Shown piece after piece: positions 1-64,000 of a stretch of DNA of 64,000 nt (within the stretch, counting starts at the first letter, position 1; every line of letters begins with the position of its first letter). Below the pieces are notes generated by a model. That model was given only the letters and a program-made list of their open reading frames with translations. It was not told the DNA's origin and did not search any database. The translations under genes were made by a program, and so were the position numbers. The stretch covers positions 310,001 to 374,000 of the forward strand of contig NW_027271626.1 in NCBI RefSeq assembly GCF_040938485.1. The letters are read 5' to 3'. The DNA is from Diadema antillarum. Lineage: Eukaryota.

Positions 1-1218
1 CACACATACATACACACAGACACACAAACACATGCACACACAAATGCTAATCTGACCACCACTTCAAGAACCATCAATACCCTTTATACCCATATGCGAG
101 GCAGAATGAGCTACGGAGCTACGAGGGCATTTATGAATGAACGAACTCTTTCCTCGGCGTCACTCCGTGTTATTGAACCCGCCCGCTGACGCCGAGCGAC
201 TTCGCAAATTGCACAACCCCGAGAAAAAAAGAAAGAATCAAGCCGAGCTAGCATCAGGGCATCATCCCATCATCATCGAAGATATGACGCTGCCCTCGTC
301 ACACCATAAAATCCGACAAGATTTCGATGGAGCACGTATTCTCTCATCGCTGTACCTGCAGCGGGTAATTCAATTTCTGCCTCTTTCAAGTCACTCGTGC
401 TGTGTTGAAAAGCTGTCACAACAGATGGTCAGGCTTTATTGCTTAAAGGCACTGCATTTAAAGTGGCAATGAACATAAAATCCCTGCTCTTGATGATTGG
501 AACACAAGTGGGAATACCCAGCACTTGTCTCTTTTCCCGACTTGAAGATACTTTAACTAGTGTGTGATTTTAATTTCGTTCCTGATTTCACTGCTTTACT
601 TTTGCACAAGTGGTGTTGGAAAAATAAAAATTTGTGGATGGGAACCTACCAATCTCTAAAAATTGTCTTTTTATGTGTAAGTAAACAAAGCTTGCATCAT
701 ATTGGTCACAGAATCACTACAGATACTAGCTGAATAAGAAGAAGTGAGCCCTGTATCTAGTCTTGGCACAGCTGCCTTACAGAAATTTACATGAAGAGTG
801 ATAAATATTATACTTTAGGAACTGACAACCAAAACAATGATGAAACAAAGAGAAAAAAACATATAAACAGAGAACCAATCAATACAACACAGAGACTGGT
901 AACAGATACCCTGGCTGTAAATATTTGGTGTGCTTAATAAGATGATGGACATTTCTACCAGACATGGCTTACTGGAAGTTTCAAGAGAAACTGAAAATAC
1001 AAGGGGAAAAAAGAACCAAATACCACCAGGAGGAAAATTTTCTGACAGAATATTAAATGCGTACATGAACGAAATCTTGTTCAGCCATCTTTAAGATTAG
1101 AAAGATCCAAAAGCAATGTCCCTGTATCATTGCTTAAAATGCAAATCAATGAATATATCAATCGATATTGATCAATAATTTCATGGAGAATATATTTTCT
1201 GGCAGTTGCTAGACTCAC

Positions 1219-1404
1219 CAGGAGTTTGAAGGAGTCTCCTTGCATCTGCTCTGGTGTCCAGTGTTCCAGCTTGGGTTCCATGTGGTGGACAAACTGGCGG
1301 TGGACCTCGGCCAGCTCCTTGATGCGGAAGAACATGGTATCGTACTCCTCCTCCGTCAACACGGGCTTGGAGGTCGAGATGCTGGCCTTGAAGATCTCCA
1401 TCAC
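1219..1404 (-). CDS. BCR: BCR/ABR DH-domain exon (186 nt, 62 aa; VMEIFKASISTSKPVLTEEEYDTMFF...GDSFKLL)
   Basis: Acceptor gttcag|GTG with an upstream cctaat branch-like motif, donor CTG|gtgagt, phase 0/0. Aligns to BCR [38 protein letters not shown]...QRVGDLFQKL. The gene continues to the left of the window. Confidence 0.93.
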
Positions 1405-3912
1405 CTGAACATGAGGGCAAGATCGATTAGGACGATGACGGTGATAATACATTAAATGGATTAATGTCAGATGCCGATCTTACCATACAGAGGAATTCCA
1501 CTATGTGGTCAGATTGACTTTATGAAGCAGGGTTAACTTTCACAATTACAACAGGAAATTTTCATGACAAAGATGCTAATCAAAAATTCAGAAATATCAT
1601 GGAATTTTGATGTTTTACACATATCAACAAAGCGGAAAGTGATCAAAGTCACATCAATGTCATCACCTCAGAGCTCTTCCACTGTTCTTTTAAAAAAAGA
1701 AAAGAAAAAAGAAAAGAACATTATGCACATTTTTGGGATCGACAATCGAGTGAAACTACAACTCCCCTATAAGAAAAGTCACCATCACCAAGTATTTCGA
1801 CCCTTGTGAAAGATATCTCTTTTTCAATTCATTCATTCATTCAAAAAAAAAAGGAAATTTAGTACAAATTTGAAGACATGCTAATATGACTCCTGTATGG
1901 AAATGACATCGTAACTTCATCTCTTATTCTGCATTGAGCTTTGACTGTATGATAATTCTCCACTTCAATAATATGTGGACATGACCAAACAAAGGTTACT
2001 GAGCCATTCCAACCCCCCCCCCCCATACACACATGCACATATTGCTTTCCAACCACTTTTCCTTTTATGACTCTACTGCCTTTTATTTCATTCTTATTCA
2101 ATACTCAACAAATGACTATTATGCCAGCCACTAACACTTCCCTTTTTTTCTCCATTTTCCCTCACTTAAGAGTTATTTCATGAGCCTGAGTCATCCAGAC
2201 TGATATTACCATCAGTTCGAGTCAGGGAAGCGGACTGTCAACATCAGGCCACTAGCTGACCAAATCCTGACCCAAAACTAACACCTTAGTAATGACCTAC
2301 GAGCCCCCTTGTTCAGCTTTCTTGGCCTGGCCAAACGAGAGCAATTACTGTACCATTGGTACATACAGACAAAGCTAACTGATCAGAGGGTCTAACATAC
2401 TGTGCCCATATGGAACAGGGAGGAATACTGGCACGGTGAAAGCTCCAGATTTATGCTCTATCCCCTACACCAACCACAAGGGGAAGTTGAAGAAAGCTTG
2501 ATCAAAGTGATGCTAGAGCCCCTCCCCCTCCCCCCCCCCCACACACACACACACAGACACATAAACAAACAGACAAAAAGAGGAAACAAAAAGAAAGAAA
2601 GCCATCCACTGAGAAAGTGGAGCTTTTTTCCTTCTTCTAAAATACTACAAGCTCACACACAAAGCAAAGAAAACAGAGTTTCCAACTGTAAATGGGTTCA
2701 GAGAGTAATAAAATATTAGTAGAGTCAAGTTCTTTTATCCTGTGAAACTACTCATCACACTGACATTTTCACTCCATGTCGAGGATTTGATTTGCCATTA
2801 CAACAATATCATGATCACTACCTCCAGGTGTACAGTGAACTTTTAAGGTACTTCTTGCTGGAGGCAAGAGACTTCCCACATAGACCCAGTTTGCCCATTA
2901 TGTTCTCGACCTTTGATATATCACTAAACAATCGATGTGAATGGAAAATGGTGGGAAGGAGCGAGAGAGGAGGAAATGTTCATATCATACTATGATCGTT
3001 TTCACACCTCTTGAGAAAAGTAATTGCAAGGCTGAATTACAATTACGATTATAATCACGATCAGAATTATTGTCTATACACCAAGGAAGGCTTCACAGAT
3101 TCTGCAATTTTGAATTTCAAAGCGAGGACAGAAGGCATGGCTTCTTTCTGAGTTCCAATCAGTCCTGAGTGGTGAGTAGTGTGCACTTTTTTATTGCAAT
3201 AGGAGCATTTGAGGAGTGCTGTTTCCCTGCAAATGTGGTTAGAAGGTCACCATAAGCTCCACCCCCCCCCCAAAAAAAAAAAAAAAAATACAGACGTCAA
3301 TCCATACACATGGCTGTTTCATTCCATAATTCTGGAGAATCGTGATTAGAAAGCACCTCTGTAACATTTGAATCACAATTGGAATTGCCATTCAAATCAG
3401 CCTCCATGAATCCAGTTTGTAAAGTGTATACACGCGGCTAAAATGCTTCATTAGAATCGTGATTCAAATTACGCACTCTTGGTACGTGTGAAAACAGCCA
3501 ATACTACTTCAAATAATGCAAAGGACTGTATCACAGAGTCTGTCACCCAGCCACTTTGCAGCTCTTTGATTATTCCATCCCATCATTACAATGCGTAGGG
3601 ACTTCACCTTTCAAATTCCCACATGGTCTTATGACCCGCACGTCTTCGAGAATTCCACATTATCTCAACGTTCAAAGTGCGGATTAATGATCTCACACAA
3701 ATGTTGTATTCACCTAGTCTGCCCTAATCTTTCCTACCAAAATAGAGATTCATAGTCAAAAGTTCTAGAGACCTTGTATTAGCAGGAAATGCAAATAAAA
3801 ATATGCGCTCTCAGGTATTGATAATGGCAGTCATGCTCTGTTTGTGAGGCATTTTCTGAGGCCATAACAAGACAACTGGCTCCATGAATATACCTCTCCA
3901 TACGTGTCAAAA

Positions 3913-4330
3913 TTTGTTAGGTGATACGCTAACATTGTATCACCTATTTTATTCGCTGGAAATCTTCATATATTGTTTATTCCTATTTCTTTCTGACAAA
4001 TTTTGTAAACAAAATATCTCAACAATGACGTGACCAGTTAACATGAAATTTTCAGTCAACATATCTCATATCAATATCTAACGACATTAACATTTTCATG
4101 TCAATAACTTATCTGTGACGTCATCTAGGCACCATTTCATGATTTTCAGATAATGTCAGATGATTGCTCATATCTTCATAACTAAATGTCATTTTCTTAT
4201 CATTTTCGGTAGACATAAAGTTCAAGTCATGTCTGATCACCTTGCACCATGCAATGTACACAGGTCATCATGGTGAAACTCATTCTTATCGTGAGCAGGT
4301 GACACAGAATACACTTTCATTCTTCTGACA
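3913..4330. mobile_element. Possible HINE-like element
   Basis: Hairpin TAGGTGATAC-N9-GTATCACCTA (3918-3946), with a related AGGTGACAC at ~4297-4305 followed by a weak stem-loop. Boundaries are uncertain. Confidence 0.4.
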
Positions 4331-6131
4331 GGGTGTGCACAAATGGTGTATTTCCTAATGTAAATGAACAACGATATCAATCAACACATCAAGCCCTAGA
4401 ATCTATCTCATCTAAATCACGTATCTTTGCTTTGGCGCTACATCTTTTACTTGTAATTTATACTATCCACTGCTGTAATACAGGGCAGTTCCATTGTAGG
4501 AAGGTTGGATACGAGGGTCCATTTTAATGGGGTAAATCGTTGGGTCCCAAAACCTTTACATGCTAGATTCCAACCTATGGGAAAGAAAAGTTTCTTTCAT
4601 TGTGAGATAAACTTTAGGCTGAAAAAAAGGAAAAACACCAAGAGGAATTTGTCAGATATAACAAAGAATTTTTTTTTTGCTCCCGAACTGAACAACATAC
4701 TGTCAAAATCATGCATTATGTCAAAATCACAAGCTACTTCAATGACCATTCTCTACATGTGTCTGCATTGTAATATTGCTGTGTGCTTGCATTATTTGAC
4801 CAGCACCACATTTACATGTGCTCCATATCATCTGAGCTTTTATTGGCTTACTGGATAAAAGTTATGCAGATCTTTCTATAGCAGGTCCCATTGGCAACAC
4901 GGTGGTCAAATCTAAAACTTTTGACAAAAAGCATCTAGATTTTTTTTTTTTTTTTTGTAAAAATTCTCCTACCACTTTTTAATTTATAATAGCATTTTTT
5001 GTTTTCCTGTTCACCGATACTGCCTTGTAAATACTGTACAAATATGTATCATGAAAGAATATGCTCATAGTACAGCATAAACATATAGGTTTGCAGGTAG
5101 TAAATTCTGATTTGAGCCCTTTTTGTTTTCATTTGTGGGGTTGTTTTGTTCTTCAGAATTATTTTCAAAAGCCTCCTTTCAGTCTTATATTTACAAGTGC
5201 ATCACTGGTTTTTAAATTGGCAATATATCTGAGGAGAAATGTCCTGTTTATCTCTCAATTTGGCATTTTTGTGTGTAAATTTCTATATTTTGTGCAGATC
5301 TGGTGATATTTTAATATAATTTATCTCTAATATAAAATATGTAGTAAAATTCAGAGATAAAAATGCCAATTCATTGACTAAGGATGATTATTTGCATAGT
5401 AGAATTTACTGGGACTTGATAGGTTAAAGGTCAGGAAATGAAGGGATGAATTCACATATCCAGTGTTCAACATTAATATAGCAAGTCTAATGTCGGACTC
5501 ATGGTGAATGCACAGCTCAGGACTTTCAACCAATAAGCGGAAGTACAAAGGACATTAGGTTTGTTTACACAGTGCTCAATACAACATGCCATTGTTTGTG
5601 AGGCAGCTGAGTATAACATACCTGGATTCAGAATTCATCAGAATTCCCCCATGAACTTCCCTCTTTTTCTTGAGACAAATAAAAAAAAGAATGACAAAGC
5701 ATGACTGTATAAATATGAATACAATCATCTGTTCTACAAACTAACCTTGTTTGTTTGAAATATGAATGATTCTGAAGCTACATGTATATGCTATCATGTG
5801 TTATAATTTCATAAACTTTAGAAACTATACCTGATTAACACAATGAATTATTTAGTGGAAATTATTCCCTGGCTGTCTGTCCAGGTTTAAATAAAATATG
5901 CCATGAGCAATGTACATGTACAGAAAATGTATATGATACTTATGCATGCTTTGTTTGGAAATACTGATAATACAAAGCAGTTTACTGATTGGAGATGGGA
6001 TAATTTACATTCTTTCCATTCTAATTCGTTCCATTGCCACTGTTTACCAATTTGAACAGAATATCTCACACCAATGTTCACAAACCTCAATACACTATGC
6101 CTTTTAGATGGCACTGGGTCTAAAATTAAAT

Positions 6132-6185
6132 GTGACACACGCCCCACTCAACAAGTGACATACGCCCCACTCAACAAGTGACATA
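6132..6185. repeat. 23-bp tandem repeat, ~2.3 copies
   Basis: gtgaca(c/t)acgccccactcaacaa repeated. Confidence 0.8.
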
Positions 6186-7196
6186 TATGTCCCCAGACTT
6201 TCACTTCATTTGCCTCATGAACAATACAAAATTATAAAACTTTGGACCCATCATACAGCTAAATATTGATAAACAGGAAGTACATCCAAGTTTCAACCTC
6301 ATGATACTCAGAATAACAAATAATATGAAACTCAGAATAACCAATAATATAAAGAGTTTCATTGCAAAATGGGTTAAGCACCATTCATAAACATTTTAAA
6401 GTAAGTCCACCATCAGATAGAGTGAAATAAAACCTTTCCAGTGATACATCACTTGTAACATAACCAGCAAGGAATAATCTAAAGATTGTGATAAAGTATT
6501 TTCCTATTTTTCTTTGTACTTTGTACACTTTGTACCTATAGCAGCTTTAACCACAAATACCTCACCTTCACAAGAATGAAGTTACCTTGTTTTGCAGTAA
6601 AAGTCTTTAATATGCTCATTACGCTAATTGATTTCAACATAAACATAGTGTCACATCATAAAGACATTATAAGCCTCTTTTCGACATCCATTCATTCTCT
6701 ATACATCCTGAAAACAGAATGCCTTCAAAGTGTACTTTTCAGCTTCTATCGAAGGTGCCGCACATCTTGTGCTATCTCTAGATCGTAAATACCAGCTCTA
6801 GAAACAGCTTAAACAACCAGGCAACAACCATTCATCGGGAGTTCAAATTGTGGTGCTATAGCAAATATCAACAATGAGTGCTTAGAAACCAAAGATACCA
6901 GTAGCAAAGCAGCTTCGATGATAGCTAGGGATACTCAACATTTTTGAGGGAGCAAGAACAACATTGATGGGAGGCCAATAGAGAGAATACTTACATTATT
7001 TAGCACAAAATATGGGTTTTACATCATTTCTGCCTTATTCTGTACATGCCAAAGTAAACATTATGAATATTTGGTAGGTATATCACAGCATGATGAGGTT
7101 GCAATTCAAATAGTTGAACAAAATGGCAAATTTATCTCATCAGGGAGGTGAGACACCTCCCTGATCTCATGAAGTCATGGGGGAATTCCCTTAAAA

Positions 7197-7200
<4 letters not shown>

Positions 7201-7246
<46 letters not shown>
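7201..7246. repeat. (ATC)n microsatellite
   Basis: About 15 consecutive ATC units. Confidence 0.95.
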
Positions 7247-7249
<3 letters not shown>

Positions 7250-10200
7250 GTAATCACTAAATTGGCACCTCTGAATTCCAATGCATAATACATCTTCATT
7301 TTGTATTATCACGCAAAACAATGTTGTGCATTTAAGCCAATCATCTACCTGTTTTCACAAGTTTCTACTGTTGGATTCAAATATCATGCAATAACTTTGT
7401 TCAATTGCCTGCTCATGTATGAAAACGGAGTGCAAAATCAATCAATGGATCAATTATATCTGGGGAAAATTTTCTGGAAATGGTTGAGTTCATAAAATTG
7501 TCTCAAGATCAGAAGGAAATTTACTTCAGAAAATTCCCCAAATTCAGAGGTAAAAATGTACTCCGCTCTTCTAAAATGAATGCCCAATTTAAAGATTGAT
7601 TATAAATTTGGCAACGAAAGGCTTTTAAGAATTCTGCAACTGTAATGAACAACTTAATATGAACAAGAAAAGGGCTCATACCAGGGAGGTGACCTTTCAT
7701 GTCACATCCAGGCTCACATGAAAGAGTACAATCAACTTTGGAATATGAGCAGAAGAATAACTATTTTATGTATAAAGCTCTGAATGTAAACTGGGAATTT
7801 CCTTTTTCCATCAACTTTAGCCCATTATTTCACATACACTGTACAAATCTTCAACTTAGACAGAATTATGTAACTGTATTTCTTTAATCTGCCATGTGAA
7901 GAATTAACTACGACAAGTAGGTATTATAAAAAAGATTGCAAGCTCGGCTAAAATGTATGTTGTGTTTGTATAACGGTGCATTCAGTCCACCTAGATTTCT
8001 ACATGCCATGGCAAGATTCAACACAAAGAGGCATACTCTAAACATAACATTGTCTCCTCCTTTGATCATAAACAAGGAATATTCAAGAAACAAAAGATTA
8101 ATATGCTGCTGAAACTAACAAATGACAATAGCAGACAAGTAACATGTTTTGTAAGGCTTGCCAAGTGTAAGGTGTTCTAGCAGCTATGCCTGCACTGGAT
8201 ACATACAGTACATGTCTATGGGAATCTGCAAGTTCACAGGTATACCCGCCCCTTTTTTGACAAAACCCCCGAAGTTTAGGCCAATTGTTAGTAAATTCCC
8301 TGCTGTGCACAGAGGAATGTAAGATTGATTGATATAATAAACAAGGTCGTTTAGGAGTCCCTATATCGGTTCTACAACCTGCGCCCAGAAACGCTCCTGG
8401 GTTTTTACGTGCTGCGAGCTGAGTGCTACGCTCCGGCAGCACATTATTATCATTGTTCACTGATCTCTGCCTGACAGGTAGATAATAATATTATCAGTGG
8501 GGTGGGGGAGCATGAGGGGTGGGAGTGTATGCGAACAGAAGACAGAAAAGCAGTAAAGACAAAGATAGATGCAATGGGGATGCCAACCTTGTAAACAGCA
8601 TTGCAGCATATTTTTGGTGGAAAGCAGTATCTCTACACATGTACCTTTACCTGTGCAGCAATACCAGGACTCAACACTAATTTTTCTCCTAGGGGCCAGT
8701 CCGTGCCTCCAATATCTTTACATTTCAAATTGTGGTAGCCTGAAAATAGAATAAATTGGCCTGAAATAAAGGGAAACATATCAATAGATTTTGAATCCTA
8801 GTTGCCCAATCAGGCCACCAGAAGATAAAGTTCTTTGTAGGAAATCTGAAAGTTTATTCCTTTTTAACACAAATCTGCACAATGCGTCCACTTTTTCAGT
8901 CTTTTGACATGTACACTGATGTAAAGATGATGAGGGAACAAAATGATATCATCCTGCCATAGACAAAAGATGGTCTGCACATACTGCATGATGATCACAA
9001 CTTTGGTGAGACCAATCAAGTTTCTACTTATCTTGCTATGAAATTTCTGTACTTATTTTTTTGTTTTTCAAATCAAGCAGGATGATCTTCTTCCAGGAAC
9101 ATGGATGTGGTCAGCTGCCAGGCAAAATAAAACAAAACGTTAAAATATCGAATGACTGAGAATTTATCAATATCTTGCTACCATTTCCTGTATAGTTTTG
9201 CCGAAGTGATTGAGAACACACAGCAGTAATACAGCCCCCCAATGTCTCTATACCCTGTACATTGTATAGTGACCAAGCACTCTATTCATCAACCTTTCCT
9301 CAATCTCAACAATATACACAAACAACAAATAAATTGAACATTTCCCTTAAAACTGAAAGGTCAAGTCCTCCTGTTCTGAGTAAACTACTACAAACAAACA
9401 AAAAGAATGACAATGCTTGGTGTCTACTTCACATTCTTATCAAATTAAGATAAGACATCAAGCTATGTGGGATTAGGTGAAGTTTGGACGCAAAAAAACT
9501 GTATTCAGACCAAATTTTAATGAGCCCCCACTTTCATGAATGCACCCTTTAAGCAAGAGATGATCTCCTGCATACAAAGTGCTATCCTGGCAGTTGGTTC
9601 ATATCGAAACAGCCAAAAAGGATAAGAGAATATCCTTATGAAGGTTGACCCATTCAAAAGTAATAGAACTTTCCAGATGATATTCTAAAGTGCTATGTGG
9701 AAAATGTGCACAAGAAACTGAAACTGATATATTAAAACCATAACATCGTTCTCTTCCACTGAATACAAGTTGAACAGCACCATATTTGCCTAAAAGATAT
9801 ATTCTGAACTGATCTTTGAATATCTTTTTGGAATTGGAGTTTTTCATACCTTTAGCTATGACCTGTAGACAATAGAACATTTAAAGAAGTAATGACAAAA
9901 TAGTCGGTAGGTACACCTGTAGCTTTCCATCTAAGAACTATCAGCATTTTAACCAAAACCATTGGAGGGCTTAAACACACATATTACAGCATATTTATTA
10001 CTGAGAGTCTTTCTTGCTTTCTTCTCTCTTCTAAGCATTTTAAGGACACCATCAATACTGCACATTAGTGGAACTGCTGATATTCACCCGAGTCCTGTGA
10101 CACAGATAACAGACCCACCCATCTTTATACGGATACTGCATTACTACAAGACCCATCCTACATTGATACTGCACTACTACAAGCCACTGTACACTAGAGT

Positions 10201-11186
10201 CCTGCATCACAGTTCACTGCATGTTATGTAATCAAACTACAGAACCCTTCCAAACTGCATTGTCCTAAATATTCTGATCAAAAAAGGAAGAGAAAAGTGC
10301 AGAGGATGTACAGACAGAGTCTCGGCAGTGGAAATACGCAGAAACCGGGTACAACATCCTGGACACGGGCAAATCACTTTCATTCATGAAGGTTAATTAA
10401 TCCTATCAGAGTCCACTACTCACTGACAACCACTGGTGTTTTGTAAACCAACAGGCTGCCAATGGGGATAAAAAGGTTTTACAATCAAGCTGCCGCACTA
10501 ATTCAAATCATGTCCTAGCATGCATAGTAAAAACGTGAGTGCAGTGTTTAACTAATACTCACATGGGACTCTAAACCCCAGAAAGCAATTTCCCCCTTAA
10601 AGAAAAATTGTCTTCTGTTTACTGCTATAATATACTCTCAGCTGTGTACTTCAGAAGCCAATACACACCTTATCACCGTCCCCCAACAATAAACACACAG
10701 TATACCACATTTACAATACCCTAAATACCTGTAGGTAATAAGTATTAAAATGCTGATGTGTGTGATCTTTGTAGTTCTGTGTGAAGGTGAAACCAGTGCT
10801 GTGAGAGAGAAATCAAATCAAAGCCTTCCGCTCAAGACAAATTTGCCCGTCATGTTCAAATTCAAATAATCATCACTTTTTTACTTTGTTCTAAATATAC
10901 TTCTCCTCTAATTTTACCCAAAATGAAACTGATTCGCTTTGATATTCACACTATTCATTCTATTTCTTTGAGCTGAATTTCTTATTTTTCACAAATTCAT
11001 TTTTTTTATCCCTTATTTGAGATTCACATGAAGATTTGCAGAATGAGGGATACTACATTTTAAAAGACCTGTAATAATGACAGACAGTCAACTACTTTCA
11101 TTTTTCTGAAGTAACTATATGATAATCTGATTCTTTTTCCGTGTCATTCTGTTTTCTTGTACGAACATTTGAGCGGCTAATGACTG

Positions 11187-11490
11187 CAGAGACTCCAACT
11201 CTCCCGTTTTCGACGGGAGATCTCCCGCCGAAAACCTATTTTTGCAAAATCTCCCGTTCTCCCGTTTGAGATTTGATTTCTCCCGCCCTGGCTCTGTGTC
11301 TCCCGTTCGAAAGGATTTCTTACTTATTGCTATTGTATGTTGCCAAAAATAAGCCTTATATAGCACCAGAGAGCATCTAGAACCTTGGGAACTTCGCGCT
11401 TCGCACACATCAACTTGGAGTCTCCCGTTTGCTAGGGGTTTCAGACGGGAGAATCTCCAGATCAGAAGGTGCTTTGGGTTGGAGTCTCTG
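11187..11490. mobile_element. MITE copy 1, 13-bp TIR CAGAGACTCCAAC, 6-bp TSD
   Basis: TSD TGACTG at 11181-86 and 11491-96. Internal repeated TCTCCCG motifs. Closely similar to 36093-36386. Confidence 0.9.
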
Positions 11491-13189
11491 TGACTGTACG
11501 TGGAAAAGCAAACATGCCACGACACTTGTCTAGCATTCCAGGAGTCATGGCTTGACCTTTGGAATTGGGTAGCTGGAATCACGCATGTTATTCTACGAAG
11601 CCATTCATTGTGCAGATCAGGATGAAAAAAATGCCACAGCATATTTGCATTATACACACAAAGTAGCCAACCTTCTGCACTTTCTCTCTCCAAACTGCTT
11701 CTGTGTACAAAGCCAGATGGACCAAAAAAAGCTTGAACTTGGAATGAGTTGAATGACACATGACCACATCACCATCACCCAGGTATGACAGCAAGGGTAA
11801 ACTGAAAAAAAAATATTGGGCAGTTTACCACCAGCAATAATAATGACATGCTATTTACAATGGCACAGTCTCTATCCGTATGTACACAAGTGGCGGTTAA
11901 TTACCACAGTCTATTGATCTTTATGTTGGCATGAATGCAGGTTCTGAGGTTAATAACCTCCTTGCATCACTGTTGACCCCTAAAAAAAAAAAATAATAAT
12001 AATAATAATAATTGTGTCATCTCTCCAACTTTCAACAAATGCTTCTTTCCTACATCAGGCAATTAATGGTGAATACATCATTCACTTAAATATAAAGCCT
12101 TAATGCAATTTTGGAAACTAATCTTTTTTTGTGCACATTATAGAATATGTGTTCTAAAAGGCTAGTAGTACAATTGCGCATTGTGGATGAAAAGAATGAA
12201 CAATGTGAAAAATAAGTTTTCATACTTGCTCAAGCAAGATGAAGTATAATCTAAACTCATAAAAGTGTGCACCAAATACTATTTTTCTTATTTTATGAAG
12301 AAAAAAAAAAACATCAACAACATAGCACCAAGATGCATGCCTACTGGTTATTCAGTTATTCTGTTTGTGAGAATGTGATTGGCAAGTTGGGTTGTAGAAT
12401 AGTGTTGATGTCGGAGTTTTCCCTAAACACATGTCACTTACACAGTGTGCCATCTGTCTGAATGCGACTGAAAAATAAAAAAGAGTTCTGCCATATATTT
12501 TCCTATGGTTTCCACATACTACACTAACAGTATGTGAAATCTATGTACAGTCTGTGCATATCCGAGAGCTCTGTTTAATACTTGTAACCCTCTGGTGCTG
12601 CGATCATTGACGTAACACTACCAGCACTAACCGTGGTACTTACGTGTTGAAAAAGCATACAGTTTTGCTGTAGGTTGGTACTGAAAAGGTTGTAAAAAAG
12701 TCGTAGTTTTGCCGTTGATTGAAAGTAGACGATAATGAGCAAGACCTTTTGTTACTGTAATCCTTCCCTTTGTGCTCGCTCCATACAAATTCAAACAATA
12801 GGAACTATAGGCGATTTCCAGCAGAGGGGCAGACTCTGGTGTCCTAATTACCTTTTGTCTTGGTGCATCGACGCGTGCGTAAATTTCTAAAGATGATGGG
12901 AATAGGATTCACTATCGGTGTCACCAATTTTGTGGAGCCATGCTTCGCGGTCGCCGATCGGCGGATTTGTTGAACAGCGCGAAAATCTCGTGTCTTTCGA
13001 ATGCTGGTAGAACATAATTAATGTCTGTTAACGTCAAGAAAATAAAATCGATAAGGCGTCGTATGTGATGACAGGTGGGCAGTTACAGCTTCCCTTCAAA
13101 ACTTAGATATGTTTGCATCAGAAATAGGTTGAGGAATATCCCGATTTTGTAGTAAGATATATTTTCTTTGCGGGAAAATCGGCCACCAA

Positions 13190-14805
13190 AAAAAAAGTCG
13201 GATGTTTGCCTTTACTTTTGGAAATGAACAGCGGTAACTATCGGCTCCGTAAGATGCTGAAATAAATGTCAGATGTTTGCTTTTAATTTTGGAAATGAAC
13301 AACGGTAATATGCGACTCCGTATGATACTAAAATAGATGTCGGATGTTTGCTTATACCTTTGGAAATTAATAACGGTCAAGATTCATGCAGCTCCGTATA
13401 CGGTGCTAAAATTAATGTCAGACTTGATTTTGCGTTCGGAAATGAATAAGGATAACATTCGGTTCCAGACGATGCTGAAATAAACGTCGAATGTTTGCTT
13501 TGACGTTCGGAAAAGAATAGTAGTAATATTCAACTCCGTACGATGATAAAATAAATGCCGGATGTTTGCTTTTACGTTCGAAAGTAGATAGCAGTAACAT
13601 ACAGCTCCGGAAGATGATAAAAAAAATGTCGAATGATCCCTTTGACGTTCGGAAATGAATAAAATAATATTCAACTCCGTACGATGATTTAATAAAACAT
13701 ATCGGATGCGCTTTTACTTTCTAAAGTAAATAGCAATAACATTCGACTCCGGAAGATGCTAAAATGAATGTCAGATGATTGCTATACGTTCGTAAGTGAA
13801 TAGCAGTAATATTCTGCTCCATACGAGGCTGAAATACATTTGTAACTGTCGGACGTTTGCTTTTACATTTTGAAATGAATAACAGTAACATTTACCTGCG
13901 TTCGATGGTAAAATTAATGTTTGATGTTTGCTTTGACGTTCGGAAATGAATAACAATACTATTCAACTCCGTACGATGATAAAATAAATGCCAGATGTTT
14001 GTTTTTACGTTCGAAAGTAAATAGCAATAACATTCAGCTTCGGAAGATGCAAAAATTAATGTCGAATAATTCCTATGACGTTCGGAAATGAATAACCATA
14101 ATATTCAACTCCGTACGATGATTAGATAAATATCGGATATTTTCTTTTAATATCCTTTCGAAAGTAAATAGCAATAATATTCGGCTCCGGAAGATGACAA
14201 AATAAACGTCAGATGATTGATTTTACGTTTGGAAGTGAATAGCAGTTGAACATTCTGCTCCATATTCATGATGCTAAAATGTCAGATATTTGCTCTTATA
14301 ATATATATTTCGAAATGTAACATTCAGTAACATTCAGCTGCGTTTTATGGCCAAGTTAATGTCTGATGTCTGATGTCTGCCCTTACGTTCAAAATGAAAA
14401 ACAGTAACATTCGGTTCTGTACGATGCTAAAATAATTGTCAGATGATTCATTTCACTTTCGGAAGTGGACAGCAATAACGGTAATATTTTGCTCCGTACG
14501 ATGCTAACATAAATAACAGATTGTTGTTTTTACATTTGGAAATTATTAATGGTATCAATCGGCTCAGTTAAATGCTAAAATAAATAGCGGATGTTTTCTT
14601 TCACGTTCGGAAATGAATAAGGATAGCATTCCGCTCCGTAAGATGCTAAAATGAATGTCGGTTAATACATTTGAAAATGAGTAACGGTAACATTCGGCTC
14701 CGTTAGGTGTTAAAATACAAATGTTGGATGGTTGCTTTTACAATCAGAAATGAATAACAGTAACTTTCGGCTCTTTACAATGCTATAAATCAAATGTCTG
14801 ATGTT
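13190..14805. repeat. Degenerate ~71-bp minisatellite (~23 copies) inside the CACTA element
   Basis: Unit approx. ctccgtacgatgctaaaataaatgtcagatgtttgcttttacgttcggaaatgaataacagtaacattcgg. ctccg anchors at 13245 and 13316 are 71 bp apart. Confidence 0.9.
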
Positions 14806-17507
14806 TAAAAACGTCTGCAAATGCTCCCACTTTCTCATTTCAAACGTAAGTCTTGACCACCTAAATATAGGCACAAATTTTATATAATGATCAATAAGCC
14901 TATACTTGCTAAATCTTAGAACTCAGAATATCGGTAAGATGATTGAATTTTCTATTCATTTATTTTAGACATGGGTACCTATCACTTCAGTAATACTTAA
15001 TATGCATTTGTCTGTGTTAAGTGGGACCAATTTCGTTTTTCTTATGTTTTTCTTTATTTTTTTTCGTGCCACAAGAATTTTCTTTCGGGCCACCGAAAGA
15101 TAAAAATCAATGATTTTTGTGACGAAAGTCGGATAGCGAAATTGTCACTGCATGCGTGTTTAGAATGAGATTAGAAAATGCCATCAATTACTAGACTTTG
15201 ACCATAATCGTCTGAAATGGATATCAAAAGACAAAAGATGCCCTACATTTTTCCCCCTCCGTTCGGCTTATTCAAAATATGAACATATACACTGACAAAA
15301 AGATGTGATGTTTGAGTTTTCTGCAAAAACGTGTGACTGAAACTATTGAATCGTTTTACTAGATTGAAAACAGTTTTATGAAATAAAAACAACGTTTTTA
15401 TGTCTCTTTCCACCACTCTTACATATGTTTTTGATTCAAAAGTGAAAAAAAAAAAAGGTTCGCATGGCACCGATGTCCGTTTTTACCTTTACGATGTTAC
15501 TTTACGATTTACAAGCTATCGCAGCCATCAGGCATTATGCCATATACATTGCGTCTTGCATGAACTTCAAATGGTTGGATATTTGTTCCTGATGCCCTTC
15601 CTCCTATATACGTATAATACTGTTAAGTATACCATCATCAACTATTTTTGAACTTTCTAACAACGACTTCATTCACTCATTATTTGTGGCACTTTTCTGA
15701 CAATGGCCACCCTGGCTCGAATTGAGTGTTGTTGCGTCGGACAGACTCTGGAAAGCGGCCCATTGTCGTACGTGTTGTCTCTCCGTATAAAGGTCATCTT
15801 TCTTTTAGCGGTCAAACCTTTCATCCCATCGAACGGTCCTGACCTGGACCCTAATCTTGCCGGTGCTTATACGCACATAGAGGAGAAAAATTCTTTTGTC
15901 CTTAATTCGTGCCGATTTCTTTGGTGATGATGAGCCAAACATGAGCCAGGCCTGTAGGCCTAATAGGCCCTATTATAATAAAGACAGCAAGCAATTACGA
16001 TGTCTGTAGCATACATCCGCTCTTTCTTGCCATTCTTAAGTTTGAATTCTTTTGTTTAGTTCAATTGCCCAAGCTAGTGACTCATGCTAAGGAGATTTAA
16101 ACTTTGATGGTTACTCATCTTCTCCTTTATCTGCATGTTTTCAAACTCTTGAAATTATAAGCATAGCGTAATAAGGTGAGACATGGCTGTACCATTCCTC
16201 TATATATCGTGACACTACACGTGGGGAAAGAAACTCAGCTTTTAATTTTTTTTTTCACAGAAAGCATTTTATTTATTTATTTTTTGGTTTGTTTCAGAGA
16301 CGTTTTACCCTACGAACTGAAATCTGTCTGGGGAAATATAGGGCCTATATGTGTAGCCGTTATCGAGCTGTTGCTGTGCGTAATGTTCGCAAACACGTGC
16401 TTCCACTTCTAACCGCGCCACGTGTTGGCTTCATTGCCAACATTGCGACGGACGGTACTTCATTTTTCGTATGCGTTCGATAAGGAAGGAAATTAAGTCC
16501 TCTGCCGAAATCGTAAATAGCGATGGTCTACTTGAATAGTGTTGTGATTAATACTACAAGGTTGCAAGTTCGAATTTCTTTCAGTTTTCAGAAGTAATAT
16601 ACATTTTGTTTTTGTTTTGTTGTTGTTTTTCTGAGCATAAGATTACAAGAGAGTTGCATTGCCACGATCATGCCGTGTAAAGTAGATGGCAGAATTCACC
16701 TATCTGCAGCAGAGCCGCTGTCTACCACCCGAAACATTCAGCATGTTTCCACAGAGAATCCGATTTGGTTTGCTTGCGCGCCATGCCTTGTGTATTCAGC
16801 ACAACAGTTCAGCGTCGCTAAGCTACATTTGCCTAAGCATACGGCCACGTGTATTTTCGTTGGTCATGTGGAATGTAGTTACATGCTAGTCTTTTTGCAG
16901 GGGTAGATTGATATGATTATGTGTGATGAATTATTGACTACCGGTATTCGCTGGTTTATGTTACAAACGTAAAAGAAAGGAGAATAGAATAATTTCGTAT
17001 TGCAATGCCCGAGGCCTTTGACTCGAGACTAGCTGGGAAGACTGTTCATTCCTCCGCTGTTTCCCAGGCTCTTTTGTCAAGGAATGATAATTATGCGCGC
17101 GTGTTCTTCTGTTTGAACGCCGCGTGTTCGTAAGAAATGTCCAGTACATCTGTATCTTTTTTTTTCTCTCTCTGCTTGCGTAATGAATGTATTAAAAGTA
17201 CTTCACATCGAACCTCGGTGTTATTCTTGCGTTAGCCAGCGCGCTTCGTCCTCGTCTGTACCAGTATAAGGGCCTTTACAAAAAAAGAAAAAAAAAAAAA
17301 AAAGGGGGGGGGGGTGGTAATTGTCGAACCTTCAAAAATACGATTAGCATTATCGACCTACAAATAAGGCATATAGAAATGAGTACAACTTTCTTGAAAT
17401 TACTGCAGCAAACTGGAAAAAATTTACGAATATGAACACAGAACACTCGTAATCACGATTTTACTTTGAAGTGGACAGGAAAAAGATTAAACGCAATAAA
17501 GAAAGAA

Positions 17508-17600
17508 ATGATGATGATGATGATGATGACGACGATGATGATGATCAACAGCATTTGTATGGCGCCATATATCTTTTATAGAAACATTCAAACGCGCAGA
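17508..17600 (-). mobile_element. Probable 3' end of an L2/CR1-type LINE or SINE with (ATC)n tail, inside the CACTA element
   Basis: Minus strand reads ...ggcgccatacaaatgctgttg(atc)n, resembling typical L2-type 3' ends. Confidence 0.35.
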
Positions 17601-18598
17601 CTCCTTAGCAATTGAATGCCTGGAGAAAAAAAAAAAAAATCAGAGGCTTTGAGGTGATCCAGTTAGTCAATTTCACGTAGAAAAGATGGGAGGGAGTTCC
17701 ATATCACACATAGGCGAGGAGCACTAGAGGAAAATGCCCGGTCTCACCAAAAGACGTATATATACTACGTTGTTTGTTCATACAGTTTTCTCAATATTTT
17801 AGATCAATTTCGTTATGTATAAGCATTTTGTTTTTTGTTGTATTTAATTTGTTCTGATAAATTATCGTATTTGATTATTTTATGGTTGTATTATACGGTA
17901 TACTGTTCATGCTGGTTATGTAACAGCGCCATGAGCATCATTCTTGATGGACTTCAGTGCATTGTAAGAGGCCACTATTATTATTTTTTTTAAATCATTA
18001 GTATCATTATCATTACTGTAAAAAAACAAAACACTGTAAAACAAAAGTCGAGTGATTTGATTTTCATTCATTTTTCAACAATAGGTCAGTATGGCCGATT
18101 TCTGTTCGCGCATTCCCGAATAGGCTTGTATGTAGGCCTACAGCTCATCTTTTTGAAGCAAGGGATGGCAAAAAGATGTTTCATCGTACGGAGTAGGCCT
18201 ATTTGGCCTACTAGTATACAATGTACACTGTATCTCACTTGGCGGTGACTGTTTACATACGTATAACTAATTTAAGGTTTAGTCAAGGTTCGTAAACAGT
18301 TGCAATTCGAAATTGTATATACGCAAACGATTTTCATCGTCTTAAACAGTGTTTTCTTTTCGTCTTGCTGCAAAGACGTTTGGTCATATAGGTCTACAAA
18401 TTTTTTTTGGCGACATGCACGACAATGCAAGCCATATATCTTAGAATTTGATTGCAACTGTTTTCGAATCCTGCAGACGAAAGTTTAAATTCACAATGTT
18501 CGCAAACGTTCGCAGCTCAGTGAGAGACTCTTGAGACCAGCCCAGCTTGGATAAGGTTAGTGTATTCGATAATCCCCGTAAGGAAATGTGTGCAGCTT

Positions 18599-18763
18599 CA
18601 GTGGCGGATCCAGGTGGAGGCACACCGGGTGCCCCCTCACCCTTATTTTGGTTTAAAAAAAAAAAAGAAATAAAAAGAAAAATGGAGTTGGCGCGTTCGT
18701 CCCCCGACACGTTCTAATTTTGTAAAGGCGTCCCTCTTTGCGGAATTCCTGGATCCGCCCCTG
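18599..18763. mobile_element. 165-bp MITE nested in the CACTA element
   Basis: TIR CAGTGGCGGATCCAGG / CCTGGATCCGCCCCTG, flanked by the direct repeat AGCTT (18594-98, 18764-68). Confidence 0.8.
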
Positions 18764-21700
18764 AGCTTTATCACTCATCTCTGCATGAGGTGAGTATTAA
18801 CTCATTAACCAATTCTCCGTTTAATGAGTTCACAACAGCAGAATAATTATGTCGACGAAGGTATACCACCGAGCATACGCTTCAATGCACATGCCGACAG
18901 GTGTAATCTTTGTTCGTCTCTACATCTTCCCTGAGAACAAAAGGAGAACAGTTTCCTTTCAAGGTAGAGCCGTGTGGCTTACACCGACCAGGGAAGGTGG
19001 CCCGAGAAGAAGAAACAACTCTCCTTTGAAGTCATGCTCGACACCGTAGAACGTTACGCGTTCAACACTACGCGTAGCCATGTGCTTTGAAAAGAGAGAG
19101 TGCATCATGCGGTAAGCAGGACTTGAATTGGAGTAGAGAATCAAAATGCAGTGTAAAACTGTCGATTTTGACGCCAAAGAGTTTAAAAAACACGCTAGAA
19201 CATACTTCGGCGGAGCACTTTCTTTGAAAAATCACAACATTACAGATATGATAAACAATCAAAAATTACATGTAAGCAAAAAGTTTGCATCATGGATAAT
19301 TATAAATGTCTTTAAAAAATCTAGTATTAATGGCATTTCGAAGAAACTAGAAATACATGTTTATGAATTCCAAATCGAGCATTTCATTTAAGATTTTCCG
19401 GTAAAATATAGCTTGTAATTCAATGAAATTCGAAGCGCGTTTTTCGTCTCACAGAGTGGTGTCGGGCATGACTTCATTAACGTAGCCTATGAATGTTGGA
19501 CATCTTATATGGTATAAAAATGCATTGAATATGCATTGTGTTTGTCTGAATTACGAAGAGTTGCCACTCCGTCTACACCCCCCAGCTGCACAGACCAAAG
19601 AGGACACACAGCTCTAAAATTTTCTCACAGAGATGAGTGTTTTCCTATAAAATTTGAAAAAAATAATCCATTATAACGAACCCCTCCTTTATGATAATAA
19701 TTTATGTAAGCTTTTCCGACTATGATCGATTCATCGACGACATTAATTGTTTATGAAAATATTTGATATTATACTTTGATGAATAATATTATGAAAACTG
19801 ACTTCATGACACAGGAGACAGCAAAATGTTCTCGAAATCCAGTTGGAACTAAACTTGAAGGGGATATAGAGATGAAATGACAATGTATACAGGCAAACAT
19901 GAATTAAAAACGCATTCATTCATTTTCCACTGCACCCTTATAGATTTGTGCCCGACAAGATACACATTTTCGAACTGATGATTAAAATCGTAGACTGTTT
20001 GCCCCTCGCGCTATGCGACTGGTAGAAATCATATCTTGCACGCGTGTCTCTTAAAATAGTCGACATATTCCAAACTCGTCCATTATAGTCATGGAGCTGT
20101 TAAAAAAAAAGCTGAAGAAAAAATGATGTATACAATTTACTCGCGTAGTTGACATTCGTCACTGATAAGGGATAACCGCATCAGGTACAGAAGTCGCATA
20201 TATCAGATCTCGAGAAAAAAAAAGAAGAAAAAAGGGAGAAAGTAGGTGTCAAAGATGTCTGAGGGGAATCATTCTGCTAATCGTGGATTGTATAAGAAAA
20301 CGTGGAAATAACCGCGGGACAATCGGTGGCTGCTTTTACATTTCGATTGAATCTATAGTGTGTGTAAAAAAAATTTTATGGTGTGCATGAATTACAATTC
20401 TCTGAAGAGCTCATGTTTAAGCGTGTGACGTTCACTCCTGCTGCAATGGAGAGGGTTATAATAACGATATTTTGCGATAACGAAGTAATTCATAATTAAA
20501 GTTGCCAAATTTGTCGACATTAAAAACAATTGTGTGAAATTATTACGAACACTTTTGTATAAGAACACGGTTACAGCAAAATTCTTGTTGAAACAAAGTC
20601 ATTTCCGAGCGTCATTGGCAAAGAACAAAAGAAACATGCTCCGTTCCTATGAGATGCCACTCCTCGCTTTCCTACATTGTACAAGAAGAAATTCACGGAG
20701 ACTGCATGAGCGAACGCTTGTTATTTATATTCGTTCACTTTTCCCCGTGGATAACTTGCATTGTATTAATCAAAAGTGAATATTAGGGATCGTTATCACG
20801 AACATTATCTTATGGCGTTTGTCCAAAGGTTCGTCATTCGTATACGGTTCATCACTGCGAAAATGAAATCAGGTTTTTTAATCCGAAAATGATAAGAATC
20901 TTCGTTATTCCAAAGATTCGCCGATATGAATATGAATTAAGATTCGTGAATCCAAACGTGAAAAAAAAAAGAAAGGAGTACACAGACACAATTTTGGAAT
21001 TACAAATCTAAATCATTGTCTTCGTTTCTACAGCAAAGTTACGCCTTGCAGAACCTTATTTCATTTTCGGATTAACCAAGCTTTTGAATTACGAATCCTG
21101 GGAATATCGAATCTTCGGAACGATCCTCCGAAACACGTCGGGAATAATGAACGTTCGTAAACGTTCGTAATCGACGAACTTTGGAATAACGAATCAGGCC
21201 TATAAACACATTCCTAACCATCACTTCACTTTTATATACATTTTTTTTTTCAAACTAAGCATGAAAGTACAAACTATACTCTGTTTGAAATCTGTTTCAA
21301 ATTGCCTTTTCATCCAGTGCAGCGTATTTGATATGACCAAATATTACTAAGCATTGAATTACGCATCATACGTATCGTTGCCGTCTTTTTTTTTTCTTCA
21401 TAACATACTCAGAACTGTATTCGTTCGATAAGACGAAATGTCGTTATACTTTTTTTATGAAATTGCCGATCCCTAGGACTTCGATTATTTATAACTGGAA
21501 TGCAGTGTATACAAAATAGGCACGGTCAGACTGGCAAAAGATCGAGAAGTTTAACATCGCGATCTTTATAAGATCTCGAAGTTTTGCCCGTCTGATGTTT
21601 CCCTGGGTAAAATTCGACCACCGCTGAATTCTCACGTGACTACTAGTACCCCCGTTTATGGATGCACGACGTGCGTTGTTGCCTTGACACACGATGAGCA

Positions 21701-23538
21701 AAAATGGACTGTCACATGCATGTGCGCACCGTGTGTATACAGTACGACGGACCATCGATTACGGTACATGTAATTTATCAGGTGCATCAGCGCTATGAAT
21801 GTATGCAGTCTGTACTTCGATCGACTGTACAAACGGTTGCGGTATACTAATACAATTAACAGTTGTACCAGCTCGTTTAGCTGACCAGATGAGCTCGAAC
21901 TGTAGGTATACGACCGCCAAAAGAAATCTATTCTTCTCCGTCAGATTTGCTCGAACTTGGCCCCATTTCGTACTCGTTTGAGGCGCGGCCACGATTAGTA
22001 AAAAGCTGAGAGCTATTCCCCTATACTAGCTAGCCGCAATAACGAAGCCACATTGTGTGCGCGAATGGATTTTACCTGCCGATGCATTGATGGCTAGAAC
22101 AATATTAGTAGTCCAGAGAATCATTTAAGCCGATAATTAAGTCATGAAATAGTAGTTGGCTGTTCGTAGAAAAGTCGTAGTTTTGAGGGAACTGCCCTTG
22201 AGGAAAATAGAAGTGGTATCAAAAGACGGATTATCGCCGTGAATAGCTAGTGGTCTATTGTCCGATTTTCACACTGCATAACAAAAGACGGCGTTCTCGG
22301 TCGCGAGAGCGGAGATGCGGAAGTCGTCTTTTGTGATGTGGCAAAACTACGACTTTCGTACGACTAAATCCTCACTAATCCACCCCTGATCTACAACCAC
22401 TTAACAATTTATCTACGCCTCTTTCACTTCTTAACAACGACGCATTCAACACTAAGGCACGAACACAAAGAACCACGGCAAAACTACGACTTTCTTACTA
22501 CTTTTTCAGTAGCAATCTACAGCAAAACTGTGTGCCTTTTCAACACGTAAGTACCACGGTTAGTGCTGGTAGTGTAAATCATCTTTGAAGATGTCAAATC
22601 AAGTGATTACAGTTACAGCAACACTTTCATAGACCATGCTGAATTACTCTGGATCCAGCACATCCTGTATTTCAAAATGGGTCGAGCAACATTAACAACA
22701 AACACAACCAAAACAGGCAATAAAAATACAGAAATAAAGGAATTACATGATATATTGCCTACAAGAATGATCTTGTCTGTAGCTAATGCCTACATTTTCA
22801 TGGATTTAGACTTGGGGGGGGGGGGGAGGGGCAGTTTTGGGGTCAATTTATTCTCTCACAATATTGCAGGGTATTGATATAGTCTGCCCCGACCATGACA
22901 TGATATATAACAAACATATTTAACCATCACATTCACAAGCCATGATTAATTTCCTGTGGTACCGACAGTCTTTCCCAGAATACAAATGGCGGGGGGGGGG
23001 GGGGGGGGGGGGATGTAAGGGAGAGAAAGGCTTTTATCTCCCATGTCCTGTTGCGTCCCTGACTTTCAGTCTTCCATGGGGTTAATGCCCTCCACTGGTG
23101 TGTGAATACGACCCACTGTAATTATGCGATATATCCAGTAGTGGTAATCATATCACACATCCTATGCTTCTGAGGTGTTTGCCTGTATTTACATGGACAG
23201 CCCAGTGTTTGAGCAATTTTTAAACTTCTTATAATACAATGTAGGCAAACAATAATAACACAAAACTCCTCATTACAAAGCTAAACACATTATTACACCA
23301 GTAGCCATTTCACTCAAATTCTTTTTCCTTTTTTTTTCCTACAACTATAATACATGTGTATGTTTAACTACAGTAATGATAATAATATCATAACTCAAAG
23401 GCAAGAACTGATGAAATATCTTTAGGGATTCTCCATTTAGGGCACTACTCCATGTTGGCAACACAGCAACACAACAAAAACAAAAAACAAAACAACAAAA
23501 AACAAAAACAGACTGGTGACCATTTCTTAGTATTTTAC

Positions 23539-23658
23539 CTTCTGCAGTTTCTCCAGACTTTTGATGTATTTCCTCTCACTTTCCAGGATACCATTCAGCA
23601 GGAGGCGTCTGATGCTGAGACTCTCCACCTCTGGTGTCGACAGCTTCACTGAATCTCC
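23539..23658 (-). CDS. BCR: BCR/ABR exon, start of DH (RhoGEF) domain (120 nt; GDSVKLSTPEVESLSIRRLLLNGILESERKYIKSLEKLQK)
   Basis: Acceptor catacag|GGA, donor AAG|gtaaaa, phase 0/0. RRLLLNGILESERKYIKSLEKL matches the first DH helix (BCR: RKWVLSGILASEETYLSHLEAL). Absent from the ORF track because it is under 60 aa. Confidence 0.9.
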
Positions 23659-24233
23659 CTGTATGATGAAACATCATGCAAAGTATTGATATCATATCTA
23701 GCAAAACATCTTGCTCGCAAATTGAAATTCATGGTATTATGAGGGTTCACCACCAACCATTAGTATAGGATGAGTCCCATCATAGTTTGATATAGGCCTT
23801 ATCAATTTCATTAGCTCTAGATGGAGCAAGGTATACACTAGGCATTTCAACATCAGCCCAATGTTTCGAAATAGCATACTACTTACTCGAGCTTAGACTT
23901 TCATAACCCAATGGCTAAATGGTAGGATGTTTTGTGATACAACTGACCTACACATATTTATCAAAAGTGATATCTTGAACATTTTCAAAATTACTGCTCT
24001 CAAAGGTAAACAGGACCTTTAAAATATTGATGGATACATTCCTCTGAGAACCTTGTGATGAACTATTTCATCCAAGTGCTCACACTTGATGCATTTCAAT
24101 ACTTGGAATGCAAATTGCATGCATTACATGTTGTTATATCAGGCAAGTCACCGCACTTTCTGGTTTCAGGAAAACCAAAAAGTAAAGATTTGTATGCATG
24201 AAATTTGAATACATTAGTAAAGCTGTTCCTTAA

Positions 24234-24803
24234 AGGACAAGTTCACCTTCATAAACATAAGGATTGAGAGAATGCAACAATATTAGTAGAACATATCAGT
24301 GAAAGTTTGAGGAAAATTGGACAATCGATGCAAAAGTTATGAATTTTTAAAATTTTTTGTGTTGGAACCGCTGGATGAGGAGACTACTACAGCTTGTGAG
24401 TCATATGCGTACAACAGTATAAAGAAAATGTAAAAGAAAATTCAACATATTTTCACTTTTTTCGCATAATAAAAGAGCTCTTGACTTGCCTCTTTTCTAA
24501 GGCAGGGGGAATAATATCACCCATAACATTTGTCGGTAACGAGTCAGGGGAATGTGTACTTTTTTCAAAAGATGGCATTTTGTGAAATTATCTTTATATT
24601 TTCCTTATATTGTTGTACGCATGTGACATCTAAGTTTTTCATACACTGCAGTAGTCTTCTCATCCAGCGGTTACTGCACAAAAACTTCAAAAATTCATAA
24701 CTTTTGAACGGATTGTCTGATTTTCCTCAAACTTTCAATGATGTGTTCTACTAATATTGCTACATTCTCTCAATCCTTATGTTTATGAAGGTGAACTTGT
24801 CCT
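24234..24803. mobile_element. Palindromic TTAA-target MITE (Kolobok-type ends AGG...CCT)
   Basis: TTAA|AGGACAAGTTCACCTTCATAAAC ... GTTTATGAAGGTGAACTTGTCCT|TTAA. Arm complementarity extends ~200 bp. Confidence 0.85.
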
Positions 24804-24813
24804 TTAATGATGT

Positions 24814-24815
<2 letters not shown>

Positions 24816-24862
<47 letters not shown>

Positions 24863-24868
24863 TGTGTA
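24816..24868. repeat. (GT)n microsatellite; similar (CA)n tracts at 1-45, 25665-25790, 32518-32572, 55664-55697 and 59141-59210
   Basis: Direct reading. Confidence 0.95.
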
Positions 24869-39181: not shown

Positions 39182-39315
39182 ACCTGGGCCCCATTCTATC
39201 AAAAGATATAATCGATTATACATTGTAAATTTCCGTAACACACATGCTGCCATAGACTTATGATGGAAATCAACTATATAATCGATTATAACTCTTCATA
39301 AAACAGGGCCCAGGT
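39182..39315. mobile_element. 134-bp palindromic MITE
   Basis: Ends ACCTGGGCCC / GGGCCCAGGT. Internal atataatcgattata occurs twice. Confidence 0.6.
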
Positions 39316-39630
39316 CTTTCATTTATAGATTTATGTAGCATAAAATCATATGAACAAACTGGTGTAAGCTTCCTTGAAAGAAGGAAATGAAATTCTAAAA
39401 GTTTTGTGGTGTTGTCTGATTTCAAATTGCACATTGGAAAAAGAAAGCTGCACTTAAATCTCTACATTCAAATACTGATGATATGCAGAGACCCTAATAG
39501 AAAGAAAAAGGGAAAGACAATTAAAGAAAAGGCTGAGAGGAAGAACACTTAATCCCACAGGAATAAAGCTATAGCTATTGAGATAGTGTAGCTATAGTAC
39601 ATTGTAGCTATAGTAGATAAAGCTATTATA

Positions 39631-40202
39631 AACTAGAAAAGCACTCTGAGAGCGCAGACCTCCGCCAAGCATGCAGCTCATTTCCACCACTGATCTTGTT
39701 CTTCCATAGAGATATCAGTGATTTCCACCCATATAGATACGTACATATGTAGCATTGTGTGCTGAAAGTCGCCAGATTTCTTATAGAAGCCGTTGTTACG
39801 TCATATACCCTCAGCTGCACGGAGCGCCTCACCCTAGCAGAAACTAGAGCACGCGCTTAGTGCGCGCATGCCAACCTCAAATATGCGCAGCCTGAAATCC
39901 CAAGTTCATTGACCCTACCTGTACCTGCCAAAATATCAAAAATCCTTAATAAATTCCCCCAAAATTCTCGGATCACTACCAAAAGTTAATCGTTTGTTAC
40001 TTGAGTCATTCTCAACCTTTCCTGCAAGTTTCATCCCAATCCATTAACTACTTTTTCAGTTATTTTGCACGCGGACAAACTAACTAACTAACAAACTAAC
40101 AAACTAACTAACTATTACTAACTAACTAACTCATGAACGAATGAACAAACAAACAAACCAACGGTAACGAAAACATATCCTCCTCCCTTGGCGGAGGTAA
40201 TA
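39631..40202 (-). mobile_element. Helentron-associated non-autonomous element (HINE/DINE-1-like)
   Basis: 12-bp subterminal inverted repeat ACCTCCGCCAAG (39658-69) / CTTGGCGGAGGT (40187-98). Internal (AACT)n/(AAAC)n microsatellite. Minus-strand 3' stem-loop GCGCTCT-C-AGAGTGC, then CTAG|TT. Confidence 0.7.
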
Positions 40203-43200
40203 AGATAAAAATGCTGCATCATTGAAGAGTGCAGCATTATGTATGTACACTATAATGTCTCCCTTCCTATTGAAAGAAGTGACTACAATGTGAAGCAGCC
40301 ATTTCCATCACAGCAGCAAACAAATTCACAGATTTTGTTCTCCTGTTCTCAGTGTATGGGGATTTTTGGAATTTTGCTTTCGGTTTTGCATTTTTTTTTC
40401 ATTTCGTTCTTCTTCTTCTTTTTTTTCGGGGGGGGGGGAACAGTTGTTCTTTCTCTCTCTAACGGACAATGAAATGACAATAGAGAATATAGGCGAGGAA
40501 CAAACAGGACATGTACAATTGCAGAATGAATTGAGTGTGAGTAAACCATTGGTGCGAGTACACCATGTACATTGTATGTATAGTCTATGAAGGTCAGCAC
40601 CACCACACACTGACTGAGGTGTATGTGACGATGCACTTTTTTATTTCATTCCTGTCCACTTACTAGATAGACAGAGGCGGACTTGACCCTTTTTTTTTTT
40701 GTGGCTCAAGGTCAATTTCAAGGTGTGAATACCTGACATAGTTTTTCCTTGATATTGGGCATGCAGTTTCCGCTGGAAATTGATGGGATGTGGGAATATG
40801 ACAGGTGAAAGAATATTTGTGAAATGAGTATTCAAAAAACACTGGTAATAATATGATACTTTAAATGAAGGATTCTCCTCCAAACTAACCACAACTGTAA
40901 ACGTACATGGGTCATTCCATGGGGTTGGGCCTGCTCTAGATTTTCATGTTGTGCAGGGAATAAAAGTCATATTCTGAAAATTTTATCAAATAATTGCTTG
41001 TGGTTTGTGGTTATTCTTGGAGAGAGATGTGTGAAGAATTATTTGATGAATAAAAAACAAGCCTGTGTACAAATTTATTTTGTCTGTGACTGTTTCATTG
41101 TTGATGTCTCATGGTTTTTTGTGGTACCAGTTGTGACAAAAATATATGCCATTTTCATGGCAATGTAATACAGAAATACACAACCTTTCAGCATTATGCC
41201 TATCATAATTAAGAGAGGCAAGGTGACTTCTACAAAGACTATAAGGCACATAAACATGTGTCACAAAATAAGAACACCAGAGCATCTTGAAGCAACCTCA
41301 TACCGATGTCACAAACGAAGTCCGCGGCGATTTTTGTTGTAACATCGGTATTGCATGGTTTTACATACACTTATAATCATAATATGATCAGAAACTTGAT
41401 TTCTATAATTAGACTCATATTTTAGGAGTATTATTGTCCAAAAATTAGCATCAAAAAGCTCCAAATAAAAGAGAAAACACAGAACATATTACCGTACTTC
41501 CGTCCGAAGTCCGGCCTCTTCGTGTAACATCGGATAAGAAAGTCGCGCTCGCGACAAAAAGAAGAGCTACTAACTTCAGCAATCGTATTTACGTCACTGG
41601 CAGTACTTCCCCAACGGCGGGAAGACCACTTACAGCCCGTTCACACCTACCTGGACGGCGCAAGACCCGTTTTTCTGCTGTAGTCCGTGTTACATCGGTA
41701 CGTGAATTTCGATGTTTCCGATCGGGAATTTCAATGTTTCCGATGTCAATCAGTAAGCTTGTACGCTATTTTACGAAGTAAATAACTTTTGTCACATTTT
41801 GTAAACTGTATTGGAGGAAAAAAACGATATTAAAACCACTAAACTGGCCAAATATACGGTGGACGATGATGCTGTTAACACGCTGTAGTCCCACATACTG
41901 AGATATTTGTTACTTGTTCATGTTCGTAATTGTGATCGCCAAATTTCCCCTTTTATGCCCGTCTCTGCAAAAGGAGCATGTGTTCTTCTCTTAGAAAACC
42001 GTACAAAAGTATGTCCAGTGTATCTTCACGGCAATATAACATTATTTTACCTCCCGATTCTTGTGAATTTTGGACCTCACTTATGTCATTCGTATCTACC
42101 AAGTAGATGTGCTGAACGTTAGTACGGTACTATGAAGTTGGAATATGTAGACGTCCCGACTGCGTCTGAGCTAAAGAAAGAGTTTGCCCAATTTTGTTGT
42201 TGATATTTTGGGAATTAAGAGCTGTTAGATTCTTTCTCTTGAACAGATTTACAATGTCAGTGTTTTCCTTTCAAGATTTCACTGACCTGTTAATAGCGTT
42301 AGATGGCTTTACGGTGCTCTGATGAAGCAGTACATGGGTTCACTGTTTCCATTCCACGTTCACCCACTGTAAAGTCTCAAAGCTAAAATGCCAGTTTCGT
42401 ATTCATTTTGGGTAGGTAATTGGTAGGAAATAGTTCCATATGTACCGCAATCAAAATTGGCATCTTATAATATTGGTCTATCCTATCCTAAAAAAAGGGC
42501 AAAAATTTTGAATTTGATGGGGATTGAGTACCGTAAAAAAAAAGGGGGGCCTAGTATTTTGTTTGAGGTCTATTTGGAATAGGACCGTAACCGTAAACCT
42601 AACCCTATCCTTAACCCTAGCCATGACACTGGGGGCAGCGCCCTGCCCTTGGCCTTGCTAGCTTACATAGATGTGAAAAAAAAAAAAAAAATTAGCGTAG
42701 AATATTAAAATGATTTTTTACATGCTATATTATTATTAATATTATTAACATTACTGCTGTACATCATTTTAAGCGTAACCCATATTTTTTTTTTTTTTTT
42801 TTTTTTTGGTGGATGGTACACATGGAACTGTAGCCAACTGGTATGACAAGAGGTAGAAAGGTAAGCAAAATTGTCCAAATTATTTAATTCCATTCATATA
42901 CACAGATACATCAACAGGAATATAAAGAGTACACAGACACAAATTTTCTGTTAATTCTTTCATTTTATTTCTCTTCACACCTTTTGTCCAGTTTGTCGAT
43001 GAATCTGCCATGGATCCTCCTCTGCCGCAGCTACGTGATTAAACTACGTGAAAGAGTGAAAAGGGCACAGCCACAGCACTCCACAAACAGAAAGAGGAAG
43101 CTGACAAAGCAACACCAAAGAAGAGTGAACATAACAAACTAGACAAAAAGAAAACTGCACGGAGGGAAAATGGACATTGTAGAAAAGAGCAGAAATTAAC

Positions 43201-43915
43201 TTCAAACAAAGAACATGGAGAAGACAAGAAAACTTGTATGATTTCTCTTTATTAGTTTTCATAGTTGAGTTGACAGTTGATGAAGTTGTTAGTCAGAGTA
43301 TATAAGGTCAAATTGTGTAAGGCTCGACATCATTCTTCTTCTTATTATTAAGTCTACCTTCTTTCATACCAGAGTTACAAAGAATTGAAGTCTGTGTAAC
43401 ATAGGTATTGTTCCAAAGGTATACAGCAGGTATAATTCCAAAGAACTGTTACATTAGTGTTATTCATGGGAACATACATAAAGTCTATGTGTGTAGGTTT
43501 TAACATCTGACACCACAACAAAGGAAATCAGTTGATATGTCGTAACGTACCTATGTTACGAAGACATGTACTGTCCGTGTAACATAGGTAGTATACTGTG
43601 GACAAGGTTGTAGTACGAAAACCCCTGATGATAACAATAAAATCATGTTTTCACTTGAATGTCCATACAACTCACTTGCCTCGACTGTAGTTTTTTAAAG
43701 AATGTTGTTATTGTGTCACTCTTGAGGAAAAAATGAAACCTTTGGTTAAAATTGTAAATGGTTTGTAGAAAAAACATGTAAATAAAAGTGTCTTGCAGTT
43801 GATATCAGAATGGACAATCTTACTAATAATGATCTCATGTGCCTGTCAGATAATATGTTGATGTGTTATGGTGGAAAAAAAAACTGGGATATGTTCATTG
43901 TTATCATTTCAGAAC

Positions 43916-44323
43916 ACAAAATTATTGAGGATGTCACAAAATGAAGTCCATGTAACGTAGGTATTTGTCATACCTGTTTACCCATGCTGACTGAAAGTGT
44001 GCGAAGTAATAAACAGATTTCTAGTGGAATAAGTTGAAGAATGGGAGTAACAAATCAGGGGGAAAAAGAAAATTTCAATTTACCCAACTTGAATTTTCAA
44101 CTTGTATGTCACAATTTAAAAACAAAATTATTGAGGATGTCACAAAATGAAGTCCATGTAACGTAGGTATTTGTCATACCTGTTTACCCATGCTGACTGA
44201 AAGTGTGCGAAGTAATAAACAGATTTCTAGTGGAATAAGTTGAAGAATGGGAGTAACAAATCAGGGGGAAAAAGAAAATTTCAATTTACCCAACTTGAAT
44301 TTTCAACTTGTATGTCACAATTT
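43916..44323. repeat. Near-perfect 202-bp direct tandem duplication (period 206)
   Basis: 43916-44117 is repeated at 44122-44323. Confidence 0.9.
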
Positions 44324-44869
44324 CAGTCCCAACCCCATGGAATTACCCACATACAATCATACAGATGTCGACTGTCAACAACACGTAGGCCTATAGTTTA
44401 CCCAAAAGAGGTCATTGACTATTTCCGAGGTCACTGACTATTTCCAAAGTCAGCAGGCAAAAGAGCAATGGCAAAAACATGGAATTTTCTAAGAGCAAAA
44501 TTGAATATCATAAAAAGTCACACGCTGAGTATCAAAAAGTAAAAATTTTCCATATTACATTGTATATGAAGAGTTTGTTTGCAAAAACCGATAAGTCCAT
44601 ATTTGTCAAATGGAGATATTTGTGATGAAAGGTCAAGAAAAATAAAGAGAATAATAAGAAATTGTTTTCTTCTTTTGACCATAACTTCAAAAATGTACCT
44701 TTAGAGGAAGTGACCAATATATCATTTAAAAGGTATTATTTTGTACTCTATGACAGAGACCATACTTCAAACTCTTCAAAAATGGACTATCGGTTTTTGC
44801 AAACAAACTCTTCATATCTTTTTTTAGAGCACATAAAAAATCTCCTTCAAAAGTGATGATTACTGAGAC

Positions 44870-45027
44870 TGCAGAATAATTTGGGCTGAGTAATCATAGA
44901 AATAAAACTGCTTGTGAAATTTCAAGAATATCACTTCCTTTTAAATAATTGCAGAATAATTTGGGCTGAGTAATCATAAAAATAAAACTGCTTGTGAAAT
45001 TTCAAAAATATCACTTCCTTCTAAATA
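44870..45027. repeat. 80-bp tandem duplication
   Basis: tgcagaataatttgggctgagtaatcat... at 44870 and 44950. Confidence 0.85.
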
Positions 45028-47854
45028 GACACACTCTTTTACTTTTACCAGAGACATGAGATTCATGAGAACACCACTGTCTCAATTTGTCCCAATAATG
45101 ATTCAAAGCTGTAGAGCAGATTTTATATGCATTATCATGATGTCACCACTAGTTAATTTTTGCTTATTTTTGCTTATTCCCCATTGAGTATGTCACTGAC
45201 ATGGTGTAATTCTATCACAATTTATATCCATACAAAGATTTAATGATCATACCTGTACAGTACCATTACCACACCAGCATGAGTGTCCCCATGGGACAGC
45301 CTGGGTGTGAGGTTTACATCAAACTAATGATTGATATGCACGAATCCTAAAAATAGCCTAAAAAAGAACAACAAAAATGTAGAGCTTGAAGACTGACACC
45401 CCTTGTAGACAGACTTTAACTGTTAGTTATGAAGTGACCTCTGACCTCTCAGTGATCCGTGGAGACAAACTCTTGCTCGTTATAAAGTGATGAAATCTTC
45501 CAGACCCATTTCAGACACACAATGAGGTGATGGAGCCAGAGATGGTCATGTTTTGCAAAGCTTTTATACAGTACCGACAGCGAATTATTTTCCACATATT
45601 CGCAAATGTTTGCGCATTTTAACGCATTGCGTACATATGCGCGCATATTTGCACATCGTTAATTTGTGAATATTCACAAATATTCAATTATTCAATTATT
45701 CAATGTGTCGATTATTTCCAAATATTCGTGAATGTGCGATTTGCGAACATTCGGAAATATTCCTGAATGTCCGAGTGGAGAATAATGTCAGTGCCGTAAA
45801 TGCAAATGGGCAGCATGCATTAATTTTTCACAGCGTTTCCAACAAGAAAGTTTTTGCAACTAATGCCTCCCATCACATCATTAGCGAACAATCGCAAATT
45901 ATCTCATGAGAGGACAATGATATTTCATTCAAATTATCCCTGACTTTTCATTGAGCAGATACATCCAGGAGCATCCAACTCATATAATTCTTAGTCTGGA
46001 AGGGATATCATCATGCCCCCCCCCCCCCAAACTCCAGGGCGTAGCCGCTTTCGCATTGAGTTCACCCATTCCTAGATACAGGTCACCTGCTGGGAGCGGG
46101 TCAGTGGTGTCATCCCAATGCCTGCTGACTCACCAGCAAAGTATCGGGCGATAAACTTACAGATGAGCACATAGTGAACATACATTGTATAGCATGCCAG
46201 AGGCCTGAAACCAGACTTTTGACTGGTCTAGAGGAAAGACCTGTGTCTTGCTCACTGTCTTTCTGTCATGTAAAGTCTTAAATATCTGCCACTAATTTTG
46301 CTAAACAGCAGTCCCATCTAACATGCCGGTGATGGGTGCAAGGAATAGCATAAACTTTACTACCAGTATTGAAAGTCATTATGTGCTACACAAAACACCC
46401 CAATACATCCGGTAGAACCATAGCAAGAGAGGACCATGGCTCTGTCACACAGTTATTAATTTTGCTTCTGAATGAACGGTTGAGTGCAGTTGTGCTATTA
46501 TTCATCTTCATAAAGAGTTTACAAAGCTTGGAAAATTTGAGACCGAGAGCTCTTGTCTTTCAATAGTAATATCACTGCAGAAGAGAAACAAAAAGTTGTG
46601 TTGTTCAGTGCTACAATGTGCTACAATGTACATTGTATGTCCGGTTTAGATCATACAGTTCAACTGGTTTCTATCAAAACAACTTTTCCTCTGGTACATT
46701 CTCAGGGTCCAAAGTCAAAGTTCCATTGACAATCTGAGTACTTCCAACGTTAAAACAGAAAACAAAAAAACTTCAATTGATTTGAAAACACAGCTGCCTG
46801 GTATTTCTGGCACATTCAATCTTTAGCTAGTTTGTCATGAATCATGCTTTCTGTACAATTTCTTTGTTCATTTTTTTATTTCCCAAAAACATTTTAAAAT
46901 ATGTAGAAACACGCATTTTCAACCACTTACCACAACAAAATTCAGCCACTTCATTACAAATGTATCGATATGCATGATGCAGCAGAACTTTGAGTCATAG
47001 TACTTGTTTGTTTCTTTTTTGCTTCCATGGTAAAAATGCCAGTGATGTAATCCAAATGAAGACATTGCAGTTCTAAATTATAAATATATGACATCACGTA
47101 ACAAACTCAAACTCACAACTTTTGGGAACTTTTTTCCTCAAGATCAACAATTTGCTGGATTTATAATAGTGTAGCAGGACAAGCACTGGTTTAGAAAAAA
47201 AAAATGGGCACTGTTGAGTGTTGATTCACTCATTTTCTCAAAAAAAAAAGAGAAATCATGGGAAAACAAACTCTGCGTGACCGGAATGGACAGGATATGG
47301 GGGGAACGTAACACCAATCGGAAGGGGATGCTGTGTGACCCAAAGTCCAGTCTCGCACGTTCCATAGGTACGTAGGCCGACATGTACGCCCATAAAAACG
47401 AGCCACAATGCACTGTTGACCTTACCATACATTGTATTGATCATCGAACTACGTAGGTGAAAAACAACAATGATGATGACTATCTTTATATAACCTTATC
47501 TCCGGAAATTTAAATCAACACGTAAACAGCAGCATAAAATTTGAGTGAGCAAAAATTTCCAAAAATTTGGCAGGCTGGTATATAATACATAGTCAAGACA
47601 CTTTAAACATCCCATAACACCACGATGGTTCGTACACGTGTATGTGGCAGAGCTGTCCATAATCTCAAGTTGCCATCAAATTATGTTTAACATCTTTGTT
47701 AGTGAGTAGATCCTGAAAACCAAAGAAAGTGCAATTCTAATTTTAAAGAATTTTTGCAGTGATCTGTAATGAGGAGAAAGTGAAAGACTGTACAAAATGT
47801 GTAGAGCCAGTATCTGGAAGTGTGTTGATGAAAGGGCATTAATGACATAAACTA

Positions 47855-48065
47855 CTGTACAAGTTGAAATTTTCGCAGTGGTTTTATTTTTGCGAATTTC
47901 GCGAATCGCCTTTGAACCATGAAAATAACAACATGCGAAAATAACAACGCGCAAATAGTTACGTTTAGTTAGACCGTCGCAACCACGAAATTAACAACAC
48001 GCGCAAATGTCCTCCAAGTAGCAATTCGCGAAAATATCTGTGCGCGAAAATTTCAGCTCGTACAG
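47855..48065. mobile_element. 211-bp MITE with TA TSD (Tc1/mariner-like target)
   Basis: TA|CTGTACAAGTTGAAATTTTCGC ... GCGAAAATTTCAGCTCGTACAG|TA. Confidence 0.75.
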
Positions 48066-49297
48066 TAGATCTCAAACAGGAGAATACAACATTTCTTTGA
48101 CATGTTCATGATTTAGCATGAACCCACATACTTGATACAAACTTGTCAACATCTTTGAAATTCCAAAAAGAAGTTCTGTGTATACCAAGCATTAGATCTA
48201 CCAGCAAATCATACACGGAATAAGAATTTAGCAAATATGTTCAAAGTAACTTTGAATAAACTTGAAAATTTGAATGATGAAAACTTTGGCAAATTAGTCA
48301 AATAATCTTAATGTGTCCTCATGTATTCAGCTGTCTTATACATAAAAGAAGCATTACTGCCAATCAAGAAATAAAAGTAAAAGCCGTTTTGAGGATAAAT
48401 AAGGAATGTGATTTACCTTGATATGAATTATGATTTTACCTCAAGTATTCAACTTTTTTGTGCTGGGATTCTGTGTTCCTAACCCTCTTCTACTATCTGG
48501 TTTAGCTGTGAAACACATGCACAAAGAAACAGTCAAGGGGTATCAAAGATTTGCAGATAGTATAAAAATTCCTTTAAATGTTTGAATTTGGTACCAGAAA
48601 TTCAGCATCCTCTGAACCCTGCCAAACACCAAAACACTGAAGGTCAAAATATGTAGCTATATGATCTGGCAAAAGAGTTTTGCAATGTGTTTCACAATGA
48701 ATACAATTTGTACATGGATGACCAAAAATAGTAGCAGCAATATAAAGCTAGGTGATCAAAATCGGAAGGATGAGCTCTACATGGGCAGGATGATGTCACA
48801 GACAAAACATGACAATGACGTCACATGACGGCAAGTTTTCTCTTGACCGACATTCTCACCAGGAGTGACACATGAGCCATATATTGTATTTCATCATAGG
48901 CACCACTCGAAAGTCCAACTAGCTGATAAATTCTGAGATTGGACAGACAGGCGAGATGTGCACTGGGTGACAACGTACTGTAGTGCGAGATCTCAAGAAG
49001 TCAACTTTTACAAACAATCTAAACAGGCCGACCGTATATTGGGATGCCAGCCATCTTGAATTGAAGTGTACCAGGCAATGAGGCAATGATAAAAAAGCTG
49101 CATGAAAAAAGATGATGCCATCTGATGCCACCTATTGTAATAAATATACAATTTTAGAACAAATGAATCATTTACAGTGAATATATTTTTCCTTTAATGA
49201 GGTGCACCATAGAATCAGTGGTTTCACCATCATTATCTTCACGTTCTGTTATCTCAATAAAATGTTTTTCATTTTCTCTCAATACTCCCACTTTTAA

Positions 49298-49679
49298 AGG
49301 GACTGTACAGTACTGGTTGAGGTAGGGATTCATGTTTTGAACATTCCTAAGTGAGATAATGAAAAGCCGTTATGAAATATGAAAGAGCATGTAATTTTAA
49401 GAAAGATTCATCGTTTATTTGATGAAAATTGGTTTTCAAATGGCTGAGATATCCCAAAAAGTGCTAATAATAAAAGGCGACATGCCACAACTTTATTAGG
49501 ATCTCTTTGTTTCATGAAGTTTTTGGATATCTCAGCCATTTCAAAACCGATTTTAATTGAATAAACTTTTGATACCCCTTAGAACTGCATGCTCTTTGAC
49601 ATCTCATAGAGTGGTTTCTGAATATCTCGCAAAATGTTAAAAGCTAAATCTACACATCGACCAGAACTGTACACATCCT
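49298..49679. mobile_element. TTAA-target Kolobok-type MITE
   Basis: TTAA|AGGGACTGTACAGT ... ACTGTACACATCCT|TTAA. Internal inverted block ttttcaaatggctgagatatcc / ggatatctcagccatttcaaaa. Confidence 0.75.
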
Positions 49680-51240
49680 TTAAGTTCAAAACTCTCTGTG
49701 CATAACGATTAAAGAGCTACAGTAATTGGTCATTACTGTGGAATTCTAGCTCATGGTACAATGAAAAGATAATGTCATATCTTCATAACTGATGATACTC
49801 TGAAGATGGTTGCTTGATCTAAAAATAGCAATCATGGTAATATTCCTCATCTATTGCATTGTATGTGCAATATTACCGAAAGTACCATCTTTAGATGGTG
49901 ATATCTGACAACATTACTGGTGACTTCGAACATCAAAGTAGTATAGTTCTTTATCCCCATTGTTTATGAAGTTTTTCAATTTCCATTCTTACTAGTCTGA
50001 TGTCTTGCTTCACTTCTTTAGAAATCGGAATTGGTTTTTGTTTTGGGGTTGTTGTGTGTTAGTTTGTGTTTGTTTGTGGGTTTTTTGTTTTTTGTAGGGA
50101 GGGGGAGAACGTTTCCTGAAATAAATGAACTCCAATGAATGCTGGCAAATTTCATTTGTTTTCTGTCTTTATTGGGGTATGAATTTTCACAGCTTTCTTT
50201 CCCCTTAAGTTGGATTCAAATGTATTAAAATTTATTGATACTTCTTCTCCACGTGGGACATACTTTATGTGGCAAAACCTTGTTTATTCAAGTCATGTAA
50301 AATGGCCCTATCAATCCTTCTGTTGCATTAGTCAGGTAAAGCCTCAGGCAAGTGTTCTATCTGTCAGTAACAACTTTTGTATCACAGCAGAACATTGAAA
50401 TTTAAGTCAGTGAAATCTGTTTTATTGCCATGGGTCTACTCGAAAGACTGTTTCCCTTTTTGTTTGAAGGAACCATCGCTGGCTCTTGTAGGCTTGGTGC
50501 TCCAAGTCAAATGTCAAAAGCTCCTGTTACGATGGTCCCCTTGCCCCTTGACACTCTGACAGTCGGCGATTTACCAACCTTTCTGGGGACTTCTCATTCT
50601 CATCTCTGTGAGTGCAGCAGCATCTTGCGGGCATCTCTTACGACACTTCCTCCTCGCCTCCTCCAGGCGTGCTCGACCAAACGGAAATTGAACGAAAACT
50701 TCGGGACAACACACTCATTTATTCGCACCAACGGGCAAGCAGCTTCGAGTGTTTACGTGAGGATATTCTTGTCCTCTTAAGCTCTGTTGGAGCAACACCA
50801 TCCTCATCACGGGAGACATAATGGGGTGAGTCACATGGCAGGGGAACTCCACACGCTGCTCAGTTCTCATCACTAAACCAGGGGCAGCTTCCCATTTTCG
50901 CAGAAGCAACAGACCATTTTTTTTTTTCGTGTGGTGTACAGAAGACCTCTGGATGTACAGTAACAACTCCCTAAACACTGCTAATTTTACACAATATGAT
51001 TTCTTGGAATCCATCACATAAACTAAACTTACATTCAATTTACTCTTCACAATAACATTTAGGGCCTACACACTTGTTCACAAAAAATCCCATGAAAACA
51101 AGTGTTTGCAAAACTCTCCAAATCAACTTCATGTTTTTCAATCCTTCTTTTTCAATGCCGTATTATTGTAGGCCTATAAGGTGACTTACAAAACTCCAAT
51201 TAAGGAAACTTGCTTAAAAAATACTTTTGAATAAGCTTAA

Positions 51241-51652
51241 AGGGGTGGCACAGTTTTGGTTTTGATGGCGTTGAGGTTTCCAATGTTTTTTGATGATGAT
51301 TTTTTTTTTTTAGATAATGACAATCTAACATCTTATGAAATATGAAAGAACATTGGATGATTCTAAGAGGAATTCAAAGTTTACTTGATGAAAGTTGGTT
51401 TTGAAATGGCCAAGACATCCAAAACAGAACAATCCCAATGAATGGTAGGACCCACCTTTTATTACGACCACTTTGTTTTACTTTGTTTTTGGATATCTAA
51501 GCCATTTCAAAACCGATTTTCATCAAGTACACTTTGAATTCTTCTTGGAATCGTACAAATGTACGCTTCTTAACATTTCAGAAAGTGGTTTCTAAATATC
51601 TTGCAAAAAGTTTAAGGCTGAATTCTCACCTCAACCAATTCTAACCATCCCT
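51241..51652. mobile_element. Diverged copy of the same Kolobok-type MITE family
   Basis: TTAA|AGG...CCT|TTAA. Shares ttatgaaatatgaaaga, gccatttcaaaaccgattt and agtggtttct blocks with 49298-49679. Confidence 0.7.
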
Positions 51653-52990
51653 TTAATACATGCCCATCATGTAAGTCATTAAAACACAAACTTTCATTTC
51701 ACGGGTCCTATACCTGCTTTGCTGACGGGAACGGCGTAACCCTGCATTTCTCTCGATGCAGGAGTAGGCAGATGACATCATTTCCGGAACCCTGTCCCCT
51801 TTTCCTTCCTTTGTAAATATATCACTTGTAAATATTAAAATAAATGTGATTAGTTTTTTTTTGTAAATAATTAGAAGTAGTATAGGTTTTGTAATTGAAT
51901 TTAAAGGTATATTTGAATAATTATATTTTTTGGAGCAGATTGCCCACCCGGCAGAGAGTTCCAATAAATCTAAAACAACAACAACATTTCATTTCACTCT
52001 ACAACTACATTTTGTACCAGTGGTGACTTTCTTCATACACAGACAATGTCGATGGCTTTCTGTGGTGGCGGTCCTGAGAGGGCTCTAGTCATATTATTGC
52101 AATTACTATGGTGATAATGTTGTATTCTTCATTGTATGCATAAGGTTCTTCCATGGGTAAATTGTGAAAGATAACTGGGTTACATCATAACATTTATTGC
52201 CCATTTCCCTCACAGGCATTGCAATGTATTGTATTGGCAAGTGTCCTTACAGTCATTCAACAAGCAAGAAACCACTGATTTGACAAAGCAGTGAATCTTT
52301 AACTGCCCTGAGCAGGTGGGCAAAGCGGGTTAAATTCTAGCATCCTGAACTAATAAAAAATGCTCAGTGGCAAGATCACATGGACCTGCACTAACTGAAT
52401 GAATGAATTAATTTATTTATTTCTAAATAAATGAATACTCGTGTATGAATTAATTAATGTCCAAAATGACTGAATTGATATGAATGAATATGAATGATCT
52501 ATATACAGTCTGTAAACGAATGAATGACTGAATATTACAGTATGTAACTAAACAAATGAATGAATGAATGAATGACTAAATGAAAATAGCCAACTTTTGC
52601 ATATTTTTTGACTTGGGAGATTTTTATATTAAAGCAAATTGACAATAAACTCAGTCTGGGGGGGGGGGGTGGGAGTAATACTGACTGCTTTATCACGCCC
52701 TAATCATTAATTTTATTCATCATCCAGGAACTTTCAGTCATTCCAGTCACTGCATGACAACAAAAAGTAAAAATGTACACTATTACTATCCCTATTGCTA
52801 TCACTACCAAAATAAATAAATAAATAAATAAATGACTGCTCATTCTGGTATCTACCTACGTAATTGGCACTCTGATTACACACAGCCTGGTTGAATTTAG
52901 GTGAACTGTATGACTGTGCCAATTATCACCAGGATTTCCCTTACAGCTGGAATTGCCTGGACTGTTTGAAACATTGCAGATTGGGGCAGT

Positions 52991-53256
52991 GGCTGATACC
53001 TGACTGGCAGAATCCACTGATAAAAACACATGATTTGACAATTGAACCGAGAATACGTACCAGAGGAAAGTAGCTTGCATCCTGTTTTCACTTGACTAAC
53101 CAAAAACAGTACTGTACGTAGGTTTATAGAACATACAATCTTTTTGTGCATCACTTGTAGCAATGGCTGATACCTGATTGGCAGTTATCCATAGATAAAA
53201 ACGTAGATCATTAGAAAACTGAACCCAGAATACATGTACAGGTACCAGAGGAAAGT
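52991..53256. repeat. Degenerate direct duplication, period ~174 bp
   Basis: ggctgatacctga(c/t)tggcag...gataaaaac...agaatac...gtaccagaggaaagt at 52991 and 53165. Confidence 0.7.
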
Positions 53257-55673
53257 TTGTGGATTATCATCACTGGTCACAAATGACCAGACAAAATGTA
53301 TGATGGCACAGATTTATGTTACCACTGGGTCTCACGAAAAGGGAGGGGGGATTGCAGGAGGGGATGAAGAGAGGCAGATGAGGAGAGAAAAGCCTCCGGC
53401 TTCATATTTAGTATGCACATTTTGTAAATGGAGCAAATCAACATCCATTCACGATATTTAACAACATCTCCCCTGGTTCCCTCCACTGTGGGACAGCACA
53501 CACTCCCCCATGATGCATCTCTTTCCCTCTCCATCTCTCCCTCCCCCTCTCTCTCCTTCCCTCATCTCTCTGATCATCAGAGATCTGAGGGAGTAAGGAA
53601 GCCAGCCAGCCAGGTCTGGAGTAAGCAAATACAGCCATCAAACAGTGGTGGCTTATGAAATATGAGATACCCTCATCACTCAACACAAAGGACTCCGCGT
53701 GCCCAACTCCAAGCTGAGACAATCTTGTGCCCCGGTGCCCTGCGACAACTGTTCCCCCGATTGTTAGCCCTGCATTTTGGCAGTTAGTAAATTTTCAAAT
53801 AGATACAACATACAAGTCTGTACAAAGAAGACTGCATGCTTTTGCTTTCTAACATTTGTGTGTTGTATGGATGATGTCTGACTAGCAAAATATGTTGTTG
53901 TTTTTTTGGCCTCCATGTCACACACATTTTACATAACATCACTCAAAGTAATCTTTTGATTTTTGTGCATTTGTTGTCCCATTTTTTTCCAATTCCCTCT
54001 TCCCCCCCCCCCCCCCCAAAAAAAAAAAAAAATAGGGGGGGGGAGAGGGAGGGGGAACCTGGTAACTGTTTGAGAAATAAGATCTGGCCATTAAAGATGT
54101 TTGCTTCATCCCAAAAATAATTTTGCAAATTGACAAACTGCAGGAGTGCAAGTTTCTGCAGCAGTCAAGCAATTTGTGCAGCAAGCCCCTCTTCTGACAG
54201 TGAAGGCAAGAAATATCTCTAGCATTTGCTTTGCTTACCCAGGGGAAGACTTACAGAGTACACGTGCACCATTTTGTAGACTGATAGGGACTCATATTGG
54301 CCACAAAACATCACCAAACAATCAAGGGTGGCACTGCCTGCTCTAGATGGTAACAACAGGGGGAAAAAATAATTTATAAACAAAAACCCCTGGCGATATT
54401 CAGTTTGTAAACACACTACTATATGACCAGCCAACAAAGTACCATCATGTTTTTCAGAATTCTTCCAGAGTCTCGAGTCAGTATCAACCTCACGTCACGC
54501 TATACTGTACCTCCATGTGCAATGGTGTACTGGGTTTGACCGTGTTTATGTCAGCAAGGACACCTTTGACTGTTACCTTATGCTATCAAAACGGTCGCTG
54601 AGATCTGATCTGTAGTACGTGTGGCTGCGGTGATCACGTCACAAAGAAAATCTCTTTTGACATCTGGATAATATCCTGCAGTTTGATCATCGTGTTTGGG
54701 CATTGTGTATTAAAATGTTCATTGCAGAGTTCACTGATAGAAAAAGACCTTGAAACCAGTGGAAGAGGAAATGGTATGGAGCCAGGATTTGTGCCATCAA
54801 AAGCACAGAAAAACAAATGTTCTATAAAGGAAAAGCTCACTAATGATATGATGCCAGCAAAATGGTCAATACAGAAATAATCCAACTGTATTAAGACATG
54901 ATAATTGCTGTTGATCACACAGTATTATATATACGTAGAAATCCTTATTGCACACTGCAGTTGGAGGTTGTGGCATACAATCAATCATGACAAAAAAAAA
55001 AGACATAATGTCATCTACATACAAGTGTAGGTCCTACTGTGCATACATGTAGAATACTGCAATGCATTATTACTTCTTTCCTATATTACTGGGGAGCAGA
55101 AATGTTTCACTAGAAAAATAACCAGACACTTTTGTGATTCTAAAAGGCAAAGCATTGTCCACATAACCAACCATAGAGATATTTTACATTTGTTTTTTGC
55201 TTTTTATGCCTCTACAGTAGAGGAAGTATTCAATGGTTAAAAGGTTGTTTGCTGTACAAAAGCTGGAGAAGCTTTACACAGGGCCTGGATTTGGCAAGTT
55301 TGGAATGGTTTCGTCTCCGCTCTGAACTTTCGCTTTGAACAGATATCAGATTCACATCCTCAGTTGATAGGGATTGTAAATCATCAGCTACTCATTACTT
55401 TACATTTATCCCTATGGTGATCATTGCCTCTTTTTTTTATTCTACTATACTGCTACTCAGTTCCCATCATTGAACTGAGAGAGAGAGAGAGAGAAAGTAA
55501 TATATATGTACTCCATATACTCCATCTTCACATCTTATTTCTTGTCCCCCCCCCCCCCCCCGCAGGAAAAATGAAAATGAAATTTAAGTTTATGTGAACA
55601 AAAATTAATTTATTGACATCTATCTCTCAACAAAGAATGTGTGTATACATAAGATATTTAAACACACACACAT

Positions 55674-55715
<42 letters not shown>

Positions 55716-56439
55716 TCACGTATGTGGGTTTTTTTTTTTCTTTACCAACATCTCTTTATTTCCAGCATAATCCCAAAAGGTCATGGTGGGATAAATGAGA
55801 TTTTGGTGGTGATCAAGATTAATAGTCTATAGGTCTTCAACCAGGATATTCCTCTCAATATGCATGGGATATGGAGAGGGAGTGTTTCAAAGCACAGCTC
55901 AGGAAGAATGAGCTAATGAGATGAATTTTGTTCAGTTTGATGAAAGACTGATTGGATTTGACTCTTTAGACACAGTGATTCCTGGGATTGAAGTCCTTTT
56001 TATGTTTCATGCCAAGAATGTGGCATCTTTTGTGAAATAATACTCAGTTGGTGTCATTTTGTTTTGCTTTGATTTGTTCTGTTTTGTCTCGGACCCTAGG
56101 GGTGGTCGCTGTTGCAGGCAAGAAAGGATACCATGGTATTTCAAAAGAAGTTTTTACTTGCACTTTTATTTTGCCCTCCTCTTTTATTTTTTATTTTTTG
56201 GGTGTGAACACTGTATTATGCACTGCACGTGTTAACGTGACTGCGCACCTCACTGCACTCAGTACGACTATACTCTACTAAGAGGGATGTACTTTAATGG
56301 AAGAAGAAGAAGAAGAAGTATTATATGAACATCATCACTTTTAAATTGGTTTAGAGGTGCACTGCATGGAATGACTGTAACAAATGGCACTAACATACAC
56401 GGTAACCCAGTATTTACTGGGTATCAAGCTGGAACATAC

Positions 56440-57301
56440 CTGCATCATGCCTGGTCTCTGTGGTGCTGTTTACAACATCATCTGTCGTACTTGAGCTCTC
56501 ATAGCCTTGTTCACTCAACTTGTCGCAGTCCCCTATGGAGGGCGAGACCGGTTTGAAATTACTCCTGCAGCTCAGTATTGCCAGCTTTTTCTCCGTTGTT
56601 ATGTGCAGGTCGTCTAGGCTGCTGCCAAACGACCCAGCCCGCACGAGCACGTCGTCATCTCCTTCGTTGGCGTAATCTGTGTCAGATCCATGGCTCCCGG
56701 TCTCATTACCAAGAGAACTTGGGCTTATGGAATTGTGCTGATAGGAACCCAGTATGAAGGCCACATTTTCGTAATCGTCTCCGCTGTCGTCGCTGTCATC
56801 GTCTCCGTGATTTATTGGGATCGGGGTCCTGATCGATCTACTAGGCGCAGGCCTCGGGGGAACAGCCGGAATTGCATCCAAGCCTGCGTTGACGTGTTCG
56901 TGCTCCTCGTCGCACTCATTGTCCGAATCCCCCTCCAATATTTCCTCTTCGCTTTCTTCCCCTCTCGACTTCAGTCCATCCTCACTGTCAAGGTCGATGC
57001 TGTGGGCATCGTCAGAACCAAGAGATTCTAGCCCCTCGTTGGCCCGTCGGATCCTAATGATTTCTTTCTGGATCCATGTCTGGCAGAATTTCTCTCGTCT
57101 AATCTCGCTCCTCAATTTAAAGATGCGACTTCGCGTGAGTTTGAGGTCATCCTCTAGCAGCTGGAGGTCGGTGAGCGCACGCTTGCTGGCGAACGGGAGA
57201 GCCGCGGCGACAGTCGTGTCCAGCAGAAATATGAGACCCGGCGGTGGAAACTCCCCGAAGTTTCTTCTCCATGCTTCCATAAAATCCTCCTTGATCGTCA
57301 T
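56440..57301 (-). CDS. BCR: BCR/ABR-family gene, long first coding exon (287 codons + 1 nt): Bcr oligomerisation coiled coil plus acidic low-complexity region
   Basis: ATG at 57301 in context AAAATGA; the ORF-track start at 57367 is GTG. MTIKEDFMEAWRRNFGEFPPP...LLEDDLKLTRSRIFKLRSEIRREKFCQTWIQ resembles the human BCR N-terminus (FAEAWKAQFPDSEPP...IEQELERCKASIRRLEQEVNQERFRMIYLQ, recalled). Ends GAT GCA G|gtatg, a phase-1 donor. Confidence 0.9.
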
Positions 57302-57948
57302 TTTTACTACCGTCACCGTGGCGAGGCGGCTACGTATTCCTGCGAAAAATGGTCCTGTCACTTCCACCTAGCTTAACAGGCCGCTTTTTTGTTCTAATAC
57401 TTGGTACAATGTACTTAGGAACTCTCCAACTCTACAGCGTCTCATCCAATACGATACAATAGAATGGTGGGTGATTATACCTTTTCGCTGCATGTAATCG
57501 CGATGTCGGATCGGCGGTACACTGGTAAGATTGGCATTTTCGTGATAGTGGCGTTTGGTGTCGTCGTGTGTGTGAATGAAGGTGTGTATACTGCATGCAG
57601 TATTATGCCTGAGTGTGTATGCAAAGCAAAAACAACCTTGCAGCATTTGGTAGGAAAGCTTGGCTGGGAGTGTGACGATGAGGCGCTGGTTCCAAGAGGT
57701 GGCGGTGTTTACTATTGCACCAATACACTTGCTCGTCTGCTAACAGAATCAGGATGCGGTGTACAATAAACCACTCATTGGCTTCGTACAAAGTTTCAAT
57801 GAACTTTATTCATCACATGCATGACACGGTGGTTCACACCACAGAACTCTTACTGTGGTTCACACTCATACGCAAGAATGTTTACGTTGTGAGTGCAGAA
57901 CCGAAAGGGTTCGATTAGAGCTCAGCCTGGCCTCCACCTGTCCAGTGA

Positions 57949-58010
57949 CCCCGCCCCATATCGATATCAATGCCCCACCCCCGTATAGCCAATAATATTG
58001 CGTGACGTCA
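57949..58010 (-). promoter_or_regulatory. Probable proximal promoter cluster of the long BCR isoform
   Basis: GC box ccccgcccc 57949-57957, CACCC box ~57973-57982, CCAAT 57989-57993 and palindromic CRE TGACGTCA 58003-58010, within ~60 bp and ~650-700 bp upstream of the ATG. Confidence 0.5.
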
Positions 58011-58774
58011 TTATATAATCATGTACAGTGTAATAACTACAGCAAATAACAACTTCAGTAAATCCATTAAGGTTGATTTTACATAATCGTGACATTTTTC
58101 CGCTTTACGTGCCGCTGTAAGCATTGACAAAAACCGATTCTGTCATGGTCTTTTGCATAATCGAATAATTTATATATATATACATGTATATAATATTATA
58201 TTATTCTTATTATTTATGGACTTGCTAGTTTATTGTGACAGACAAGCTGACTGTGGTTATTCTCAAGGAAGAAGAAAAGAAGAAGAACCCATAAGAATGG
58301 GATTGCTGAGAAATAGTTTAAAAGAAATTATAGAACGACATTATTCGATGAGCCATATAAATAATACTCAAATGTACCACGATCTGCATAGAGATTGGGA
58401 GCAACCGCATATACACCAAAACAAAAATAGAACTAGAGAAATAAAGGGGGTTTAACTTCCGTAAGATAATCAAGTTTGAGCCTGTGAATTTGTAAATTCC
58501 TTATACTGATGAATCACAAGGAGGATTGCAGGATTTCTTTATTTTTCATGACACTATCAAACTTTGCGATAGTATAATGGAAAGGAATCCAAACATCCTG
58601 TTCTAGTTTCGAAGTAAAACAAATTCCAGTGATAATGTCTGGAAGAACATTTTGAGTTGGCAAAAAGCCTAGATTCCAGCACAAGCCTGTGTGTTGGGCC
58701 ATTTCCATTTTTTTTTTCAGATTATCATCAGCCAACACCTCAATGACGACTGTGCGCACTACTGGTGACACGAC

Positions 58775-58987
58775 ATTAATAGGCCTATTCCTGCAGTTGC
58801 TCCGGTCTTATTTTCTCCAAGGACGAAAATGGTTAGGGTTGTGATAGGGTTTTACGTTTAGTTTGATGTGAGGATTAGGATTAGAGTTAGAGTTTGTGTT
58901 AAATGTAGGTAGAATTTATGTTTGGCTTAGCGTGCAGGTATATTTCATGGGAGCAATTATTGTCGCAGGAGCAAATGTCAAGGAACC
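58775..58987. repeat. Interspersed repeat fragment with degenerate TTAGGG-like core
   Basis: ggttagggtt...gattaggattagagttagag core, with ggagcaatt and gcaggagcaaatgtc at the end. A TAACCC-like patch also occurs at ~42580-42620. Confidence 0.4.
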
Positions 58988-59155
58988 ATGTACACTATCA
59001 ATGTTTATTTTCAATGAAAATCAATACTGTATGTTCACCGTTATGTCGGCAATGTTACACACTGCAGAACACGATAATGTATACAAGGGGTTATTAATCT
59101 TTGTTCATTCTGTTTGTCTGTTATCCCCCACGCGGCGCTTACACACACACACACA

Positions 59156-59213
<58 letters not shown>

Positions 59214-59339
59214 CACCCTTCTCCACACTTGGTTAAATTGTCATGACTGCATTTATCTAATTATAAACTTCTATTAAATTTTAAAGGGGAACTATAAACC
59301 ATTCCGCATTGTCTGGCTTTAATGAGACAAGTCACGTGA

Positions 59340-62300
59340 ACATATTTGTTATTTGAACTTCGAGCATGTATCAACCCATTTCTGAGTCTTGTATATCCCC
59401 TGTATCAATCAATAATCTTATCCCCACAGCTTATACCCACAGCTTAAAACATGTAGTTATAATGTTCACACACTTCTAAAACAGACACAGGACGCTGTTT
59501 CTCTTCCACGCCACGGCTGCTTAATATCTTCTAGGCACACTGGCCGTATGGAGGGGTCAACTATTTCGATACCTTGACTTTCATCGTGATTAAGAACTAC
59601 CCAAGGCACATTCATGTTGACTAACAGAAAATAAAAAAGTCAAACACATGAGCCTTGAAAGGAATGTATATTTGTCACTACAACAACAAGTTTATAGCAC
59701 CGAAATATTTCCAAGGTTAGATTGGTTTGTTCAAAGCATGCATTCACTACAGTAGTAATCTAACTTTAACGACTGCTTAAATATTTGCTTTTTGTGTTGT
59801 CTTATTTTTCGTAGTGAAATTCTGTCCAGTCGTTTTGAGTAAGGTTTATCTGATAACTCTGGTCCTTTTTTTTCTTTCTATTTTTGTTGTCTTTTTTCTT
59901 TTGGCGAATGTAAGGTAGTCCTTTGCCTTTAAAAATGTTGAACCACGTGCGTGAATCTTCTTCCTCTACTGGCATGACCTTCCATTCCTTTCTTTTGTTA
60001 CTACGATACATTGCATTCAAAAGTACTTCTTAAAATCACAAATTATCTATTCATTTGTTGTGAATTGTTATTGATGAATTACGTTCGAGCTTAATTTAAC
60101 TACCTTCTGAATTTTGTATATCCTCTGTATCAACCGATGATCCAGATAATGTCTGTAGCATGCCTATACTTTTGTATAAAAAAACAAACAAAATAAACAC
60201 GAAATCCCTGTATTTGCTGTTCACACACGTCTAAAATATAGACAGTGCGTGGCTCCTCCTCACCACGGTAAAGCTATAGTCAATATTTTACATCGGTCTT
60301 CTAGGCCATTTTTGCTGTTCGTTCGGAAGGGTCAAATACCTTGACACCTGGACTTTCACGATCAATCTGTGTTGGTTTTATTGTGACGAAGAACAACTGA
60401 AAGGCACAGCTGCGTTAGCTTGTTAAGAAGAAATGATAATTAAAGAAAAAGAAATAACAACATTTGACGTTTTAGCGTCGAAAGGAATGTATGTTTGTCA
60501 CCACCCTTCAGCAGCTAAATAAGGCTGCCATGCATGCAGGAATGTTCCATTTTATACCCTGTCTTGCCCGTTGGATTTAGTGGCAGGCATTATCCTTTGA
60601 TAAATAAAGAGAGTTACATAATTTCTGATTGAAAATGGGCTGCTTTCAATGGTCAAATTCACCATCACTGCGGCCGGGTATGTCAAAACACATTCCAACC
60701 CGGAGCTCTTTGGTTGATAATTTTCCTTTTTCTTACAACTTATTGTTACTGAGCAAGAACATCTGAAGTCAACCAATTGTCAGCTAAGCTTCCATACATT
60801 TTTCCTTGTTTTGATATTCAACCATAGAACTCAATTGTGTATTAGCCTCACCACATGTGGCCAATTACGTGTCTTGTGCATGCGTAAACCAATGTCAGGG
60901 CGAGGTTTCCCCTCCACGCCTCTGCTATCCGACCTCTTCGTTGATCCACTGTGAATCAATGTATAGAGATTCACTTCATAAATTATTATATTTAAAGAAA
61001 TCACATTATATTGTAAAGATTTTGATAACCGGTAAGGTGAAAAACCTAATGAGAAAAAAGGGAAATCAGTTTCTGTCATCACTGTAGGGGTACACAGTTC
61101 AAATCGACAAGGTTATGTTCATCCGCCACCAGCCTGCGAGCTGAATGTTAACAATTAGTACCTTACGTTTTCACGTATTAATTGTAAAGCCAGAAATGTT
61201 CACCTGCCTGTTTCCCTTTAAGTTTCAAAACTTTTTTGAACCCATATCTCCAACTTTCTGAATGAAAGTTACTAATCAATTTGAAGTTTACTGATAACTG
61301 GCAAACGGTTTTTACAAACCTCCATACTTCCTGTTATTGAACCTCGATTTTCTCAGTATAGTATCCCCTGCACTGCTTTGGCAGGCATTTATCCCTGTAC
61401 TTGCCCAACAAAATTATTTTGTTTTGCAAATCATCTTTGTGAAAGTCAGAGGTGTTCCCACTGACGTAACGTTCTTATTCTATGCATGTGTACTATCAGA
61501 ATTTTGCAAGAATGTGTAATCGTTCACATGTTTAGTGTAGATACTGAGCGTGGCTACTCTTTCACACCACGACCTACTTATATCTCTGTATGTTAATCAA
61601 GCCACTGCAAGTGGCACCTGTGTCTGACGCATGTTGAACGGGTTCCTGTTTGTACACCCTGATTTCCATTCAATATTTGTACAGTATTTTTTTCTTCGAC
61701 GTGTCTTTTAATGGGTACTGAGTACATGGTTAAAAGTCTCGTATTTGATAGTCAATACAGAGATTGCAAGAAATGTACCTTCACTCCCCCTTTACTCCCC
61801 CCCCCCCCCCCTCCCCTCCCTAACTGGACAAGGGCCACGGTCCTTTGGTTTTCATATAAAGGAACTCTAAAGTTTGTAATGAATTTGTATAATGAATTTG
61901 TGTCAACCAATGATTTTATTCAGTTATTTCTGCAACGTAACCATAATTATATATAAAAAAAACAAACAAATGTGTAGTCTTTACAGTTATCCACACACGT
62001 CTAAAATATAGACACAGGGCGTGGCTCCCCTTCCTCACCACGGCAAAAATTATATCTAATATTTTATATCGGTCTTTTGAGCCATTTTTCCTGTTCGTAT
62101 GGAGGGGTCAAATACTTCGACACTTTGACTCCCATGATCAACTTGTATTGGTTTTATTGTGGCTAAGGATCATGTAAGGCACAATGGCGTTGGTTGAGTT
62201 AAAAAAAATAACAAATAAAGAAAAAATAATAATTTAACACATTAGCCATGAAAAGAATGTATGTTTGTCACTACCTTCCAGGAACCATTAAAAAGCTACC

Positions 62301-62799
62301 ATACAGGAAGATTTTATTTGCCCTGTTGGATTTATTGACGAGCATCGCCTTTGACTCGTAAAAAAGTTACGTAATCTTTGATTGAAAATGGTTGCCTTCA
62401 ATTGCCAAGTCCACCATTACTGGGAATGGGAATGTCAAAGCACATTCCCATCCGGAGCTCTTTGGTTGACAGTTTTCCTTTTTCTTACAACTTATTGTTA
62501 TTGAGCAAGAACATCTAAAGTCAACCAATTGTCAACTAAGCTTCCATACATTTTTCCTTTTTCGATATTTAACCGTAGAACTCAATTGTACCTTGTAACA
62601 TCACTACAAATATATGTGTTGTTAATTACGTGTCTTGTGCGTAAACCAATGTCAGGGCGAGGTTTCCCCTCCACGCCTCCGCTATCTGTCCTCCTTGTTG
62701 ATCCACTGTGACTCCCAACGCTGTGTGTAATGAATGATAGAACCATGGTTTGTTTCAACCATTTTTATTTCCTATTATATACATTCATATGTACATATA

Positions 62800-62843
<44 letters not shown>

Positions 62844-63705
62844 GATGGCGGTTATCAAAAAAGTTTAACGGGAAAAAAAGAAAACCTTTTTCGGTCATCA
62901 TTTTAGGGATACACGGTTCAATTTTGCAAGGTTATGCTCATCCACCACCTGGTCATTCTCCACAGTATGGTGACAGTTTATAGTACCTCATTTTTTCACG
63001 TATAGATTGAAGCCAGACATTTCTACCCACATATTTCACTTCATAGTTTCAAAATGTTTTTGAACCCATAACTTTAAATTTTTAAAGAAAGTCACTAATC
63101 TCTTTTAATTTATAACTGGTAGATGGTTCCTTTAAACCTCCCACACTTTTTGGTATTGAACTCCGATTTTGTATTATTATTATTATTATTTTTAGTACAG
63201 CACATCCCTCACTGCTTTGGCAGATATTTATCCTCCTGTGAACTGTCCGGAAAAAAAAAATCCCTTTGTTCTACGAATCACCTGTTGAAACTCCGAACCC
63301 ATTGATAAGACGTCCGTATTATACATGTACAGTAAGCAGTTTCCATGAATGTATAATCGTTCACATGTTGTGTGTCGACACGAGGCGTGGCTGCTTTTTC
63401 GCGCCACGGCCGACTGATCTCCAATGGTAATTAAGCCACTGCAAGTAGCACCTGCGTTTGACGCATGTTAAACGGGTTGCTATTAACACCCTGATTTCCA
63501 TTCAGTATTTGTACTGTTTTTTTTTCTGATACGTGTGTTAATGGGTGCATGGTTAAAAGTCCCACATTCAATAGCCAATACAGATGTTGCAAGAAATGTA
63601 CCTTTACTGTTTACTCTCCTTTACTCCCCTCCCCCCCCCCCCCCCCCCTGTATACGGGAAAGTCTCCCTGAACTTTAAATGGGCAAGTGTCACGGTCCTT
63701 GAATT
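59340..63705. repeat. Old tandem duplication: two ~1.8-kb units (~60170-61860 and ~61950-63705) plus a more diverged partial copy (~59340-59790)
   Basis: Collinear shared blocks, e.g. cacacgtctaaaatatagac at ~60224 and ~61994, ggagctctttggttga...cttacaacttattgtta, aaaccaatgtcagggcgaggtttcccctccacgcc, and ttgcaagaaatgtacctt. Confidence 0.85.
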
Positions 63706-64000
63706 CTCTGTCTGTACGTGTTTTAAAACACAACACCTTTATACTGAGTGGTCCGGCTATCCCCTGGTGATCTGTTGTAATTGCGTACTAGTAATTATTG
63801 TAAGTGTGACCAAGATGGGTCTAATTGTACCAAATTTTGTATTGTATATTGAAACCCCACACACATTTGCACTTTGCACACACACCTGCACAGTAGTATG
63901 CACTTGCAAAATGCACATTAGCACCTATGCAGTTGTTGTCTCTCAAATCTCCGGTAATTTACATCTCTGTATTACGGAATGGCGTCGTCACATGTGAATA

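What the first reader, a model, noticed from the sequence alone, without database searches (positions are those of the whole stretch)
12613..22577. Intact-ended 10-kb CACTA/EnSpm element with no recognisable transposase, inside a DH-domain intron
Seen: exact CACTA/TAGTG termini, 3-bp TAA TSD, ~100-bp TIRs, repeated subterminal AAAGTCGTAGTTTTG motifs, and an interior visibly richer in CpG than the flanking intron. It makes up about 45% of the 22-kb intron between two DH exons. Established: CACTA termini with 3-bp TSDs define plant-type En/Spm elements, which can carry captured sequence; animal CMC elements are less well catalogued. Inference: a fairly young non-autonomous element carrying ~8 kb of unexplained cargo, possibly polymorphic.
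Basis: partly seen in the sequence, partly recalled or inferred. Interest (0 to 1): 0.7.

Follow-up and report, generated by a model that had tools for sequence, protein, structure and literature searches.

The report
Young gene-less CACTA-type jumping element
This is a real 10-kb cut-and-paste DNA transposon that encodes no enzyme of its own. It jumped into an intron of a RhoGEF gene so recently that the matching site on a second, about 96% identical contig is still empty. It is a well-documented but ordinary kind of mobile element.

Summary
The element spans window 12616-22574 (9,959 bp). It has CACTA...TAGTG termini, 100-nt inverted ends (93% complementary), a TAA target duplication, four exact copies of AAAGTCGTAGTTTTG near the ends, and CpG o/e 1.25 against 0.32-0.38 in the flanking intron. 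It fills 45% of a ~22-kb intron between two DH/RhoGEF exons on the minus strand.

The genome holds 63 such ends, about 31 copies, nearly all built on the same ~10-kb unit. All 10 copies fetched whole have 3-bp duplications of varied sequence. Contig C578 carries the precise empty site: flank, one TAA, flank. Two other young copies also lack a partner on the matching contig. The window copy differs from its closest sister by 7 substitutions in 10 kb.

I found no transposase. The open-frame spectrum is as random, the 40 longest frames outside the repeat array give no Pfam hit, and the genome's own CACTA-type transposases leave no trace inside. Longer copies hold nested retroelements.

The cargo is family-specific non-coding DNA: a 1.6-kb array of 71-bp repeats plus fragments of short high-copy repeats. 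An older subfamily carries at least the one tested 781-bp cargo segment.

Verdict: a recently active, non-autonomous CMC (CACTA/Chapaev-like) family whose helper transposase was not identified. It is a new member of a known kind.

The parts
12613..12615 (.). Left target-site duplication, TAA
   Evidence: The empty site on C578 has a single TAA.
12616..12715 (+). Left terminal inverted repeat, starting CACTACCAGCACTAACC
   Evidence: 93% complementary to the right arm. The 34-nt terminus occurs 63 times in the genome with at most 1 mismatch, against 0 for the control.
12697..12711 (+). Subterminal motif AAAGTCGTAGTTTTG, copy 1, inside the left TIR
13188..14806 (.). Array of about 22 tandem 71-bp repeats with 142-bp and ~430-bp higher order, about 5 CpG per unit
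   Evidence: CpG o/e is 1.4-1.7 here. Similar arrays (86-88%) also occur at loci outside the family; the first look gave 2242 candidates.
14807..22170 (.). Non-coding, family-specific cargo with embedded short high-copy repeat fragments (around 17500-17700, 17900-18100, 18500-18890, 19090-19690, 20880-21280, 21480-21680)
   Evidence: No frame above 102 aa and no Pfam hit. Segment 19700-20480 has 36 genome hits, all inside family copies. Depth spikes in contigs of other runs mark the short repeats.
22171..22185 (+). Subterminal motif, copy 2
22342..22356 (-). Subterminal motif, copy 3, inverted relative to copy 2 and 156 bp from it
   Evidence: (pair I10)
22479..22493 (-). Subterminal motif, copy 4, inside the right TIR
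22475..22574 (-). Right terminal inverted repeat, ending TAGTG
22575..22577 (.). Right target-site duplication, TAA
1084..1479 (-). Open frame holding the downstream DH/RhoGEF exon of the host gene (exon limits not mapped)
   Evidence: PF00621, E 8.4e-5, profile positions 20-91
23530..23673 (-). Open frame holding the upstream DH exon; contains RRLLLNGILESERKYIKSLEKL, which resembles the first DH helix
   Evidence: Motif scan. No Pfam hit on its own, so this exon is inferred.

Best explanation
Window 12616-22574 is one copy of a young, non-autonomous cut-and-paste DNA transposon family with about 31 copies on a ~10-kb unit. Its end structure is that of the CMC (CACTA/Mirage/Chapaev) superfamily. 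Shown: it inserted into a TAA in the intron of a RhoGEF gene and duplicated those 3 bp; the homologous contig still carries the unoccupied site; the copy is almost identical to a sister copy elsewhere. Inferred: a DDE transposase encoded elsewhere in the genome binds the 100-nt inverted ends and the subterminal AAAGTCGTAGTTTTG motifs. It excises the whole 10 kb and reinserts it with a 3-bp staggered cut. The ~8 kb between the ends is passenger DNA without coding capacity: a minisatellite, family-specific sequence and fragments of short repeats. Its high CpG content reflects a family that has not lived under germline methylation, now sitting in a CpG-depleted and presumably methylated gene body.
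For: Ends and TSD. Copies: 63 ends carry the 34-nt terminus against 0 for the control. TSDs: 10 of 10 fetched copies have matching 3-bp TSDs (TAA, TTA, ACA, TGA, AGA, ATT), and the 30 left-flank triplets are A/T-rich but not fixed. Empty site: C578 shows flank + single TAA + flank, with flanks 96-97% identical. The flanks of the C218 and C1702 copies recur on C8 and C99, which hold no element end. Age: 7 substitutions between the window copy and the C218 copy, and 3-102 private substitutions per copy. Diversity among copies is 0.7-0.8% in the terminal 500 bp and 1.3-2.9% inside, as expected if only the ends are needed in cis. No transposase: the longest frame is 109 aa and lies in the repeat array; the frame-length spectrum equals that of Markov shuffles (41 frames of 60 aa or more against 40.8 expected). 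The 40 longest frames outside the array give only noise against Pfam. tblastn of the genome's own Transposase_21-bearing frames against 10 copies gives a best E of 0.4. A six-frame PF02992 search of the whole genome scored all 23 candidates and none lies in a family copy. Longer copies owe their length to nested retroelements where coding capacity was found. CpG: only 23 of 299 private substitutions are CpG transitions, although CpG sites make up 9% of bases.
Against: No autonomous partner was found. No other sequence in the genome carries the 34-nt terminus with 3 or fewer mismatches, or the 15-mer motif. The Transposase_21 loci I hold (3.4 kb each) show no similar terminus. Membership of CMC therefore rests on end structure alone. 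No RNA run was available, so a gene made of many short exons is not formally excluded. The older subfamily (85-88% identity) carries the one cargo segment tested; if the whole cargo is kept, that is unusual for pure passenger DNA.
Confidence: 0.8

Rival explanations
1. The 10-kb unit is autonomous. It encodes its transposase in many short exons that escape an open-frame scan and Pfam searches of single frames.
For: Sea-urchin genes often have short exons (own knowledge). All ~31 copies keep the full 10-kb unit, and the older subfamily carries the tested cargo segment. No partner was found. No RNA data could be consulted.
Against: The frame-length spectrum is indistinguishable from shuffled sequence. 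The 40 longest frames give no family hit. The genome's own CMC transposases have frames of 383-873 aa in most loci, and they find nothing in the element. Indels are spread along the whole interior of the copies, with a 1-16% gap fraction in almost every 500-column bin.
Confidence: 0.07
2. It is a non-autonomous element of another superfamily that also makes 3-bp duplications (PIF/Harbinger, Zator or Academ). The CACTA start would then be coincidental.
For: 9 of 30 target triplets are TTA or TAA, the Harbinger and Chapaev3 consensus TWA (PMC4079192 for Chapaev3). The transposase is unknown.
Against: 21 of 30 triplets are not TWA (AGA, TGA, ACA, CAT, TCA and others). Termini 5'-CAC...GTG-3' with 3-4-bp TSDs are the stated hallmarks of Chapaev/CMC (PMC4079192). 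Long TIRs with direct and inverted subterminal motifs are the classic CACTA layout (own knowledge).
Confidence: 0.1
3. It is not a mobile insertion. It is a segmental duplication or an assembly artefact, and C578 is a deletion allele.
For: The assembly (1.75 Gb, 2,963 contigs) seems to hold both haplotypes, so duplicated contigs are common.
Against: The difference between the contigs is exactly TIR to TIR plus one TSD copy. About 31 dispersed copies have different flanks and matching 3-bp TSDs.
Confidence: 0.01

Closest known systems
CMC superfamily: plant En/Spm (CACTA) and animal Chapaev/EnSpm-like elements, including their large non-autonomous derivatives
   Same: 5'-CACTA...TAGTG-3' termini, a 3-bp target duplication, long TIRs, a short CpG-containing motif repeated in direct and inverted orientation near both ends, and a large internal region unrelated to the transposase. 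The hallmarks 5'-CAC/GTG-3' and a 3-4-bp TSD are as given in PMC4079192.
   Different: No transposase and no remnant of one. No autonomous relative sharing the ends was found in the same genome. Targets are A/T-rich but not the strict TWA reported for Chapaev3 (PMC4079192).
PIF/Harbinger non-autonomous elements
   Same: A 3-bp duplication, often TTA or TAA.
   Different: Most targets are not TWA, and the termini are CACTA rather than the G-rich Harbinger ends (the latter from own knowledge).
Transib / ProtoRAG elements of sea urchins
   Same: Ends starting with CAC in an echinoderm genome.
   Different: Those make 5-bp duplications (own knowledge). Here 10 of 10 are 3 bp.

Membership tests
CMC (CACTA/Mirage/Chapaev) DNA transposons | Termini 5'-CAC(TA)...(TA)GTG-3' | tested here: met
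   CACTA at 12616 and TAGTG ending at 22574. All 63 ends in the genome are identical or differ by one base.
CMC (CACTA/Mirage/Chapaev) DNA transposons | Target-site duplication of 2-4 bp (3 bp for CACTA and Chapaev) | tested here: met
   10 of 10 copies have matching 3-bp TSDs. The empty site has one copy of TAA.
CMC (CACTA/Mirage/Chapaev) DNA transposons | Subterminal short repeats in direct and inverted orientation | tested here: met
   Four exact 15-mers, one at the left end and three at the right.
CMC (CACTA/Mirage/Chapaev) DNA transposons | CMC-type DDE transposase (Pfam Transposase_21 or relatives) encoded by the element or by a partner with matching ends | tested here: not met
   None in the element. 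The genome has at least 15 Transposase_21 matches elsewhere, but none lies in a family copy. The 3.4-kb loci I hold around 12 of them show no similar terminus. Their real ends could not be fetched.
CMC (CACTA/Mirage/Chapaev) DNA transposons | Repbase rule for non-autonomous elements: same TSD length and terminal positions 1-11 aligned with an autonomous member, one mismatch allowed (PMC4455052) | not testable with these tools
PIF/Harbinger | 3-bp TSD with consensus TWA | tested here: not met
   Only 9 of 30 flanking triplets are TTA or TAA.
Non-autonomous transposon (operational definition) | Mobile (TSD, empty site, dispersed near-identical copies) but without coding capacity for a transposase | tested here: met
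   for mobility. for lack of coding capacity. RNA evidence was not available.

The most novel reading that the evidence does not exclude
The ~8 kb of CpG-rich non-coding cargo may not be a passive passenger. The young subfamily and an older one (85-88% identity) both carry the tested cargo segment, while no helper with matching ends is detectable. The family could therefore depend on an unrecognised kind of transposase. Or the cargo (the 71-bp CpG-rich array and the unmethylated island-like interior) could itself promote mobilisation or shield the element from silencing inside methylated gene bodies.
Probability: 0.08. Interest if true: 0.55.

Novelty: new member of a known kind. Interest (0 to 1): 0.3.

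Why it matters
The family gives a cleanly documented case of very recent, probably ongoing, DNA-transposon activity in a sea urchin. According to earlier notes of this scan, which I did not verify, the species is Diadema antillarum. Three of three tested insertions are absent from the matching contig of the same assembly, and sister copies differ by less than 0.1%.

Such insertions are useful as polymorphic markers. They also show that a 10-kb element can land in the intron of a RhoGEF gene and nearly double its length.

The contrast in CpG content, 1.25 inside against about 0.35 outside, makes this copy a natural probe. It could show whether gene-body methylation spreads onto newly inserted DNA. 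The unidentified helper transposase is the only real open question. Otherwise this is routine repeat annotation.

Tried and rejected
1. Longer copies (11.8-26 kb) as autonomous versions: rejected. Their extra DNA is nested insertions. Where coding capacity was found these are retroelements: a 7.3-kb LTR retrotransposon with a 1,550-aa pol-type frame, and a 2-kb reverse-transcriptase fragment. The other inserts have no frame of 150 aa or more.

2. The same LTR retrotransposon in two copies as proof that a 17-kb composite transposed: rejected. The two insertions have different 4-bp duplications, AAAT and ATAG, so they are independent events.

3. Remnants of the genome's own Transposase_21 proteins inside the element: none found; best tblastn E is 0.4.

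4. Partner search by terminus (34 nt, up to 3 mismatches) and by the 15-mer motif: only the family itself was found.

5. Rfam scan of the element: only two sub-threshold chance hits.

6. RNA evidence: no RNA run is on record, so splicing could not be tested.

8. Host-capture origin of the cargo: no source locus outside the family for the tested segment 19700-20480.

9. The two host exons were searched separately.

10. For one search I compared a 180-base flank + TAA + flank string, built inside the script from window letters, with locus L064.
Full report
**Observation.**
- The ends read ...gacg TAA CACTACCAGCACTAACC... at 12613-12632 and ...GGTTAGTGCTGGTAGTG TAA atc... at 22558-22580.
- The element proper is therefore 12616-22574 (9,959 bp), flanked by a TAA duplication.
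- The terminal inverted repeat is the longest in the region: 101 nt at 93% complementarity. One base of each arm belongs to the TSD, so the true TIR is 100 nt.
- The motif AAAGTCGTAGTTTTG occurs four times in the 64-kb window, all within the element. One copy is at the left end and three are at the right, two of them inverted.
- CpG o/e is 1.25 inside the element, against 0.32 and 0.38 in the left and right intron flanks. GpC o/e stays near 1 throughout.
- The host gene runs on the minus strand. The frame 1084-1479 matches the RhoGEF/DH domain (PF00621, E 8.4e-5). The frame 23530-23673 carries a motif like the first DH helix but gives no Pfam hit by itself.
The two exons were searched separately; I did not build a joined model.

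**Is it a transposon?**
- The 34-nt terminus occurs 63 times in the 1.75-Gb assembly with at most one mismatch. The reversed control occurs 0 times.
- The ends pair up into about 31 elements, most of them 9.9-10.3 kb long.
- I fetched ten copies whole. All ten have matching 3-bp duplications of different sequence: TAA, TTA, ACA, TGA, AGA, ATT.
- The 30 left-flank triplets are A/T-rich. TTA or TAA make up 9 of 30, but the triplet is not fixed.
- The left and right flanks of the window copy both recur on contig C578 at 96-97% identity, adjacent to each other.
- Read directly, C578 shows gcgatcattgacaTAAatcatctttg, that is flank, one TAA, flank.

**The assembly appears to hold both haplotypes.**
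- Transposase loci and old element copies come in pairs with identical flanks.
- I therefore read C578 as the other allele and the insertion as hemizygous. This reading is an inference.
- The flanks of two more young copies (C218, C1702) also recur on second contigs (C8, C99), up to the last base before the element. Neither of those contigs holds an element end.
- So three of three tested young insertions are absent from the matching contig.

**Age.**
- An alignment of ten copies, with nested insertions cut out, gives pairwise substitution diversity of 1.3-2.9% in the interior. In the terminal 500 bp on each side it is only 0.7-0.8%.
- This fits selection on cis-acting ends among lineages that kept transposing.
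- The window copy and the copy on C218 differ by 7 substitutions in about 9,950 bp. Private substitutions per copy range from 3 to 102.
- Activity therefore extended until very recently. The insertion is far younger than the 3-4% divergence between the two contigs at its flanks.

**Coding capacity.**
- No stop-to-stop frame exceeds 109 aa, and the longest frames lie in a tandem array.
- The frame-length spectrum matches second-order Markov shuffles: maximum 109 against a mean of 138, and 41 frames of 60 aa or more against 40.8 expected.
- The 40 longest frames outside the array give only unrelated noise against Pfam, with E above 0.03.
- A six-frame search of the whole genome with Transposase_21 (PF02992) scored all 23 candidates and gave 15 matches. 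Most sit in open frames of 383-873 aa, and none lies in a family copy.
- Those frames, searched by tblastn against ten element copies, find nothing; the best E is 0.4.
- The longer copies (11.8-26 kb) are longer because of nested insertions.
- One nested insertion is a 7.3-kb LTR retrotransposon whose pol frame has integrase before reverse transcriptase. Another is a reverse-transcriptase fragment.
- No RNA run is on record for this sequence. A gene made of many short exons therefore cannot be formally excluded, but nothing supports one.

**The cargo.**
- It begins with a 1.6-kb array of about 22 tandem 71-bp units (13188-14806), each with about five CpGs.
- The remainder is family-specific. 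Segment 19700-20480 has 36 hits in the genome, all inside family copies.
- Of these hits, 27 are at 92-100% identity and 7 are at 85-88%. The latter belong to an older subfamily that sits on both haplotype contigs. Two further short partial hits complete the 36.
- So, for the segment tested, the cargo is not a recent capture of a host gene, and it has been carried for a long time.
- Contigs of other DNA runs laid on 17100-23050 show narrow depth spikes around 18.7, 19.1-19.7, 20.9-21.3 and 21.5-21.7 kb. These mark fragments of short, very abundant repeats inside the cargo.
- The same runs show the element in samples labelled as three different organisms. Names were coded, so I draw no conclusion about its distribution.
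- One contig of run X2 begins exactly at 22575 with 31 letters that do not fit the element. This would suit an empty allele, but the letters were not shown, and the sample may be the one that was assembled.

**CpG.**
- Among 299 private substitutions in the ten copies, only 23 are CpG-to-TpG/CpA changes. CpG sites make up about 9% of bases.
- There is thus no sign of methylation-driven decay in this family, whereas the surrounding intron is strongly CpG-depleted.
- This agrees with the mosaic pattern described for most invertebrates, in which methylation concentrates on the bodies of transcribed genes and, in some species only, on transposable elements (abstract of PMC11292947, listed).
- The contrast is explained by youth plus an unmethylated family history. 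No special function needs to be invoked.

**Classification.**
- Termini 5'-CAC...GTG-3' with 3-4-bp duplications are the stated hallmarks of Chapaev elements within the CMC group (PMC4079192).
- Repbase classifies non-autonomous elements by termini, TSD and TIRs (PMC4455052).
- By those structural criteria this is a CMC (CACTA/EnSpm/Chapaev-like) element.
- The defining protein feature is not met. No partner with matching ends or motif was found: searches return only the family, and one search finds nothing in the transposase loci I hold.
Those are the next steps.

**Mechanism.**
- Shown: insertion with a 3-bp duplication, dispersed near-identical copies, an empty allelic site, conserved ends, and no coding capacity detected.
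- Inferred: trans-mobilisation by a DDE transposase encoded elsewhere, which binds the TIRs and the CpG-containing 15-mer and cuts and pastes the whole 10 kb.

**Verdict.** The finding is correct and well supported. It describes an ordinary class of object, a new non-autonomous family of a known superfamily. Two mildly unusual traits remain: a large cargo, at least one segment of which is long retained, and a helper transposase that is still unknown. Earlier notes of this scan name the genome as the sea urchin Diadema antillarum. I did not verify that.

Noticed in passing
L037:1499-8835 (C192 copy) and the C576 copy (L034-L036): The same 7.3-kb LTR retrotransposon family inserted independently into the 71-bp array of two different element copies. 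It has ~1.1-kb LTRs and a 1,550-aa frame with integrase upstream of RT-RNase H plus a SCAN-like domain. The two sites are only a few bases apart in repeat phase and have different 4-bp duplications (AAAT, ATAG). This suggests a target preference for this repeat.
   Followed up: partly
window 13188-14806; other loci such as G000:C300:828806-829502, C818:591457-592150, C154:412437-413133: The 71-bp repeat array is not confined to this family. A 701-bp piece has 2,242 first-look candidates in the genome, and at least 11 loci outside the family match it at 86-88% over its full length. This may be a sister transposon family or a transposon-derived satellite.
   Followed up: partly
whole assembly G000: Many loci occur twice with near-identical scores and identical flanks (Transposase_21 loci; old element copies on C48 and C245; window flanks on C578 at 96-97%). 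The 1.75-Gb assembly therefore seems to contain both haplotypes of a highly heterozygous individual.
   Followed up: partly
window 11118-11768 (-) and 36087-36458 (-): Two open frames (217 and 124 aa) share a closely similar peptide stretch (...TGD.EPGREK.NLKRENGRFCKN.FSAGDLPSKTGELESL...). They are probably copies of another repeat family in the host gene's introns.
   Followed up: no
window 18715-18763: A ~50-bp core inside the cargo has extreme depth in contigs of all four runs laid, thousands-fold over the flank, with loose ends on both sides. It is a fragment of a very abundant short repeat.
   Followed up: no
G000: C587:168419-171083 and its pair C1386:294082-296737; C980/C999; C51/C1436; C119/C1377; C278; C70: Several distinct Transposase_21 (CACTA-type) genes have long uninterrupted frames of 383-873 aa, each present once per haplotype. 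They are candidate helpers or domesticated transposases.
   Followed up: partly
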